A stretch of 64,000 nucleotides of DNA, from positions 2,151 through 66,150 of the forward strand of contig JAHBVY010000010.1 of the NCBI GenBank assembly GCA_019637265.1, written 5' to 3'. The notes under the pieces were generated by a model. That model saw only the letters and a list, made by a program, of their open reading frames with translations. It had not been told where the DNA came from and made no database searches. Shown here piece after piece: positions 1-64,000 of the stretch (position 1 is its first letter; the number at the start of each line of letters is the position of its first letter). Made by a program: the position numbers and the translations under genes. This DNA is from Polyangiaceae bacterium. GTDB lineage: Bacteria; Myxococcota_A; Polyangia; Polyangiales; Polyangiaceae.

Positions 1-10
1 GGACCACTCA

Positions 11-304
11 TTGCTGGACCGCATCCGCGCCTTGTTAGACGAGCACCTGGTCGATGAAGCACCTCTGCCTCGGCTCTACGCCACACCTGAAGGCGGAGTC
101 GAAGCGGAGTGGCTCATCGGTCGGCTCGACCTGTCGATCGAGTTCGATCCAGTGGACCTGGTCATCGAATGGCACGCGCTAGACCTCGACACCGGGCAGG
201 TCAACCACAAGCACTTCCCGTTCGACGACTTTCAGGTGCTTGGACAGGCCATGCACGCGTTCTTCTCCGATAAAGCGGTGGATGACGGCGAGGTCGCCCC
301 ATGA
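11..304 (+). CDS. hypothetical small protein (97 aa); upstream partner of an overlapping gene pair
   Basis: Complete ORF whose stop overlaps the next start (ATGA at 301-304). GC is slightly lower than the window average. No motif recognised. Confidence 0.35.
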   Translation: MLDRIRALLDEHLVDEAPLPRLYATPEGGVEAEWLIGRLDLSIEFDPVDLVIEWHALDLDTGQVNHKHFPFDDFQVLGQAMHAFFSDKAVDDGEVAP

Positions 305-675
305 ACCCAGTCACCCTGCTCTGGCGTCAGATTCATCCATCCTTTCTTGAGGGCGAACAGCCGGGGAGCCAGGCGTTTCGCCCTACGCCGAAGGACCGCG
401 ACCGCCTGTCATTCGACGACGGGAGCCGCATTGAAGCAGAGGCCTCGTGTCGCCGTTTTACCGAGCTGCGCGGCCTACGATCGGTCGGTGTCCTTGGCGT
501 GCAGGTCGTCGAGTGCACCAGCGAAGGCCTGCTCGTCGAGCCTGACGGCAGTCCGGACCCCGAGCATGTTTCAGTCGACTTCCATGGAAAGTCAAACAGC
601 GAGCGGAAGACCATCTCAAAGAAGCTACGTGATCTCGCGATGAAGCGCGGATGGCAGTTCATTGCATCGGAATGA
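301..675 (+). CDS. hypothetical protein (124 aa); possible toxin-antitoxin-like pair with 11..304
   Basis: The 4-bp start/stop overlap with the upstream small ORF is typical of two-gene TA-like modules. No catalytic motif recognised. Confidence 0.35.
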   Translation: MNPVTLLWRQIHPSFLEGEQPGSQAFRPTPKDRDRLSFDDGSRIEAEASCRRFTELRGLRSVGVLGVQVVECTSEGLLVEPDGSPDPEHVSVDFHGKSNSERKTISKKLRDLAMKRGWQFIASE

Positions 676-690
676 ACTGTCGCTGATGGG

Positions 691-1671
691 TCACAGCTTC
701 ACGTCGTAGCTCAGCTCGAGGCGCTCTTTTACCTCGCGATCGTAGGCTGCTTGGAAGCTTTGTGAGAGTGACTGACGATCTACGGGCTCGGGGAGCACGC
801 GGAGCGCCATCACCAAGTCTTGCATCATCTCGCGCGCGGAGTTGAAGCGCTCTTCGGGGCGCCGCGCGAGGGAGCAGTGCACGATCTGGGTGAGCGCGAG
901 CGGGAGATCGGGGCGATCCACGCTGAGCATCGGCACGCGCGCCTCGCGGATCAGGTCCACCACCTCGATGTCCGTCTTGGCGTCGAACAGCCGCCGACCT
1001 GACAAGACCTCCCACAGCACCACGCCGAGGCTGAATAGATCGCTCTGCGCGCTGGGGTTCACCCCCAAGACCAGCTCCGGCGCCAGGTAGCTGAGCTTGC
1101 CCTTCACGATGTCGGGCTGCGTCATGCGGCCGCGGTCCATCGCGCGCGCCATGCCAAAGTCAGCCAATTTAACGATGCCGCTCAGGTCGAGCAGCACGTT
1201 GTCCGGCGTCAAATCCCGGTGAAAAATAGCGGCGGGCTCACCCCGATCGTCCACCCGGGTGTGCGCGGCGTCCAGCGCCGCCAGCACCTGCACCGCCACC
1301 TCCGCCACGATCTGCCACGGCGGGCGCAGCGAAGCGCGCGTGAAGGCGCGGCTCCACTCGCCGAGCTGCAGCCCCAGCACGAGCTCGGTCACCAAGAACG
1401 GCTCACCCGCTTCATCCACCCCGAAGTCGTGCACCTGAACCACCCCAGGGTGGCGCAGCCCCGCGCCCACGCGCGCCTCCTCGATGAACAGCTGCCGCAG
1501 GTGATACTGCCCCATGAACCCAGGGTGCATGCGCTTCACGGCGACCGGCAGCGCGAAACCGTCAGGTCCATGGTTGAGCGCACGCCACACCACCGCCATC
1601 CCGCCCTGACCCAGCCTCGAGATGAGCTCGTACTTGCCGACGAGCCGCTTGCCTGGGTGGTCCTCCGCCAT
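691..1671 (-). CDS. Hanks-type serine/threonine protein kinase
   Basis: Gly-rich loop 'LGQGGMAVVW', 'VAVK', catalytic loop 'HRDLTPDNVLL', 'DFGMA', and APE-like 'SYLAPE' motif. Confidence 0.9.
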   Translation of the reverse strand: MAEDHPGKRLVGKYELISRLGQGGMAVVWRALNHGPDGFALPVAVKRMHPGFMGQYHLRQLFIEEARVGAGLRHPGVVQVHDFGVDEAGEPFLVTELVLGLQLGEWSRAFTRASLRPPWQIVAEVAVQVLAALDAAHTRVDDRGEPAAIFHRDLTPDNVLLDLSGIVKLADFGMARAMDRGRMTQPDIVKGKLSYLAPELVLGVNPSAQSDLFSLGVVLWEVLSGRRLFDAKTDIEVVDLIREARVPMLSVDRPDLPLALTQIVHCSLARRPEERFNSAREMMQDLVMALRVLPEPVDRQSLSQSFQAAYDREVKERLELSYDVKL

Positions 1672-1750
1672 GCCCTTTCAGAGTCTAGCCGTCTCAGCGA
1701 GGAGCGTCGCAGGGTGACCCATCAGCGACGCCGGGGAGACAGGCAGCGGG

Positions 1751-2116
1751 GTGGGTGTGCAGCCTCTGGGCATGCGGAAGATCAGGATGGAGGCGGAGGC
1801 GCGGAGGTGCCTCGCGCAGGTTGAGGCGTCAGGGCGGTCGCTCGCGGGGTGGGCGCGGGCTCATGGTGTCGACGTGCAGTCGCTGTATGGGTGGCGGAGG
1901 GCGCTCAAGCAGCGCGCAGACGGCTACTCAAGGGTGACCGGTGAGGGGGTGTCGCCGCCGACGTTCGTCGAGCTGGTGGCGGCGCCCGAGGGGCGCGACG
2001 TGCCTGACACGGCTGCTCGGTACGTCGTGTGCCTGGAGGGGGCGCGCATCGAGGTGGATGACTCGTTCCGCGCCGACACGTTGGCGCGGCTGGTGAGAGC
2101 GCTGCGCGCGTGCTGA
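1751..2116 (+). CDS. tnpA: IS66 family accessory protein TnpA
   Basis: Small helix-turn-helix-like ORF ('GRSLAGWARAHGVDVQSLYGWRRAL') in first position of an IS66 tnpA-tnpB-tnpC set. Its stop overlaps the tnpB start. Confidence 0.75.
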   Translation: MGVQPLGMRKIRMEAEARRCLAQVEASGRSLAGWARAHGVDVQSLYGWRRALKQRADGYSRVTGEGVSPPTFVELVAAPEGRDVPDTAARYVVCLEGARIEVDDSFRADTLARLVRALRAC

Positions 2117-2469
2117 GCTTGCCGCCGACGTGGCGCGTGTTCGTGGCGGTGGAGCCGTGCGACATGCGTCGGTCGTTCGATGGGCTGGCGGGCGCTGTTC
2201 GAGCGCTTGGGCTCGATCCGGTGAGTGGGCACGTCTACTTGTTCTTCAATCGGCGACGACGGCTCGCGAAGGCGTTGTGGTTCGATGGCTCGGGCTGGTG
2301 CTTGCTCAGCAAGCGGCTCGAGCAGGGCAGCTTCCAGCTCCCGCGGCTGAGCGGCGACGAGAAGACGGTCGCCATCAACGGCGCGGCCTTCGCCTCCCTG
2401 CTCGCCGGCATCGACTTCACCGTCGCCAGGCGCGGGTGGTTCCGCGCGGAGAGCACTTCGCGTCGATAG
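2110..2469 (+). CDS. tnpB: IS66 family TnpB (Orf2)
   Basis: Characteristic IS66 Orf2 motif 'PCDMRRSFDGLAGAV...VYLFFNRRRRLAKALWFDGSGWCLLSKRLEQG'. Confidence 0.85.
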   Translation: MLSLPPTWRVFVAVEPCDMRRSFDGLAGAVRALGLDPVSGHVYLFFNRRRRLAKALWFDGSGWCLLSKRLEQGSFQLPRLSGDEKTVAINGAAFASLLAGIDFTVARRGWFRAESTSRR

Positions 2470-2509
2470 GGGATCGACATCCAAGATCAGGTGTGATCGG
2501 GTAGCGCCC

Positions 2510-4042
2510 GTGACCACCGCGGACTACCTCGCTGAGCTCGCCAGGCGCGACGCGGAGCTGAGTGTCATCCGTGCGGAAAATGCACGTCAGGCGAAACTCA
2601 TCGAGAGCCTGACTGAGCAGCTGGTGGCGCTGACGGAGCGGATCGCTGAGCTTATCGCCGCCGTTGAGCGCAAAAAAGGCAAACCCCCGATCCCGAAACC
2701 CGTCGCGCCAGCGACATTGACTGAGGCAGAGCGCAAGGCGTTCGAGAATCGTCCGCGCCCACCCGAGAAGCCGCTCGAGCCGAAGAAGCCCAAGCAGCGC
2801 GCCAAGCCCACGGGGCGCAAGCCGCTGCCAAAGCACCTGCCCGAAGAGGTGCACCACCTGAGGCCCACAGCCTGCGACCACTGCGGTGAAGCAGCGCTCG
2901 ATCAGGTAGACGAGGTGACTGAAGAGAAGCTGCACGTCGTCAAGGAGCACCAGCGGCGGCGCGTCGTCACGCGTGTCACTTGCCGCTGCCGGAAGTGTGG
3001 CGAGCGTACGACTCCTGCGTCACTGCCCGCGCCGTTTCCACGCTCGAAGATCACGGGAGAGTGGCTCGCTTGGCTGATGCATCAGAAGTTCTCGCTGCTC
3101 GTGCCGCTCGATCGCGTGCGCCGCGATCTCAAAGAGCGCGGCATCGCCATGGCGATGAGCACGCTGGTCAGCTACGTGGAGCGCGCTGCTGATCTGCTCG
3201 CGGCGATCGATGGCTACCACTGGAAGCAGCTGCTTGCTGGGCGTTGGATGGCGACGGACGCGACGGGCCTCAAGGTGCTGGTGAAGGGCTTGCCCGAAGC
3301 TCATAACGGCTACCTTGAGCAGTTTCACAACCATGAAGCCGTGGTGTTTCAGTACGCGGCGACGAAGCATGGCGAGGGCATCGAGAGCAAGCTCGCTGGT
3401 TTCCGCGGGACGCTCACCGCGGACGCTGAGCATCGCCTGAATGGCGTGTACGGTGAGCACGTGCTCGAAGCGGGCTGCAACGCCCACGCGCGTCGGAGGT
3501 TCCGGGACGCGGAGGCGACGCAGCCAGCGCTCGCGCTCGAGGGAGGGAAGTTCATCGGCGCGATGTACGGCGTCGAGGAAGACGCCCGGAAGGAAGGGCT
3601 CACGGGGAAGGCGCTGCTCGCGCGGCGCCGCGAGCGCGCCGGGCCGATCGCCAAGGAGTTTGACGAGTGGCGGGCGGCCACGCTCCCAGGCTTGTTGCCG
3701 AGTGAGCCCTTGGCGCAGGCGATTCGATACTACGATCGGCACCGTGAAGCGCTGCTGCGTTTCCTCGAGGATCCAGAGGTGCCGCTCGACAACTCCGCCA
3801 CCGAGCGGCGGTTTCAACACGTCGCCAAGCTGCGCCTGAACATGCTCTTCGCGGGCAGCACCGAGGGGGCGCACCGAGCCTGCGTGCTGCTGGGCGTCTC
3901 CGCGACCTGTCGCACCATGGGCGTGAATTTCGAGCAGTACCTCGCCTGGGCCTTCGAGCGCTTGGGTACGCACCGCGAGCGCTTCGGCCTGCCGGTGAGC
4001 GAGCTGACGCCAGCGGCGTTTAAGCTGACGCTGGGCGGCTGA
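2510..4042 (+). CDS. tnpC: IS66 family transposase TnpC
   Basis: N-terminal leucine-zipper/coiled coil, CxxC...CxxC zinc finger ('CDHCGE...CRKCG'), and a DDE transposase core ('WMATDATGLKV...', 'DNSATERRF'); 510 aa. Confidence 0.9.
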   Translation: MTTADYLAELARRDAELSVIRAENARQAKLIESLTEQLVALTERIAELIAAVERKKGKPPIPKPVAPATLTEAERKAFENRPRPPEKPLEPKKPKQRAKPTGRKPLPKHLPEEVHHLRPTACDHCGEAALDQVDEVTEEKLHVVKEHQRRRVVTRVTCRCRKCGERTTPASLPAPFPRSKITGEWLAWLMHQKFSLLVPLDRVRRDLKERGIAMAMSTLVSYVERAADLLAAIDGYHWKQLLAGRWMATDATGLKVLVKGLPEAHNGYLEQFHNHEAVVFQYAATKHGEGIESKLAGFRGTLTADAEHRLNGVYGEHVLEAGCNAHARRRFRDAEATQPALALEGGKFIGAMYGVEEDARKEGLTGKALLARRRERAGPIAKEFDEWRAATLPGLLPSEPLAQAIRYYDRHREALLRFLEDPEVPLDNSATERRFQHVAKLRLNMLFAGSTEGAHRACVLLGVSATCRTMGVNFEQYLAWAFERLGTHRERFGLPVSELTPAAFKLTLGG

Positions 4043-4275
4043 GGGGTTGGGGGCCGCTGGCTGCGGCGGGAGGCACACTCAGGCGCGGGGTGCATCCCGG
4101 TGTCGCTGATCGGTCACGTCGCAGGATCTTGAAACACGCGCAGAAAAGCGCGCTCCAGGCGCCGAGAGCGCGATCGCGCGGCGCAGAAACGCGTTCGAGG
4201 GCTTGGGGGTGCGGCAAGCGACGTGCCACGTGGCGCGCTGCTTCGACGTCAAAGGCTCAGCGTACGCTGCCCGCT

Positions 4276-7200
4276 TCACGCGACGAAGCGCCGCGCGTTG
4301 CGGAACAGGCGCAGCCAGGGGCTCTCGTCAGCGTCCCAGTCTGTTGGGCACCAGGAGAGCTGCACGGAGCGGACCACGCGCTCTGGGTGCGGCATCATCA
4401 AGGTCACGCGCCCATCGGCGCTGCACACCCCGGTGACGCCGCCGGGTGAGCCGTTCGGGTTCTCCGGGTAGCGCGCCGCGACCTCACCCGCAGGCGTGAC
4501 GAAGCGAAGCGCCACCTGCGGAGACAATCGCTCGAGCGCCGCGGCGTCCAGCTCCGCGCGGCCCTCGCCGTGCGCCACGGACACCGGCAGGCGGCTCCCT
4601 GCCATCCCCGCGAGCAGCACCGAAGGCGACTCGCAGATCTCCACCAAGCTGAGGCGCGCCTCGAACTGTTCGCTCGCGTTCCTGACGAAGCGCGGGAGCG
4701 AGGCGCCGCCCGGGATCAGCTCCCGCAGGTTGCTCAGCATCTGACAGCCGTTGCACACCCCGAGGCTGAATGTATTTCCCCTATGAAAAAACTCGGAGAA
4801 GCAGCGCCGGAGCGCCTCGCGATGCAAGATCCGCTTCGCCCAACCCCCGCCCGCGCCCAGCACGTCGCCGAAGGAGAAGCCGCCGGGCACCACGAGCCCA
4901 CGGAAGCGCGACAGGTCAGGCGCTTGAATCAAGTCGCTCATGTGGACGTCCACGGCGCGAAAGCCCGCGCGCTGGAACGCCGCCGCCATCTCGAGCTGAC
5001 CATTGACGCCCTGCTCGCGCAAAATGGCGACCTGGGGCCGCTCCGCCGCCTGCGAGGTGTAGGGCCGCGCGACGTCCTCCTTCGGGTCGAAGGAGAGCCG
5101 CGCCGAGAGCGGCGCCCGCGTCAGGAGCCCTTCCTGTTCTTCACGCACCACCTCGGCGTTGTCGCGCAGCTGCTGCATGCGGCAGCTGAGCTCCGACCAC
5201 CACGCGCGGAGCGTCTTCACCGGCTGCGCGTACACGAGCTCTGAGCCCATGCGCACCTGGAGCTGCCCCGCGCCCTCGCCCGTTTGCACCGGCACGCCTA
5301 TCACCTGGGTGAAGCGCTCAAGCCCGCGCCGGGAGACACGCTCCAGCACCTCCGTCAGCTTGTCTGACTGCACCTGGAGCACGGCGCCCAGCTCCTCCGC
5401 GAACAGCGCGCGCAGCACCTCGGCGTCACCCTGAGCGCCCACGCCGCTCGGCGCTGGCAGCTCAACGCTGAGCCCCACGTCCGCCGTGAAGGCCATCTCA
5501 CACAGCGTCACGAACAGCCCCCCGTCGCTCACGTCGTGATACGCGAGCAAGAGCCCCTCAGAGACGAGCTCATGGGTCAGCTCGAACAGCGCCGCGAGCC
5601 GCGCTGGGTCGTCCACGTCGGGCGGCGTGTCACCCACGTGCCCATACACCTGACACAGCGCCGAGCCGCCGAGCCGCCCGGAGCCACCGCTCAAGTCGAT
5701 GTGGAGGAGCACGCTGTCCGCCTCGAGCCGAAGCTCCGGCGTCACGTGACGGCGCACGTCCAGGACCGGCGCGAACGCCGACACCACCAAGGACACCGGT
5801 GAGGTCACCTGATGATGCACTTCACGGCGCTCTCCATCGCGCTCAGCGCCTTCCCCGACATCAGCGCCCTCCGTCCAGCGCGTGCTCATGCTCATCGAGT
5901 CTTTCCCCACGGGAATAGTGAGCCCCAGCGCCGGGCACAGCTCGAGCCCCACCGCCTTCACCGCCGCGAACAGCGCCGCGTCCTCCCCTGGGTGCCCCGC
6001 CGCGCACATCCAGTTGGCGCTGAGCTTCACCTCACGGAGCGAGCCCACGCCAGCCGGAGCCAGGTTCGTCAGCGCCTCGCCCACGCAGAGCCGCGCCGAC
6101 GCCGCCGCGTCGAGCAGCGCCACCTGAGGCCGCTCGCCGAGGCTCATCGCTTCCCCACGGAAACCTTCATGGTCCATCAGGGTGAGCGCGCAGTCAGCCA
6201 CGGGTACCTGCCGTGGCCCCACGAATTGGTCGCGCGCCGTGAGCCCCCCCACCGTGCGATCCCCGATGGTGATGAGGTAGCTCTTGTCGGAGACGGCGGG
6301 CAGCTGGAGCACGCGCTTCGCTGCCTCTTCGAGCCGCACCGCCGTCAGGTCGAACGCGGTGCTCCGGGGCAGCGGCGTGGTCGCCTCTCGCAGCATTTTT
6401 GGGGGTTTGCCTAAGAGCACGCCGAGCGGCAGCTCGATGGGCCGTGCCTCGAAGAGCGCATCGGTGAGCACCAAATCCTGCTCCTCGGTGGCGTACCCGA
6501 CCACCGCGTAGGGGCACCGCTCACGCTCGGCGATCGCCTGAAACAGCGGTAGGCCATCGGGCGCCAGCGCGAGCACGTAGCGCTCCTGCGCCTCGTTGCA
6601 CCACAGCGCCAGCGGCGAGAGCCCCGGCTCGGCGCTCGGCACCTCGCGGAGCTCGAGCCGCGCGCCGCGACCCGAGTCGTTCACCAGCTCGGGCAGCGCG
6701 TTGGAGAGGCCGCCCGCGCCCACGTCGTGGATGCTGTGGATGGGGTTCTCGTCCCCCAGCGACACCAGGCGATCGATCACCTCCTGACAGCGCCGCTGCA
6801 TCTCCGGGTTGTCACGCTGCACCGAGGCGAAATCGAGCGCCTCCGAGCCCGCGCCGGAGCTGAGGCTGCTCGCGGCGCCGCCGCCGAGGCCGATCAACAT
6901 CGCGGGCCCGCCGAGCACCAGGAGCGGCGCGCCCGGCGGGATGTTCTGCTTGAGCGCCAGCTCCGCCCGCACGTTGCCGATTCCGCCGGCGAGCATGATG
7001 GGCTTGTGGTAGCCGCGCACCTCGGGCTCCCCATTCACGTGTGGGAACTCGAGCTCCAGGCTCCGCATGGTGCCGAGCAGGCAGGGCCGCCCGAACTCGT
7101 TGTTGTAAGCCGCCGCGCCGAGCGGCGCCTCCAGCATGATGGTGAGCGGGCTCGCCATCCGGCTCGGCGGCGGCAGCGAGCCCGCCTCCCACGGCTGCTC

Positions 7201-8331
7201 GAAGCCGGGGACGCACAGGTTGGAGACGGTGAAGCCGACCAGCCCCGCCTTCGGCTTCGCGCCGCGCCCCGTAGCGCCCTCGTCGCGGATCTCCCCGCCG
7301 GAGCCAGTGGCCGCGCCGGGGAAGGGTGAGATGGCCGTGGGGTGGTTGTGCGTCTCCACCTTGATCAGGCTGTGGAGCAGGGCGCGCTCGGTTTGGTACT
7401 CAAAGCTGACTGGGTCGATGAAGAGCCGCGCGCTCTCGGCGCCGACCATCACCGCCGCGTTGTCACGGTAGGCGCTCACCACGTGATCGGGCGTCACCTG
7501 GTGAGTGTTCCGAATCATCTGGAACAAGCTGTGCGCCATGGGCTCGCCGTCGATCACCCAGCTGGCGTTGAAGATCTTGTGGCGGCAGTGCTCGCTGTTC
7601 GCCTGCGCGAACATCATCAGCTCCACGTCCGAGGGGTCACGCCCCAGCGCGTGGAACGCCTGAGCCAAATACTCCATCTCATCGGGCGCCAGCGCCAGGC
7701 CCAGCTCCTGGTTCGCGCGCTGGAGCGCCGAAGCCCCCGAAGCCACGTCGCCGCCGAGCGCCACGCGCTGGAACGAGCTCGGCGCGTGCTGCACGAACAG
7801 CGCCGCGAGATCCGGCTCCTGGCTCAGCACCACCTCCGTCATCCGATCGGAGAGCAGCCCGTCCACCGCCGCGAGCTCAGAGTCAGTCAGGTCACCTTCT
7901 AAATAGTAGGCCACGCCGCGCTCGATGCGCTGAAGCGCCGTGAGGCCGGCGCCGTGCGCGATGTCCGTCGCCTTGCTCGACCAAGGCGAGAGGGTGCCGA
8001 GCCGCGGCACCACGAGCCGCAGCCGGCCGGTTCGCGAGGCAGGCGGCAGCGCCGGCCCGTAGCTGAGCAGGCTGAGCAGCACCTCGGTTCCGCGCGGATC
8101 CAGCTCAGCGCCGTGCGTGAGCCGCGCCACGTGGACGTACTCCGCGGAGAGGCTCGTCACCCGCGGACAAGCCCGCTGCACCACGGTGGTCAGGCGCTCA
8201 CGTCGGAAGGGGCTCAGCGCCGGCGGACCGTAGAGCACTCGGAGCGCGCTCGGATCGACGTCGGGCGCGAGCCGCGAACGCTCACGGAGGGTGCGGAGGA
8301 TCGAGCGACCAGCGGCGTGAGTGTCCGTCAC
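4276..8331 (-). CDS. purL: phosphoribosylformylglycinamidine (FGAM) synthase, large single-chain form
   Basis: 1351-aa ORF. The N-terminal region matches PurL, the central region has the AIR-synthase-related/PurM-like repeat, and the C-terminal glutaminase domain carries the catalytic 'GVCNGCQML'. Confidence 0.95.
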
Positions 8332-8381
8332 GCCGGCGCCTTACACCATCGCCCAGAGGTGCACTAGCCGCGAGGGCAGCC

Positions 8382-8843
8382 TCAGCCGTTCAAGCGCTTC
8401 ACCGTGGCGAGCGCCTCCTCCACGTGCGCCCCGGCGTTGAGCATCGAGCTGAACACGTGCTGCACCCGCCGCTCACGGTCGATCACGAAGGTGACGCGTC
8501 CATCGATCAAGCCCAGCGCCTTCTTGATGCCGAACTGCGCGCGCACCCGGCCACCTGGATCGCTCAGCAAGACGTACTCGAGCGCGTGCTTGCCCGCAAA
8601 CGCCTGATGGCTCGCCACGCTGTCCGAGCTGATGCCCACCACCGTCGCGCCGTGCTCCACGAACACCGCGTGCGAGTCACGGAACTGACAAGCCTCCGCG
8701 GTGCACACCCGCGTGTTGTCCTTCGGGTAAAAGAACAGCACCACCGACCCCTGCTGCACCTGCTCCGCCAGCGACCACGGCTCCCCCGCCTGCGTCTCTA
8801 ACGTGAACTCGGGCGCCAGCTCTCCCACCTTCAGCTCTGCCAT
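8382..8843 (-). CDS. bcp: thiol peroxidase / peroxiredoxin Bcp (AhpC/TSA family)
   Basis: 'FTLETQAGEPWSL...VVLFFYPKDNTRVCTAEACQFRD' carries the peroxidatic Cys in a PxxxTxxC context. The start is placed at the internal ATG (MAELKVG), because the 159-codon upstream in-frame extension is low-complexity and non-coding-like. Confidence 0.85.
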   Translation of the reverse strand: MAELKVGELAPEFTLETQAGEPWSLAEQVQQGSVVLFFYPKDNTRVCTAEACQFRDSHAVFVEHGATVVGISSDSVASHQAFAGKHALEYVLLSDPGGRVRAQFGIKKALGLIDGRVTFVIDRERRVQHVFSSMLNAGAHVEEALATVKRLNG

Positions 8844-9087
8844 CCCTGCGCCATGCGGGCGCACCACCGCGCGGTCAAGCCCCGCCAGCTGGCGTGGCGC
8901 TCCGCGGCGCACGACGGAGGCGCATTGCTGCACGGGAACGGGAGAAGGGCTGGTGCCGTCCCCAGCGGCCTCCTCGCGGCTGTTCAGGGTTTCGGGTTGG
9001 GGGGGTTGGGGAGCTCCAGGGGTCGATGACACCACCATTTGTCCAATGATTTCGCGTAGTTCGAGTCGGCCTACGGAAATCAGCAAC

Positions 9088-9121
9088 CACTGAACAGAAA
9101 CCACTGGTGTTTTGTTCAGTG
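9088..9121. promoter_or_regulatory. 34-bp near-perfect palindrome (candidate operator) in the divergent bcp / 9319 promoter region
   Basis: CACTGAACAGAAACCACTGGTGTTTTGTTCAGTG has 9-bp arms CACTGAACA / TGTTCAGTG. It lies in a locally AT-rich stretch between the divergent genes bcp (minus) and ORF 9319 (plus). Confidence 0.4.
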
Positions 9122-9318
9122 ACCCGCTAGGGTTGCTCTCACGTCGCGGGCTCGCGTGCCAGCGCAACCACCCGCGGCGGTCTTTGTCGGCCCTGTCTGT
9201 CCCAACCCCCAACCCGATCCCCAAGCTGGATCCCCAACCCACCAACCCACCAGGCCGCGGCGAGGCCTTGCTCTTGGAAGCGCAGTCCCTCGCCCAGGCT
9301 TCTTCATTGGAGTGAGTC

Positions 9319-9582
9319 ATGCGCGTGCGTCATTATCGTGTCTCCGCTGAGGCGGCCCCGGTCGATTTCTTCGCCGATCCAGACGGCGACTGGAGCTATG
9401 AGGCCTTGATCGAAGCCGCGGGCATCCACCCCGGCGCCGTGCCCCCCGGCGTGCTGATCGGCGCGCTGGCACGTCCTTGGCGTGGCCATCCGGAGGGCGC
9501 CGCCATCGTCAGCTTCGTCGCTGATGAGCGGCCGCGGCTGTGCGTCGTGGAGCACCAAGGTGCCGACCAGCGCGCGGCTTAA
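9319..9582 (+). CDS. hypothetical protein (87 aa)
   Basis: ATG is preceded by a good Shine-Dalgarno sequence (GGAGTGAG). No motif recognised. Confidence 0.4.
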   Translation: MRVRHYRVSAEAAPVDFFADPDGDWSYEALIEAAGIHPGAVPPGVLIGALARPWRGHPEGAAIVSFVADERPRLCVVEHQGADQRAA

Positions 9583-9763
9583 AAGGACGACAAGCAGAAG
9601 CCCGTACGCGCCGGGCGTTCCCCGCTCCGCGGTGGCACCAATCAACGCGCGGCGTAATGGGCGCGCCGCGCCAGCGTAGCGCCTGGTGCCACCACGCGAC
9701 GCCTCTGGTGGCGCGCCGGCGTGGCACCTTGTGGCGCGCCAGCGCTGACGCTAGACAGCGCCC

Positions 9764-10243
9764 GTGGCTAACCCGACTGAGCTCGCTCCGCTGCCTGAGT
9801 CGCTGCAAACGGCGATCGATCGGCTCACGGATGAGGGCAATGAGCTGCACGAAGCAGGCGAGCTCGCTCAGGCGCTCGAGCGCTTCACGGCGGCGCTCGC
9901 GCGCTTCCCGGAGCCAGCGGAGGCCTATCAGGGTGGCGCCGCGGTGATCGCCGCCATCGCCGACCTTCATTTTTCCATGCGGGATTTTACGGCGGCGCGC
10001 GCCGGCTTCCTGCGCGCTCGGGCGGCGGAGGAGGGGGGCGAAGACAGCCCTTGGCTCTCGCTGCGCCTGGGGCAGATCGAGCTGGAGCTGGGTGAGAGCG
10101 CGGAGGCGCACCTCGGGCACGCGCTGCGCGCCGGGGGTCCCGAGCTGTTCGATGAGGAGGATCCGAAGTATTTCGCCTTCATCACCGCGCGGGTGCCTCC
10201 GCCCGCGGGCTGCGAGCGGTGGGAAGACGCGCGCCTTGGCTGA
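9764..10243 (+). CDS. hypothetical protein with TPR-like helical repeats
   Basis: Helical Ala/Leu/Glu-rich repeats ('LHEAGELAQALERFTAALARFPEPAEAYQG'). Confidence 0.5.
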   Translation: MANPTELAPLPESLQTAIDRLTDEGNELHEAGELAQALERFTAALARFPEPAEAYQGGAAVIAAIADLHFSMRDFTAARAGFLRARAAEEGGEDSPWLSLRLGQIELELGESAEAHLGHALRAGGPELFDEEDPKYFAFITARVPPPAGCERWEDARLG

Positions 10244-10348
10244 GCCCTTCCGCTTCGACGCGCCTGTCAGCGCACACCGCGCGCCACGGCGGCGACCCGC
10301 GCGCTCAGGAGACGCGCGCTTTGGCTGAGCCCTTCCGCTTCGACGCGC
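10226..10348. repeat. 85-bp-period direct repeat (two copies of GACGCGCGCYTTGGCTGAGCCCTTCCGCTTCGACGCGC)
   Basis: Copies at 10226..10263 and 10311..10348, in the region where the upstream TPR-like gene ends and the thioesterase gene starts. Confidence 0.7.
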
Positions 10349-10401
10349 GCGCGCTCCGTCAGGGACCCGTACCAAAGCCGGCGTTCCGCTCGCGGCGCGA
10401 G

Positions 10402-10797
10402 GTGCGCTTCCACGAGATCGACGCCGCGGGCATCGTGTTCTTCGCGCGGGTGCTCGACTACGTCCACGACCACTACACGGACTTCCTCGCCAGCGTCGGC
10501 AGCCCGCTGCCGGAGGTGCTCGCGGCGCGGAGCTGGGCGGCGCCCATCGGCCACGTGGAGGTCGACTACTTCGAGCCGCTCCGCTTCGGCGACGAGCTGA
10601 CCTTGATCCTCGCCGCGGCGCACGTGGAGGGCAGCCGCGTCACCCTGGCGCACCAGGTGCTGCGCCACGCCTCGAGCCGCGTCGCCGCGGTGGCGCAGAC
10701 GGCGCACGTGTTCGTCTCGCCGGAGGGCTTCCGCCCCATCCCGGTGCCGCCCGCCTTGCTCGCGCGCTTCCAGGCGCTGCCCCCAGCGCCTGGCTAG
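10402..10797 (+). CDS. acyl-CoA thioesterase, hotdog fold (YbgC/4HBT family)
   Basis: 'VRFHEIDAAGIVFFARVLDYVHDHYTDF' and the downstream hotdog core. The ORF opens at 10219 but its N-terminus runs through the direct repeat, so the GTG at 10402 is chosen as start. The start is uncertain. Confidence 0.65.
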   Translation: MRFHEIDAAGIVFFARVLDYVHDHYTDFLASVGSPLPEVLAARSWAAPIGHVEVDYFEPLRFGDELTLILAAAHVEGSRVTLAHQVLRHASSRVAAVAQTAHVFVSPEGFRPIPVPPALLARFQALPPAPG

Positions 10798-10898
10798 CGC
10801 CTCACGTCACCTGAGCTGACGAGCTGCACCTGGAAGCCACACCGCCTCACCAAGGCCTGCTGCGTGACGACTCCTGGCTCAGCGGAGCACTGACGAGC

Positions 10899-13130
10899 TC
10901 ACGGCTCGAGATCGTCCAGCGTGAGCAGGTACACCGTGAGCGCGTGGAGCTCTGCCTCGCTGAGGTGTGACGTGGTGCCGTGGCGATCGTCAGGATTGCG
11001 TTCCACTAGCACGTCGCGCAGGGTGTGGGCCGAGCCGTCGTGCAGGTAAGGCGCGCTCTTCCACAAGCCGCGTAAGGTCGGCGTGTCGAGGCCGGTGAGC
11101 GGCTCGCCCAGGCGCTGACCGCTACCCGCGCCGAGCGTCCCCACGTCGTGGAGCCGCGGCACGCCGTCCACCAGCTCGCTGTCGGTGAAGGCGCTCCCCG
11201 CGTGACAGCTGCTGCAGCCCGTCTCCGCGGCGAAGAACAGCGCCTCCCCCGCTCGCCGGGTGGCGAGCCACTCGGCCTCGATCGCGGCGCCCTCCGGCGG
11301 CCGATGCGGGCTCACCCCGAAGCGCGCGAGGCTCCGCACGTAGGCCGCCAGCGCGTCCAGCTCGGGGCTGAGCCCCGCCTTCGGCGGCCCCAGGCTGGGC
11401 CCCGCTTGCGCGAAGTGTGATTCCGCGAGGAAACCAGCGCCCTGCTGGGGCCCACGGATGTCGAGCTCGAAGTCTTGGACCTCGTCGAAGTTACCGCTCC
11501 AATGCAGCGCACCCAGCGGGAGTGAGCCGCGGCCCGCGAGCGGGATGGTGCCGCGCAGGCCCTCACCACGCCCACTGAAATCCCAGGTGAGGTTGTCACC
11601 CTCACCGTCTTGGTGACAGCTCGCGCAAGAAAGGTAGCTCGACTTACTCATCCGCGGATCCGCCGCGCGATGGAACAGCTGCTTGCCCAGCAGCACCTGC
11701 GGCGAGAGCGGCTCCTGCTGCACCACCGAAACGTCCGCCAACAGAGGCGACCCCACCTTCAAGTCCGAGACGTCATACACCCGCACGCTGCGCGACAAGC
11801 TCGCCGAGACGAACAACCGGTCGCCCGCCGCGCTCAGCGCGAGGCCATCCGGCGCGGCGCCCACCTCCACGAGCGACCCCGCCAGGTTCAAGCTGAACGC
11901 GTCCAAGATCATCACGCGCTCGCTGCCCGAGATGGCCACGTAGGCCAGCGCGCCGTTCGGCGAGAACACCACCGCCGAGGCGTAGTCCAGGTCGTCGAAG
12001 GCGTGGCGCCCGCCGCGCCGCTCCACGGGCGCCGCCCCGACATCCGAGGGCAGCTCCAGCACCCCGAGCACCGCGCGCGCCGTGGTGTCGAAGCTCAGGT
12101 CGCGCCCGGTGCGAAACAGCCCCGTCTGGTTGTTCGCCTTCAGCGCCGGCAGCCACGCCTGGTGCCCCGAGGGCGACGGCGCCACCTGGTTCATGAAGCT
12201 GAGCACGCCGTCATTGTCAGTATCACTGTTTAGTCCCAGGTCCGGCGGCAGCGAGAGCTCCTGCCATGAGGTGAGCTCCCCCGGCGACCTCACCTCGATC
12301 TGCGTCAGCCGGCTGCCCTGCTGGCTAGCCCGCCAGTGCGTCACCAGCACGCGGCCGTCGGGCAGCGCGGCCAGCCCTCGTGGCTCCGGCGCGACCCAGA
12401 GCCGCGCCTGGATGCGCGCCTCGCCCACCGGCACGCTCACCACCTCCCCACCGAAGGTCAGGCTCACGTAGAAGACCCCACCCCGCGGATCCGCCGTGAC
12501 CCCATACGGTGCGCTTCCGCGCGGCAACGACAGCCGCACCGGCGCGCCCCCCGACGTGAGCGGCAGCTGCACCAGCTCATCGCTCCCTTGGCAGGCCACC
12601 GCCAGCCATCGTTCATTTCCCTGACTGCCGAGGGCGAGGGTTCGGGGGTTGGTACAAACGGGCGTCTCCCGGATCACCCGCAGTCTCTCCACGTCCAGCT
12701 CCGTGACGCTCCCGGCGTCCGCGTTCACCACGAAGAGCGACGGCCCCGAGATGGTCAGGGTGGCGCTGTTCGTCGGTGGGAGCGCCAGCGGGCGCGGCAC
12801 AATAGCCAACGCGCGACTCGCCGTACGGCGCTGGCTCCCGGCGCGCGCCTCCACGCTCACGAGGAAGTGCCCCGGACGCTCGAACGCGTGACACGGCTCA
12901 GCGCCGCGCGCGCCGTCACCCCACACGTAGCTGACCTCGGCCCGCGCCGGGCTGACCTCCACCTGCAAGCACACCGGCTCCCCCACGTAGCCGACCTCAG
13001 GCCCCGTGAGCTCCCCCAGGCTGAGCTGGGGCGCGCCACCCGAAGGCGCCGCCTCATCCCCACAGGCGATCGCGATCGATACCGCGCCCAACACCAAGGC
13101 CCACCGGCTCACCTCGCCGCGAGGGCCCAT
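10899..13130 (-). CDS. lipoprotein: YVTN-type beta-propeller fused to a di-haem cytochrome c peroxidase (CCP/MauG-like) domain
   Basis: Lipoprotein signal ('AVSIAIAC'), beta-propeller repeats in the N-terminal half, and two haem-binding CxxCH motifs ('CASCHQDG', 'CSSCHAGS') in the C-terminal half. Confidence 0.75.
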   Translation of the reverse strand: MGPRGEVSRWALVLGAVSIAIACGDEAAPSGGAPQLSLGELTGPEVGYVGEPVCLQVEVSPARAEVSYVWGDGARGAEPCHAFERPGHFLVSVEARAGSQRRTASRALAIVPRPLALPPTNSATLTISGPSLFVVNADAGSVTELDVERLRVIRETPVCTNPRTLALGSQGNERWLAVACQGSDELVQLPLTSGGAPVRLSLPRGSAPYGVTADPRGGVFYVSLTFGGEVVSVPVGEARIQARLWVAPEPRGLAALPDGRVLVTHWRASQQGSRLTQIEVRSPGELTSWQELSLPPDLGLNSDTDNDGVLSFMNQVAPSPSGHQAWLPALKANNQTGLFRTGRDLSFDTTARAVLGVLELPSDVGAAPVERRGGRHAFDDLDYASAVVFSPNGALAYVAISGSERVMILDAFSLNLAGSLVEVGAAPDGLALSAAGDRLFVSASLSRSVRVYDVSDLKVGSPLLADVSVVQQEPLSPQVLLGKQLFHRAADPRMSKSSYLSCASCHQDGEGDNLTWDFSGRGEGLRGTIPLAGRGSLPLGALHWSGNFDEVQDFELDIRGPQQGAGFLAESHFAQAGPSLGPPKAGLSPELDALAAYVRSLARFGVSPHRPPEGAAIEAEWLATRRAGEALFFAAETGCSSCHAGSAFTDSELVDGVPRLHDVGTLGAGSGQRLGEPLTGLDTPTLRGLWKSAPYLHDGSAHTLRDVLVERNPDDRHGTTSHLSEAELHALTVYLLTLDDLEP

Positions 13131-13132
13131 CG

Positions 13133-14761
13133 CTACTCCCCCGTGGTGAAGCTCGCGCGGAAGGCGGCGCGGGTTGGGTTGCCGTTCACGTCGATGATCC
13201 CCCCCGCCGGCACCACCACCTCATAGGTGGTGTTCGCCTCGAGCGGCTCCTTGGGCCAGAAGCTCAGGATCCCTTCCTGCCCCGAGTAGTGCCCCTGAAG
13301 CGGCCCCTGGCAGCCCTGCTTCACCACGTGAAACGACCCGGCGAACACCGACCCCAGCTCCACGAACTCACTCAGCGTGATCCCCACGCGGCTGGTGCGA
13401 GCGACGCCCTGCGCACCGTCAGGAGGATTGACCATGGTGACGATGGGCCCCAAGGTGTCCGGCGCCGCGTCCATCGCGAACACCTGGCTCGCGCGGTCGG
13501 CGACGTCGCCGCTCGGGTGCTCCTGAGAGCGGTTGTTCTCGTCGCTCGAGGCGATCACCACGTTGCCGATCGGGAGCAAGGTGTCGAGGTCCCCCGGGCT
13601 CTCCTTCGGGGGATCCACCGACTGGAGGTAGAAGGTGTGCTCCAGCGTCACCCGAGCAGGGTCTTTGATGTCGAACACGGACGCGAAGGACGAATCACCG
13701 ACGAAGGCGCGGTCGTCCTTCAGGTAGACGTAGCCGCCGTTGCTGTGGGGAGGGCTATTTCCACCCAGATAGGTTGGGCGCGAAGGGTCCTTGATGTCGT
13801 AGATGATGAGCCCGCCCCCGCCGCCTTTCCGCGCGAACAGCAGCTTGTCGCCGTTCACATGGGAGTGATACACGTCGCGAGGAACGCCCGCCTCATCCGT
13901 CACCTCGAAGGTGCCGCCAGGGATGGGCTGGGGGGCTGCCGGATCGCTGATGTCGAGCAGCGCCACGCGGGAGCCCTCGGCCGCGGTGACCACCAGGAGG
14001 TTCCCGACGGCGAAGATGCCGCCGGCGCGCAGCGGCACTTCGAAGCGGTACTGCGTGACGAGCGTGGGGTTCGCGGGGTCGGTGGCGTCCACGACGTAGA
14101 GCCCGTTGTCCGAGCCCGCCACGTACACGTAGGGCGCCTGCCAGAACAGGCTCATCACTACCCGCGCGTAGGCGTCCGGGTAGAAGACGCCAGGCAGCAC
14201 CAGATCGGCGACGCGCGCGGGGCGCGTGACCTCGCTCATGTCCCAGAAGCTCAGCCCCTGGAGGTGCGCCACCACCATGTGGCGCCCCGCGTGGGTGCTG
14301 ACGCCCGTCGCGTGGGTCTCACGGATCGCCAGCGCCCGCTCGTGGTGTAGCGCCTTCGGCGCGCAGGCGTCGCTGAAGTCGAACACGCTGATCACCCCGT
14401 CACCCCACTCGGGCACCAGGGGCATCACCAGGTAGCCATCCAGCATGAAGCCGGTGTTGTGGTGATCCGTGTCGTGCTCCCCACCATCCAAGAAGGCGCA
14501 GGGGGTGCTGGCCGGCGCCTCACTGAAGCTCTGGGTGGGGCCACCAGGCCCCGACATCGGCGTGAAGGCGCTCGGCGCGGGCGGCGCGGCGCGGCACGCC
14601 GCGTCCGTATTTCCATGCTCAATTGGGTCCTCACCACCGCAAGCCAGGCACCAAACGGGAGCAAGCCAGGGCAGCAGGGCGCGGCCCCTGCCGCGCCGAA
14701 GGGCACCGAGCCCCACCGGCAGCGGCGAGGGGCGGAGCGTACGGGGGAAAGGCGCTGTCAC
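13133..14761 (-). CDS. secreted lipoprotein with LVIVD-type beta-propeller repeats and a C-terminal Ig-like domain
   Basis: Signal peptide with Cys ('WCLACGG') and repeated 'YVYVAGSDNGLYVVDATDPANP'-type blades. It lies 2 bp upstream of the CCP-propeller gene, so the two are probably co-transcribed. Confidence 0.6.
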   Translation of the reverse strand: MTAPFPRTLRPSPLPVGLGALRRGRGRALLPWLAPVWCLACGGEDPIEHGNTDAACRAAPPAPSAFTPMSGPGGPTQSFSEAPASTPCAFLDGGEHDTDHHNTGFMLDGYLVMPLVPEWGDGVISVFDFSDACAPKALHHERALAIRETHATGVSTHAGRHMVVAHLQGLSFWDMSEVTRPARVADLVLPGVFYPDAYARVVMSLFWQAPYVYVAGSDNGLYVVDATDPANPTLVTQYRFEVPLRAGGIFAVGNLLVVTAAEGSRVALLDISDPAAPQPIPGGTFEVTDEAGVPRDVYHSHVNGDKLLFARKGGGGGLIIYDIKDPSRPTYLGGNSPPHSNGGYVYLKDDRAFVGDSSFASVFDIKDPARVTLEHTFYLQSVDPPKESPGDLDTLLPIGNVVIASSDENNRSQEHPSGDVADRASQVFAMDAAPDTLGPIVTMVNPPDGAQGVARTSRVGITLSEFVELGSVFAGSFHVVKQGCQGPLQGHYSGQEGILSFWPKEPLEANTTYEVVVPAGGIIDVNGNPTRAAFRASFTTGE

Positions 14762-14911
14762 CCGGGGAACTTACCACGTGTGAAGCCATCCCGCGCCGTG
14801 CAGCGCCTCACCCAACGCGAGTCCTCGCGAGGCCTCCGGGCGCCTGAGCACCGGCAGCGGCGCTCGACAGGAGCGGCGCGAGCGGCGCGGGCTCGCAGCG
14901 CTCACCGGGGA

Positions 14912-14928
14912 GGTGCCGTCCAACCCCC
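14912..14928 (+). promoter_or_regulatory. copy (a) of the dispersed motif GGTGCCGTCCAACCCC(+C/A-rich tail)
   Basis: Exact 16-mer shared with 29989, 43933 and 49298 (reverse). It lies ~100 bp upstream of the likely PrsW start, in the same orientation as the gene. Confidence 0.35.
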
Positions 14929-15026
14929 TGATCGATCTCCCGCTACCCGCCGGGGCGAGTTTGTTCGATGTCCCCCCAAACAATCTCCGTTCTACCCCCG
15001 TCGGTTTCACGATACCGTCCGGGTCT

Positions 15027-16178
15027 ATGCCTGGCGCACCCACGACCTCGAAGGAGAAGCAGCTGGCTTGGCTCGGCGTGAGCCTGTGGGCCATCGGCTG
15101 CCTGATCGGGTCCTTCTTCTTGTTCTGGATGTTCATCGTCACCCCGGCGATGACGGACTACTTCGGGGAGATCCTGTTCGCGCAGGTGATCGCGGCGATG
15201 TTCGCGATCCCCGCCTGCTTGGTCTACATGACCGTCCCCTGGATCGTGGACCGCTTCGACCCGGAGCCGTGGTGGGCGCTCGCGATGGCGTTCCTCTGGG
15301 GCGCGCTGGCGGCGGCGGGCTTCTCTGGCTTCATCAACACGATGATGGGCACCCTGGGCTACGCCATCGCCGGGAAGGGTGGCGGTGACTTCTTCGGCGC
15401 GGTGATCAGCGCGCCGCTGGTGGAAGAGGCGTTCAAGGGCATGGCCGTGCTCGGCATGTTCTGGTTCATGCGCCGCGAGTTCGACGGCGTCGTGGACGGC
15501 ATGATCTACGGCGTGTTCGCGGCGCTCGGCTTCGCGATGACGGAGAACGTGCTCTACTACTCGAGCGCGATCGCCAAGGGGAACATCGCGGGCACCGGCG
15601 CTGGTGAGTTCACCTTCCAATTCGTGATGCGCGGGATCCTGAAGCCGTGGGGGCACCCGCTGTACACCGCCATGATCGGGCTCGGAGTGGGCCTCGCGCG
15701 GGAGAGCACCAAGGGGTGGGTGAAGTGGGTCGCGCCCATCACGGGCTACTTCATTGGCGTGTTCTTCCACGCGCTGTGGAACTTCACCGCGGTGCTCAGC
15801 GGCTGGACGGGGATCCCCTTGGTCTTCTTGCTGCTCATCATGTACTTCATCGTGCTGATCCTCTTCATGTCGATGGTGATTTGGCTCGTCGCGCGCGAAG
15901 GGAAAACACTGCGCAAGAACCTCGAGGACGAGGTGCTGATGGGCAACATGACGAAGGAAGATTTGGACCTCATCTGCTCACCCTTCGGTCGCCTCAAAGG
16001 GCGCCTGCGCAAGGGCGCCAAGGGGCACCGCATGGTGATGGTGGGCGTGCGCCTGGGGATGGCCAAATGGCACGCCGCGCGCGCCATGAAAGGTCAGAAG
16101 CAGACCATCAGCATCCAGTCCATCGTGCCGCTCCGTCAGGAGCTGATCGCCCTGCGCCAAGAGCTGTACGGGCGCTGA
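15027..16178 (+). CDS. PrsW-family intramembrane protease
   Basis: Polytopic membrane protein with the PrsW signature motifs 'EEAFKG' (EExxK), 'FAMTE' (FxxxE) and 'HALWN' (HxxxN). The ORF opens at 14913, but its first codons are the dispersed repeat, so the ATG at 15027 is preferred. Confidence 0.8.
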   Translation: MPGAPTTSKEKQLAWLGVSLWAIGCLIGSFFLFWMFIVTPAMTDYFGEILFAQVIAAMFAIPACLVYMTVPWIVDRFDPEPWWALAMAFLWGALAAAGFSGFINTMMGTLGYAIAGKGGGDFFGAVISAPLVEEAFKGMAVLGMFWFMRREFDGVVDGMIYGVFAALGFAMTENVLYYSSAIAKGNIAGTGAGEFTFQFVMRGILKPWGHPLYTAMIGLGVGLARESTKGWVKWVAPITGYFIGVFFHALWNFTAVLSGWTGIPLVFLLLIMYFIVLILFMSMVIWLVAREGKTLRKNLEDEVLMGNMTKEDLDLICSPFGRLKGRLRKGAKGHRMVMVGVRLGMAKWHAARAMKGQKQTISIQSIVPLRQELIALRQELYGR

Positions 16179-16314
16179 CGCTAGGCTGCGGCAGCAAGCC
16201 CGTCAGGTCGGCTCACGATGGAAGGCGGGCGGGCTCGAGCCCGCCCTTCAGCGCATCGAAGCGCCCACGACGCACGCCCAAAGCGGCGCGCCTGAGCGTC
16301 AGTGCATCTGAGGG

Positions 16315-17523
16315 TCAGCTCAGCTGCCGCTTGAGCTCCAGGCGCCCCACCTGGGCCAGGTGCACTTCATCGGGGCCATCCGCCAGGCGCAGGGTGCGGA
16401 TGTGCGCGTAGGCGCGCGCCAAGAAGGTGTCCTGAGACACCCCGGCGCCGCCGTGGATTTGAATCGCGCGATCGATCACCCGGAGCGCCATCCGCGGCGC
16501 CACCACCTTGATCTGCGCGATCTCCGAGCGCGCCGCTTTGTTCCCCGCTTGGTCCATCTTCCAAGCGGCGTTCAAGGTGAGCAGGCGCGCTTGATCGATC
16601 TCGATGCGACACTCGGCGATCAGCTGTTGATTGACGCCCATCTCCGCCAAGCGGCGCCCGAACGCGACGCGCGACGCCGCGCGCTGACACAAGAGCTCGA
16701 GCGCGCGCTCCGCCATCCCGATCGTGCGCATCGTGTGGTGAATGCGCCCCGGCCCCAGGCGCCCTTGCGCGATCTCGAAGCCGCGCCCCTCACCGAGCAG
16801 CAGGTGGTGCTTCGGCACCCGCACGTCGTTGAACATCACCTCCGCGTGGCCATGAGGTGCGTCATCATAGCCAAACACGTGGAGCATGCGCGTCACCTCC
16901 ACGCCCGGCGCGTCCATCGGCACCAAGATCATGCTCTGCTGCTGGTGCTTCGGCGCGCTGTCGTCGGTGCGCCCCATGAAGATGCAGATCTTGCAGCGCG
17001 GGTCGCCGGCGCCGCTCGTGAACCACTTGCGGCCGCTGAGGACGTAGCTGTCTCCCTCCGCGCGTATTTGCGCCTGGATATTGGTCGCGTCGCTGGAGGC
17101 GACGTCCGGCTCGGTCATGGCGAAGCAAGAGCGGATCTCCCCGCGGAGCAGCGGCTCCAGCCACTCGCGGCGCTGCGCCTCCGTGCCGTAGCGCACCAGC
17201 ACCTCCATGTTGCCGGTGTCCGGCGCGTTGCAATTGAACACCTCCGGCGCGATGAACGAGCGACCCATCACCTCGCAGAGCGGCGCGTACTCCACGTTCG
17301 TCAGCCCCGCGCCGTACTCGCTGTCGGGCAAGAACAGGTTCCAGAGACCAGCGGCGCGCGCCTTGGCCTTCAGCTCCTCCATCAGCGGGGGCACCTGCCA
17401 ACGCGTGGGCCCAGCGTCGAGCGCCGCCTCGAACGCCGCCTCCGCCGGGTAGACCTCATCTCGCATGAAGTCAGTCAGTTTTTCCATCAGCGCGAGCACC
17501 CGCGGCGAATGAGCGAAGTCCAT
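16315..17523 (-). CDS. acyl-CoA dehydrogenase family protein
   Basis: 402 aa with an ACAD N-terminal helical domain, middle beta domain, and C-terminal catalytic region ('...[33 protein letters not shown]'). Confidence 0.9.
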
Positions 17524-17754
17524 GGGCGCCTTGTAGTCGCTCTGAAGGGGTGCACCAAGCGCACCTCACGCGCGTCGGCGGCGTGCGCGCTGCGCGGCCG
17601 CCCAGCTCCCACGAGCTCCACCAAACGCCCGCCAGCGTTGCCTCCCAATGACCCTACCCGTTTGCACCACGCGCCCCGGAGCGAGCCCCGTTTATCGAGT
17701 TGCGGTGGGCGCGCCGCGTGGCACCCTGAGGCCGTGCTCCGCGACGATTTCATC

Positions 17755-18129
17755 ATGAAGCAGCTCCAGCGCGCGCTCGAAGCGATGGCGCGCGCCGTCG
17801 GGATGCAGGTGCGAGGAGACGATGAGGCGGCGCTGAAGCAGCTGCAGCAGGGCTACCTCGAGGCGCTGCGGGTGGACCGCCACACCTTCGAGGAGCTGGA
17901 CACCGGTACGCTGGTCAGCCTGCTCGGCCCGAAGGAGACCGTGCGGATCTTGGCGCGGCTGATGACCACCGAGGCGCGCTCCCTCGAGCGCCTGGGTCAA
18001 GTGGACCTCGCCGCGCGCCGCCGCACCCGCGCGATCGAGTTCTACGGCGCGGTGGGCGCCGACCCCGACGACAAGGAGACCCTGAAGGAGCTCTACGCCT
18101 GGCTGAAGAGCCGGCGTCAGCCGAGCTGA
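17755..18129 (+). CDS. hypothetical protein (124 aa)
   Basis: ATG lies in the 3' part of a long antisense-artifact ORF. It is divergent from the ACAD gene. No motif recognised. Confidence 0.45.
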   Translation: MKQLQRALEAMARAVGMQVRGDDEAALKQLQQGYLEALRVDRHTFEELDTGTLVSLLGPKETVRILARLMTTEARSLERLGQVDLAARRRTRAIEFYGAVGADPDDKETLKELYAWLKSRRQPS

Positions 18130-18300
18130 GCACCTCAAGCCGCTCGACCCAGCCGCTCGACCCAGCCGCGCGCGGAGCCGAAGCCAACGCCAGGCCTCGA
18201 GCCACTCGGCGCCCTGAGCACGCTCCCACGCCGCAAGGGCCTTGAAGTATCCGCGCTCTTGACGAGCGGGGGGCACCTCTGAACACTGCCCTTCGTTCCC

Positions 18301-18957
18301 TTGAGCGACGAACACTTCAAGCTGTGCAGCAGCTGCCGCGCGCCCATCGGCTTCCAGCAGGCGTACTACGCGTGCAGCGTGTCCACGTGCAACCGGCAGC
18401 GCGTCGGGCTCTACTTCTGCTCCCTGCCTTGTTGGGAAGCGCACCTGCCCATGATGCGCCACCGCGACGCCTGGGCGGAAGAGCGCCGCGCGCCCACCCA
18501 AGCGGAGCACGCGAGAGCCCAGGCGGAGGAGGCGCGCTCGAAGCAGGGCGAGAGCAAGCGCCCTCAGGGCGAGAGCAAGGCGCGCGCAGCGCCGAGCGAA
18601 GCACCTAAGCAGGGCAACGAACCAACGCGCGACCCGCGCCACGACAGCCCACCTGACCTCACCCCCATGCAGCGTGAGGCGCGCCTCGGCGTCGTGCGCC
18701 GCGGAGCAGAGTCAGCCGACATGACTAGTGAGCCAGACCAGGAACCTTCAGACGACGACTTGCCGCGTGACGTGCTGATCGTCATCTCCAAGCTGAAGCA
18801 CTACATCAAGGCGCGCTCCGGCTTCAACACCTCGGACCAAGTCGCCCAGGTGCTGAGCGACCACGTCAGGCGCGTGTGCGTGGAGGCGATCAAGAACGCC
18901 GCGCGCGACGGGCGTAAGACCGTGCTCGATCGCGACTTCCTCAAGGCCGTCCGCTGA
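18301..18957 (+). CDS. zinc-ribbon plus histone-fold domain protein (bacterial histone-like)
   Basis: N-terminal Cys cluster ('CSSC...CSVSTC...CSLPC..H'), then a long basic/acidic linker. The C-terminal ~65 aa 'VLIVISKLKHYIKARSGFNTSDQVAQVLSDHVRRVCVEAIKNAARDGRKTVLDRDFLKAV' aligns with archaeal histone HMfB ('...RVSDDARITLAKILEEMGRDIASEAIKLARHAGRKTIKAEDIELAV'). Confidence 0.6.
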   Translation: MSDEHFKLCSSCRAPIGFQQAYYACSVSTCNRQRVGLYFCSLPCWEAHLPMMRHRDAWAEERRAPTQAEHARAQAEEARSKQGESKRPQGESKARAAPSEAPKQGNEPTRDPRHDSPPDLTPMQREARLGVVRRGAESADMTSEPDQEPSDDDLPRDVLIVISKLKHYIKARSGFNTSDQVAQVLSDHVRRVCVEAIKNAARDGRKTVLDRDFLKAVR

Positions 18958-18986
18958 GCCAGACGCAGACGACGAGGACGCCGGCA

Positions 18987-20591
18987 GTGGAGCACCCCCG
19001 CGGTCCACGGATTCAGGCATCGGTGCGCTCAGGCGGAGCCAGCGCTCGGCCACGCCTGACCGGGCGCTGGCGCGGGAGCACCTCACGTTTCCTCGCGGCA
19101 ACATTCTGGGCGCTCGGTTTGGGGGGGATCGGGGGGTTCGCGTGCGACGGAGCGGCGCCAGGGCGCACCACGGAGCCGACGGCGTGCGACGTGCGGGGGG
19201 TGAGCGCGCTGTGCGGCGAGCTCCAGGTGCCGGAAGATCGCGCTGGGGCAGGCCCGACAGCGCGGCTCCAGCTCGGCTACGTGGTGCTCCCAGCGCACGG
19301 CGCCAGGCGCGAGAGCCCCGTCTTCTTCCTGGCGGGCGGCCCCGGTCAGAGCGCCACCCAGCTCACGCGTGAGCTCGCGCCCTTGTTCGAAGAGCTGCGC
19401 CAAGAGCGCGATATCGTGCTGCTCGATCAGCGCGGCACCGGGCGCTCCGGGCGCCTCCACTGCGACACCCCCGACGAGCTGACCGAGTATTTCCGTGAGG
19501 ATTTCGATCTCGAGGCGCTCGGCGCCTGCCGGGCGCGCCTCGGGAAGAACCCAGCGCACTACTCCACCGCCGCCGCGGCGGACGACCTCGACGAGCTGCG
19601 CGCGGCCCTGGGCTACGACACCATCAACCTGGTGGGGGCCTCCTACGGCACGCGGCTCGCGCTGAGCTACGCCGCGCGCCACCCCACTCGCGCGCGCGCG
19701 CTGGTGCTCGACGGCGTGGCGCCGCCCGCGATGCGCCTGTTCTTGGACGCCCTGCCCGACGCCCAACGCGCCCTCGACCTCGTCTTCGAGCGCTGCAAAC
19801 GAGCCCCGGCCTGCGCCGCGCGCTCACCCCACCTCGCGGCGGACTTCAAGGCCCTGCTCGCGCGCCTCGCGGAGGAGCCGCTCACCCGCACCATCCCGCA
19901 CCCGGCCACGGGTAAGTCCGTTGAGCTGACATTGACGCGCGCCGGCCTCGCCGGCGCGATCCGCGTGCTGCTCTACTCCCCCGAGCTCACCGCCTTGGTG
20001 CCCCACCTGATCCGTGAGGTGGCGCGTGGCGAGCTCGGGGGCCTCGCCGCCGCCGTGCACGCCGTCGCCCGCGGCACCCAGGCGACCGTCAGCCTGGGGC
20101 TGATGCTCTCGGTGGCCTGCGCCGAGGACGTCCCTCGCATCACCGACGCCGAGCTCGACGAGGCCGCCGCGCGGAGCTTCGTCCCCAAGAGCAGCGTCCT
20201 CGAGTTTCGCCGCGCCTGTGAGGTTTGGTTGGGCGCGTCACCCAGCGCCGTGGCGACTGACGCAGGTGTGCCGTCAGGCACACTTGCTGATGGCGCGCTG
20301 CGAAGCATACCGTCAGAAAACCTAATCATCAGTATCCCTGCCCTGATCCTCTCGGGCGAGCTCGACCCGGTCACGCCCCCGCGCTGGGGCGAGCAGGCGA
20401 AGGCAGGCCTGCCGCGCGGGCTGCACCTGGTGGTGCCCGGCGCCGCCCATGGCACGCTGAGCGTGGGCTGCGTCCCGCGCTTGATGACCGAGCTCATTCG
20501 CCGCGGCGACGCGCAGGGCCTCGACGCGAGCTGCCTCGAAGGTCACACCCCGCCGCCGCTGTTCCTCGACGCCTTGGGGCCCGGCCCGTGA
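18987..20591 (+). CDS. secreted alpha/beta-hydrolase (prolyl-aminopeptidase/TAP-like, S33-type)
   Basis: Nucleophile elbow 'GASYGTRLALSYAARHP', the HGGPG-like region 'FFLAGGPGQS', and a C-terminal His region. The start codon is uncertain. Confidence 0.7.
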   Translation: MEHPRGPRIQASVRSGGASARPRLTGRWRGSTSRFLAATFWALGLGGIGGFACDGAAPGRTTEPTACDVRGVSALCGELQVPEDRAGAGPTARLQLGYVVLPAHGARRESPVFFLAGGPGQSATQLTRELAPLFEELRQERDIVLLDQRGTGRSGRLHCDTPDELTEYFREDFDLEALGACRARLGKNPAHYSTAAAADDLDELRAALGYDTINLVGASYGTRLALSYAARHPTRARALVLDGVAPPAMRLFLDALPDAQRALDLVFERCKRAPACAARSPHLAADFKALLARLAEEPLTRTIPHPATGKSVELTLTRAGLAGAIRVLLYSPELTALVPHLIREVARGELGGLAAAVHAVARGTQATVSLGLMLSVACAEDVPRITDAELDEAAARSFVPKSSVLEFRRACEVWLGASPSAVATDAGVPSGTLADGALRSIPSENLIISIPALILSGELDPVTPPRWGEQAKAGLPRGLHLVVPGAAHGTLSVGCVPRLMTELIRRGDAQGLDASCLEGHTPPPLFLDALGPGP

Positions 20592-21313
20592 TCGAGGCGC
20601 ACGCGCTCGCGAAGCGCTTCGGCGAGGTGCAGGCGGTCAGGGACGTGAGCTTTCACGCGCCGGACGGCGCCATCACCGGGCTGCTCGGCCCGAACGGCGC
20701 CGGCAAGACCACCACGCTCCGCATGATCTACGGCCTCACGCGGCCCGACGCGGGTCACGTGAAAGTGGACAGCATCGATGTCCAGTTGGACCCACGCGAC
20801 GCGCAGCGGCGCCTGGGCGTGGTGCCCGACCAGCGCGGGCTCTACCCGCGCCTCACCACGGTGGAGCACATCGAGTATTTCGGGCGCCTCCATGGGCTCT
20901 CGAGGAGCGTGCTGCGCGACCGCGTCCCGCAGCTGATCGAAGAGCTGGGGCTCCAGAGCATCGCCAAGCGACGCGTGAGCGGCTTCTCCCAAGGGGAGCG
21001 CGCGAAGGTCGCCATCGCCCGCGCGCTGATCCATCACCCACAGAACCTGGTGTTCGACGAGCCCACCAACGGCCTCGACGTGATGGCCACGCGCAGCGTG
21101 CGCGAGGTGCTGCGCGCGCTGCGTGACCGCGGGCGCAGCGTGGTGTTCTCGAGTCACCTGATGCAAGAGGTGCGAGAGCTGTGCGACCACGTGGTGATCG
21201 TCGCTGACGCGCACGTGGTCGCGCAGGGTACGCCGAGCGAGCTCCTGGAGCAGACGGGCGCGCCGGATTTGGAGACGGCGTTCGTGTCACTGACATCAGG
21301 GAGTCGCTGCTAG
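20588..21313 (+). CDS. ABC transporter ATP-binding protein (ABC-2 exporter type)
   Basis: Walker A 'GPNGAGKTT', signature 'FSQGERAKVAIARAL', and Walker B 'LVFDEPTNGLD'. A 4-bp overlap with the upstream hydrolase gene suggests co-transcription. Confidence 0.9.
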   Translation: MIEAHALAKRFGEVQAVRDVSFHAPDGAITGLLGPNGAGKTTTLRMIYGLTRPDAGHVKVDSIDVQLDPRDAQRRLGVVPDQRGLYPRLTTVEHIEYFGRLHGLSRSVLRDRVPQLIEELGLQSIAKRRVSGFSQGERAKVAIARALIHHPQNLVFDEPTNGLDVMATRSVREVLRALRDRGRSVVFSSHLMQEVRELCDHVVIVADAHVVAQGTPSELLEQTGAPDLETAFVSLTSGSRC

Positions 21314-22494
21314 TGCTCCACCTGGTGCGCACCGTCTTCTTCAAGGAGCTGATCGACGCCGCGCGCGATCGACGCTCCCTGCTCTCGGCGCTGATCTTCC
21401 CGCTGCTGATGCCGCTCTTGATCGGCGGCATGTTCCACCTGCTAGTGCAGCGCGAGGCCAGCTCCGGGCGGCTCGAGCTGCCGACGGTCGGCGCGGAGCG
21501 CGCTCCGGAGCTGGCGAGCGCGCTCCGTCAGGCGGGGCTCGATCTCACCCACGTCAGCCCCGAGCAGGCCGCGGCGCCTACGGAGGCGGTGAAGGCGCGC
21601 AGCTTGCCTGCGGTCCTCGTCATATCCGCTGATTATGCTGAGGCCCTGGCTACAGGCAGGCCAGCTGACGTCCAGCTCTTCCTGGACGACAGCCACGCGG
21701 AGAGCCGGCGCCTGGCGCGGCGCGCCGAGCGCGCGATCTTGGAGCACTCCGGCCGCATCGGGGCGCTGCGGCTCATCGCGCGCGGCGTGGACCCGAGCGT
21801 CGCGAGCCCCATCGCCATCGAGCGCCACGACGCCAGCACTCAGGCGGCGCTCGCGGCGCAGGTGCTCGGGCTGTTCCCGATGCTCGCCTTGATGGCCGCG
21901 TTCATCGGCGGGATGCAGGTCGCCATCGACACCACCGCGGGTGAGCGCGAGCGCGGCTCACTCGAGCCGCTGCTCATCAACCCGGCGCCGCGCGTGGCCC
22001 TCACCTTGGGGAAGTGGCTCACCGCCACGCTGTTCGCGCTCGTGAGCGCCTGGCTCACCCTCGGCCTCAGCGCGCTCAGCATGAACCAGGTCGACTTGGC
22101 GCAGATCGGCCTGCCGTTTCAGCTCAGCCTGCGCCAAGCGCTCACCATGGCGCTCTTGGTGCTCCCCATCGCGCCGCTCGCGAGCGCGCTCGAGATGTCG
22201 ATCGCCACCTTCGCGCGCTCCTACAAGGAGGCGCAGACTTACCTCTCGGTGGTGCTCTTCATCCCGATGCTCCCGGGGATGTGGCTCACCATGTCGCCCA
22301 CCGCCACCGAGCCTTGGATGACGCTGGTTCCCATCCTGGGGCAAACGGCGCTGCTCGGCGACGTGCTCGGCGGCAAGGACGTCACGGGCAGCGCCATCGC
22401 GATCGCGAGCCTGAGCGCCACCCTGCTGAGCCTCGCCGCGGTCGCCTTCGCCGCGCGGCTGCTCCAAAGCGAGCGCGTGGTGTTCGGGCGCTAA
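21313..22494 (+). CDS. ABC-2 family transporter permease
   Basis: 393-aa polytopic membrane protein immediately after, and overlapping, the ATPase gene. Confidence 0.8.
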   Translation: MLHLVRTVFFKELIDAARDRRSLLSALIFPLLMPLLIGGMFHLLVQREASSGRLELPTVGAERAPELASALRQAGLDLTHVSPEQAAAPTEAVKARSLPAVLVISADYAEALATGRPADVQLFLDDSHAESRRLARRAERAILEHSGRIGALRLIARGVDPSVASPIAIERHDASTQAALAAQVLGLFPMLALMAAFIGGMQVAIDTTAGERERGSLEPLLINPAPRVALTLGKWLTATLFALVSAWLTLGLSALSMNQVDLAQIGLPFQLSLRQALTMALLVLPIAPLASALEMSIATFARSYKEAQTYLSVVLFIPMLPGMWLTMSPTATEPWMTLVPILGQTALLGDVLGGKDVTGSAIAIASLSATLLSLAAVAFAARLLQSERVVFGR

Positions 22495-23021
22495 CGTAGG
22501 AACTTCACGTAGGCGGCCACCAGGAGCGCGACGATGAGCGCCAGCGACATCCCCGCGATGAGCAGCCACATCACCACGCGCGGCACACCGCTCGGCGGCC
22601 GCACCGGCTTCTCCACGAAGGCGGTGGGGGGCTCCAGCTCGATCTGCACCGTGAAGCCCTGCTGACCCAGGAACATCCGCGCGGAATCGAAGAACTGCTG
22701 GTAGCTCTGCTGCTCGATGTCGAAGGGGCGGCTCCGCTGCTGCGCCATCTTGTAGAGGCAAGCGTAGGTGCGCAGCTGCCCTGTCTTTGCGGCCACGTTG
22801 ACCGAGCCCACCGTCACCGGCGGGTAACCCGGCACGTCCGGCTTGAGCGAGATGTGCTGCAGCGCCTGCTTGCCGCCGCCGGTGCTGTCCGTCTCGGGCG
22901 CCAAGAGCTCCGGCGTGCGCACGCAGGCGCCGGCGATTTTCAGACGGGAAAACTGGATCGTGAAGAGGCCGGCGAAGTCGAACGCCTGCTGGGCAATCAT
23001 CGTGCGCTTGACCGAGGCCAT
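22491..23021 (-). CDS. hypothetical tail-anchored membrane protein
   Basis: Start is placed at the internal ATG (MASVKRT), which is preceded by GGAGAAGG. There is a single C-terminal transmembrane helix ('VVMWLLIAGMSLALIVALLVAAYV'). Confidence 0.45.
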   Translation of the reverse strand: MASVKRTMIAQQAFDFAGLFTIQFSRLKIAGACVRTPELLAPETDSTGGGKQALQHISLKPDVPGYPPVTVGSVNVAAKTGQLRTYACLYKMAQQRSRPFDIEQQSYQQFFDSARMFLGQQGFTVQIELEPPTAFVEKPVRPPSGVPRVVMWLLIAGMSLALIVALLVAAYVKFLR

Positions 23022-23288
23022 ACCTTCTCCGCGGGCGCGTGAATCGCACCCAATCGACAGACTGCCGAACTCGACCGGGCGCGGGCAAAAACCGGGCGCC
23101 ATCTGGGGGCTCGATCACGGCACCTCCCACCCAGGCGATCGAGCCAGCGGAGCGGCGCGCCACGGGCAGAGCGATACCCTCGGTCAACTCGGCACAACCT
23201 GGCACAGCCTGGGGCGAGAGATTTTAATCAATGATTTCCATGGGTTATACACCATTGCCTTGGCACAGTTCGTGCTGTACTCGGAGGC

Positions 23289-24110
23289 ATGAAGACCCTC
23301 CTCACCTCCTCATTCGTTGCGCTCAGCTGCATCCTCGTCGCGTGTGGTGGTGACGCCACCGGTTCCCTGGACGACTCCGGTGACGGAGTGGGTCGTGGTG
23401 CCGGCGCCCGCGCGGGAAGCTCGAGCGGTTCGGGCGGCTCCGGCAGCGGCGGCTCGGGTACGGGCGGCTGGGGCGCTGGCGGATCGAGCAGCGTCGCAGG
23501 CAGCGCGGGCACCAGCGTGGGCGGCAGCGGCCAAGGCGGTCGGGTGATCGAGCCCGGCGCCGAAGACACGACGGACGCCATCCTCCAGTTCGAGGACGCG
23601 CCCTACCTGCCGGGCCAAGGCTCAGGTGGTCAAGGCGGCACCGGCTCGGGCTGGGGTGGTTCAGGCGGCTCCTGGGTCCCGGCGTCAGGCGCTGCGGGCG
23701 GCACTGACTGGGGCTCGGGCGGCTCCGGCTGGGGCGCGCAAGGCGGAGCCGCGGGCGCCTCGAACGATCTGGACCGAGTCCGTTTAGTCTGGGGTAATGA
23801 CCACCGCAGCTGCGACGAGCGCTGGGTGTACGGCTGCGGCACGGCCAACGCGACCGCCGTGTTCGACACGAGCGATCTCTACGCCGGCGCGCGCATCGAC
23901 CTGCTGGACGCCGACGGCTTCATCTCCCAGAGCGGCCCAGACCGCGGCGGCGACGACTGCTGGGGCGGCGGCGGCACCCTTCAAGGCGAGCTGGAGGTGC
24001 TCCGCGTCGACCTGAACGCCGAGATCCCCTTCATGGTGTACCAGGTGACGGGCACCGGTAACCAAGAGTCCAACGTCGACGGCGTGTTCACCGCGTACTG
24101 GTGCTTCTGA
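23289..24110 (+). CDS. lipoprotein with a Gly/Ser-rich low-complexity linker and a Cys-containing C-terminal domain
   Basis: Lipobox 'ILVACGG', ~130 aa of GSG/GGS repeats, and a globular C-terminal domain ending '...VFTAYWCF'. The upstream region is AT-rich. Confidence 0.6.
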   Translation: MKTLLTSSFVALSCILVACGGDATGSLDDSGDGVGRGAGARAGSSSGSGGSGSGGSGTGGWGAGGSSSVAGSAGTSVGGSGQGGRVIEPGAEDTTDAILQFEDAPYLPGQGSGGQGGTGSGWGGSGGSWVPASGAAGGTDWGSGGSGWGAQGGAAGASNDLDRVRLVWGNDHRSCDERWVYGCGTANATAVFDTSDLYAGARIDLLDADGFISQSGPDRGGDDCWGGGGTLQGELEVLRVDLNAEIPFMVYQVTGTGNQESNVDGVFTAYWCF

Positions 24111-24346
24111 GCTCGCTCGGCTCGCTTACCGTCAGGGTAACGGACCTGTTGTCCCCTCGGTGAGCGAGCCGTACGGTGTCCTTGGGTGCGCTGGCTCTCG
24201 GGTGAGCCGGGGAGCGCTGTTCGGTGGGCTGTTTCCCCATGGGTGAGCCCCCATGGCGTTCTCCGGGTTTGGGGGTTTGGCAGTGCTCTTCACGGCGAAA
24301 CGCTGGGCGGTAGTTTTTCGTCAGCCAACAGGCCACCATCCGGCTG

Positions 24347-26659
24347 ATGGCGGCTTCGCAGCTCAGGCTTGGCGCGCTGCTCGTCCTCGCGCTCGTGGGG
24401 GCGAGCGCGTCCAACGCTCACGCCGAGCCCGCGCAGCTCACGCCACCACGCCCCATCAGCTCCACCCACGTGGAGCCACCGAGTGGCGCACAGGGCGACG
24501 CCACGGTGCTGCTCGAGCTCACCATCGACGCGCATGGCGTGGTGACGGCGGCGCGCGTCATCAGCGGTGACGAGCCGTACGCCAGCCGCGCGAAGGAAGC
24601 TGCCCTGACTTGGCGCTTCCGTCCCGCGCTGCGCGGCCAGAAGCCGGTGGCCTCGCGGGTGCGCTTCCAAGTCCAGTTCACCCGCGAGGCGCCCGACCCG
24701 GCGGACGACGGCGCCGCGAGCGACGTGGACGCGCCGCCCGACGCTCGAGACAAGGACACGGATGAAACACCCGGCGGCGATGGCGCGGGTGGTGATGCGA
24801 GCGCTGGGCCAGGCTCGCAGCCCACGGACGAGCCCACCGCCAAACAGGTGCCCGAGGACGAGGTGCTGGTGCTCGGCGCACGAACGCCCACCGGCGCCAC
24901 CCGCATGAGCCGCGCGGAGGTGCGGCAGCTCCCGGGCGCCTTCGGTGATCCGTTCCGCGCCATCGACGCACTGCCCGGCGTGACGCCCATCTTCAGCGGG
25001 GTGCCGTTCTTCTTCGTGCGCGGCGCGCCGCCGGGCAACGTGGGCTACTTCCTCGACGGCATCCGCGTGCCGCTGCTCTACCACATTGGGCTCGGCCCCT
25101 CCGTGGTGCACCCCGGCATCGTCAAAGACGTTGACTTGTACCCAGGTGGCTACCCGAGCCGCTTCGGCCGCTTCGCGGGTGGCGTCGTCTCCGGGGAGAC
25201 GGCGGAGCCGCGCACCGACGCCTTGCATGGTGAAGCCAACGTGCGCCTGGTGGACGCCGGTGCCTTGGTGGAGGCGCCGTTCGCGAACGGCCGCGGCACC
25301 GCGCTCGCGGGCGGCCGCTACAGCTACACCGGGCTCATGATCTCGGCCTTCGCGCCGGAGGCGATCCTCCGTTACTGGGACTACCAAGCGCGCGCTAGCT
25401 ACGAGCTCACGTCGGATGACACGCTGACCTTGTTCAGCTTCGGCGCCTACGACTACCTCGGCGAGCGGCGAGACGGCGAGGTGGAGACGTTCTTCAACAC
25501 CGAGTTCCACCGCATCGATCTCCGTTGGGATCGGCGCGTGAGCGCGAGCATGAGCACGCGCACGGCGCTCTACGTGGGGCTCGACAAAACCGAGGTGGAG
25601 GACGGTCAGTTCGTGCGCGACCGCACCATCAACCTCCGCCACGCCTTGCGCGATCAAACATTCGATGACCTGACGATGACCGCTGGCTTCGACGCGGCGC
25701 TGGACTACTACGACGTGCAGTTCGAGGTAGGCGACGACGAGGACGACGACCGCCTGGATGAGTTGGTCCCTGGGCGCACGGATTGGGTGATCGGAAGCTA
25801 TGGGCAACTCGAGTGGCGCCCGGAGCCTTGGTTCACGCTCACGCCGGGGCTGCGCTTCGACCTCTACTACTCGAACGGGGATCTCGCGTTCGCCGCGGAG
25901 CCGCGCGTTTCAGCGCGCTACGAGGTGACGCCCAGCGCGCGCCTGCTGCACGCGCTGGGGCTGGCGCACCAGCCGCCCTCCTTCGTGGTGCCCGTGCCCG
26001 GCTTTCAAATCGCGGGGCTCGACCGCGGGCTACAGCGCGCGCTGCAACACAGCGCGGGGGTGGAGGTGGATTTACCTGGGCGCTTCACCGGCAGCCTCAC
26101 GGCCTTCCACAACACCTTCTTCAATATGACGGACGCGCTCGGCACGTCGCAGCAAGACGACTCCGCGAACGACGACTTCCTGCGCCGGAGCTTGGGGCAC
26201 TCGTACGGCTTGGAGGTGTACCTGAGGCGGCGCCTGACGGAGCGAGTGGGGGGCTTCATCTCGTACACGCTGTCGCGCTCGGAGCGCAGCCTGCGGCGCG
26301 TCAAGTTCGCCTCTCGCTTCGACCGCACCCACGTGCTGAACGCCGCGCTCTCCTTCGACCTCGGCCGGCGCTGGCGCGCCGGCGGACGCTTCATGTTCTA
26401 CTCGGGCTTCCCCGTGGACACGGATCAGGGGCTTATGCGCATCCCCCCCTTCTGGCGCCAGGACCTACGGCTAGAGAAGCGCTGGCGCCTCGGCGAGCGC
26501 GGCTCCTGGGCGCTGGTGTTCGAGGTCGCCAACGCCACCCTCAACAAAGAGCCGTTCGACCTCGAGTGCTACCCCACCACCAGCGGCGGCTCCATCTGCC
26601 GCACCGAGGAGATGGGCCCCGTCACCATCCCAAGCATCGGGCTGGAGGCGTTCTTCTAA
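24347..26659 (+). CDS. TonB-dependent outer-membrane receptor with an N-terminal TonB-C-like domain
   Basis: Signal peptide, a TonB_C-like segment ('[41 protein letters not shown]'), a plug domain ('[27 protein letters not shown]'), a long beta-barrel, and a terminal Phe ('...SIGLEAFF'). Confidence 0.8.
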
Positions 26660-28074
26660 GCCGCTTCTGCCGCTCTGCCGCGCTCGCGCAGCGCGGTGAG
26701 GATGGCGTCCACGTTCTTCTTGGCGTCGCCGAACAGCATGCGGGTGTCTTCCATGTAGAAAAGTGGGTTGTCCACGCCGGCGTAGCCGGAGGCCATGCTG
26801 CGCTTCATCACCACCGTCACCTTGGAGCGCCACACCTCGAGCACGGGCATGCCGTAGATGGGGCTCGCTGCGTCGCTCAGGGCGCCGGGGTTCACGATGT
26901 CGTTCGCGCCGATCACCAGCACCACGTCCGTCTCGGGGAAATCGGCGTTGATCTCATCCATCTCGAGCACGATGTCGTAAGGCACCTTGGCCTCTGCCAA
27001 GAGCACGTTCATGTGCCCCGGGAGCCTGCCCGCCACCGGGTGGATCGCGAACCTCACCTCGGCGCCGCGGGCGCGGAGCAGCTTGGTCACCTCGAACAGC
27101 GGGTGCTGCGCCTGAGCCACCGCCATGCCGTAGCCGGGGACGATCACCACGCTCCGCGCCTCCGCCATCAGCTCGGCCACCTCATCCGCCGTGAGCGGCG
27201 TGGGCTCGCCCACCGGCGCCGCGCCGTGAGTCGGCGCCGCGCCCTCGGCGGCGCCGAAGCCGCCGAAGATGACGCTCGCGATCGAGCGGTTCATGGCGCG
27301 GCACATGATGTAGCTGAGGATGGCGCCGCTCGAGCCCACCAAGGCGCCGGTGATGATCAAGAGATCGTTCGAGAGCATGAAGCCCGCGGCCGCGGCCGCC
27401 CAGCCCGAGTAGCTGTTCAGCATCGACACCACGACCGGCATGTCGGCGCCGCCGATGGCCACCACCAGGTGCACGCCGAGCACACAGGCCAGCGCCGTCA
27501 TGATCCCGAGCGACATGAGGCCCAGGGGCTCTGATACCGCGAGGAAACGCCACAGCAGGTAGCCCGAGGCGGCGACGATCAAGAGGTTTATCACGTGGCG
27601 CCCCGGCAAGAGCAGCGGGCTGCCGCTGAGGCTGCCGCGGAGCTTGGCGAAGGCGATGACGGAGCCCGTGAAGGTGACGGCGCCGACGAACACCCCGATG
27701 AAGATCTCCACCTGATGGATGGTGTGCTCCACCCCGGTGAGCGCCTGCCCCGGCGCGAGGTAAGTCGCGAACCCGACCAACACCGCCGCCGCGCCGACGA
27801 AGCTATGCAAGATGGCGACGAGCTCCGGCATGCTCGTCATCGCCACCCGCGCCGCGAGCGTGGCGCCGATCAGCGCGCCCACCACCACCACCCCCGCGAG
27901 CAACGGGTAGCCGCCGGACATGCGCGCCGCGGTGGCCCCGATGGCGAGCAAGATGCCGAGCGCGCCGTACAGGTTCCCGCGCCGCGCCGACTCCTGAGAG
28001 CTGAGCCCGCCCAGGCTCAAGATGAAGAGCACCCCCGCTGCGATGTAAGCGACCGTCGTCAGACCTTGCGTCAC
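26656..28074 (-). CDS. pntB: NAD(P) transhydrogenase subunit beta
   Basis: N-terminal multi-TM domain plus a C-terminal NADP(H)-binding dIII domain ('...[15 protein letters not shown]...'); 472 aa. Confidence 0.9.
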
Positions 28075-28081
28075 GCGAGCC

Positions 28082-29641
28082 TCACTTCTGGAACATGCGG
28101 AGCATGCGCTGGGTGACCAAGAAGCCTCCAGCGATGTTGATGGTGGCGAGCAGCACCGCCGCGGCGCTGAGCCACGTGGCGGCGCTCGTGAGCGGGCCCC
28201 CCAGCGTCAGCATGCCGCCGACGATGATGATGCCGCTCACCGCGTTGGTGACGCTCATGAGCGGCGTGTGCAGCGCCGGCGTCACGTTCCACACCACCTG
28301 CCACCCCACGAAGCACGCGAGCACGAACACCGTGAGGTGACCGAGGAAGGCCGGCGGCGCCACCAGGCCCAGCAGGGCGAGCAGCGCCCCGCAGCAAGCG
28401 AGCCCCAGCGCGCTCTGCTTCGCGCGGCGCCGCGCGATCACCGCAGGCTCCGGCGGCGGGGCGATGGGCTTCGGCGCCGGCTCGATAGGCGGCGCCGGCG
28501 GCGCCTCCCGCTTCGGCGGTGGCCAGCAGAGCTGACCTTCATCCAGCACCAAGGCGCCGCGCACCACCTCGTCCTCTTTATCTACGCGGAAATTTTCGCC
28601 GCCGCCCATGTCCGTGAGCAGGTGCACCAGGTTGGTGCCGTACAGCTGGCTCGCGGTGGGCGCGAGGCGGCTCGGTAAGTCCACGTAGCCGATGACGCTC
28701 ACGCCTTGGTGAACGGTCAGCTCACCTGGCACCGTGAGCTCGCAGTTGCCGCCCGCCTCGGCCGCCAAATCCACCACCACGCTCCCGGGGCGCATCAGCT
28801 CGAGCGCCTGACGGGTGATCAGGGTGGGCGCCGGGCGCCCGGGGATCAGCGCGGTGGTGATGATGATGTCCACCTCGCGCGCCTGCGCCTCGAACAGCGC
28901 CATCTCCGCGTCGATGAACGCCTGGCTCATCTGCTTGGCGTAGCCCCCCTCACCGGTGCCGTCCTCCTCGAACGCGAGGTCGAGGAACTCCGCGCCCATG
29001 CTCTCCACCTGCTCCTTCACCGCCGGGCGCGTGTCGAAGGCGCGCACGATGGCGCCGAGGCCGCGCGCCGCGCCGATCGCCGCGAGCCCAGCGACGCCCG
29101 CGCCGATCACGAGCACCTTGGCGGGCGGCACCTTCCCCGCCGCCGTGATCTGCCCCGTGAAGAAGCGCCCGAACGCCGCCGCCGCCTCCACCACCGCGCG
29201 GTAGCCAGCGATGTTCGCCATCGAGCTCAGCGCGTCCATCTTCTGCGCCCGGCTGATGCGCGGGATTTGGTCCATCGCGATCACCGTCGCGCGGCGCGCC
29301 GCCAAGCGATCGAGGAGCGGGCCCGCCTGCGCCGGCCAGATGAAGCTGATGAGCGTGGCGCCCTCGCGGAGCAGCTCGGCCTCATGCACCCCGAGCTCGG
29401 ACGATTCGACAGGTGGCCTCACCTTGAGCACCACGTCCGACGCCGACCAGAGCGACCGCGCGTCGGGCACGAGCTCTGCGCCCGCCTCCGCGTACTGAGC
29501 ATCGGGGAACGACGCCAACGCGCCGGCTCCAGCCTCGATCAGCACCTCGAACCCGAGCTTGATCAGGCGCTTCACCGTCTCTGGCGTCGCGGCGACGCGC
29601 CGCTCACCTTCCGCGATCTCCCGCGGGACACCTAGCTTCAT
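28082..29641 (-). CDS. pntA: NAD(P) transhydrogenase subunit alpha (fused alpha1+alpha2)
   Basis: N-terminal alanine-dehydrogenase-like dI domain ('[26 protein letters not shown]', '[17 protein letters not shown]') and a C-terminal 4-TM segment. Confidence 0.9.
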
Positions 29642-29988
29642 CCGTCTCCTCCGATCGCGTCCGCTCGGTCGGTTTCCGCGCGGCGCTCGAGCCTCGAATG
29701 CTCGTCTCCTGATAGCCAGCTTCAGCGCTCCCTACCAGCTGAAGTCACGCCTAATCTGGATCCGCGCGGATGTGCCGCGCCCCAGCGCCAAAGCGCGTCA
29801 CCCGCCGTTCATTCTCGAAGGGGGGTTGGGGGTTGGTACCGCCGCTTCGCGCTGCGCGTCGCTGCAGTCACCGCGAGACGGCACCTAGGGTGGCGATACG
29901 CGTCGCCTCGATGGCACACCGAGCGGACCGCGGTGAGCAGACGAGCGCTGCCCGTACAGTGAGCGGACGTCCAGTGCCCGCTTGGTGC

Positions 29989-30018
29989 GGTGCCGTCCAA
30001 CCCCAAAACCCAAGACCC
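29989..30018 (+). promoter_or_regulatory. copy (b) of GGTGCCGTCCAACCCC motif with a CAAAACCCAAGACCC tail
   Basis: Exact 16-mer, ~150 bp upstream of the yqiJ-like gene and in the same orientation. A degenerate reverse copy (GGCGGTACCAACCCCCAACCCCCC) at 29818..29843 points toward pntA. Confidence 0.35.
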
Positions 30019-30170
30019 GATCGAACAGGCGCTCGAAGCCCTCGCGAGGAGGCAGGAAGCGCGCGCTCGCGACGTAGAACGCCTGCGCGCGAGGACGCGA
30101 TGAGCGCCCCAGAATTTTTTGCGCAACTCACGGCGGACTCTGACTAACCTCGCCGCCGGGGGCGCCACCG

Positions 30171-30836
30171 ATGACCGAGTTCTTGCAAGCCAGCCTCAGC
30201 TACCCAGCGGTGCTGTTCACCGGCTTGCTGTCGCTGATGCTCATCTACTGGCTGCTCGTGATCTTGGGCGCCGTGGGGCTCGACGCGCTGGGCGGCGCGG
30301 AGGACGTCGATCTCGATCTGGAGGGCGTGGAGCTGGGCGCCTCGGACATCGACGCGCCGAGCGCCTTCAGCTTGCGGCGGGTGCCGCTCACGGTGGCGCT
30401 GTCTTTGATCGCGTTCTGGGGGTGGCTGTTCACCCACCTGGGCTCGCACTACCTGCTGCCTATCTCGGGGCTCTCCCGCGGCATCACCGGCACGCTGCTG
30501 CTCGCCGCCAGCGCGGTGCTCGCCTACTTCATCACTCGTCTGCTCACCGTACCACTCGCGCCGCTGTTCCACACGCATCACGCGACGAGCCGTGACGACC
30601 TGGTCGGCCGCGTGATCACGGTGCGCACGGGCCGGGTGGATCGCGAGTACGGTCAAGGGCTGCTGGACGAGGACGCTCACGCGCTGCTGCTCGAGATCCG
30701 CTGCGACTCCGAGCGCGAGCTGAAGCGCGGTCAACGCGTGATGATCATCTCCATCGAGGACGACGTGTACGAGGTGGAGCCCATCGACGATCTGCTGGGC
30801 GCCCCAGGGGCCGCGCAAGCAGGGCGCCACCGCTAG
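30171..30836 (+). CDS. YqiJ/NfeD-like inner-membrane protein with C-terminal OB-fold
   Basis: Several N-terminal transmembrane helices, and a C-terminal soluble beta-rich domain ('VGRVITVRTGRVDREYGQGLLDEDAHALLLEIRCDS...GQRVMIISIEDDVYEVEPI') typical of NfeD-short/YqiJ partners of SPFH proteins. It sits immediately upstream of the flotillin gene. Confidence 0.6.
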   Translation: MTEFLQASLSYPAVLFTGLLSLMLIYWLLVILGAVGLDALGGAEDVDLDLEGVELGASDIDAPSAFSLRRVPLTVALSLIAFWGWLFTHLGSHYLLPISGLSRGITGTLLLAASAVLAYFITRLLTVPLAPLFHTHHATSRDDLVGRVITVRTGRVDREYGQGLLDEDAHALLLEIRCDSERELKRGQRVMIISIEDDVYEVEPIDDLLGAPGAAQAGRHR

Positions 30837-30904
30837 CGAAGAAGTGACGGGGGCTGTGACGCCCAGAAGTGATCGGCGCCGCGAGCGCCAGAACGAGGTA
30901 CCGA

Positions 30905-33097
30905 ATGAACTTTGAGCTCTCCACCTTCGTGATAGGCATCGGCGCGATCGCCGCCGTGGTCATCGGCCTGCTGCTCTTGGTCACCCGCTTCTACCGGAAG
31001 GTGGACCAGGGGCAGGCGCTGATCGTCAACACCATGCGCGCCGAGCCGATCGTCACCTTCACCGGCAAGGTCGTGATCCCGGTGTTCCACCGCGCGGAGG
31101 TGATGGACATCTCGGTGAAGAGCATCGACCTCGACCGCCGCGGCCAAGAGGGCCTCATCTGCAAGGATAATATCCGCGCGGATATCAAGGTGACCTTCTT
31201 CGTGCGCGTCAACAAGACGAGCCAAGACGTGCTGAAGGTGGCGCAGTCGATCGGCAGCCGCCGCGCCAGCCACCAAGACACGCTGGAGCAGCTCTTCAAC
31301 GCCAAGTTCGGCGAGGCGCTGAAGACGGTGGGTAAGTGGCTCGAGTTCGAGGAGCTCTACACCAAGCGCGAGGAGTTCCGTGACCGCATCATCGAGGTCA
31401 TCGGCAAGGACCTGAACGGCTTCGTCTTGGAGGACGCCGCCATCGACTACCTGGAGCAGACCTCGCTCGCCTCGCTCGACCCCTCCAACATCTTGGACTC
31501 GCAGGGCATCCGGAAGATCACCGAGATGACCGCGCACATGAACGTCAAGACCAACGAGCTCAAGCAGGAGGAGCGCAAGGCCATCCACAAGAAGAACGTG
31601 GAGGCCCAAGAGACCATCCTCGAGCTCGAGCGTCAGCAGGCGGACGCGGAGGCCAAGCAGCAGCGTGAGATCGCCACGCTGCGCGCCCGCGAAGAGGCGG
31701 AGACGCTGAAGATTCAGGCGGAGGAGCGCCGGCGCTGGGAGCTCGCGCGCATCAAGCAAGAGGAAGAGGTCGCCATCCAGAACGAGAACCGCCTGCGTCA
31801 GGTGGAGGTCGCTCAGAAGAACCGCGAGCGCGTGGTGGGCGTGGAGTCCGAGCGCGTCGAGAAGGATCGCGCGCTCGAGGCCATCAGCCGCGAGCGTGAG
31901 GTGGAGCTGCAGCGCATCGAGAAGGAGAAGGCGCTGGAGGTGGAGCGCAAGCACATCGCCGACGTGGTGGCGGCGCGCATCGCCGTCGAGAAGTCCGTCG
32001 CGGAGGAGGAGGAGCGCATCAAGGATTTGCGCGTGATCGCCGAGGCCAAGCGCCTGCGGGAGTCCGTGGTGATCAGCGCCGAGGCCGCCGCGCAAGAGAA
32101 GGTCACCCACAAGCTGAAGGAGGCGGAGGCCGAGGAGGTGGCGGCGCGCCACCAGGCCAAGCGCACCCTCACCCTGGCGGAGGCGGATTTCGAGGCCTCG
32201 GACAAGCAGGCGCGCGCGAAGATCCGGCTGGCCGAGGCGACCCAGGCGGAGGTCGCCGCGGCGGGCCTCGCCGAGGTGAAGGTCAAGGAAGCTGACGCCA
32301 TCGCGATCGAGAAGGTGGGCACCGCGCAGGCGCGGATCACCCTGGAGACGATGCAGGCCGAGGCCAAGGGCGAAGAGGAGAAGGGGATGGTCACCGTCCG
32401 CCTGCGCAACGCCGACGCCGAGGCGGTGGAGCGCGTGGGCAAGGCCGAGGCGCTGGCCAAGCGCGAGATGCTGCTCGCCGAGGCTCAGGGCGAGGAGAGC
32501 AAGGGCCTCGCGGCCGCCAAGATCAAGGAGGCGGACGCCGCCGCGACGGAGAAGCTGGGCGCCGCCGAGGCCGTCGCCATCCGCGAGAAGATGTCGGCGG
32601 AGGCCGTCGGGCTGCGGGAGAAGGCCGCCGCGATGCAGGCGCTGGACCCGCAGAGCCGCGCCCACGAGGAGTACCGCCTGCGCATCGACAAGGCGACCGA
32701 GGTGGAGCTCGCCGCGCTCCAGACGCGCCAGCAGATCGCGGAGCACCAGGCCAAGGTGCTCGGCTCCGCCATGGGCCAGGCGAAGATCAACATCGTGGGC
32801 GGGGACGGTCAGTTCTTGGACCGCTTCTTCAAGACGGTGAGCCTGGGCGTCTCGGCCGACGGCGCCCTCGATCAGAGCGACTCGCTGAAGAGCGTGTTCC
32901 GCGAATACTTGGACGGCGACGCCAGCCTGCGGGAGGACGTGAAGCAGGTGCTGAGCAGCCCCGGCTTCAGCAGCGAGGCGCTGAAGAACCTCTCCATCGC
33001 TGGGGTGCTCCACAAGCTGATGGGTGAGCTCAGCGACGAGGAGCGCCCGAAGCTCGCGGCGCTGCTCGAGCGCGCCAAGGAGCTCGGCCTGAAGTAG
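30905..33097 (+). CDS. flotillin-family SPFH/band-7 protein (YqiK-like)
   Basis: N-terminal TM anchor, an SPFH domain ('VVIPVFHRAEVMDISVKSIDLDRRGQEGLICKDNIRADIKVTFFVRVN'), and a very long Glu/Ala/Lys-rich coiled coil of EA-repeat flotillin type. Start is placed at the internal ATG (MNFELSTF). Confidence 0.85.
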   Translation: MNFELSTFVIGIGAIAAVVIGLLLLVTRFYRKVDQGQALIVNTMRAEPIVTFTGKVVIPVFHRAEVMDISVKSIDLDRRGQEGLICKDNIRADIKVTFFVRVNKTSQDVLKVAQSIGSRRASHQDTLEQLFNAKFGEALKTVGKWLEFEELYTKREEFRDRIIEVIGKDLNGFVLEDAAIDYLEQTSLASLDPSNILDSQGIRKITEMTAHMNVKTNELKQEERKAIHKKNVEAQETILELERQQADAEAKQQREIATLRAREEAETLKIQAEERRRWELARIKQEEEVAIQNENRLRQVEVAQKNRERVVGVESERVEKDRALEAISREREVELQRIEKEKALEVERKHIADVVAARIAVEKSVAEEEERIKDLRVIAEAKRLRESVVISAEAAAQEKVTHKLKEAEAEEVAARHQAKRTLTLAEADFEASDKQARAKIRLAEATQAEVAAAGLAEVKVKEADAIAIEKVGTAQARITLETMQAEAKGEEEKGMVTVRLRNADAEAVERVGKAEALAKREMLLAEAQGEESKGLAAAKIKEADAAATEKLGAAEAVAIREKMSAEAVGLREKAAAMQALDPQSRAHEEYRLRIDKATEVELAALQTRQQIAEHQAKVLGSAMGQAKINIVGGDGQFLDRFFKTVSLGVSADGALDQSDSLKSVFREYLDGDASLREDVKQVLSSPGFSSEALKNLSIAGVLHKLMGELSDEERPKLAALLERAKELGLK

Positions 33098-33186
33098 CGC
33101 CCTGGGCGGCGCGTTTCGGGTGCAGCCCCTAGCTGTTGGATTCGAGGCGCGCCGATGGCGACCCCTGCAAGTCAGGTACCCTGAGC

Positions 33187-36100
33187 ATGGCGGACACAGA
33201 CAACAAGCCGGCGGGCGGCGCGGAGGTCGAGGGCGGCAGCTACGAGATCATCCGCGCGCGGCTCTTGGAGCAGGCGCGTCGCTTGGGCGAGCGCGCCGAG
33301 CAGCTGAACGAGCGGCGCCGCGAGACCTTCGGTGGTCAGGAGCTCACCCTACTTGGCAACGAGCGCGTGCGCACCGCCAACAACTGCGTGCCGCGCGACA
33401 TCGTGATGGTCCAGGGCAAGCTGCTGTTCGGCTACAACGTGTTCATCGGGCTCCGCACCGAGACGCAGGTGTCGGACGTGCTGAGCCTGCACCGCTTCGT
33501 CAAGTCAGATGACGGCTTCGACGTGGGGGAGCTCCCGGCGGACGCTCCCGCGCGACAGTTCCTGGAGGACGCGCGCTTCCAAGAGCACTTCGTCGAGCTC
33601 TACAAATACTACAAGGACGCGCGCCTGATTCAGCTGTCCCGCGGGGACGGCAAGCTGCTCGCGGTGTTCCAAATTGGCGGGGGCATCGACGACATCCGCG
33701 TCTTCCGCTGGACGCTCGATGCGAGCGGGCAAGCGAGCTACGTCGATAACCGCGGGGAGCGCGACTACACCTTCCCGCCGGCGCAGGACTTCGAGTGGAC
33801 GACCACCACGCGCGATCAGCACGTGGGCGGCAAGCACCCCCACATCAACATCCTGGATGAGGTGTTCGTCGAGTGCAGCGACGGCGACCTCACCATCAAG
33901 ATCGAGGACAACACCGAGACGGGGAAGGGCATCTACGCCGAGCCGGTGGACGAGCCGCGCCAGGCCCTGGACGATGGTCAGTTTGCCTATGCAAAACTCG
34001 GCCACCTGATCCTCTTGAAGGTGCTGCCGTACAACGAGCGCATTTGGCGCTACCTGGTGTACGCCACGCGGCCGCGCACCGTGGTGCGCATCGACGCCAT
34101 CGGCACCGCCTGCGTGCAGCTCCCGGAGGACCACGGCGTCATCTTCCCGGGCGGCTACGTGCTGATGGATGGTCAGCACAAAGTCTTTGATGGCGATTTC
34201 ACGGGCTACGTCTTCAAGCGCCTGGTGCGCTCCCCCAACGGCGAAGACGTGCTGTACGTCTTCTACCACCGCGCGACGGGTCAGTACGCGCTCTTCTCCT
34301 ACAACCTCATCCGCAAAGAGGTTCAAAATCCCATCCTCTGCACCGGCTACACGCTGTTCGACGACGGGCGGCTCGTCGTGTTCCGGCAGTCATCGGACGA
34401 GGCCACGCGCGTCCACCCGATGCAGTTCTGGCAGACACCGTTCGTCTCTCAGGAGTACGCCGCGGCGCAGCCAGCCAAGGGCGGCGCCTTGGGTAAGATC
34501 GGCAACGCCGAGCTGGTGCACGGCATCAGCGACTGCCTGAGCATCCGCCGCATGATCGCCGAGACGGAGCCCACTCGGCAGATCTACGAGGACCTGATCG
34601 GCGCGGTGGTCCGCGCTCAGGACGACTACTTCTGGCTCGGTCAGGAGGAGGCGCTCGATCTCCTCTCGGTGCTCACCGAGATCAAGAGCACCGCCGAGCT
34701 CATCGTCGATGAGTTCGACAAAGTCACCGCCATCAAGCAGCGCGCCGTCACCGCCCTGAGCGAGGCGGTGGCCAAGCAAGAGGCGCTGCTCACCGGCATC
34801 CGCCCCGGCTCCTTCACCCGCGTGGAGCAGTTCATGAGCGCCCTCACGGAGCTCAGGAACCAGCGCGGGCACCTGATCGGGCTGCGTGAGCTGCGCTACA
34901 TGGACACGGAGCGCGTCGTCGAGCTCGAGCAGCGGGTGGTGCAAGAGTTCGATCTGGTGAGCCGCGCCACGGCGGACTTCCTCCAGGGAGACGCCGCCCT
35001 CGCGCCGCTCACCCAGCAGCTCACGGAGCTGCTCGAGGCGATCGAGCAGGTGACCAAGACGCCCGAGCTCGTCCCGCTCGCCGAGCGCGTGGAGGCGACC
35101 GGCGAAGGGCTCACGGTGATGAGCGAGGTGGTGGGCACGCTGGAGGTGGCGGACCCCACGGCGCGCACCGAGATCCTCGAGCGCATCAGCGAGGTGTTCG
35201 GCGGGCTCAACCGCGTGCGCGCCACGCTGCACAGCCGCCGCCGCGCGCTGCAGTCCGCGGAGGGGCAAGCGGAGTTCGCCGCGCAGTTCAAGCTGCTCGG
35301 CCAGAACGTGCAGAGCAGCATCAGCCTGGCGGACACGCCGGTGGCCTGTGAAGAGCAGCTCGCGCGCCTGATGGTGCAGCTCGAGGAGCTCGAGGCGAAG
35401 TTCAGTGAGTTCGACGACTTCGTCGCGGAGCTCGCCGGCAAGCGCGATGAGATCTACGAGGCCTTCAACCAGAAGAAGCAGCAGCTGCTCGACGAGCGCG
35501 CCCGGCGCGCCCAGAACTTAGTCCAGGCAGCTGACCGCATCCTGAGCGGCGTCGCGCGGCGGAGCCTCACCTTCACCGACGACCAGTCGCTGAACGCGTA
35601 CTTCGCCAGCGACCCCATGGTGCTCAAGGTGCGCGACCTCGCGGCGCGCCTGACGGAGCTGGAGGAGGCGCCCAAGGCCGATGAGCTCGAGTCCCGGCTC
35701 AAGCAGGCGCGCCAAGACGCGCTGCGCGGGCTGCGGGACCGCTCGGAGCTGTTCGAAGGCAGCGGCGGCGCCGAGCTGATCCGCCTGGGGCGGCACCGCT
35801 TCTCCGTCAATAGTCAGACGATCGAGCTGACCTTGCTGCCCACCAGCTCCGAGTCGGGCCAGGTGGAGATGATGCTGTCCCTCACCGGGACGGACTTCCG
35901 CGAGCCGGTGGACGACCCGGAGTTCAACCGCTACCGCGACTACTGGGAGCAACAGCTCGTCAGCGAAACGAATGAAGTGTACCGCGGCGAGTACCTGGCC
36001 GCGCTGATCCTGAGGCAAGCTTCGCGAGGCGAAGAGGGCCTCAGCATCCAAGCGCTGCACGACGCGGAGCGCACCGAAGGCAGCCTGGAGGAGCTGGTGC

Positions 36101-38502
36101 GCCGCATCGCCGCCGCGCGCTACGACGAGGGCTATGAGCGCGGCCTGCACGACGCGGACGCCGCCAAGATCTTGCGCGGCGTGCTCACGCTGCGTGAGTC
36201 CGCGGGGCTGCTGCGCTTCTCCCCGGAGACCCGCGCGCTGGCGACCTGGTACTGGGCGAGCCTGGCGCGCGGGGGTGAGTCGGAGCGGCGCGCGCAGGGC
36301 TCTTGGCAGCGCCGCGCGCAGAGCCTGGGGCGGCTCTCGGAGCGGCTGGGGGACCGCGCGGGGCTCACGCAGCTAGCCACCGAGCTCACGCCGGCGCTCC
36401 GCGGTTTCGCGGAGGAGGTGGGGCTCACGGAGCTAGCGGAGCGCGCCGCCGCGGCCGCGAGTTACCTGGTGGAGGAGCTGGCGGCGGAGCGCGTGAGCTT
36501 CATCGTCAGTGAAGCTGCTCAAGAGCTGCGCTCGCGGCTGACGATGGAGCTCGATCAGAGCGGCGCGCTCGGCGCCTTCAAGGCGGATTTACAGCAGCTC
36601 GAGGGGGAGCCAGGCGCGCAGCTCCAGCTGGTGCGCGCGTGGCTCTCGGCGGTCGCGGAGCGCTCGTCGACGCCATCGCTGCAGCCGGGCGCCACGGGGC
36701 ACGCCCAGCCCATCGCGACCGAGGCCGCGGTGTTCATGCTGAGCGAACGGCTGGTCGATCACACGCCGAGCTCCGGGCGCACCGAGCTCGAGGTCACCGG
36801 GCTGCTCGGCGATCACCGCCGCCTGGCAAACGGCAGCCTCGCGCTCCGCATCGACGAGTTCGAGGCGCGCCTCGGCCACTTCCTCGACGTGCGAGTGCCG
36901 GGCTTCCGCGCCTTCCGCGCGGCGCGCCAGGCGCTGCTCGAGCGCGAGCGCGCGCGGCTCCGGCTCGACGAGTTCAAGCCGAAGGTGCTGAGCTCCTTCG
37001 TCCGCAACCGCCTGATCAACGAGGTGTACCTGCCGCTCATCGGTGACAACTTCGCCAAGCAGCTCGGCGCCGCGGGGGACGCGAAGCGCACCGACCTGAT
37101 GGGCATGCTGCTGCTCATCTCGCCGCCCGGCTACGGCAAGACCACGCTGATGGAGTACGTCGCGAGCCGGCTGGGGCTGGTGTTCATGAAGGTGAACGGC
37201 CCCGCGCTGGGCCACGCCGTGCACAGCCTGGATCCAAGCGAGGCGCCCAACGCCACCGCGCGCCAAGAGGTGGACAAGATCAACCTGGCGCTCGAGATGG
37301 GCAACAACGTGATGCTGTACCTGGATGACATCCAGCACACGCACCCCGAGCTGCTCCAGAAGTTCATCTCGCTCTGCGATGCGCAGCGCAGGATCGAGGG
37401 GGTTTGGCGAGGCAAAACACGCACCTACGACCTGCGCGGGAAGCGCTTCTGCGTGGTCATGGCCGGCAACCCCTACACGGAGTCCGGCGACAAATTCCAA
37501 ATCCCGGACATGCTCGCGAACCGCGCGGACACCTACAACCTGGGTGACGTCTTGGACGGTCGGGACGAGGTGTTCGCGCTCAGCTACATCGAGAACGCCG
37601 TCACCTCGAACAGCGTGCTGGCGCCGCTCGCCAGCCGCAGCCAGAAAGATCTCTACACCTTCATCCGCATCGCGAAGGGTGAAGAGGTGCCGTCATCCGA
37701 GCTGACGAGCGACTACTCCGCCGTGGAGGTCTCTGAGATTCGCGGGGTGCTCGAGCGCCTGTTCAAGGTGCAAGAGGTGCTGCTCAAGGTGAACCTGGCG
37801 TACATCGCCTCGGCGTCCATGGACGACAAGTTCCGCACGGAGCCGCCGTTCAAGCTCCAAGGCAGCTACCGCAACATGGCGAAGCTGGCGGAGAAGGTGG
37901 TCTCCGCCATGAACGACGCCGAGCTGGTGTCGCTCATCGACGATCACTACGCTGGGGAGTCACAAACCCTGACGAGCGGCGCCGAGCAGAACCTCTTGAA
38001 GCTGGCGGAGCTGCGCGGCACCTTGTCGCCGGAGCAAGCGGCGCGCTGGGCGGAGATCAAGCAGGGCTTCAAGCGCCACCTGGACCTCGGTGGCAGCGAT
38101 ACGGATCCGGTGGTGCGCGTCACCTCCCAGCTCACGAACCTCGCGGAGCAGCTGAGCTCGATCCGCGACACCATCAGCGGCGTCGCGGCCAAGAGCCCCG
38201 ATCAGCTGAGCTGGGTGCAGGCGCACGTGCAGGCGCTGAACGAGTCGCTCGCGCGCCTCACGGAGCCCAAGGTGGCGCTCACGGTGAAGAACGAAGCGCC
38301 GCCGCACATCGACGAGCTGCTGTCGATGCAGATCAAGGTCATGGAGCAAACGCTGGTGCCCTTCGTGCGCGTCGCCACCCAGCGGCTCGACGACAGTCAC
38401 CTGCTCCGAGAGCGCCTCGACGAGTTCATCGAGCAGGTCAAGGGGATCGACCTGCGACTCAAGGGCGCGCTCGGCCCCGGCTACGGCACGGACAAGCCGT
38501 GA
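33187..38502 (+). CDS. giant (~1770 aa) protein with a C-terminal MoxR/dynein-clade AAA+ ATPase domain; N-terminal ~1300 aa of unknown fold
   Basis: Walker A 'LISPPGYGKTTLMEY', Walker B 'NVMLYLDDIQ', and a sensor-1/helix-2-insert-like segment 'CVVMAGNPYTESGDKFQIPDMLANRADTYNL' that parallels the MoxR pattern ATQNP-E--G---LP-A-LDRF. There are long coiled-coil stretches in the N-terminal region. It is co-directional with, and 89 bp downstream of, the flotillin gene. Confidence 0.8.
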   Translation: MADTDNKPAGGAEVEGGSYEIIRARLLEQARRLGERAEQLNERRRETFGGQELTLLGNERVRTANNCVPRDIVMVQGKLLFGYNVFIGLRTETQVSDVLSLHRFVKSDDGFDVGELPADAPARQFLEDARFQEHFVELYKYYKDARLIQLSRGDGKLLAVFQIGGGIDDIRVFRWTLDASGQASYVDNRGERDYTFPPAQDFEWTTTTRDQHVGGKHPHINILDEVFVECSDGDLTIKIEDNTETGKGIYAEPVDEPRQALDDGQFAYAKLGHLILLKVLPYNERIWRYLVYATRPRTVVRIDAIGTACVQLPEDHGVIFPGGYVLMDGQHKVFDGDFTGYVFKRLVRSPNGEDVLYVFYHRATGQYALFSYNLIRKEVQNPILCTGYTLFDDGRLVVFRQSSDEATRVHPMQFWQTPFVSQEYAAAQPAKGGALGKIGNAELVHGISDCLSIRRMIAETEPTRQIYEDLIGAVVRAQDDYFWLGQEEALDLLSVLTEIKSTAELIVDEFDKVTAIKQRAVTALSEAVAKQEALLTGIRPGSFTRVEQFMSALTELRNQRGHLIGLRELRYMDTERVVELEQRVVQEFDLVSRATADFLQGDAALAPLTQQLTELLEAIEQVTKTPELVPLAERVEATGEGLTVMSEVVGTLEVADPTARTEILERISEVFGGLNRVRATLHSRRRALQSAEGQAEFAAQFKLLGQNVQSSISLADTPVACEEQLARLMVQLEELEAKFSEFDDFVAELAGKRDEIYEAFNQKKQQLLDERARRAQNLVQAADRILSGVARRSLTFTDDQSLNAYFASDPMVLKVRDLAARLTELEEAPKADELESRLKQARQDALRGLRDRSELFEGSGGAELIRLGRHRFSVNSQTIELTLLPTSSESGQVEMMLSLTGTDFREPVDDPEFNRYRDYWEQQLVSETNEVYRGEYLAALILRQASRGEEGLSIQALHDAERTEGSLEELVRRIAAARYDEGYERGLHDADAAKILRGVLTLRESAGLLRFSPETRALATWYWASLARGGESERRAQGSWQRRAQSLGRLSERLGDRAGLTQLATELTPALRGFAEEVGLTELAERAAAAASYLVEELAAERVSFIVSEAAQELRSRLTMELDQSGALGAFKADLQQLEGEPGAQLQLVRAWLSAVAERSSTPSLQPGATGHAQPIATEAAVFMLSERLVDHTPSSGRTELEVTGLLGDHRRLANGSLALRIDEFEARLGHFLDVRVPGFRAFRAARQALLERERARLRLDEFKPKVLSSFVRNRLINEVYLPLIGDNFAKQLGAAGDAKRTDLMGMLLLISPPGYGKTTLMEYVASRLGLVFMKVNGPALGHAVHSLDPSEAPNATARQEVDKINLALEMGNNVMLYLDDIQHTHPELLQKFISLCDAQRRIEGVWRGKTRTYDLRGKRFCVVMAGNPYTESGDKFQIPDMLANRADTYNLGDVLDGRDEVFALSYIENAVTSNSVLAPLASRSQKDLYTFIRIAKGEEVPSSELTSDYSAVEVSEIRGVLERLFKVQEVLLKVNLAYIASASMDDKFRTEPPFKLQGSYRNMAKLAEKVVSAMNDAELVSLIDDHYAGESQTLTSGAEQNLLKLAELRGTLSPEQAARWAEIKQGFKRHLDLGGSDTDPVVRVTSQLTNLAEQLSSIRDTISGVAAKSPDQLSWVQAHVQALNESLARLTEPKVALTVKNEAPPHIDELLSMQIKVMEQTLVPFVRVATQRLDDSHLLRERLDEFIEQVKGIDLRLKGALGPGYGTDKP

Positions 38503-38554
38503 GCATCGCGGAGCCTTCAACCGCGCGGCTTGGTTTGACACACGTCACTAGTAG

Positions 38555-38575
38555 GGGCGGGTTTCAAACCCGCCC
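38555..38575. terminator. perfect 21-bp palindrome GGGCGGGTTTCAAACCCGCCC (copy 1 of a dispersed hairpin element); possible terminator of the giant gene
   Basis: The 10-bp GC stem hairpin lies 53 bp after the 38502 stop. The 27-mer GTAGGGGCGGGTTTCAAACCCGCCCGC recurs at 51690 exactly, and with one deletion at 51559. Confidence 0.4.
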
Positions 38576-38626
38576 GCCGTCAGGTTACCGCTGCAGTGTC
38601 ACTGAAGAGCCGCTAAACTACTCGGC

Positions 38627-39628
38627 GTGAGCGCTCTGCCTTTCCATCGCCGCGCCGCGCCGCGCCGCTTCATCGCCCTGACGCTGTGCGCGGTGACGCT
38701 GAGCGCTTCGCCCCTGTGCCTCGCCAAGCCCACCTGGAAGGAGATCGCGACGGCGAATCGCCTGGCTGACGAGGGGCGCAAGGCCGAGGCCGCCGGCGAT
38801 TTCGAGTCCGCGCTGGCCGCGTTCGAGGAGTCCGGCCGGCTGCACGACACCCCCGCGAATCGACGGCGACTGGCGCGCGCCAAGGCGGGCCTGGGGCGCT
38901 TGCTCGAGGCGCGCAGCGAGCTGGCCCACGTGGTCGAGGACGCGAAGGCGCCGCGCGATCAGGTGCGCCGCGCGCAGGCGGAGCTCGAGGCGCTGAACGC
39001 TCGCATCCCCAAGCTGCGGCTCGACGTGGACGCCCAGTTCAGCGGCGAGATCGAGCTGAACGGCGAGCCCCTGACGAGCGACCAGGTGGAGATCGATCTC
39101 GACCCAGGCAGCCACAAGCTCTTCGCCGCGGAGGAGGGCTACCGCTCCCTGACGGAGAACTTCGAGCTCACCGAGGGTGAGCGCGTCACGCTGCGCGTCG
39201 CGCTGGAGCCGCTGCCGGTGGGGGCTCCGCCGGTGGCTCAGGACGCCGCCCCGCCAGAGAAGGACGGGATCTCGCAGCGCACCTGGGGCTACGTCAGCCT
39301 CGGCGTGGGCGTGGTGGGCGTCGCCGTGGGCGGCTACTTCGGCCTCTCCGCGCAGAGCACGCGCGACGACTTGCGCGACGCTTGCCCGAACGATCGCTGC
39401 CCAGCGGGGCTGCGCAGCCGCTACGACGAGGGCGAACGACAGGCGATGTGGTCCACCGTGGGCTTCATCATCGGCGGCGCGGGGCTGATCACGGGGGCCG
39501 CGCTGCTCCTCACCGCGCCCAAGACGACGGAGGGCGGAGCGAGCTCCAAGCGGGCGCCGCGGCCATCCGGTGTCACCTGGCACCCCGAGGTGGGCCTGAG
39601 CCGCCTCGGCGTTCAAGGGAGTTTCTAG
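38627..39628 (+). CDS. secreted protein with TPR-like N-terminus, a PEGA-like beta segment and C-terminal hydrophobic helices
   Basis: Signal peptide 'LTLCAVTLSASPLCLA' and a 'GEPLTSDQVEIDLDPGSHKLFAAEEGYRS' PEGA-like motif. Confidence 0.5.
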   Translation: MSALPFHRRAAPRRFIALTLCAVTLSASPLCLAKPTWKEIATANRLADEGRKAEAAGDFESALAAFEESGRLHDTPANRRRLARAKAGLGRLLEARSELAHVVEDAKAPRDQVRRAQAELEALNARIPKLRLDVDAQFSGEIELNGEPLTSDQVEIDLDPGSHKLFAAEEGYRSLTENFELTEGERVTLRVALEPLPVGAPPVAQDAAPPEKDGISQRTWGYVSLGVGVVGVAVGGYFGLSAQSTRDDLRDACPNDRCPAGLRSRYDEGERQAMWSTVGFIIGGAGLITGAALLLTAPKTTEGGASSKRAPRPSGVTWHPEVGLSRLGVQGSF

Positions 39629-39629
39629 G

Positions 39630-41015
39630 ATGAAACACGCAAGCTGGCGGACGGTCTTGGTGAGCAGCGCGTGGCTCGGCGCCCTGGGCTGCGCGGATCT
39701 CCTCGACTACGACTCCATCGAGTTCGAAGAGACCGGGGGCACCGGGAGCGGCGCGGTCAGCGGCAGCGGCGGTGACGGCGGCAGCAGCGGGGTGGGCGCG
39801 AGCGGCGGCGACGCGGGCAGCGGCGCGATGGGTGGCAGTGGCGCAGCGGGCGGCAGTGGCGCAGCGGGCGGCAGTGGCGCAGCGGGCGGCACCGGCGCCG
39901 TGGGCGGCACCGGCGCGACCGGTGGCGACGGCGGCAGCGGCGCGGCGGGTGGCACCGGCGCGGCGGGTGGCGCCGGCGCGGCGGGTGGCGCCGGCGCGGC
40001 GGGCGGCTCGGGTGCGACCGGCGGCAGTGGTGGGAGCAGTGGGGGCGGCGTCGGCGGCTCGGGGCCCGTGGGCCCGTGTGACGGCGTCAGCTGCGGCAGC
40101 GATCAGTACTGCGACCCCAGCGACGCTCAGTGCCACTGCCTTCCAGGGTGGACGGCGTCGGGCGGCAGCTGCACCCCGAACCTCCCGGGGGATCCGCTCG
40201 CTCACACCGAAGCGCAGGTGTGCGATATGTGGCGCTGGGGGCAAACCGTCACCGACTCCAGCCCCTGGACCTCGGGGGGCAGCCAGTGTGACCCTGGCAC
40301 GCTGTCACGCGCCGGCTTGAACGACACCGTGCGGCGCTTGAACATGTTCCGCTGGCTCGTCGGTTTAGGACCTACGGCTGACGAAGCCTCACGCAACGAG
40401 ACCAACCGTTGGTGCGCGGTGCTCGCTTCGTGGAACCCACCGGGCACCGTGCCTGACGCGCACCATCCGCCGCCGGGCTCGACTTGCTACACGGAAACGG
40501 GCCTCGCTGGCACCAGCAGCTCGAACCTCGCCTGGGGCTCGGGTCACCCCGCGAACGCCATCGACCAGTTCGTCGAGGACTGGGGTGTGCCCTCGCTCGG
40601 ACACCGCCGCTGGATCTTCAATCCACCGCTCGGCCCCGTGGGCATCGGTTACTACGGGGGCGGCGGCAGCTACGGCAACGCGCAGTGCCTGGGCGTGTTC
40701 TCCTCGAGCTTCAGCTTCCCCAGCCCGCAGTGGACCTCGTGGCCACCCCCTGGGTACAGCCCCTCCGCGGCGTTCCGTTGGCCCTGGAGCTTCCACTACC
40801 GAGGCAGCCTGAGCGGCGCCACGGTGCGGGTGGTGCGCGACAGCGACGGCCAGGAGATGAGCGTCACCACGGAGAACCTCACGGGCGGTTACGGCTCGTA
40901 CACCACCCTGTCCATCTCCATCAGCCCAGCGCCCTCCGTCAGTGAAACTTACACAGTGACGGTCACCACCTCGAGCGAGGTCATCACCTACCCGCTGCGC
41001 CCCGTGAGCTGCTGA
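39630..41015 (+). CDS. lipoprotein with a Gly-rich linker and a CAP (SCP/PR-1) domain
   Basis: Lipobox 'LGALGCAD', ~130 aa of GGSG/GGAG repeats, a Cys-rich module, and CAP-domain motifs ('NDTVRRLNMFRWLVGLGP', 'HRRWIFNPPLGPVGIGYY'). Confidence 0.65.
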   Translation: MKHASWRTVLVSSAWLGALGCADLLDYDSIEFEETGGTGSGAVSGSGGDGGSSGVGASGGDAGSGAMGGSGAAGGSGAAGGSGAAGGTGAVGGTGATGGDGGSGAAGGTGAAGGAGAAGGAGAAGGSGATGGSGGSSGGGVGGSGPVGPCDGVSCGSDQYCDPSDAQCHCLPGWTASGGSCTPNLPGDPLAHTEAQVCDMWRWGQTVTDSSPWTSGGSQCDPGTLSRAGLNDTVRRLNMFRWLVGLGPTADEASRNETNRWCAVLASWNPPGTVPDAHHPPPGSTCYTETGLAGTSSSNLAWGSGHPANAIDQFVEDWGVPSLGHRRWIFNPPLGPVGIGYYGGGGSYGNAQCLGVFSSSFSFPSPQWTSWPPPGYSPSAAFRWPWSFHYRGSLSGATVRVVRDSDGQEMSVTTENLTGGYGSYTTLSISISPAPSVSETYTVTVTTSSEVITYPLRPVSC

Positions 41016-41134
41016 GCGCCTCGCACATCAGCCAGAGCAGCCACGAGCAGAGCAGGATCGGGGGGTTGGTCCAGCCGGGGCGTGCGCCGCGCGTCACCGC
41101 AGTCACCGGAGGGATGAGCGCGCACGGCGAAGCG

Positions 41135-41225
41135 CATTGCCGCGCGGCTTTGCTCGCTGCTCCGACTCGAGCACATGACTCATTGCCGCGCGGCTTTTAT
41201 CGTGACGCATTGCCGCGCGGTTTTG
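41135..41225 (+). promoter_or_regulatory. three direct copies of CATTGCCGCGCGGCTTTT (candidate regulator-binding array)
   Basis: Copies at 41135, 41181 and 41208, spaced 46 and 27 bp apart, 60-150 bp upstream of the ORF at 41287. Confidence 0.4.
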
Positions 41226-41286
41226 TCAGCGCCGCGGCGCCCAAGTTCTGCTGGCGCGCGCGCAGACCATCGGTTACGGTCGCAGC

Positions 41287-41961
41287 ATGGCGAGAGGATC
41301 CAAGAAGAAGGGCGGAAGTTTCAAGTGGCCCGCCGCCGTGCGGAAGCAGCCACCTTCGCCGCTCACCCTGAAGGATGCCTACGAAACAGGGCGCATCGTC
41401 TTCGAGCACTTCGACCAAATGTCGAACCGCGAGATCGTCGATCGAGAGAAGCTGACGATCACCAAGCTCACGCTGCACCGCTGCTGCGCCGCCTACCGCG
41501 TGCTCCAGAACCTGAAGTACACGCCTGAGAGCTGCCCCTTCGGCTTCGGCGTCGCTGCCCGGCTGGATCTGGTGGAAGAGAAGTACCAGGCGGCGCTCGC
41601 CAAGCGCACCGTGGATGAGGGCCTCTCCACGCAGCGGCTCGAGCTACACATCGCCCAGCTCCGGCAGAAGCACCCGCGCAGCGCCGGTAAGCAGCCCATG
41701 CCGCGCTTCGAGCGCGCGCTGGGGCGCCTCGCGCCGTTCACGGACGGTCACTTCAACCTGGTGGGGGACCTCGAGCGGGTGAGCGAGCTCTCGGAGGAGA
41801 AGCGCGGGCAGCTGCAGCGCCGCGCCGCCCAGCTGCGGGCCGAGTTGGAGAGGGTGGAGAAGGCGCTCAGCGCGTCGCGGGGTACACGCAGCGGAAGCCC
41901 ACGTGCGGCTCGCGCTGACCGCGCGGCCCCTCGGGCACCCGCTCGAAGGACCAACTCTTGA
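41287..41961 (+). CDS. hypothetical basic protein
   Basis: ATG with 'GAGAGGATCC' upstream. The C-terminal 95 nt overlap the convergent FGE-family gene, so the true 3' end or the gene's reality is uncertain. Confidence 0.35.
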   Translation: MARGSKKKGGSFKWPAAVRKQPPSPLTLKDAYETGRIVFEHFDQMSNREIVDREKLTITKLTLHRCCAAYRVLQNLKYTPESCPFGFGVAARLDLVEEKYQAALAKRTVDEGLSTQRLELHIAQLRQKHPRSAGKQPMPRFERALGRLAPFTDGHFNLVGDLERVSELSEEKRGQLQRRAAQLRAELERVEKALSASRGTRSGSPRAARADRAAPRAPARRTNS

Positions 41962-42757
41962 GCTCCGCCGCGCCCTGCGAGCGGTAGGAGCCGCCGCGCG
42001 CGTAGTAGGTGCCGTCCGGCTCCCGCGCCCACTCCGCGACGTTGCCGATCAAGTCCTGCACGCCCTCCGGGCTCGCGCCCCCTGGTGTGATCCCCGTCAG
42101 CTCCGGGCCGCGTCCCCCGAAGCCGCACGGCCCCTTGATGCGCCCATACACAGCGCGGCGACACACGAGCCCCGTATGCCCCCACGCGAAGCGACGCGAG
42201 CCCTCCCCCATCGCCGCGAACAGCCACTGATCGGAGGTGGGCAGGCTCCCACCCGCTTGACGACAGAACTCGCCCGCGCCGAGCGGCGTGACGGAGGTCA
42301 CGGGCCGCCCTGGTTCGTCATCCACCCGCCCTTCACAGGCGCCGCGCCGCACACAAGCGTTCCAGCGCTCGATGGTCACCTCATAAGCGTCCATCAAGAA
42401 CGGCTCCACTCGCACCACGCGCGCCTCGATCACCCCCTGCGACTCCCAGTCGCTCGGACCCATCGTCAGGGAACCTCCGCGGATCGCCACGCGCGCCTCC
42501 GGGGCGGCGCAGCCCTCCTCCGAAGGCCGCGTGAGGCGTGACAGCTGCTCCGGGCAGCCGGTGGGCGCCTCCACGCAGGTATCCCCGAGGATACGCTGAC
42601 CCTCACCGCAGCAGCGCGGCCCCTTCGCCACGAGCCCGCTCAGGCAGGCGATGCCCGCGCCGCGCTCGTTGATCGCCGCCCACACCACCAGGCCCCCGAG
42701 CCCCGCGGCGATCAGCACCGTCCCAACCACCAAGGGGACCCTCAGCTCACCGCTCAC
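41867..42757 (-). CDS. membrane-anchored formylglycine-generating-enzyme (SUMF1/EgtB/PvdO) family protein
   Basis: N-terminal TM helix, a Cys-rich segment, and an FGE-sulfatase domain with the hallmark 'DLIGNVAEW' and 'RGGSY'. Confidence 0.8.
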   Translation of the reverse strand: MSGELRVPLVVGTVLIAAGLGGLVVWAAINERGAGIACLSGLVAKGPRCCGEGQRILGDTCVEAPTGCPEQLSRLTRPSEEGCAAPEARVAIRGGSLTMGPSDWESQGVIEARVVRVEPFLMDAYEVTIERWNACVRRGACEGRVDDEPGRPVTSVTPLGAGEFCRQAGGSLPTSDQWLFAAMGEGSRRFAWGHTGLVCRRAVYGRIKGPCGFGGRGPELTGITPGGASPEGVQDLIGNVAEWAREPDGTYYARGGSYRSQGAAELKSWSFERVPEGPRGQREPHVGFRCVYPATR

Positions 42758-42759
42758 GC

Positions 42760-43788
42760 TCAGACCTCGAGCGCTCGCCCGAGCCGCTCCAAACCCTCAT
42801 CGAGTCGTTCGGCGCTCAGGGTGAAGGCCAAGCGGAACCAAGACGGCGCGCCGAAGAAACCACCCGGCGCGACCACCACCCCCTCTTCCTCGATCCCTCG
42901 CAGCACGTGCGGCGTCACGTCGTGAAGCTTCAGGTGCCGCACCCACACGAACAGCGAACCGGGCAGCGGCTCCACGTAAGCGAGCTGCTCGCGCCGCGCG
43001 TCGAGCCACTCGAGCACGCGCTCCCGCTTACCCTGCTGCATCCGGGTGACCCGCTCGAGCAGCCACCCTGCCTGCTCCACCGCGGCGGCGCCCCAAGCGA
43101 AGCAGCTCGGCGGCGCGGCGCCCACCGAGAACATCTCCACGCGCCGCAGCCGCGAGGTGGTGTCAGCGGGGGCGCTGATCCACCCGGCGCGCGCCCACGG
43201 CACCCCGAGGCACTTGGTCACGCTGTTGATGCAGATGAGGTTCGGGGGGCCAAAGGCGGTGCTCGCCGGCTGATACAGCTCGCGATACGCCTCATCCACC
43301 ACCAAGAGCCGATCGGGGCCGAGCAGCGCCGCCAGCTGATGGAGCCACTCGTCAGGGACGTGGGTGGTCGTGGGGTTGTGAGGGTTGGAGAGCAGCACCA
43401 GCTTCGCGTCGGCGAGCGTCGGCATCAGCGCGGCGGGGTCCTCCGCGCGCTCGAAGCGCACCACCTTCGCGCCGCTGGCCGCGGGCACCCGCCACAGCGG
43501 CTCGTACCCGGGCTGCTCCACGGCCACCACGTCACCGTGACCAAGCAGCCCGCGGCACACCACGTCGAGCGCGCCCGAGGCACCGAGCGTCGGCACCAGG
43601 TTCGTGATGGGCACCTGGTAGCGCCCCCCGATCGCATACGTGAAGCGGAGCCGCGCGTCGGCGTCGTCCGGCGCTTCGTAGCCCAGCTCTTGGGGAGCGA
43701 CGGTGGGTGCGCCGCTCGACGCCAAGTCGTACTCCGTGCTGACGAAATGCTGGAGCGCGAACTCCAGGTACTCGATGGGCTGGAGCAT
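42760..43788 (-). CDS. PLP-dependent aminotransferase, class I/II
   Basis: 'LLVVDEAYRELY', '...INSVTKCLGVP...' (Lys in SxxK-like context), and aminotransferase fold I length. It is 2 bp upstream of the FGE-family gene on the same strand. Start chosen at the internal ATG (MLQPIEY). Confidence 0.75.
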   Translation of the reverse strand: MLQPIEYLEFALQHFVSTEYDLASSGAPTVAPQELGYEAPDDADARLRFTYAIGGRYQVPITNLVPTLGASGALDVVCRGLLGHGDVVAVEQPGYEPLWRVPAASGAKVVRFERAEDPAALMPTLADAKLVLLSNPHNPTTTHVPDEWLHQLAALLGPDRLLVVDEAYRELYQPASTAFGPPNLICINSVTKCLGVPWARAGWISAPADTTSRLRRVEMFSVGAAPPSCFAWGAAAVEQAGWLLERVTRMQQGKRERVLEWLDARREQLAYVEPLPGSLFVWVRHLKLHDVTPHVLRGIEEEGVVVAPGGFFGAPSWFRLAFTLSAERLDEGLERLGRALEV

Positions 43789-43932
43789 GTCCTGTGACCT
43801 TACTCTGAAACCCGCCGCACGTGCCCGCCGCGAAACGGCGCACGCTCGTCCAGCCTCCACGACTCACTTGGATTCGGCGCTCACGAGGCGCGCTCACGGG
43901 GGGCGCTCTGAGCGCGCAGCCTTCCCCAAGGC

Positions 43933-43958
43933 GGTGCCGTCCAACCCCCCAAACCCCC
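43933..43958 (+). promoter_or_regulatory. copy (c) of GGTGCCGTCCAACCCC motif with a CCAAACCCCC tail
   Basis: Exact 16-mer, ~85 bp upstream of the UbiA-family gene start and in the same orientation. Confidence 0.35.
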
Positions 43959-44039
43959 GCGTGGCGCAGGAAAGTTGGCGTCAGAATACCGTCAGAAAAC
44001 CCGAATTCTGCCGCGAACTGCGCTATAGGCCCGGGGCTC

Positions 44040-45029
44040 ATGGGCGGTGCCAGCGAGGACGCTACAGAATCCCCGGACGCCGAAGCGCGACCGAGCGAGC
44101 CCGGGAGCCAACCTGGAAGCGAGCCCGGGAGCGGGTTCTTGTGGCGCCTGGGCGGGGTGATCCGCACCGTCCGCCCCCACCAGTGGGTGAAGAACGCCTT
44201 CGTGTTGGCGCCCGTGGTGTTCGCCCGGGAGATCTTCGATCCAGCGCTGCTCACCCGGGCGGGCAGCGCCTTCGGGGTGTTCTGCCTGCTGGCCGGCGCC
44301 GTCTACACCATGAACGACCTGGTCGACGTCGAGTCGGATCGGGTGCACCCGGTGAAGCGCCACCGGCCCATCCCCTCTGGGCGCGTGCCGCTCGGCGTGG
44401 CGCGGGTGATGGCGGTGCTGCTCGTGGCGGTGGCGCTCACGCTGGCGCTGCTCATCAATATCCCGTTCTTCATCGTCGCCTCGCTCTACTTCGCGCAGAA
44501 CCTGGCTTACTCCTTCAAGCTGAAGCACGTCCCCTACCTCGACGTGGGGCTGATCGCGCTCGGCTTCGTGCTGCGGGTGGAGGCGGGCGGCTACGCCGCC
44601 GAGATAGACGTCTCGCATTACTTGATCGCCTGCACGGCGCTGCTCGCCCTGTTCCTTGGGTTCGGTAAGCGGCGCCATGAGCTGGCCGCCAGCCTCCTCA
44701 ACCAGAAGAAGACCCGCGCGGCGCTCGAGCGCTACAGCGCGCGCGGCCTGGACGTCGCGCTGGTGGTGACGGCCATCGCGACGACGCTGGTGTACCTGGC
44801 GTACACGCTGGACAGCAGCACCCGCGCATTTTTCCGCACGGATTACCTGTGGCCGAGCACGGTGTTCGTGGTCGCCGGGGTGGTGCGCTTCCTCCAGCTG
44901 GTGCGGAGCCGCCCCAGCGCCGAGAGCCCCACGCAGGAGATGCTGCGCGATGGCCCCTTCGTGGGCATCGTGCTGCTCTGGGTCGGCCTGGTGCTGTGGA
45001 TCGTCTATAATCTGCGCCCAGGCGGATGA
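44040..45029 (+). CDS. UbiA-family prenyltransferase (decaprenyl-phosphate phosphoribosyltransferase-like)
   Basis: 'NDLVDVESDRVHPVKRHRPIPSGRV' (the Asp-rich motif of the DPPR-synthase branch of UbiA) and ~8 TM helices. The ORF opens at 43821, but its first 73 codons overlap the divergent aminotransferase gene, so the start is placed at ATG 44040. Confidence 0.8.
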   Translation: MGGASEDATESPDAEARPSEPGSQPGSEPGSGFLWRLGGVIRTVRPHQWVKNAFVLAPVVFAREIFDPALLTRAGSAFGVFCLLAGAVYTMNDLVDVESDRVHPVKRHRPIPSGRVPLGVARVMAVLLVAVALTLALLINIPFFIVASLYFAQNLAYSFKLKHVPYLDVGLIALGFVLRVEAGGYAAEIDVSHYLIACTALLALFLGFGKRRHELAASLLNQKKTRAALERYSARGLDVALVVTAIATTLVYLAYTLDSSTRAFFRTDYLWPSTVFVVAGVVRFLQLVRSRPSAESPTQEMLRDGPFVGIVLLWVGLVLWIVYNLRPGG

Positions 45030-45742
45030 GCGAGCTCGCGCAGGTTGCGCCCCCGGTCAAGGAGCCCACCAAGAGCGGGCCGATCACCGATCTGGTGCTC
45101 ACCCTCCCCATCTTCGTGCTCTACCACCTGGGGGTGGTGTTCCTGCCCATCCGCAACGCGGCGGACGTCACCACCCGCGAGCTGATGGCGCTCGCGGACA
45201 ATAGCCTGCTCGCCTACACCGGGCTCACCCTGGGCATCGGGGCGGCCTACGTCGGGGCGCTGCTCTTGTTCCGGCAGCGCGGGGCGCTGCGCCCGGAGCG
45301 CTTCGCGTGGCTCGCGGGGGAGAGCGTGCTCTACGCCATCGCCATGCGGCTGATCGCCGGTTGGGTGGTGGGCAAGGTGTTCCTCGGCGCGGTGATCGGC
45401 GGTCCCTTCGCGGGCTTCATCATGAGCCTCGGCGCGGGTTTCTATGAGGAAATTGCCTTCCGCGTGATCTTGTACGGCTTGGGGCTCAAGCTCTTGGTGC
45501 TGATCACGCCCTCGCTCCTGCCCCTGAGCAAGCTGTGGCTCACCATCGGCTGGGCCGTGATCTGCGCGCTGATCTTCAGCGGTTGGCACTACGTGGGTGA
45601 GCTGGGGGACCCCTTCGAGCCCAAGAGCTTCGTCTTCCGCGCCGTGTGTGGCCTGGTGTTCACCGCCATCTACCACTTCCGCGGCTTCGCCCCCGCCGTG
45701 TGGACCCACGCGCTGTACGACATCTGGGTGCTGGTGCTGTAG
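45026..45742 (+). CDS. CPBP-family (CAAX-type) intramembrane metalloprotease
   Basis: Motifs 'EEIAFR', 'FSGWH' and 'HALYD' in a polytopic membrane protein. Its start overlaps the UbiA stop (ATGA). Confidence 0.8.
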   Translation: MSELAQVAPPVKEPTKSGPITDLVLTLPIFVLYHLGVVFLPIRNAADVTTRELMALADNSLLAYTGLTLGIGAAYVGALLLFRQRGALRPERFAWLAGESVLYAIAMRLIAGWVVGKVFLGAVIGGPFAGFIMSLGAGFYEEIAFRVILYGLGLKLLVLITPSLLPLSKLWLTIGWAVICALIFSGWHYVGELGDPFEPKSFVFRAVCGLVFTAIYHFRGFAPAVWTHALYDIWVLVL

Positions 45743-45836
45743 CGGGCAGCCGCCACTAGACAGTCAGCCCACCCAAAACGCACCGAGGGCGACGACCGGT
45801 AAACCCGTCGTCGCCCTCGCGCCCCCGCCCTACGAC

Positions 45837-47384
45837 TCAGCGCCGACGACGGAAGGCCAAGCCGAGCAAGCCGAGCAGCCCCGCGCCCAGCGCAAACGGT
45901 GAGCTGCTCGAACCAGCGCCGCCCGCCGACACCGAGCAGCCGTCGCTCTTCAAGCGATCGTCACCAGTGCGCGGCTCAGGCCCGGAGCCGCCCTGCGCGC
46001 CGGAGCCACCCGAGCCGCCCTCGGCGCCCACCCCACCGGTGCCCGCGTCGCTGCCACCGGAGCCCGCGGTGCCGCCGCTGCCGCCCGCGCCGGTGCCCGC
46101 GGTGCCACCGCTGCCGCCAGCACCGCTGCCGCCGCTACCACCGACCCCACCCGTACCGCCGCTGCCACCGCTGCTGAACCCGCACTCGGAGGCGCAGTTG
46201 GTCTCGAGGCAGCTGAACCACGCGGTGCGCTCGGCGTTGTCCCCGCAGCTCGCCGCGGGCTCGTCCGCCGTGACGCAGGTGGTGCACTCGGCGTTGCCCG
46301 CGCAGGCCGAGCCCTGGCTGCAGCAGTTCGCCTCGTGACAGGCCGTGCAGCTGTCATCCTGGAACTGGAAGCCGCAGCTCGGGCCCACACACTCCGCCGC
46401 GCACTCGTCGGAGCAGGCGCTGCAGGTGCAGTCGATGATCGCGTTGTAGAGCGGGATCCCCGCGGCGTGCGTGCTGGCGCAGTTTTGAATGCACTCGTTC
46501 GTGGCGCACTCGTTCAGGCAGATCGCCAGATCGTAACAGGGCTGGCTGTCGATACAGGCATCGACGGCGCTGGCGCAGGCGCCGTTCTGCGCCGCGTCCG
46601 AGCAGGTGGAGCAGTTCACCTCCAAGCCCTCTTCCATGTAGGGGCGGATGAAGGAGTCCCAATAGGCGCTGACGCGGATGCTGTAGCCGTCCCCAGAGCA
46701 AGAGCTCGAGGTGGCGCGGTCCACCGCGGAGTGCACCGCGATCACCTGCTGGTTGCTGCCCGTGGTGAGCACCGGGCCGCCGCTGTCACCCGAGCAAATC
46801 CCGCCACCCGAGAGGCTGTAGGTGATGATGGCCTGGCTCACGCCGTTCAGGTTCTTGGTGATGTTGTAGCGCCGCGTGTTGTCGCCAGGCCCAGTGAGGC
46901 CATAGCCAACGCTCATCACCTGCATCCCGTTCGTCACGGAGACTGACGGACCAACCTCCATCGTGGGGGTGCTGGCGTCCACCCCGGAGATGGTGATCAT
47001 CCCCACGTCGTACCGCATGTTCCCGCCGCCGTAGGAGGGGTGCTCCTGGTAGTGCAGCACCGAGTAGGTGCGCGTCGGGCTCATGAAGTTGTCGCCCTGC
47101 CGCACCTGCACCGGGGGGAACGAAGGGTCCACGCAGTGCGCCGCGGTGAGCACGTAGCCCAGGCCGCGCGCGACGTCCTTGTGGATGATGGTGCCGGTGC
47201 ACGCGCTCTGCTCACCCAGCACGGCCACCACCGCCTGGCGCGTGGTGTCCAGGGTGCCGTTGATGATCTCGTGGTCGGTGGCGCCGGCGTGGACGCTGGT
47301 CGCGTCGCCGGTGCCACAGGCGAGGGCCGTGAGGCCGAGCAAGCAAGCCGAGGTGAGGGGGAGTAGTCGCACGAGAGCCTCCAA
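45837..47384 (-). CDS. secreted trypsin-like (S1) serine protease with Cys-rich domain and MYXO-CTERM sorting tail
   Basis: 'TAAHC', 'GDSGGP', and a Cys-rich middle region (~40 Cys). The C-terminus has a Gly/Ser-rich linker then 'DGCSVSAGG...LLGLLGLAFRRRR' (GCS motif, hydrophobic helix, Arg tail). Confidence 0.85.
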   Translation of the reverse strand: MEALVRLLPLTSACLLGLTALACGTGDATSVHAGATDHEIINGTLDTTRQAVVAVLGEQSACTGTIIHKDVARGLGYVLTAAHCVDPSFPPVQVRQGDNFMSPTRTYSVLHYQEHPSYGGGNMRYDVGMITISGVDASTPTMEVGPSVSVTNGMQVMSVGYGLTGPGDNTRRYNITKNLNGVSQAIITYSLSGGGICSGDSGGPVLTTGSNQQVIAVHSAVDRATSSSCSGDGYSIRVSAYWDSFIRPYMEEGLEVNCSTCSDAAQNGACASAVDACIDSQPCYDLAICLNECATNECIQNCASTHAAGIPLYNAIIDCTCSACSDECAAECVGPSCGFQFQDDSCTACHEANCCSQGSACAGNAECTTCVTADEPAASCGDNAERTAWFSCLETNCASECGFSSGGSGGTGGVGGSGGSGAGGSGGTAGTGAGGSGGTAGSGGSDAGTGGVGAEGGSGGSGAQGGSGPEPRTGDDRLKSDGCSVSAGGAGSSSSPFALGAGLLGLLGLAFRRRR

Positions 47385-47711
47385 CGCGAAGTGACGAGCC
47401 GTGTGGGTCGGGTGAGCTTAGCCTGCGTCGCAGAATCCGTCTCGAACAGAACTGCCAGCGCTCGGCCAATCTCCTACGCCGCTCCTTGGCGAATGTTCCT
47501 CAGCGCCTCGTCCCCCGTGTGACGGTGCGGAGGCACGGGGGGCGCGGTGACTTGCCAAACCCCCAACCCCCGAGCATGCGAGCGCACCAGCAGCGCGCGC
47601 CACCGCGGCCCAGAGCCCGCTCGATGCCGAGAAGCTGCCGCTAGCGGTCTCTCGTAGAGCGCGCCACCGCGGCTCAGAGCCCGCCCGACCCCACGGCCGC
47701 CTCGAACGCGC

Positions 47712-48224
47712 TCAAGCCTGACGGCGCCGATCGAGCGCCCACAGCTTCTGAATGACGCGCTGCGTCTCAGGTGACTCCACCAGCGTCCAACTGTCGTGCT
47801 CGGGGCGCTCCTCGGTGATCTCCAGCAGCACCGCGGCCGCCCGCTCCGCCGAGATCAGCTCCCCGGCGCGCCCCGGCAGCTCCACCACCGCGCGACGCGT
47901 GTTCAGGCCCGCCAGGCGCTCCAAGATGCGCTCCACCGTCATGCGGTACACGCGCTCATCGAAGCCCTTGGCCTCGCCCAACCCGAAGAACAAGAGCTTG
48001 TCGAAGGGCAGCTTGGGCCTGCCGGGGAGCAGCACCACCTCCCCCAGCTCCCCCGTCACGAAGCCGCGCAGCAACAGCCGTGAGAGCTTCCCCGAGAAGC
48101 GCCAGTCGATCAGCCCGGCCACGCCGCCCGGCGGCCGCTCCCCCTGCACCAGGCAGCACACCAGCACCTCGGCTCCGGCGAGATCGAGCCGGCGCAAGCT
48201 GGGGGCAACGAAGCGCAGATCCAC
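47712..48224 (-). CDS. hypothetical protein (170 aa), GTG start
   Basis: Co-directional with, and downstream of, nusB. The first 18 codons lie within a tandemly duplicated 56-bp unit. Confidence 0.5.
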   Translation of the reverse strand: MDLRFVAPSLRRLDLAGAEVLVCCLVQGERPPGGVAGLIDWRFSGKLSRLLLRGFVTGELGEVVLLPGRPKLPFDKLLFFGLGEAKGFDERVYRMTVERILERLAGLNTRRAVVELPGRAGELISAERAAAVLLEITEERPEHDSWTLVESPETQRVIQKLWALDRRRQA

Positions 48225-48320
48225 TGACTAATTCTCCCCGGCGAGATCGAGCCGGCTCGAGCTGGGGGCAACGAAGCGCAGATCCACTGACTAGTCCTTG
48301 AAACGCAGACCCACTGACTA
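48175..48320. repeat. tandem direct repeat, period 63 bp, with 2.4 copies
   Basis: CCGGCGAGATCGAGCCGGC-C-AGCTGGGGGCAACGAAGCGCAGATCCACTGACTA at 48175..48230 and 48238..48293 (2 mismatches), plus a partial third copy GAAACGCAGACCCACTGACTAA at 48299..48320. Copy 1 contains the start of the 47712..48224 gene. Confidence 0.8.
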
Positions 48321-48743
48321 ACCCTTGGGCGGATCTTGGCGGCCCAAATCGCTCGCGATGCGATCGAGCACGCCGTTCACGAACGAGCCGCTCTCCGCGG
48401 TGCCGTAGCGCTTCGCGAGCTCCACCGCCTCGTCGATGATCACCGCGCGCGGGATGTCCGGCATGTGCGCGAGCTCCCAGGCCCCGAGCCGCAGCACGTT
48501 GCGATCCACCCGCGCCATGCGCTCGAGGCGCCAGTTGATGCTCGCCTTACGGATGCGCTCGTCAGTTTCGCTGAGCGTCTCCCAGGTGGAGCGCAGCACC
48601 TGGTCGGCGTAGTCACGGCCCTCCGCGTCGCCCGGCAGCTCCCGCCAGAAGCGGTGGATGATGGTGTCCGGCGTCTCCAGCGTCGCCTCCAGCGCGAAGA
48701 GCATCTGCAGCGCCGCCTCGCGCCCGCTGGTGCGCGCTCCCAT
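48318..48743 (-). CDS. nusB: transcription antitermination factor NusB
   Basis: 141 aa, 'ALQMLFALE...', and the classic position after ribH. Confidence 0.9.
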   Translation of the reverse strand: MGARTSGREAALQMLFALEATLETPDTIIHRFWRELPGDAEGRDYADQVLRSTWETLSETDERIRKASINWRLERMARVDRNVLRLGAWELAHMPDIPRAVIIDEAVELAKRYGTAESGSFVNGVLDRIASDLGRQDPPKG

Positions 48744-48744
48744 G

Positions 48745-49272
48745 TCAGAGCCCCGCGAGGCGCAGGGCGCGCTCCACGCTCAGCATCTCGATGGCCGCGA
48801 GCGCCGCCTCCGCGCCCTTGTTGCCCGCCTTGGTCCCGGCGCGCTCGATCGCCTGCTCGATGGAGTCCGTCGTCAGTACCCCGAACGAAACCGGCTTCTT
48901 CGCCGCGAGCGCCGCCACCGCGACCCCCTTGGCCACCTCCCCCGCCACGTAATCGAAGTGGGGCGTGCCGCCGCGGATCACGGCGCCCAGCGCGATCACC
49001 GCGTCGATGTGCGGGCTCTGGGCGACGCGCGCCACCGCCAGCGGAATCTCCCAAGCGCCCGGCACCTTCACCACCATGATGTGGTTCGGGTCGGCGCCGC
49101 TCCGCGTAAGCGTATCCAGCGCGCCCGCCACCAGCTGCTCCGTGATGAAGCTGTTGAAGCGGCCGGCCACGATCGCGTAGCGATCGCCCGACTCCACTCG
49201 AAGATCGCCCTCCACCACGTCCGGCAGCGTGAGCTCGGGCTCGGGGGTGGTGCGTGCTTTGCGTGAGGCCAT
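48745..49272 (-). CDS. ribH: 6,7-dimethyl-8-ribityllumazine synthase
   Basis: '[18 protein letters not shown]...[14 protein letters not shown]...[14 protein letters not shown]'. Confidence 0.9.
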
Positions 49273-49292
49273 GGATCTCCTGAGCGTGTTCT

Positions 49293-49313
49293 TTTTGGGG
49301 GTTGGACGGCACC
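49293..49313 (-). promoter_or_regulatory. copy (d) of GGTGCCGTCCAACCCC motif (reverse strand) in the ribH leader
   Basis: On the minus strand it reads GGTGCCGTCCAACCCCCAAAAAGAACACGCTCAGGAGATCCATG, so it ends 21 nt before the ribH ATG, just 5' of the RBS. Confidence 0.35.
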
Positions 49314-49333
49314 GCGCCAGGGCGCGCCTAGAG

Positions 49334-49414
49334 TTTCCACGATGGAAGTGTCACTGCGGTGGAAATATCACTGCTGAGATGTCGCTGCGGTGGAAGTATC
49401 ACCGCGGCTGAGAC
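49334..49414. repeat. hairpin (TTCCACGATGGAA) followed by two tandem 33-bp units in the ribBA-ribH intergenic region
   Basis: GTGTCACTGCGGTGGAAATATCACTGCTGAGAT (49348..49380) and GTCGCTGCGGTGGAAGTATCACCGCGGCTGAGAC (49381..49414). Confidence 0.6.
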
Positions 49415-49430
49415 GTCGACGCGATGAGCG

Positions 49431-50591
49431 TCACCGCGAGCTCATGGAGACCAACGGGACGCGCTCCGTGATGTCGAGCCCATACGCGCCGATGCTAGCC
49501 AGCTTACGCGGGCTATTCGAGAGTAACCGAATCCGCCGGAGCCCCAAATCACGGAGCACCTGCGCGCCCAAGCCGTACTCGCGGAGCGCGCCGGGCGCCT
49601 CCTCTGGGGCGCCCTCCTGACCACGCCGCAAGGCGCGCAGCTCGTCACGGAGCGCGCTGCGCGGCGGCAAGTACACCACCACGCCCACCCCCGCGGCTTC
49701 AATCGCGACGATCGCCTCCGCCAGGTGCCGCCCACCCTCGCGCGGCGTGGAAACAAACGTGTCCGCCAAGGTGGAGCCCGCGTGCATGCGGCACAAGACC
49801 GGCCCCTCTGCCTCCGCGAGGTCGCCCTTCACCAGCGCGATCAGCTCGCGACCCTCCACGCTCGCCTCGTAGACCACCGCGCGCCACGCGCTCCCCGTCG
49901 AGTCCAGCTCCACCGTGAGCTCATCCACGCGGCGGATCAGGCGCTCCGTGTGCAAGCGGTAGCTGATGACGTCGGCGATGGAGACCAGCGCCAGCTGGTG
50001 CCGCGCGGCGAATCGTTCGAGCGCCTCACGGTCAGCCAAGCTGCCGTCTTCCGCTAGCACGTCGCACAGGATCCCGGCGGGGGTGCGCCCGGCGAGGCGC
50101 GCGAGATCGATCGCCGCCTCCGTCTTCCCGCTGCGCACCAGCACGCCGCCCGGGCGCCCCTTGAGCGGGAACACGTGACCCGGCGTCACCACGTCGCCCG
50201 CTTCAGCGTCGGGGTTGATGGCGGCGAGCACGGTGCGCGCGCGATCGGCGGCGCTGATGCCCGTGGTGACGCCATGCGCCGCCTCGATGCTCACGGTGAA
50301 CGCGCTCTTCGCCGCGCGGTCGCGGGCGCGCTGCATCATGGGCAGGCCCAGGCGCTCCACCTGCTCCGGGCACAGCGCCAGCGCCACCAGGCCGCGCGCC
50401 TCCGTCGCCATGAAGTTGATGGCCTCCGGGCTCACCTGATCCGCCGCGCGAAGCAGCGCGCCCTCCGTGAGGTGCTCCTGCTCGTCGATCAGCACGATGG
50501 TGTCGCCGCGGCGCAGCGCCTCGATGGCGGCCTTCACGCGGGTGAGGAGCGCGTCGTTCAGCGGGGTCACGGGGGAGGGGGCGTCGGGCAC
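49431..50591 (-). CDS. ribBA: bifunctional 3,4-dihydroxy-2-butanone-4-phosphate synthase / GTP cyclohydrolase II
   Basis: DHBP synthase N-terminal half and a GTP cyclohydrolase II C-terminal half; 386 aa. Confidence 0.9.
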   Translation of the reverse strand: MPDAPSPVTPLNDALLTRVKAAIEALRRGDTIVLIDEQEHLTEGALLRAADQVSPEAINFMATEARGLVALALCPEQVERLGLPMMQRARDRAAKSAFTVSIEAAHGVTTGISAADRARTVLAAINPDAEAGDVVTPGHVFPLKGRPGGVLVRSGKTEAAIDLARLAGRTPAGILCDVLAEDGSLADREALERFAARHQLALVSIADVISYRLHTERLIRRVDELTVELDSTGSAWRAVVYEASVEGRELIALVKGDLAEAEGPVLCRMHAGSTLADTFVSTPREGGRHLAEAIVAIEAAGVGVVVYLPPRSALRDELRALRRGQEGAPEEAPGALREYGLGAQVLRDLGLRRIRLLSNSPRKLASIGAYGLDITERVPLVSMSSR

Positions 50592-50610
50592 GGTGCGTCC
50601 TTGGGCAGCG

Positions 50611-51366
50611 CTAGAGCTTGAAGCCAGCGCTCGCTAGCACGCCTCTCAGGTGAGCGTCACGCGCCGCGGTGTCGCTCTCGCTCGCCGCCTCGTGGTCGCC
50701 TCGCGGCCACGCGCCCGCGAGGTAACGCACGGCGTAGCGCGCCAGTAAGTCGACCTCCAAGTTCACGCGCGCGCCGGGGACGAGCTCACCCAGGGTGGTC
50801 ACCTGGAGCGTGTGGGGGATCAGCATCACCTCGAAGCCGTCGGGCAGGGCCTCCTGCGAAAGCCCGGTTGGTCCCGTAGGGGCAGGCCCCCGTGCCTGCC
50901 CCTCAAACGCCGGCGGCCCCAGCAGGCGATTGACGGTGAGCGACACGCCGTCCAGCGTGACCGAGCCCTTGGCCGCGATGAAGCGCATCAGCTCCGGCGG
51001 CGCACGGAACGCGTGAGAAATCGCCTCACCCGCGCGGGTTTGGCTCGAGAGCTCCGCGGTGCCGTCCACGTGACCGCTCACCCAGTGGCCTCCCAGCCGC
51101 GCGCCCACCTGCAGGCTGCGCTCGAGGTTCACGCGGGCGCCCAGCGGGAGCGCGCCCAAGCGCGTGAGCGCCGCGGTCTCCTGGCTCACGTCCGCCGCGA
51201 AGCCACCCTGCCCAAAGCGCGTGACCGTCAGGCAAGCACCCGCCACCGCGATCGACTCACCCAGGCTGTACTCGGTGAAGGGCGCCTCGATCCACAGCTC
51301 GAACCCCGGGCCCCGCCGCTCCCGGCGCTTCAAGCACCCGACCGCCTCCACGAGCCCCGTGAACAT
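50611..51366 (-). CDS. ribE: riboflavin synthase alpha subunit
   Basis: Start placed at the internal ATG giving 'MFTGLVEAVG'. It has two lumazine-binding repeats ('GACLTV...', 'GHWVSGHVDG'). Confidence 0.85.
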   Translation of the reverse strand: MFTGLVEAVGCLKRRERRGPGFELWIEAPFTEYSLGESIAVAGACLTVTRFGQGGFAADVSQETAALTRLGALPLGARVNLERSLQVGARLGGHWVSGHVDGTAELSSQTRAGEAISHAFRAPPELMRFIAAKGSVTLDGVSLTVNRLLGPPAFEGQARGPAPTGPTGLSQEALPDGFEVMLIPHTLQVTTLGELVPGARVNLEVDLLARYAVRYLAGAWPRGDHEAASESDTAARDAHLRGVLASAGFKL

Positions 51367-51528
51367 ACCGCCCCATAGCACCCCCAAGCGAGTCACCCAA
51401 CGCGCCGAGGTCGTGATCACGCGCAGGCCGAGCCCTCCTTCCCGCTCCCAGCGCCCGGTTCTGAGGCGGTGTTTCAGAAGTCAAAGACGCGGCCCGTTCC
51501 CCGACTCGAAGCGGCGCCAGGGTGGACG

Positions 51529-51716
51529 GGGACCTGCACCGTGGAATGCGATATCGAGGTAGGGGCGGGTTTCAACCCGCCCACACACGCCGCCTGAACC
51601 GTGGAATGGCTCAGCACGCGATATCGAGGCGACGTGCCGAAGGGCGGACGGGACCTGAACCGCGGGATGGTTCAGCACGCGATATCGAGGTAGGGGCGGG
51701 TTTCAAACCCGCCCGC
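51529..51716. repeat. composite tandem-repeat region: three ~36-50-bp units interleaved with two copies of the GTAGGGGCGGGTTTCAAACCCGCCC hairpin element
   Basis: Units ...ACCTG(A/C)ACCG(T/C)GG(A/G)ATGG(C/T)TCAGCACGCGATATCGAGG at ~51529, 51593 and 51655. Hairpin copies at 51559..51582 and 51690..51716. The region lies between divergent ribE and the lipoprotein gene at 51799. Confidence 0.7.
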
Positions 51717-51798
51717 TCACAGAATTCACTAAAAATCCAATCATATCAACAGGTTAGCCCCTATTGCGCGGCGCGCTGAAAGCGGCCACGATCCGGCC

Positions 51799-52278
51799 GT
51801 GCGTCGCCTCCCCTGGCTTGGTCTCCCCGCTGCGCTCGCGCTGTGCGCGCTCCCGGGGTGCGGCGCGGGGTTCGAGGCGCTGCACGAGAGCGAGGTCCGC
51901 TTCGAGCACTGCTACCGCCTCGACTTGGAGGCGCGGGCAGCGCCAACCCACCGCCTGTTCTGTTGGCAGGAGTGGCTGGAGACGCACACCGCCGACCAGC
52001 CGCGCGATCGGGTCCGCCACGCCGAGCGCCGGGTCGCCTCACTCACCGCGGGGGACGACCGCCCGGAGCCCTTGGTCATCGGTGAGCCCGCGGACGCGGA
52101 GCAAGACCCAGCTCGAGCCCTGCTGGACGACCCCACCCAAGCGACCCTCGCCGCCAGGGAGGACAGCCCCGGCGCCTGCGAAGCCGCCTGCTACGCGCGG
52201 CTCAATGAGTGCCGCTCGGGCGGCGACGCGAGCTGCGCGTCGGAGTACGCCACCTGCGCAGGGCGTTGTGAGCCTTGA
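51799..52278 (+). CDS. small lipoprotein with a Cys-rich C-terminus
   Basis: Signal/lipobox 'LALCALPGCGAG' and 8 Cys in 159 aa. The overlapping alternative frame (51764..52354) is Ala/Arg-rich and judged an artifact. Confidence 0.5.
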   Translation: MRRLPWLGLPAALALCALPGCGAGFEALHESEVRFEHCYRLDLEARAAPTHRLFCWQEWLETHTADQPRDRVRHAERRVASLTAGDDRPEPLVIGEPADAEQDPARALLDDPTQATLAAREDSPGACEAACYARLNECRSGGDASCASEYATCAGRCEP

Positions 52279-52379
52279 GCCGCTGCTCGATGTGAGACGG
52301 AGGCAGCACCTGACGCACCTACATCCTGCGACCCTTTCCTTCGCGTTTAGTTGACCCCGTTCGAGCGCCGGCGCTACCG

Positions 52380-53612
52380 GTGAGAGACCCTATGGAAGCT
52401 CCCCATCCTTTGCTCGGTGGCATGACGTCCGCGTTGGCCACGCCGCTGCCGCGCGTGCTGCGCCCGCGACGTGCGCTGCCGGCGAGCAGCGTGCGCCCCA
52501 CCCGCGCCGAGGTGAACCTCGCGCACCTGCGCCACAACCTGCACGTGGTCGAGCGCCACGCGGGCGACGCTCAGGTGTGGGCGGTGCTGAAGGCTGACGG
52601 TTACGGCCACGGCGCGAAGGCGGTGGCGCGCACCTTGGAGCGCGCTGGGGTGAAGGGGATCTGCGTGGCGCTGCTGGAGGAGGGGGTGGAGCTCCGCGAG
52701 GCGGGCATCAAGGCGCCGATTTTGGTCATGGGGTCTTACTATGGCCGCGCCTACGGTGAGCTCCTGCGCCATGAGCTCACGCCGGTGCTGAGCGACGTGG
52801 GTCAGCTGCACGCCCTAGCGGAGGAGGTGCGCTTCACCGGCGGTGAGGTGACGCCAGTGCACCTCAAGGTGGACACCGGGATGGCGCGGCTCGGCGCGCT
52901 GCCGCGCGACGTGCAGGCGCTGGGTGAGGCGCTCCGTTCGCTGCCGGAGCTGCGCTTCGAGGGGTTGATGACGCACCTCGCCTGCGCGGATCTGAGCACG
53001 GCGGAGGGCGTCACGGAGCAGCTCTCACTGTTCGAAGAGGCCACTCGAACACTGGCCGCGTTGGGGCTCACCGCGCGGGTGCGCCACGCGGCGAACAGCG
53101 CGGCGGTGCTCTCGAGCCCGGCGAGCCGGCTCGACATGGTGCGCCCCGGGGTGGCGCTGTTCGGGGTGGCGCCTGGTGAGGTCGGCTGTCCTGATCTGCG
53201 GCCGGTGATGTCGATCAAGAGCGAGCTCATCAGCGTACGCGACGTGCAGCCGGGACAAGGCGTCGGCTACGGCTGGAGTTTCCGCGCAGAAAAGCTGACG
53301 CGGGTGGCGACGCTCCCCATGGGCTACGCGGACGGCCTGAGCCGCGCGCTCTCGAACCGCGGTCACGTGCTGGTGCGCGGGCGGCGGGCGCCCATCGTGG
53401 GCGTGGTGAGCATGGACATGACGATGGTGGACGTCACCGACATCCCCGGCGCCGAGGTGGGCGACGAGGTGGTGTTGATGGGCACCCAAAAAGGCCTCTT
53501 GGGTGAGGACACCCTCTCCGCCGCCGAGATCGCCGAGCAGCTCGGCACCATCCCCTGGGAGGTGCTCACCGCCGTCTCGCGCCGGGTGCCGCGCTTCTAC
53601 CGCGAGCCTTGA
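52380..53612 (+). CDS. alr: alanine racemase
   Basis: 'AVLKADGYGHG' carries the PLP-binding Lys, and 'RPTRAEVNLAHLRHNL' is an Alr-type N-terminus. The start (GTG 52380 or ATG 52392/52422) is ambiguous. Confidence 0.85.
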   Translation: MRDPMEAPHPLLGGMTSALATPLPRVLRPRRALPASSVRPTRAEVNLAHLRHNLHVVERHAGDAQVWAVLKADGYGHGAKAVARTLERAGVKGICVALLEEGVELREAGIKAPILVMGSYYGRAYGELLRHELTPVLSDVGQLHALAEEVRFTGGEVTPVHLKVDTGMARLGALPRDVQALGEALRSLPELRFEGLMTHLACADLSTAEGVTEQLSLFEEATRTLAALGLTARVRHAANSAAVLSSPASRLDMVRPGVALFGVAPGEVGCPDLRPVMSIKSELISVRDVQPGQGVGYGWSFRAEKLTRVATLPMGYADGLSRALSNRGHVLVRGRRAPIVGVVSMDMTMVDVTDIPGAEVGDEVVLMGTQKGLLGEDTLSAAEIAEQLGTIPWEVLTAVSRRVPRFYREP

Positions 53613-53696
53613 GCCGCGCCCGCGCCGAGCACCCATTCGGCGCGCTATTGGTGAGCACCAGCTCGGTGCGCTGACGAGGTGCTCCAGGAGAGCGCC

Positions 53697-55055
53697 CTAC
53701 CTGCGCTTCGTCTCGCACTGAGCGCGCGCGTGCGCCTCGAGCTCGCGCGACAGCACGTGGGCGATGCGGCTGCCCATGAACGCCGCGCCCTTCTCCGTGA
53801 AGTGATACAGGTCGCCGCCCGCGAGCCCATGGCGAGAGAAGCGCGCCATGGAGGCCTCCCCACCCATTGCCTCGCGGAAATCCCAGAAGGCCACCTGCTC
53901 TTCAGCGGCGGCCGCCGCCAAGGCGCGCGACACCTTCACGATGGCGGGCCGCGACTGGGAGGCGCCAGCGTTCGCCACCTGATCCGGCGGGCTCATCACC
54001 AGCACGGCCACGCGCGGGTTCGCGCGGCGGTGCACCTCGAGGATCTGCTTCAGCGCCTTGGGGTTGTCCCCCGCGCGGAACAGGTTGGTTCCCAAGAGGA
54101 AAATCACCAGATCATAGCTCCGGATCCGGAGCATCTGCTCGGTGGTCTTCGGCTCGAGCTCCGCCAGCGCGTAGTACCCAACCCCCCCGATCCCGAGCGA
54201 ATCCACCACGATGCCTCGGTCGCGCTCCAGCACCACCCCGAAGAGCTTGAGCTCCCGCGTGCTCTTCGCCACCACGTCCAGCCGGTGCGGCCCATCAGGT
54301 AAGCTGACCTCTGCCAAGCGCACCTCGGAGGAGCCCTCCGCCGTCACTCGTTCTATTTCCTTACCATCTGCGACGATGGCGAACTCACCCGGCTTCTCGC
54401 GGCCCAGGTAGTACACGCCGAAGCGGCTCACGCGGGTGCCCACCGGTGAGCCCTCCGGCGCTGTGGCGTAGCGCGCGTAGGCGCCGGGCGAGCGAGTCGC
54501 GGCGGCGATCCCCGCGGAGCCATAGACGTGCTTCGGCTCGCGCAGCGTGGTGGGGCAATACAAGCGCCAGTTGCCGAAGGCGTCGTGGCTGACGTCGACG
54601 TGCTGATACCAACGCCACGGGCGCCCCACCGCGACGTAGCCATGCCCACCGTCGCCATAGATCCCTTGGAGCACGCGCCGGAGCTCACCGCTCAGGAAGT
54701 CGAGGGTGAGGTTGCTGTCACCGTAGAAGCCGATGCGCAGGGGGCGATCGAGCTCTCCCCTGAGGTGAGCGAGCACCTGATCGAAGAAGGGAGCCAAGGC
54801 CTCCGGCCGCTCGATGGCGGGCAGCGGTGGCTCCAACGGACCGCTGCGAGGCGGTGGGACGGTGATGCTCGGCGGCTCGCAGCGCGCTTTGAGCTCGGGC
54901 TCGTCAGATGGGTCGGGCTCCGCCGACGCAGCGGAGCTGCTTAGGGAGCCTGACGATCGAGGATCGGGTCCCTGACCGGTGCTCACGGCGCCGCCAGCGG
55001 AGGGGCCACAGGCAGGGAGCAGCGACCCCAGTGAGACGAGCAGCCCAAGCAGCAT
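53697..55055 (-). CDS. SGNH/GDSL-family hydrolase lipoprotein
   Basis: Start placed at the internal ATG giving the lipoprotein signal 'MLLGLLVSLGSLLPACG'. It has 'IGFYGDSN' (GDS block), 'FLLGTN' and a 'DxxH'-like C-terminal block. Confidence 0.7.
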   Translation of the reverse strand: MLLGLLVSLGSLLPACGPSAGGAVSTGQGPDPRSSGSLSSSAASAEPDPSDEPELKARCEPPSITVPPPRSGPLEPPLPAIERPEALAPFFDQVLAHLRGELDRPLRIGFYGDSNLTLDFLSGELRRVLQGIYGDGGHGYVAVGRPWRWYQHVDVSHDAFGNWRLYCPTTLREPKHVYGSAGIAAATRSPGAYARYATAPEGSPVGTRVSRFGVYYLGREKPGEFAIVADGKEIERVTAEGSSEVRLAEVSLPDGPHRLDVVAKSTRELKLFGVVLERDRGIVVDSLGIGGVGYYALAELEPKTTEQMLRIRSYDLVIFLLGTNLFRAGDNPKALKQILEVHRRANPRVAVLVMSPPDQVANAGASQSRPAIVKVSRALAAAAAEEQVAFWDFREAMGGEASMARFSRHGLAGGDLYHFTEKGAAFMGSRIAHVLSRELEAHARAQCETKRR

Positions 55056-55646
55056 GGAGCGGGGTCCCGTCGAGGCGAGGAACGAGGCCTCCGAACGGAC
55101 GGCGGGCCTGTGCAGGCGAGGGGCGCGAGCCATGGCCGCAGCGTACTGCGTCCAGCGCACCAGGCGGGCACAGCGCCCTCCTATCGATACTCTGCGGTGC
55201 CCGCAGCTGACGTGGTGATGAGCTGGCAGGAGCCGGCCCGAAGGCCTGAGATCGGCGAAGCCTTCGCGCAACCTCAGGCCGCCGACCGTGTAGGGGCAGG
55301 CCCCCGTGCCTGCCCCGCCCCAAGCCTTCGCGCAACCTCAGGGGCCCTTCGCGGCGCCCCCGCAGGCCGGAACACACCGAATTTACATGAGATTTCGCCG
55401 CTTGACTTGGCACCCGAGCGGTGGGAAGGGAGGAGGCAGGAGGCTCCGGGGCGGCATGTGGCCAGCCTGGGCGCCACCGCCAGATCATGTCCCCCCGCCG
55501 CGTCGTCCACCAACGTTGCATCGCCCTCGAGCGCACCGTCGCTCAGGAGCGCATCACGCTTCGCGAGAGCCATGTCGCCTCCAAGCGCGGTGCGGCCGCG
55601 GGCGCGTTGGCAGGCACCGCGCGGGTCGAGCCTTCTTTGAGCGCCC

Positions 55647-58178
55647 ATGGCACGAAACCTACTCGTCATCAATGTCGCCCTGCGGGAGACCCGCGTCGCC
55701 CTGATTGAAGACGGCGTCATCGCCGAGCTCCAAATCGAGCGTGCCCGAGCGCGCAACACCGTCGGTAACATCATCCTGGGGAAGGTCACGCGCGTGCTGC
55801 CAGGCATGCAGGCGGCCTTCATCGACGTGGGGATGGACCGCGCCGCGTTCCTCCACGTCGAGGATCTGATCCGCCCTCACGACTTCGAGGACTACCTCGC
55901 GGGCGCCGCCCAATCGGTCGAGCGCAAGAGCGACCTGGAGTCCGACACGGACGATGAGGGGGCCGAGGCCGGTCCGGTGGCCGCTTCGGATGCGGGTGCG
56001 GGCTCGGATCGGGGGGTTGGTAGCGCCCGAGCGGCGCAGTCGCGCGACGCAGGCGATGCGGTGGCCCTGAGCGATGCAGTGAGCGACCCTGACGACGTGC
56101 CGATCGCCTCATCAGAGGACGAGGATGACGACGTCGAGGTGATATCCCCCGCGTTGGACAGCGACGAGGACGACACGTCGGACGACGACGAGGACGACGC
56201 ATCCGATGAAGACGATGACGAGTCGGATGACGACGATGAGTCAGAGGACGACGACGAGTCGGATGACGCGGACGACGACGATGAGTCGGACGATGCAGAT
56301 GATGACGACGACGCGGATGACGCAGACGACGACGATGAGTCGGACGATGCGGAGGACACAGACGACGAGTCAGATGACGACGACGATGAGTCGGATGACG
56401 ACGAGTCAGATGACACGGACGACGACGATGAGTCGGACGACGACGAGTCGGATGACGCAGACGACGACGATGAGTCGGACGACGACGCGGATGATGATGA
56501 CGGGGTCGAGGCGACGCACGCCTCACGCGACGACGACGCGGATGGCGCAGACGACGATCCGGCAGATGACACCGACGACGTAGAGATCATCTCGGCCACT
56601 GCTGATGGATCCGAGACGCCAGCTGCCGAGGGTGAGCCGACGCGCGTCCGGGTGCGCCGCCGCGTGGATCCACTCCCCGAAGAGCCAGAGGCTGGCGAGG
56701 AGGCCTCCAGCGAAGAGGCAGGCGCGTCGGCAGAGGGTGGCGATGGGCGCCGTCGGCGTCGTCGGCGCGGGCGGCGTCGTCGTGGCAATGAAGCGGCTCA
56801 GCAACCAGCCGCCGTCGCGACGCCCCAGCCAGAGGCGCCGAAGGAGTCCGGCCGGCGCTCCGCTGAAGAGCGTCGGGGTCGCGACAAGCGCCAGCGCCGC
56901 GGCTCCAAGCAAGCCGAAGCGCGGACCGAGACGCCGAAGCGCGGCGCCACGCCCGCGCGCGTCTCACGCTCGGTGCCGATCACCGAGGTGGTACGCGAAG
57001 GTGACGAGGTGGTGGTGCAGATCTCGAAGGAGCCCATCGGCACCAAGGGCGCGCGCGTCACCAGCCACGTGTCGCTGCCCGGTCGCCACGTGGTGTACCT
57101 GCCCACGGTGGAGCACATCGGGATCTCCAAGCGCATCGGGTCGTTCCACGAGCGCCAGCGGCTGCGCAAGGCGATCGAATCCGTGAAGCCGCCCACTGGT
57201 GGCCTCATCGTGCGCACGGTGGCCGAGGGCCTCACCAAGAAGCACTTGAAGGAGGACATCGGCTACCTGCTCAAGCTCTGGGCCGACGTCGCGAAGCGCC
57301 GTGAGTCGGCGCGCGCCCCCACGGTGCTCTACGAGGAGCTCGATCTGGTACTCAAGGTGGTGCGCGATCTGTTCACCGATGAGATCGAGAAGATCGTCAT
57401 CGACGACAAGGAGCAGTACGCGCGCATCATCCGCTTCGCGGAGATGTTCATGCCCACCCGGGTGAAGGACATCGAGCTCTACACCGGGGAAGATCCCATC
57501 TTCGACGCGTACGGCATCGAGGACGAGATCGCGCGGGCGCTGAGCCGCAAGGTGCCGCTGCCGAGCGGCGGCTACCTGATCCTAGATCAGGCAGAGGCGC
57601 TGACGGCCATCGACGTGAACACCGGGCGCTACGTCGGCAAGGGTAGCAAGGACCTCGAAGAGACCGCCCTCAAGACGAACCTGGAGGCCGTCGATGAGAT
57701 CGCCTACCAGCTCCGCTTCCGCAACATCGGCGGGCTCGTGATCCTCGACTTGATCGACATGGAGAACGCCAAGAACCGCGACAAGGTGTGGCGCGCCTTG
57801 GAGCAGCGGCTCGAGCGGGACAAGGCCAAGACGACGCTGAACCGCATCAGTGAGCTGGGCCTCATCGAGATGACGCGCAAGCGCACCCGGGAGAGCCTGG
57901 GGCGCACCATGCACGAGCCGTGCTTCTACTGCGACGGCACCGGGCAAATCATGAGCCGCACCACCATCGCCTATGAAATCTTGCGTCAGGTGCGGCGCGA
58001 GCTGCACCAGTTGCCGGGGTACTCGGTGCACGTGAACGCGCACCCCGCCGTGGTGGATTTGCTGAAGACGGAGGAGCGCGACGCCGTCGTCGAGGCCGAG
58101 CGCCGATACATGCGGCGCATCGAGTTCACGGCGCGCCGCGAGTACCACATCGAGCAGTTCGACCTCGAGGGGAAGTGA
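55647..58178 (+). CDS. ribonuclease E/G family endoribonuclease with a ~300-aa acidic low-complexity insertion
   Basis: S1-like N-terminus, the RNase E/G catalytic core ('VVQISKEPIGTKGARVTSHVSLPGRHVVYLP', 'DFIRMENAKNR'-like region, 'CFYCDGTGQIM' Zn-link), and an Asp/Glu/Ser-rich tandem-repeat insertion at ~55950..56600. Confidence 0.9.
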   Translation: MARNLLVINVALRETRVALIEDGVIAELQIERARARNTVGNIILGKVTRVLPGMQAAFIDVGMDRAAFLHVEDLIRPHDFEDYLAGAAQSVERKSDLESDTDDEGAEAGPVAASDAGAGSDRGVGSARAAQSRDAGDAVALSDAVSDPDDVPIASSEDEDDDVEVISPALDSDEDDTSDDDEDDASDEDDDESDDDDESEDDDESDDADDDDESDDADDDDDADDADDDDESDDAEDTDDESDDDDDESDDDESDDTDDDDESDDDESDDADDDDESDDDADDDDGVEATHASRDDDADGADDDPADDTDDVEIISATADGSETPAAEGEPTRVRVRRRVDPLPEEPEAGEEASSEEAGASAEGGDGRRRRRRRGRRRRGNEAAQQPAAVATPQPEAPKESGRRSAEERRGRDKRQRRGSKQAEARTETPKRGATPARVSRSVPITEVVREGDEVVVQISKEPIGTKGARVTSHVSLPGRHVVYLPTVEHIGISKRIGSFHERQRLRKAIESVKPPTGGLIVRTVAEGLTKKHLKEDIGYLLKLWADVAKRRESARAPTVLYEELDLVLKVVRDLFTDEIEKIVIDDKEQYARIIRFAEMFMPTRVKDIELYTGEDPIFDAYGIEDEIARALSRKVPLPSGGYLILDQAEALTAIDVNTGRYVGKGSKDLEETALKTNLEAVDEIAYQLRFRNIGGLVILDLIDMENAKNRDKVWRALEQRLERDKAKTTLNRISELGLIEMTRKRTRESLGRTMHEPCFYCDGTGQIMSRTTIAYEILRQVRRELHQLPGYSVHVNAHPAVVDLLKTEERDAVVEAERRYMRRIEFTARREYHIEQFDLEGK

Positions 58179-58478
58179 GTGGCGAGGCGAGAGCAGCGGC
58201 TCACCATCAACAAGGAGTTCGACTCCTTCGATCAGTTCATCCAGGAGTACGTCACCAACATCTCGCAGAGCGGCGTCTTCATCAAAACCAAGACGCCGCT
58301 CCCCGTGGGCTCTGAAGTGGAGCTGCGCTTCACGGTGATCATGGACGACATCGAGACGATCGAAGGCACCGGCGAGGTGGTGCGCGTCGAGTCCGATCCC
58401 CCCGGCATGGGCGTCGTCTTCAAGGAGCTCTCGGGCTACTCCCAAGCCCTCCTCAGCAAGCTCCTGACCCGCCGCTAG
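58179..58478 (+). CDS. PilZ-domain protein
   Basis: 99 aa with 'RREQRL' and 'DxSxxGxF' ('NISQSGVFIKT') PilZ motifs. It starts at the nucleotide after the RNase E/G stop. Confidence 0.75.
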   Translation: MARREQRLTINKEFDSFDQFIQEYVTNISQSGVFIKTKTPLPVGSEVELRFTVIMDDIETIEGTGEVVRVESDPPGMGVVFKELSGYSQALLSKLLTRR

Positions 58479-58570
58479 CACGACGAAACGGGCCACCGCT
58501 CGCCGTGCTCGAACAGCAACCAGACCTCGTCAGCTAAGCCGACCAGCCGCCGCTCGCTCAGCGGCGCTGA

Positions 58571-58684
58571 TCAGTTCGGGTTGATGCTGGCGCGGCGGCG
58601 GTTGTTCTTCGCCTTGTTCTTCGCCGTCTTGCGGGCGGAGCGGGTGCGGTCGGTCTTGCGGGGCTTCTTCGTGAACAGGAACAT
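58571..58684 (-). CDS. possible small basic protein (37 aa: MFLFTKKPRKTDRTRSARKTAKNKAKNNRRRASINPN)
   Basis: ATG to stop ORF just downstream of mglA on the same strand. It is extremely Lys/Arg-rich. It falls below the ORF-track length cutoff and there is no family assignment. Confidence 0.25.
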   Translation of the reverse strand: MFLFTKKPRKTDRTRSARKTAKNKAKNNRRRASINPN

Positions 58685-58943
58685 GGGGGGCAGGGCTTAC
58701 GCTCGAACGCAGTCATGTTCAAGCAGAACGTGCGTCGTGACGCCGAGCGCCTTGGCCTCCTGAACGGATCGACAGCAACGGCCTCGGGGCGCAGCCCGGC
58801 CGACCTGCGAGCGTCCACGAGAGGCGCACGCGCCCGGCGGGCTGCAATGGTGGACGGGATGGCGGGCCGTCAGTGTACCTGATCGCTCGCGGCACGCCGC
58901 AGGGGCGCGGCTCGCCCCCCCACTGACGCGGCCGACCGCGGCC

Positions 58944-59531
58944 TCAGCCGCCGCGCTTCAGCTCGGTGAGCACCAGCTTGGAGACGGCCTTGAGGGTATC
59001 GAACACGCCCTCACCGGTGCGCGCCTTGGCCTCGTAATCGGGCACGCCCATCGGGTTCAACAGCGACCGCAGCTCCTCCACGTCCACCACGTTGGGGAGG
59101 TCCCGCTTGTTGTACTGGATCACGTAGGGGACCTTCTCGAGCGAGTACCCCTGCTGCGCGAGGTTGGTGCGCAGGTTGTCGACGCTCTCCTGGTTCGCCT
59201 CGAGCCGCTCGATCTGCGAATCCGCCACGAAGATGACGCCGTCCACCCCCTTCAAGATCAGCTTCCGGCTGGCGTCGTAGAACACCTGCCCGGGCACCGT
59301 GTAGAGGTGGAAGCGCGTCTTGAAGCCGCGGATTTCCCCAAGGGAAAGCGGCAGGAAGTCGAAGAAGAGCGTGCGATCCGTGTCCGTCGCCAGGCTGATC
59401 ATCTTGCCCTTGGCGTCCGGATTGGTGCGCTCGTAGATGTACTGCAGGTTGGTCGTCTTCCCGCAGAGGCCAGGCCCGTAGTAGACGATCTTGCAGTTGA
59501 TCTCTCGGGCCATGTAGTTGATGAAGCTCAT
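58944..59531 (-). CDS. mglA: gliding-motility Ras-like GTPase MglA
   Basis: '[31 protein letters not shown]', '[28 protein letters not shown]', 'IQYNKRDLP'. The residues are nearly identical to Myxococcus xanthus MglA. Confidence 0.95.
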
Positions 59532-59700
59532 CGCACGCTACCTCACCTGGCTCACGCTTGGCTCGTCGAGAGCCGAGTGCTGAATGTCTACTGGTTGACG
59601 CCTGGCTCTTTGCCGCGCTCTGTCTGGTTGGCGCAGGGTCTCGTCGGCTGAGGGCCTCGTAGGCTGGGCAGCGACGAGGGCCTGCAGCGCGGCCATAGGC

Positions 59701-60198
59701 TCAGTCGTTGAAGAGGTTGTCGATGTCTTCGTCGGTGATCTCGGCGAAGGGCGAGTCGCTCCCGGGCTCCTGCACCTTGCTGAGCAGCGCCTCGAAGATC
59801 CGATTCAGCTCGTCGCTGGCCTTGCGCACGCGGAGCCGCACCAAGCCGAGGCTCGACTTCGAGTCGAAGATCACCACCAGGATGACGCGGTTGCCCACCA
59901 GCTGAATGTGGATGTTCGCGTTCTCGCCCTCGTGGAACTGAGTGGCGAACTCATTCTCCCGGAGGAGCTTCGCGATGCCCCCCGTGGCCGCGATGTTGCC
60001 CGCCGTGAGCGACGCGAGCGACGTGGTGTCGATGTTGTCCACCTCACCGCTCGCGGCGATGAGTTGACCGTTTTTGTCGACGATGAAGACGACCCTGGCG
60101 TTCGCTTCCCGAACCAGGCGGTCCACGACCGTCTGGATCTGGTTGAACTCCTCCTCGTACATCACCATCTGAGGGTTGACCATCAGCGCCTCCACCAA
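59701..60198 (-). CDS. mglB: MglB, Roadblock/LC7-family GAP of MglA
   Basis: 'VMYEEEFNQIQTVVDRLVREANARVVFIVDKNGQLIAASG' and an acidic C-terminal tail. It sits immediately upstream of mglA. The true start may be one of the Met at codons 6-13. Confidence 0.9.
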   Translation of the reverse strand: MVEALMVNPQMVMYEEEFNQIQTVVDRLVREANARVVFIVDKNGQLIAASGEVDNIDTTSLASLTAGNIAATGGIAKLLRENEFATQFHEGENANIHIQLVGNRVILVVIFDSKSSLGLVRLRVRKASDELNRIFEALLSKVQEPGSDSPFAEITDEDIDNLFND

Positions 60199-60855
60199 GT
60201 TGCCGCCGGAGGCAACGCCTCGGCGACGAACGCGCGCCCTAAGGGGCAGCGTCAGGGACCCTATATGAGCCGCCCGCTACCAGCAAGCGGTTCGCTCGGC
60301 CTTTGTGACCGAAGCCTCCATGACCCAGCCTCGTGATCAGCGATTCCGGTGAAACCCTGCGAGCTACAGTGGAGCCGCGAGGCAGCCGAGCCGCAGTAGC
60401 CACACGGCGGCCAGGGCGCCTGCCAGGGTCGCGCGCTGGGCGGCAGGTTCGGCGCCACGCAGCGCGCTGCCAAACCCCCAAAAACCAAACCGCCAAGCGC
60501 CCCGTGAAACCCGCTCGCTCCGGCCTGCCCCCACGCTCACCCGCCCCCTCCCCGTGCGCCGCGAACGTCGGCGCTGAGCGTGGCGTCCGGAGGTTCGATC
60601 GGGGGTTCACTCCCTCCTAGTACATGCTGCGGCCATTTGAGAGATGCCGTTCATGCGCCGCGCGCCGCTTGGATCACGGTCCTCGACCTCATGGGCGTCT
60701 CCGTGCGGCCTTGAAGGAGCGTTTGTAGAGCCGCGAGGCGTTGAAGAGCTGGTTGGACGGGTAATCACCGCGACGCGCCGCACGTAGCCTCATGCGGCAC
60801 TTGCCACCCGCCCGGTGGGATCGACATCTCCCCGCGCCAAGGGTAGGAGGCGGGC

Positions 60856-63800
60856 GTGAAGGTCTCAAACCAGGGATCGCCTCGGGTGAGGGGCGCCCTA
60901 TCGCGCGGGGCGCGGCGTCCGGTCCGCCGCCCGGGAGTGACGGCGCTCGCGATGGCGCTCGTGGCCCTGGGGTTGGGCGCGCCACGAGAGGCGCGCGCCG
61001 AGTGGTTCCACCCCGCGCTCGAGCGGAGCGCCGAGGAGCTGAAACAGCTGAACCCGCGCGCCGCCCGGGGCGCTCACGCCTACGCGGCGCTGCGTGAGCT
61101 GTGGTCGACCTGGGATCGCGCCAACCCAACTCAGGTGGAGCAGCTGCTCCGACTAGCAGCGGAGGACCCGCGCCTCGCGCCGTCACCTCGCGCCTACGCG
61201 GGGATCTTGGCGGCCTACGCGCGGATGCGGCGCGGCGACTTCACCGCCGCGCGCCGAGAGCTCCGCGCCCTCGGCTTCGTCGATCGCTGGCTCGTGGTGG
61301 GTCCCTTCGACAACGAGGGGAAGGCGGGGCTCGGGCAGGCGTTCCAGCCGGAGCTCGAGCTGGCGGAGGCGATCGTCCCCGGGCGCGCCTACTCGGGGAA
61401 GGAGCGCCCGGTGCGCTGGCGCGAGGTACCCGACGCGTTCCCTGACGGTTGGGTGGACTTGGGCTCGCTGCTCCGACCCCAGCAGCGGATCTGCGGGTAC
61501 CTGACGAGCTTCGTGCGGAGCCGCTCGGGCAAGCCGCGGACCATCAGCGCTTGGGTTGGCGCGGGAGGCAGCTTCAAGCTGTTCTGGAACGGGCGCCAGG
61601 TGCTCTCGGACGAAGCCTACCGTGGCTACGACGCAGAGCGCTTCGCGACCCAGGTGCCGCTCGCCGCCGGCTACAACCAGCTGACGCTGAAGCTGTGCGG
61701 TGATCAGAGCGCGCCGCTCGGCAGCGTGCGCCTGGCGGACGCCTCCGGGAGCCCCGATCCGGATTTGGAGCTCTCGGGCTCGCTCGAGCACAGCGCGCAG
61801 GCAGCGGAGAACGTGGCGCGGCCCGGCGCTCGAGGCGTGGAGCAGGTCGCGCCCAAGGGCGTCTTCGGCGCGGTGCAGGCATTCGAGGAGAGCATCGCGG
61901 GGAAGCCGAGCGCCGCGGCGCTGCACGCCTACGCACGGTACCTTTACCTGACCAGTGGCGACGACGCGAAGGAGCACTGGGCGCGGGACTACGCGCGCCG
62001 CGCGGCGGAGGCCGAGCCCACGGTGGAGCGGCTGCTGCTCGCCGGCGAGCTAGCGGAGGATCGCAACAAGTACGCGAGCTGGCTCACCAAGGCCGAGGCG
62101 CTGGCGAAGGAGGACGACGTCAGGGTGCTGCTCGCCCGCGCGCGGCTGCTCCGCACCAGCCCCAGCTGGCGCGACGCGGTGCCCTACTACGATCGCGTGC
62201 TGGCGCTCGCGCCGGACGATCTCGAGGCGCTGCAGGGCCGCGTGGAGCTCTACAACGAGGCGGGGCTGCGGCAGACGGCGCTCGCCACGTTGGAGCGCGC
62301 CGCCATGCGCAACCCGAGCTCGGTGACGCTGCTCAACATGTACGCCTCGCAGCTGAAGGCGCTGGGGCGCAGCGTGGAGGCAGACGAAGTGGAGCGGCGC
62401 TACGCCGCGGGGCATCAGGACGACCGCACCTACCTCACCCAGGTCATCTCGCTGGCCGTAGCGCGCCGCGACCGCGACGCGGCGCAGCACTGGATCAACC
62501 GCCTGCTCGAGGTGGATCCGGACAGTCAGTGGGCGCGCGGGGTGAGCGCCACCACGGCGGTGATGCTGGGTGAGCCCGAGCGGGCGCTGGTGGCGTACCG
62601 CGCGGCGCTGACCTTGGCGCCGGAGGACGTGGGCACGCTGCGCGCGCTGGCGGATTTGCAAGGTCGCTTGGGGCAACGTGAGGAGCAGGTGGCGCTCCTC
62701 CGGCAGATCCTCCAAGTGCGGCCTCAAGATCAGGACGTGCGCCAGTACCTGGAGCACATCGAGCCACCCAAGGCGCGCGCGGACGAAGCCTACGCGTGGT
62801 CGCCCGCGCGGTTCTTGAAAGACCGCTTGGCACCAGCGAAGGGCGAGGCGCGCCGCACCTTGGTGGACCTCACCGTGACCACGGTGTTCGACAACGGGCT
62901 GAGCAGCAGCTTCCGCCAGGTGGTGTTCCAGCCGCTCACCAACGCCGCCGCGGCCAGCTCTCGTCAGTATGCCTTCCAATATCAGGCGGACTCGCAGCGA
63001 GTGCAGCTGCGCGGCGCGCGGGTGCACCGCGCCGACGGCTCGGTGGACGAGGCCGTCGAGAGCGGCGAGGCCGCCGCGGACAACCCGGCGATCGCCATGT
63101 ACACCTCCGCGCGGAATTTCTACGTGCAGTTCCCGCGGCTCGAGCCAGGGGACGTGGTGGAGCTGCGCTACCGCGTCGATGACGTGACGCCGGTCAATGA
63201 GTTCGCGGACTACTTCGGGGCCGTGGAGTACCTGCAATCGAGCGAACCAGTGGGGCACGCCGAGTACGTGCTGATCGCGCCGAAGCGCCGCACGCTCCAC
63301 ATCGACACGGTGCGGCTCCCGGGGCTGAAGCGTCAGCGGCAAGATCGCGGCGATCAGCAGATCCACCGCTTCCAGATGTCGAAGGTGGCCAAGGTCGCGG
63401 CGGAGCCTTCGATGCCGCCGTGGTCGGAGGTGCTCGGCTTCGTGCACGTCTCCACCTTCAAGGACTGGCGCGCCATGGGGCGCTGGTATTGGGGCCTCGC
63501 GAAGGATCAGTTCGACCTGGACGACGAGACGCGACGCCTGGTGCGGCAGATCACCCAGGGGAAGACGACGCGCCTCGAGCAGGTGAAGGCGGTGTACGCG
63601 TGGGTGACCGAGAACACGCGCTACGTGGCGCTCGAGTTCGGGATCTACGGCTACAAGCCGCGGCGCTGCGTGCAGACGGTGGCGCGCGGCTGGGGCGACT
63701 GCAAGGACAAGGCGACGGTCATCGTCTCCATGCTGCGCGAGCTCGGCATCGACTCCACCATCGTGATTTTGCGCACGGGAATGCGCGGCCGCTTCAGCTC

Positions 63801-64000
63801 GAGCGTGGCGAGCCTGGCGCCGTTCGATCACGCCATCGCCTACGTGCCGGAGCTCGACCTCTACTTGGACGGCACGGCGGAGTTCGCCGGGATAAACGAG
63901 CTCCCATCGATGGACCTCGGCGCGCTGGGTCTGCTGGTGAACGAGGGCAATAGTAAGCTCGTGACACTACCCGAGGTGGACCCGCGCGCCGCGCAGACGC
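60856..64000 (+). CDS. secreted TPR-repeat protein with DUF3857-like and transglutaminase-like cysteine-protease domains (3' end beyond window)
   Basis: GTG start preceded by GGAGG, signal peptide '...ALAMALVALGLGAPREARA', multiple TPR repeats, then 'GWGDCKDKATVIVSMLRELG...DHAIAYV' (transglutaminase-core Cys/His). It is not in the ORF track because there is no stop in the window. Confidence 0.75.
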   Translation, partial: MKVSNQGSPRVRGALSRGARRPVRRPGVTALAMALVALGLGAPREARAEWFHPALERSAEELKQLNPRAARGAHAYAALRELWSTWDRANPTQVEQLLRLAAEDPRLAPSPRAYAGILAAYARMRRGDFTAARRELRALGFVDRWLVVGPFDNEGKAGLGQAFQPELELAEAIVPGRAYSGKERPVRWREVPDAFPDGWVDLGSLLRPQQRICGYLTSFVRSRSGKPRTISAWVGAGGSFKLFWNGRQVLSDEAYRGYDAERFATQVPLAAGYNQLTLKLCGDQSAPLGSVRLADASGSPDPDLELSGSLEHSAQAAENVARPGARGVEQVAPKGVFGAVQAFEESIAGKPSAAALHAYARYLYLTSGDDAKEHWARDYARRAAEAEPTVERLLLAGELAEDRNKYASWLTKAEALAKEDDVRVLLARARLLRTSPSWRDAVPYYDRVLALAPDDLEALQGRVELYNEAGLRQTALATLERAAMRNPSSVTLLNMYASQLKALGRSVEADEVERRYAAGHQDDRTYLTQVISLAVARRDRDAAQHWINRLLEVDPDSQWARGVSATTAVMLGEPERALVAYRAALTLAPEDVGTLRALADLQGRLGQREEQVALLRQILQVRPQDQDVRQYLEHIEPPKARADEAYAWSPARFLKDRLAPAKGEARRTLVDLTVTTVFDNGLSSSFRQVVFQPLTNAAAASSRQYAFQYQADSQRVQLRGARVHRADGSVDEAVESGEAAADNPAIAMYTSARNFYVQFPRLEPGDVVELRYRVDDVTPVNEFADYFGAVEYLQSSEPVGHAEYVLIAPKRRTLHIDTVRLPGLKRQRQDRGDQQIHRFQMSKVAKVAAEPSMPPWSEVLGFVHVSTFKDWRAMGRWYWGLAKDQFDLDDETRRLVRQITQGKTTRLEQVKAVYAWVTENTRYVALEFGIYGYKPRRCVQTVARGWGDCKDKATVIVSMLRELGIDSTIVILRTGMRGRFSSSVASLAPFDHAIAYVPELDLYLDGTAEFAGINELPSMDLGALGLLVNEGNSKLVTLPEVDPRAAQT

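Follow-up and report, generated by a model that had tools for sequence, protein, structure and literature searches.

A YqiJ-like membrane protein, a YqiK-type flotillin and a giant AAA+ ATPase form a near-obligately linked gene trio in Polyangiaceae and other bacteria

The closest described relatives of the locus analysed here are the operons of Ravi et al. (2024, mSystems, PMC11237479), in which a 'Betapropeller+Coiled-coil+AAA-ATPase' protein is encoded beside Band-7/flotillin and YqiJ-YuaF genes, including abbreviated operons that lack PspA; the example given is Dokdonia donghaensis ANH61663.1. Chaperone-like or membrane-dynamics roles were proposed for such operons, a prediction made in one paragraph without experiments. 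We found no experimental characterisation of the giant ATPase family or of the gene trio in the literature, so the statement in the initial annotation that the giant AAA+ partner is uncharacterised holds for experimental work, but the protein is not unrecognised, having been described computationally in that study. The trio is computationally known and functionally uncharacterised.

In the window (the whole 64-kb stretch of Polyangiaceae DNA that was analysed) three co-directional open-reading frames lie on the forward strand, predicted to encode a YqiJ-like (DUF1449-type) inner-membrane protein of 221 aa (30171..30836), a YqiK-type flotillin of 730 aa (30905..33097) and a beta-propeller-like, coiled-coil AAA+ ATPase of 1,771 aa (33187..38502), which agrees with the three closely spaced genes first annotated. 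Alternative starts exist for the flotillin (GTG at 30869, giving 742 aa) and the ATPase (TTG at 33136, giving 1788 aa); the ATG starts at 30905 and 33187 correspond to the invariant first methionine in homologue alignments, and leave intergenic gaps of 68 bp and 89 bp, respectively. A G+C-rich hairpin (GGGCGGGTT-TCA-AACCCGCCC, 38555..38575, forward strand) lies 53 bp past the stop codon of the ATPase gene, with a 9-bp stem, present in both MFE and centroid folds, and a 3-nt loop. The hairpin had been taken for the probable terminator of the unit; its presence was confirmed but not that role, as it has no T-run, was not reported by the terminator scan and its region has a folding z-score of only -1.48, leaving a candidate terminator without a U-tract.

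Compared with the operons of Ravi et al. (PMC11237479), the three core genes match in domain architecture and order, and a Hymenobacter plasmid with the Bacteroidota layout encodes a homologue of the giant ATPase (43% identity across 93% of its length). Of the genes in those operons, the CesT/Tir-PspA dyad, the PLD gene and the LexA-like regulator are missing from the window, which represents the PspA-less 'abbreviated' form of this operon type. As no PspA or YjfI homologue is found within the 64 kb, any link to PspA is indirect for this organism. The first two genes are also comparable to E. coli yqiJ-yqiK and B. subtilis yuaF-floT; their products are homologous to YqiJ and YqiK, and order and orientation are alike. 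E. coli K-12 however has no third gene, sibD/ibsD being found after yqiK, and, at the sensitivity of blastn, none of 5,426 E. coli genomes showed DNA resembling the giant ATPase gene.

For the first protein three TM helices are predicted; an acidic loop follows TM1, and the C-terminal domain is soluble and beta-rich. The TM segments and the C-terminal domain are conserved in a 29-member family alignment. The profile of this family aligned to E. coli YqiJ (hhalign 95.2%, E 2.5e-8, 130 columns), and the orthologue from Hymenobacter carries the annotation 'DUF1449 family protein'; the protein itself gave no direct Pfam or NfeD match, and the Pfam family YqiJ_N is matched by just one of the 29 members. 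On this profile comparison it is a remote YqiJ homologue, which upholds the YqiJ part of the original YqiJ/NfeD-like assignment, though not by a direct NfeD or Pfam match. In the second protein, an N-terminal TM anchor is combined with an SPFH domain, a long coiled coil rich in Glu/Ala and a flotillin region at the C-terminus. It did not score against Pfam Band_7 at E<=0.1 and matched NCBIfam FloT weakly (2e-6, under the family cutoff, residues 49-307); its 28-member profile aligned to E. coli YqiK across 412 columns (hhalign 99.9%, E 5e-34), and its orthologues go by the names 'SPFH domain-containing protein' or 'flotillin family protein'. Profile similarity makes it a clear YqiK-type flotillin, as first proposed, ~180 aa longer than YqiK and with an extended Glu/Ala coiled coil.

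The third protein is exactly identical to an NCBI protein from a Polyangiaceae MAG and has >5,700 homologues. To its AAA+ module, initially thought to be the only recognisable one, Pfam adds two domains in the ~1300 residues that had been described as free of any placeable motif. The DUF3686 region (residues 1-540, 33187..34806, forward strand) comprises an N-terminal helix (13-48), a beta-rich domain of ~28 strands (54-416) and a helical bundle (422-538), with Pfam DUF3686 (PF12458) matched at residues 33-482 (E 1e-202). DUF7902 (PF25472, E 2.8e-27, residues 604-686, 34996..35244, forward strand) sits within the long helical/coiled-coil middle of the protein, at about residues 540-1190, where a weak match to SMC-like LmuB (residues 559-861) is consistent with a coiled coil. 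The N-terminal structural model is confident (pLDDT 87.6) and propeller-like, a fold which would suit a protein-docking module. No TM segment was seen on direct reading of the translation, and no protease or other effector domain was found against Pfam.

A single AAA+ module spans residues ~1290-1565 (37054..37881, forward strand), supported by Pfam (AAA_5 31 bits, cutoff 22, residues 1308-1431; AAA 29.9 bits), motif conservation and the structural model. It contains Walker A (SPPGYGKTT, 1312-1320), Walker B (LYLDDIQH, 1377-1384, with DD instead of DE), a predicted hairpin ahead of beta4 (1402-1415), sensor-1 (N1428), R1446 within PDMLANRAD and a candidate sensor-2 (R1562 in LQGSYRNM). The motifs initially picked out, PPGYGKTT, LYLDDIQ and AGNPYTESGDKFQIPDMLANRAD, are all present and show little or no variation among 83 of 83 relatives; the two Walker motifs, sensor-1 and the two arginines are invariant in all 83, consistent with ATPase competence. 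As the catalytic Glu of Walker B is replaced by Asp throughout the family, ATP may be turned over slowly, or in a regulatory rather than a motor-like manner.

The placement of this module in the MoxR clade, with a helix-2 insert, could not be established. Its structural neighbours are NorQ, ClpB, ClpA, Skd3, midasin, CbbQ, Lon and RuvB, with ClpB, ClpA, Lon and RuvB scoring as well as NorQ, CbbQ and midasin, so that dynein/midasin AAA_5 and MoxR-type modules are matched no better than ClpB, ClpA or Lon; in Foldseek, RuvB and Skd3 were in the lead. Among seven E. coli AAA+ references, hhalign placed RavA, the MoxR archetype, last (14.6%), behind RuvB, FtsH, ClpX and Lon, the alignment to FtsH spanning 34 columns only. 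Pfam AAA_3 was not matched, and the model of the module, which is of low confidence (pLDDT 62.9), has no beta-hairpin between beta2 and alpha2. Unlike the MoxR-type pairs (RavA-ViaA, NorQ-NorD, CbbQ-CbbO), the trio has no gene for a VWA-domain partner, and its giant ATPase exceeds MoxR proteins in size many times over. The module groups with the pre-sensor-1-hairpin AAA+ proteins, NorQ/CbbQ/midasin and ClpB/Lon/RuvB being tied as nearest.

The databases name this protein a 'DNA repair ATPase', a label we consider unsupported. If it were a true repair ATPase with membrane-protein neighbours by coincidence, the direct support would be these source names alone (NCBI, and the Pfam PF12458 description), alongside a weak RuvB_N match confined to the Walker A region (26.7 bits, below the cutoff of 27) and the LexA-like regulator adjoining the Bacteroidota operon. 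Against this, Pfam/NCBIfam revealed no domain for DNA binding, nuclease or helicase activity in the protein, similarity to PDB entries and RuvB is limited to about 45 residues around the P-loop, no paper backing the name was found and the genes that obligately accompany it encode a flotillin and a 3-TM protein, which together make a repair role highly improbable. Spurious coiled-coil matches to SbcC/RecN-type COGs are the probable origin of the label.

To quantify this partnership we surveyed 86 loci encoding relatives of the giant ATPase in at least six phyla. Of the 81 testable loci, 79 had a flotillin gene immediately upstream, and a YqiJ-like gene lay upstream of the flotillin in 76 of 79. 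The arrangement was seen in Myxococcota, Actinomycetota, Gamma- and Betaproteobacteria, Bacteroidota, Deinococcota, Planctomycetota and a divergent metagenomic clade, the gene order being kept in a clade with just 37% identity and on megaplasmids of Deinococcus, Streptomyces, Hymenobacter and Pseudomonas. In many actinobacterial loci a stop codon and the next start codon share 1 or 4 bp, a pattern typical of translational coupling between subunits. The linkage is near-obligate across phyla and beyond chance; the trio amounts to a yqiJK-like flotillin operon with a gene for a giant AAA+ protein appended, and the neighbourhood survey leaves the proposed link between them standing. Genes of selfish type (Uma2, NYN with a nucleotidyltransferase) are occasionally inserted inside the trio. 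In 18 gammaproteobacterial loci YjfI(CesT/Tir)-PspA is immediately upstream of the trio, with Rhomboid and DUF2491 downstream in about 10 of these, and the Bacteroidota version also has Tir-PspA upstream, neighbours that speak for a connection with membrane stress.

Solved SPFH and SPFH-NfeD complexes form membrane-anchored scaffolds or cages. The first two proteins are expected likewise to build such a scaffold at the inner membrane, facing the cytoplasm, on which the giant protein, as a cytoplasmic AAA+ ATPase, would dock through its propeller-like N-terminus and long helical arm, its AAA+ ring spending ATP on remodelling the flotillin (assembly, disassembly or subunit extraction). Where the operon carries CesT/Tir-PspA, the ATPase may also act on PspA (ESCRT-III-type) polymers. 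Vps4/ESCRT-III and PspF/PspA offer a conceptual analogy, an AAA+ ATPase whose gene accompanies that of a protein forming membrane polymers, and the gammaproteobacterial and Bacteroidota operons join the trio to a gene of the ESCRT-III superfamily; according to a 2025 review, bacterial PspA has no known Vps4-like ATPase.

The same linkage data apply to control in the opposite direction, in which the flotillin/YqiJ cage confines or gates the ATPase and the true substrates are other membrane or membrane-proximal proteins that it unfolds, extracts or assembles. HflK/C-FtsH is the established precedent for an SPFH cage enclosing an AAA+ enzyme (PMC13220708), and the unfoldases/disaggregases among the closest structural neighbours of the module (ClpB, ClpA, Skd3, Lon), as well as the hhalign preference for RuvB, FtsH, ClpX and Lon over RavA, fit with this. 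The likeness would lie in an SPFH-family scaffold functionally coupled to an inner-membrane AAA+ enzyme. However, FtsH is a membrane-anchored protease of the classical AAA clade and the HflK/C cage lies in the periplasm, whereas the giant protein lacks a protease or other effector domain, has a propeller and coiled-coil arm, and is partnered by a cytoplasm-facing flotillin. As it has no TM segment, it is not obviously enclosed by a cage, and beyond PspA/YjfI in some lineages no conserved candidate substrate gene is nearby. We consider gating by the scaffold rather unlikely.

The patchy, plasmid-borne distribution over distant phyla is also compatible with an accessory or a conflict system, and the trio might be an anti-phage (abortive-infection-like) system with flotillin/YqiJ as membrane effector or sensor and the ATPase as switch. 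The selfish-type insertions and the identity of PspA as a 'phage shock' protein would favour this, but none of the three proteins had a significant PADLOC match, no homologue was found among 50,697 phage records, a nuclease, toxin or pore-forming effector could not be recognised, the neighbours in the window have housekeeping roles (pntAB and a TonB-dependent receptor), and the recurrent partners belong to envelope stress and polyamine metabolism instead of defence. A defence function seems improbable.

This analysis establishes the identities of the three proteins, and quantifies the near-obligate linkage of their genes across phyla and the family-wide conservation of the ATPase motifs. From these we infer a physical interaction between ATPase and scaffold, an ATPase that acts on the scaffold, and a role in stress. 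We favour, at a probability of about 0.55, a conserved membrane(-stress) module in which the giant ATPase remodels flotillin and, in some lineages, PspA assemblies, the whole trio being part of an envelope/membrane-stress response.

Three open-reading frames are present on the plus strand of the window at the coordinates proposed in the initial annotation: g1, encoding a YqiJ-like protein with three transmembrane helices (30171-30836, 221 aa), g2, encoding a YqiK-type flotillin (30905-33097, 730 aa from ATG) and g3, encoding a giant AAA+ protein (33187-38502, 1,771 aa from ATG), with a gap of 68 bp between g1 and g2. A GTG at 30869 and a TTG at 33136 are possible starts for g2 and g3; the ATG starts of both match an invariant first methionine in alignments of homologues. 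On the 5′ side the triad is flanked by pntAB, a transhydrogenase pair in divergent orientation, and by a TonB-dependent receptor, on the 3′ side by a weak PEGA/TPR protein, and as these flanking genes are unrelated to it the triad forms a bounded unit. The pntB/pntA genes (26656-29641, minus strand) point away from g1, and the 530 bp between them and g1 (29642-30170) yielded no sigma-70-like promoter. Further upstream, a single 770-aa open-reading frame (24347-26659, plus strand) combines an N-terminal TonB_C-like domain with a Plug domain and a TonB-dependent receptor barrel, an unusual fusion. The hairpin proposed as a terminator near 38555 exists, with a 9-bp G+C stem at 38555-38575, but it has no U-tract, was absent from the terminator scan output and is thermodynamically unexceptional (z = -1.48).

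Direct searches of g1 and g2 against Pfam, NCBIfam and PDB were essentially empty, therefore we aligned each family with orthologues taken from related loci and compared the alignments with YqiJ and YqiK from the annotated E. coli K-12 genome (hhalign). The g1 profile (29 sequences) aligned to YqiJ with 95.2% probability (E 2.5e-8, 130 columns) over TM2-TM3 and the soluble C-terminal domain, and the family alignment exhibits three transmembrane helices and a conserved C-terminal beta-rich domain. Membership of the YqiJ-like/DUF1449 family is thus demonstrated at the level of sequence profiles, although it is remote, as the curated models are nearly silent on this family: the window protein had no Pfam or NCBIfam match at E ≤ 0.1, the YqiJ_N and YqiJ OB domains included, and YqiJ_N matched one of the 29 family members (at 8e-5). 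The initial annotation had described g1 as YqiJ/NfeD-like; the YqiJ half of this description holds, but the NfeD Pfam model matched none of the 29 family members and the profile found nothing among PDB sequences at E ≤ 0.4, so that no solved NfeD domain was matched either. The tie to NfeD comes through the published YqiJ/YuaF relationship (PMC11237479). The assignment of g2 as a flotillin was borne out, its profile (28 sequences) aligning to YqiK with 99.9% probability (E 5e-34, 412 columns, ~31% identity) across the SPFH domain and the coiled coil which follows it. The curated models and structures recorded little of this relationship: there was no Pfam Band_7 match at E ≤ 0.1, the NCBIfam FloT model scored 27 bits (cutoff 700), and no PDB sequence matched the g2 profile at E ≤ 0.01.

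The first ~1,300 residues of g3 had been considered devoid of recognisable motifs, yet Pfam places DUF3686 (residues 33-482, E 1e-202) and DUF7902 (604-686) in this region, ahead of the AAA_5/AAA match (1308-1431). An AlphaFold2 model of residues 1-540, based on a 49-sequence alignment, was confident (pLDDT 87.6, pTM 0.84) and predicts an N-terminal helix, ~28 beta-strands (54-416) and a helical bundle. A profile of the N-terminal region recruited 990 proteins among 1.84 billion cluster representatives, and as the full-length proteins were all 1,590-2,036 aa, DUF3686 essentially always heads this one architecture.

Both the AAA_5 model (31 bits, cutoff 22) and the AAA model (29.9 bits, cutoff 21.2) pass for g3, the AAA_5 match, a dynein/NorQ/CbbQ/McrB type, spanning Walker A to sensor 1. 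All three strings quoted in the initial annotation (Walker A, Walker B and 'AGNPYTESGDKFQIPDMLANRAD') were found, and Walker A, Walker B, sensor 1, arginine finger and sensor 2 occur in canonical order. GYGKT, DD, N1428, R1446 and R1562 are invariant in all 83 g3 relatives aligned, as are the motifs SPPGYGKTT, DDIQH, MAGNPYTE, PDMLANRAD and LQGSYRNM; strong selection therefore acts on the ATPase site. The Walker B motif (D1380-D1381, window positions 37324-37329) reads hhhhDD instead of hhhhDE, with the Asp-for-Glu replacement in 83 of 83 relatives, and this loss of the catalytic Glu suggests that slow or regulated ATP hydrolysis may be a trait of the family.

The proposed placement of this module in the MoxR (helix-2-insert) clade was not established by comparison with reference proteins. 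There was no match to Pfam AAA_3, and with the g3 core profile (83 sequences) RavA ranked lowest of seven E. coli references, at 14.6% probability, below RuvB (95.7), FtsH (90.7), ClpX (90.4), Lon (87.4), McrB (69.3) and PspF (30.1), the longest of the seven alignments being to Lon (129 columns). Against PDB sequences, the profile aligned only the stretch from the P-loop to 'NGP' of the classical AAA proteins NVL, Rix7 and p97. A model of the C-terminal region, of mediocre quality (overall pLDDT 62.9), was ranked by Foldseek closest to RuvB and Skd3/ClpB, before NorQ, MCM, Lon and CbbQ. In this model beta2 and alpha2 are connected by a 16-residue loop and a short helix with no hairpin (local pLDDT ~76-80), whilst a hairpin is predicted between alpha3 and beta4. 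The module probably falls within the pre-sensor-1-hairpin supergroup. MoxR systems usually, if not by strict definition, include a partner gene with a VWA domain; no VWA domain was present in the scanned neighbours in the window, and the conserved neighbours of g3 are g1 and g2 only, joined in Gammaproteobacteria by YjfI, PspA, rhomboid and DUF2491 genes.

With the g3 alignment as query, 566 relatives were confirmed in a genome collection, and the best 80 loci derived from Myxococcota, many Actinomycetota, Gammaproteobacteria (Pseudomonas, Xenorhabdus, Limnobaculum, the Xanthomonas/Lysobacter group, Methylomonas and others), one betaproteobacterium and Planctomycetota. Relatives of g3 were also carried on plasmids of Deinococcus, Hymenobacter (Bacteroidota), Streptomyces, Vibrio, Halomonas and Proteus, and on pQBR103; a blastn search of E. 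coli genomes yielded no g3-like DNA. The order g1-g2-g3 was near-universal among the loci examined (tblastn and HMM searches). Counting from domain coordinates, as stop-to-stop open-reading frames overrun the start codons, g2 ended within 700 bp 5′ of g3 in 79 of the 81 loci with enough upstream DNA, and a g1 homologue lay within 400 bp 5′ of g2 in 76 of 79. In the two g2 exceptions (L020 and L079) the gene is still upstream of g3, displaced by inserted genes of unrelated or mobile type; two of the g1 exceptions (L010 and L013) carry g1 0.8-1.6 kb 5′ of g2, and the third (L006) has no g1 in the 842 bp available. Many actinobacterial loci exhibit 1- or 4-bp start/stop overlaps between the genes, and a divergent clade from metagenomes (L092 and L093), whose g3 is 37% identical, retains the triad. 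Homologues of g3 located mostly away from flotillin and NfeD genes would have spoken against a functional link; the reverse was found, as g3 almost never occurs without its flotillin and YqiJ partners across at least six phyla. We regard the identities of the proteins and the linkage of their genes as near-certain.

Three loci contain insertions with the order and strand of the triad kept: OmpA/TSP3 and DUF11 surface proteins in L020 (1600-7950), an NYN and Pol-beta nucleotidyltransferase pair in L079 (4560-7940) and two Uma2 endonuclease genes in L009 (2660-5690). These inserted genes, unrelated or of mobile type and not conserved, were rejected as components of the triad. An apparent g1-g2 fusion in L076 was ruled out by a TGA stop between the two genes. 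That the triad is a defence system is improbable, much less likely than a role in scaffold remodelling: g1 and g2 had no match in PADLOC-DB 2.0, g3 had weak matches only (E ≥ 5e-4), to LmuB (coiled coil) and IetA (P-loop), and a search of a phage collection likewise did not support an origin in defence systems or phages.

The surroundings of the triad differ between lineages. In 18 gammaproteobacterial loci a pair encoding YjfI (CesT/Tir-like) and PspA/IM30 (YjfJ-type) lies directly 5′ of g1, and genes for a rhomboid protease and DUF2491 are often located 3′ of g3, which places the triad inside a yjfIJKLMC-like envelope-stress/polyamine operon. The gammaproteobacterial cluster (L027-L076, and pQBR103, L081, 43-13247) runs yjfI-pspA(yjfJ)...rhomboid-DUF2491-DUF350-DUF1190-glutathionylspermidine-synthase-like, linking the triad to both PspA and polyamine genes. 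On the Hymenobacter plasmid the order is Tir-chaperone-PspA-DUF1449-flotillin-'DNA repair ATPase', beside a LexA-like regulator. This divergent regulator (cHTH and S24 peptidase; L082, 2580-3365) also adjoins the Dokdonia operon listed by Ravi et al. 2024 (Table S3, PMC11237479), and hints at damage- or stress-inducible control in Bacteroidota. A Streptomyces linear plasmid carries a triad with a shortened first gene (144 aa) and, ~4 kb 3′ of the triad, a gene for a stress protein of the TerD family (L085, 15131-15664). Searches of the 64-kb window by tblastn and HMM turned up neither a PspA nor a YjfI homologue, thus the operon of the window is of the abbreviated form.

This operon class has been described computationally by Ravi et al. 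2024 (mSystems, PMC11237479), in which CesT/Tir-PspA is combined with three further genes, those for a YqiJ/YuaF-type 3TM protein, a flotillin and an ATPase of the beta-propeller+CC+AAA+ type, and abbreviated operons lacking PspA are the more widely distributed. The window shares with this class three adjacent, co-directional genes of the same architectures, the beta-rich N-terminal domain of g3 being a candidate beta-propeller, but lacks the CesT/Tir-PspA dyad of the full form, and the Bacteroidota layout in their Table S3 is that of the Hymenobacter locus which we found with g3. The association is therefore already known, and the window adds a further member of the abbreviated form. The suggestion that g3 is an uncharacterised giant partner stands insofar as our literature search turned up no experimental work on the family, but its novelty was overstated. 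The same search returned zero papers on DUF3686, on PF12458/DUF7902/PF25472 or on 'DNA repair ATPase' together with flotillin, and a P. aeruginosa SPFH survey did not cover the family.

NCBI names the g3 family (>5,700 proteins) 'DNA repair ATPase' and Pfam PF12458 calls it an 'ATPase involved in DNA repair'; were this label correct g3 would act in repair, which we consider very improbable and much less likely than a membrane role. The protein contains only DUF3686, DUF7902 and AAA, with no DNA-binding, nuclease or helicase domain, its similarity to RuvB is confined to ~45 P-loop residues, and its neighbours encode membrane proteins, with no repair-gene context. Unsupported by domain, context or literature, the name looks like a propagated misannotation, which probably originated in historic coiled-coil matches to SbcC/RecN-type COGs; the annotation is widespread and probably misleading.

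The best-supported reading overall, to which we assign a probability of roughly 0.55, is that g1 and g2 would form a cytoplasm-facing flotillin scaffold, on which g3 would dock through its propeller-like/helical arm and spend ATP remodelling the scaffold during membrane stress; where PspA is co-encoded, g3 may also remodel PspA polymers. The mechanism is our inference. Its main rival holds that the flotillin scaffold is a platform from which the g3 ATPase acts on other clients, an arrangement with a precedent in HflK/C-FtsH; we consider this rival rather unlikely. We tentatively entertain that g3 could be the missing bacterial counterpart of Vps4, a dedicated, hexameric, propeller-armed AAA+ protein disassembling or recycling flotillin cages and, in PspA-linked operons, acting also on ESCRT-III-type PspA polymers; a 2025 review notes that the PspA/ESCRT-III polymers of bacteria have no known Vps4-like regulatory ATPase.

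The system is widespread and strikingly conserved, and its existence will be no surprise to specialists who have catalogued these operons before. What bacterial flotillins do in the cell is still disputed, and g3 offers an obvious handle on both flotillin and PspA questions, with tractable hosts in Myxococcus, Corallococcus, Streptomyces and Pseudomonas, and on pQBR103. The prediction is that the dynamics of flotillin or PspA scaffolds include a step which requires energy, and if g3 does prove to be a Vps4 counterpart, bacterial membrane microdomains would gain an ATP-driven turnover cycle not recognised experimentally.
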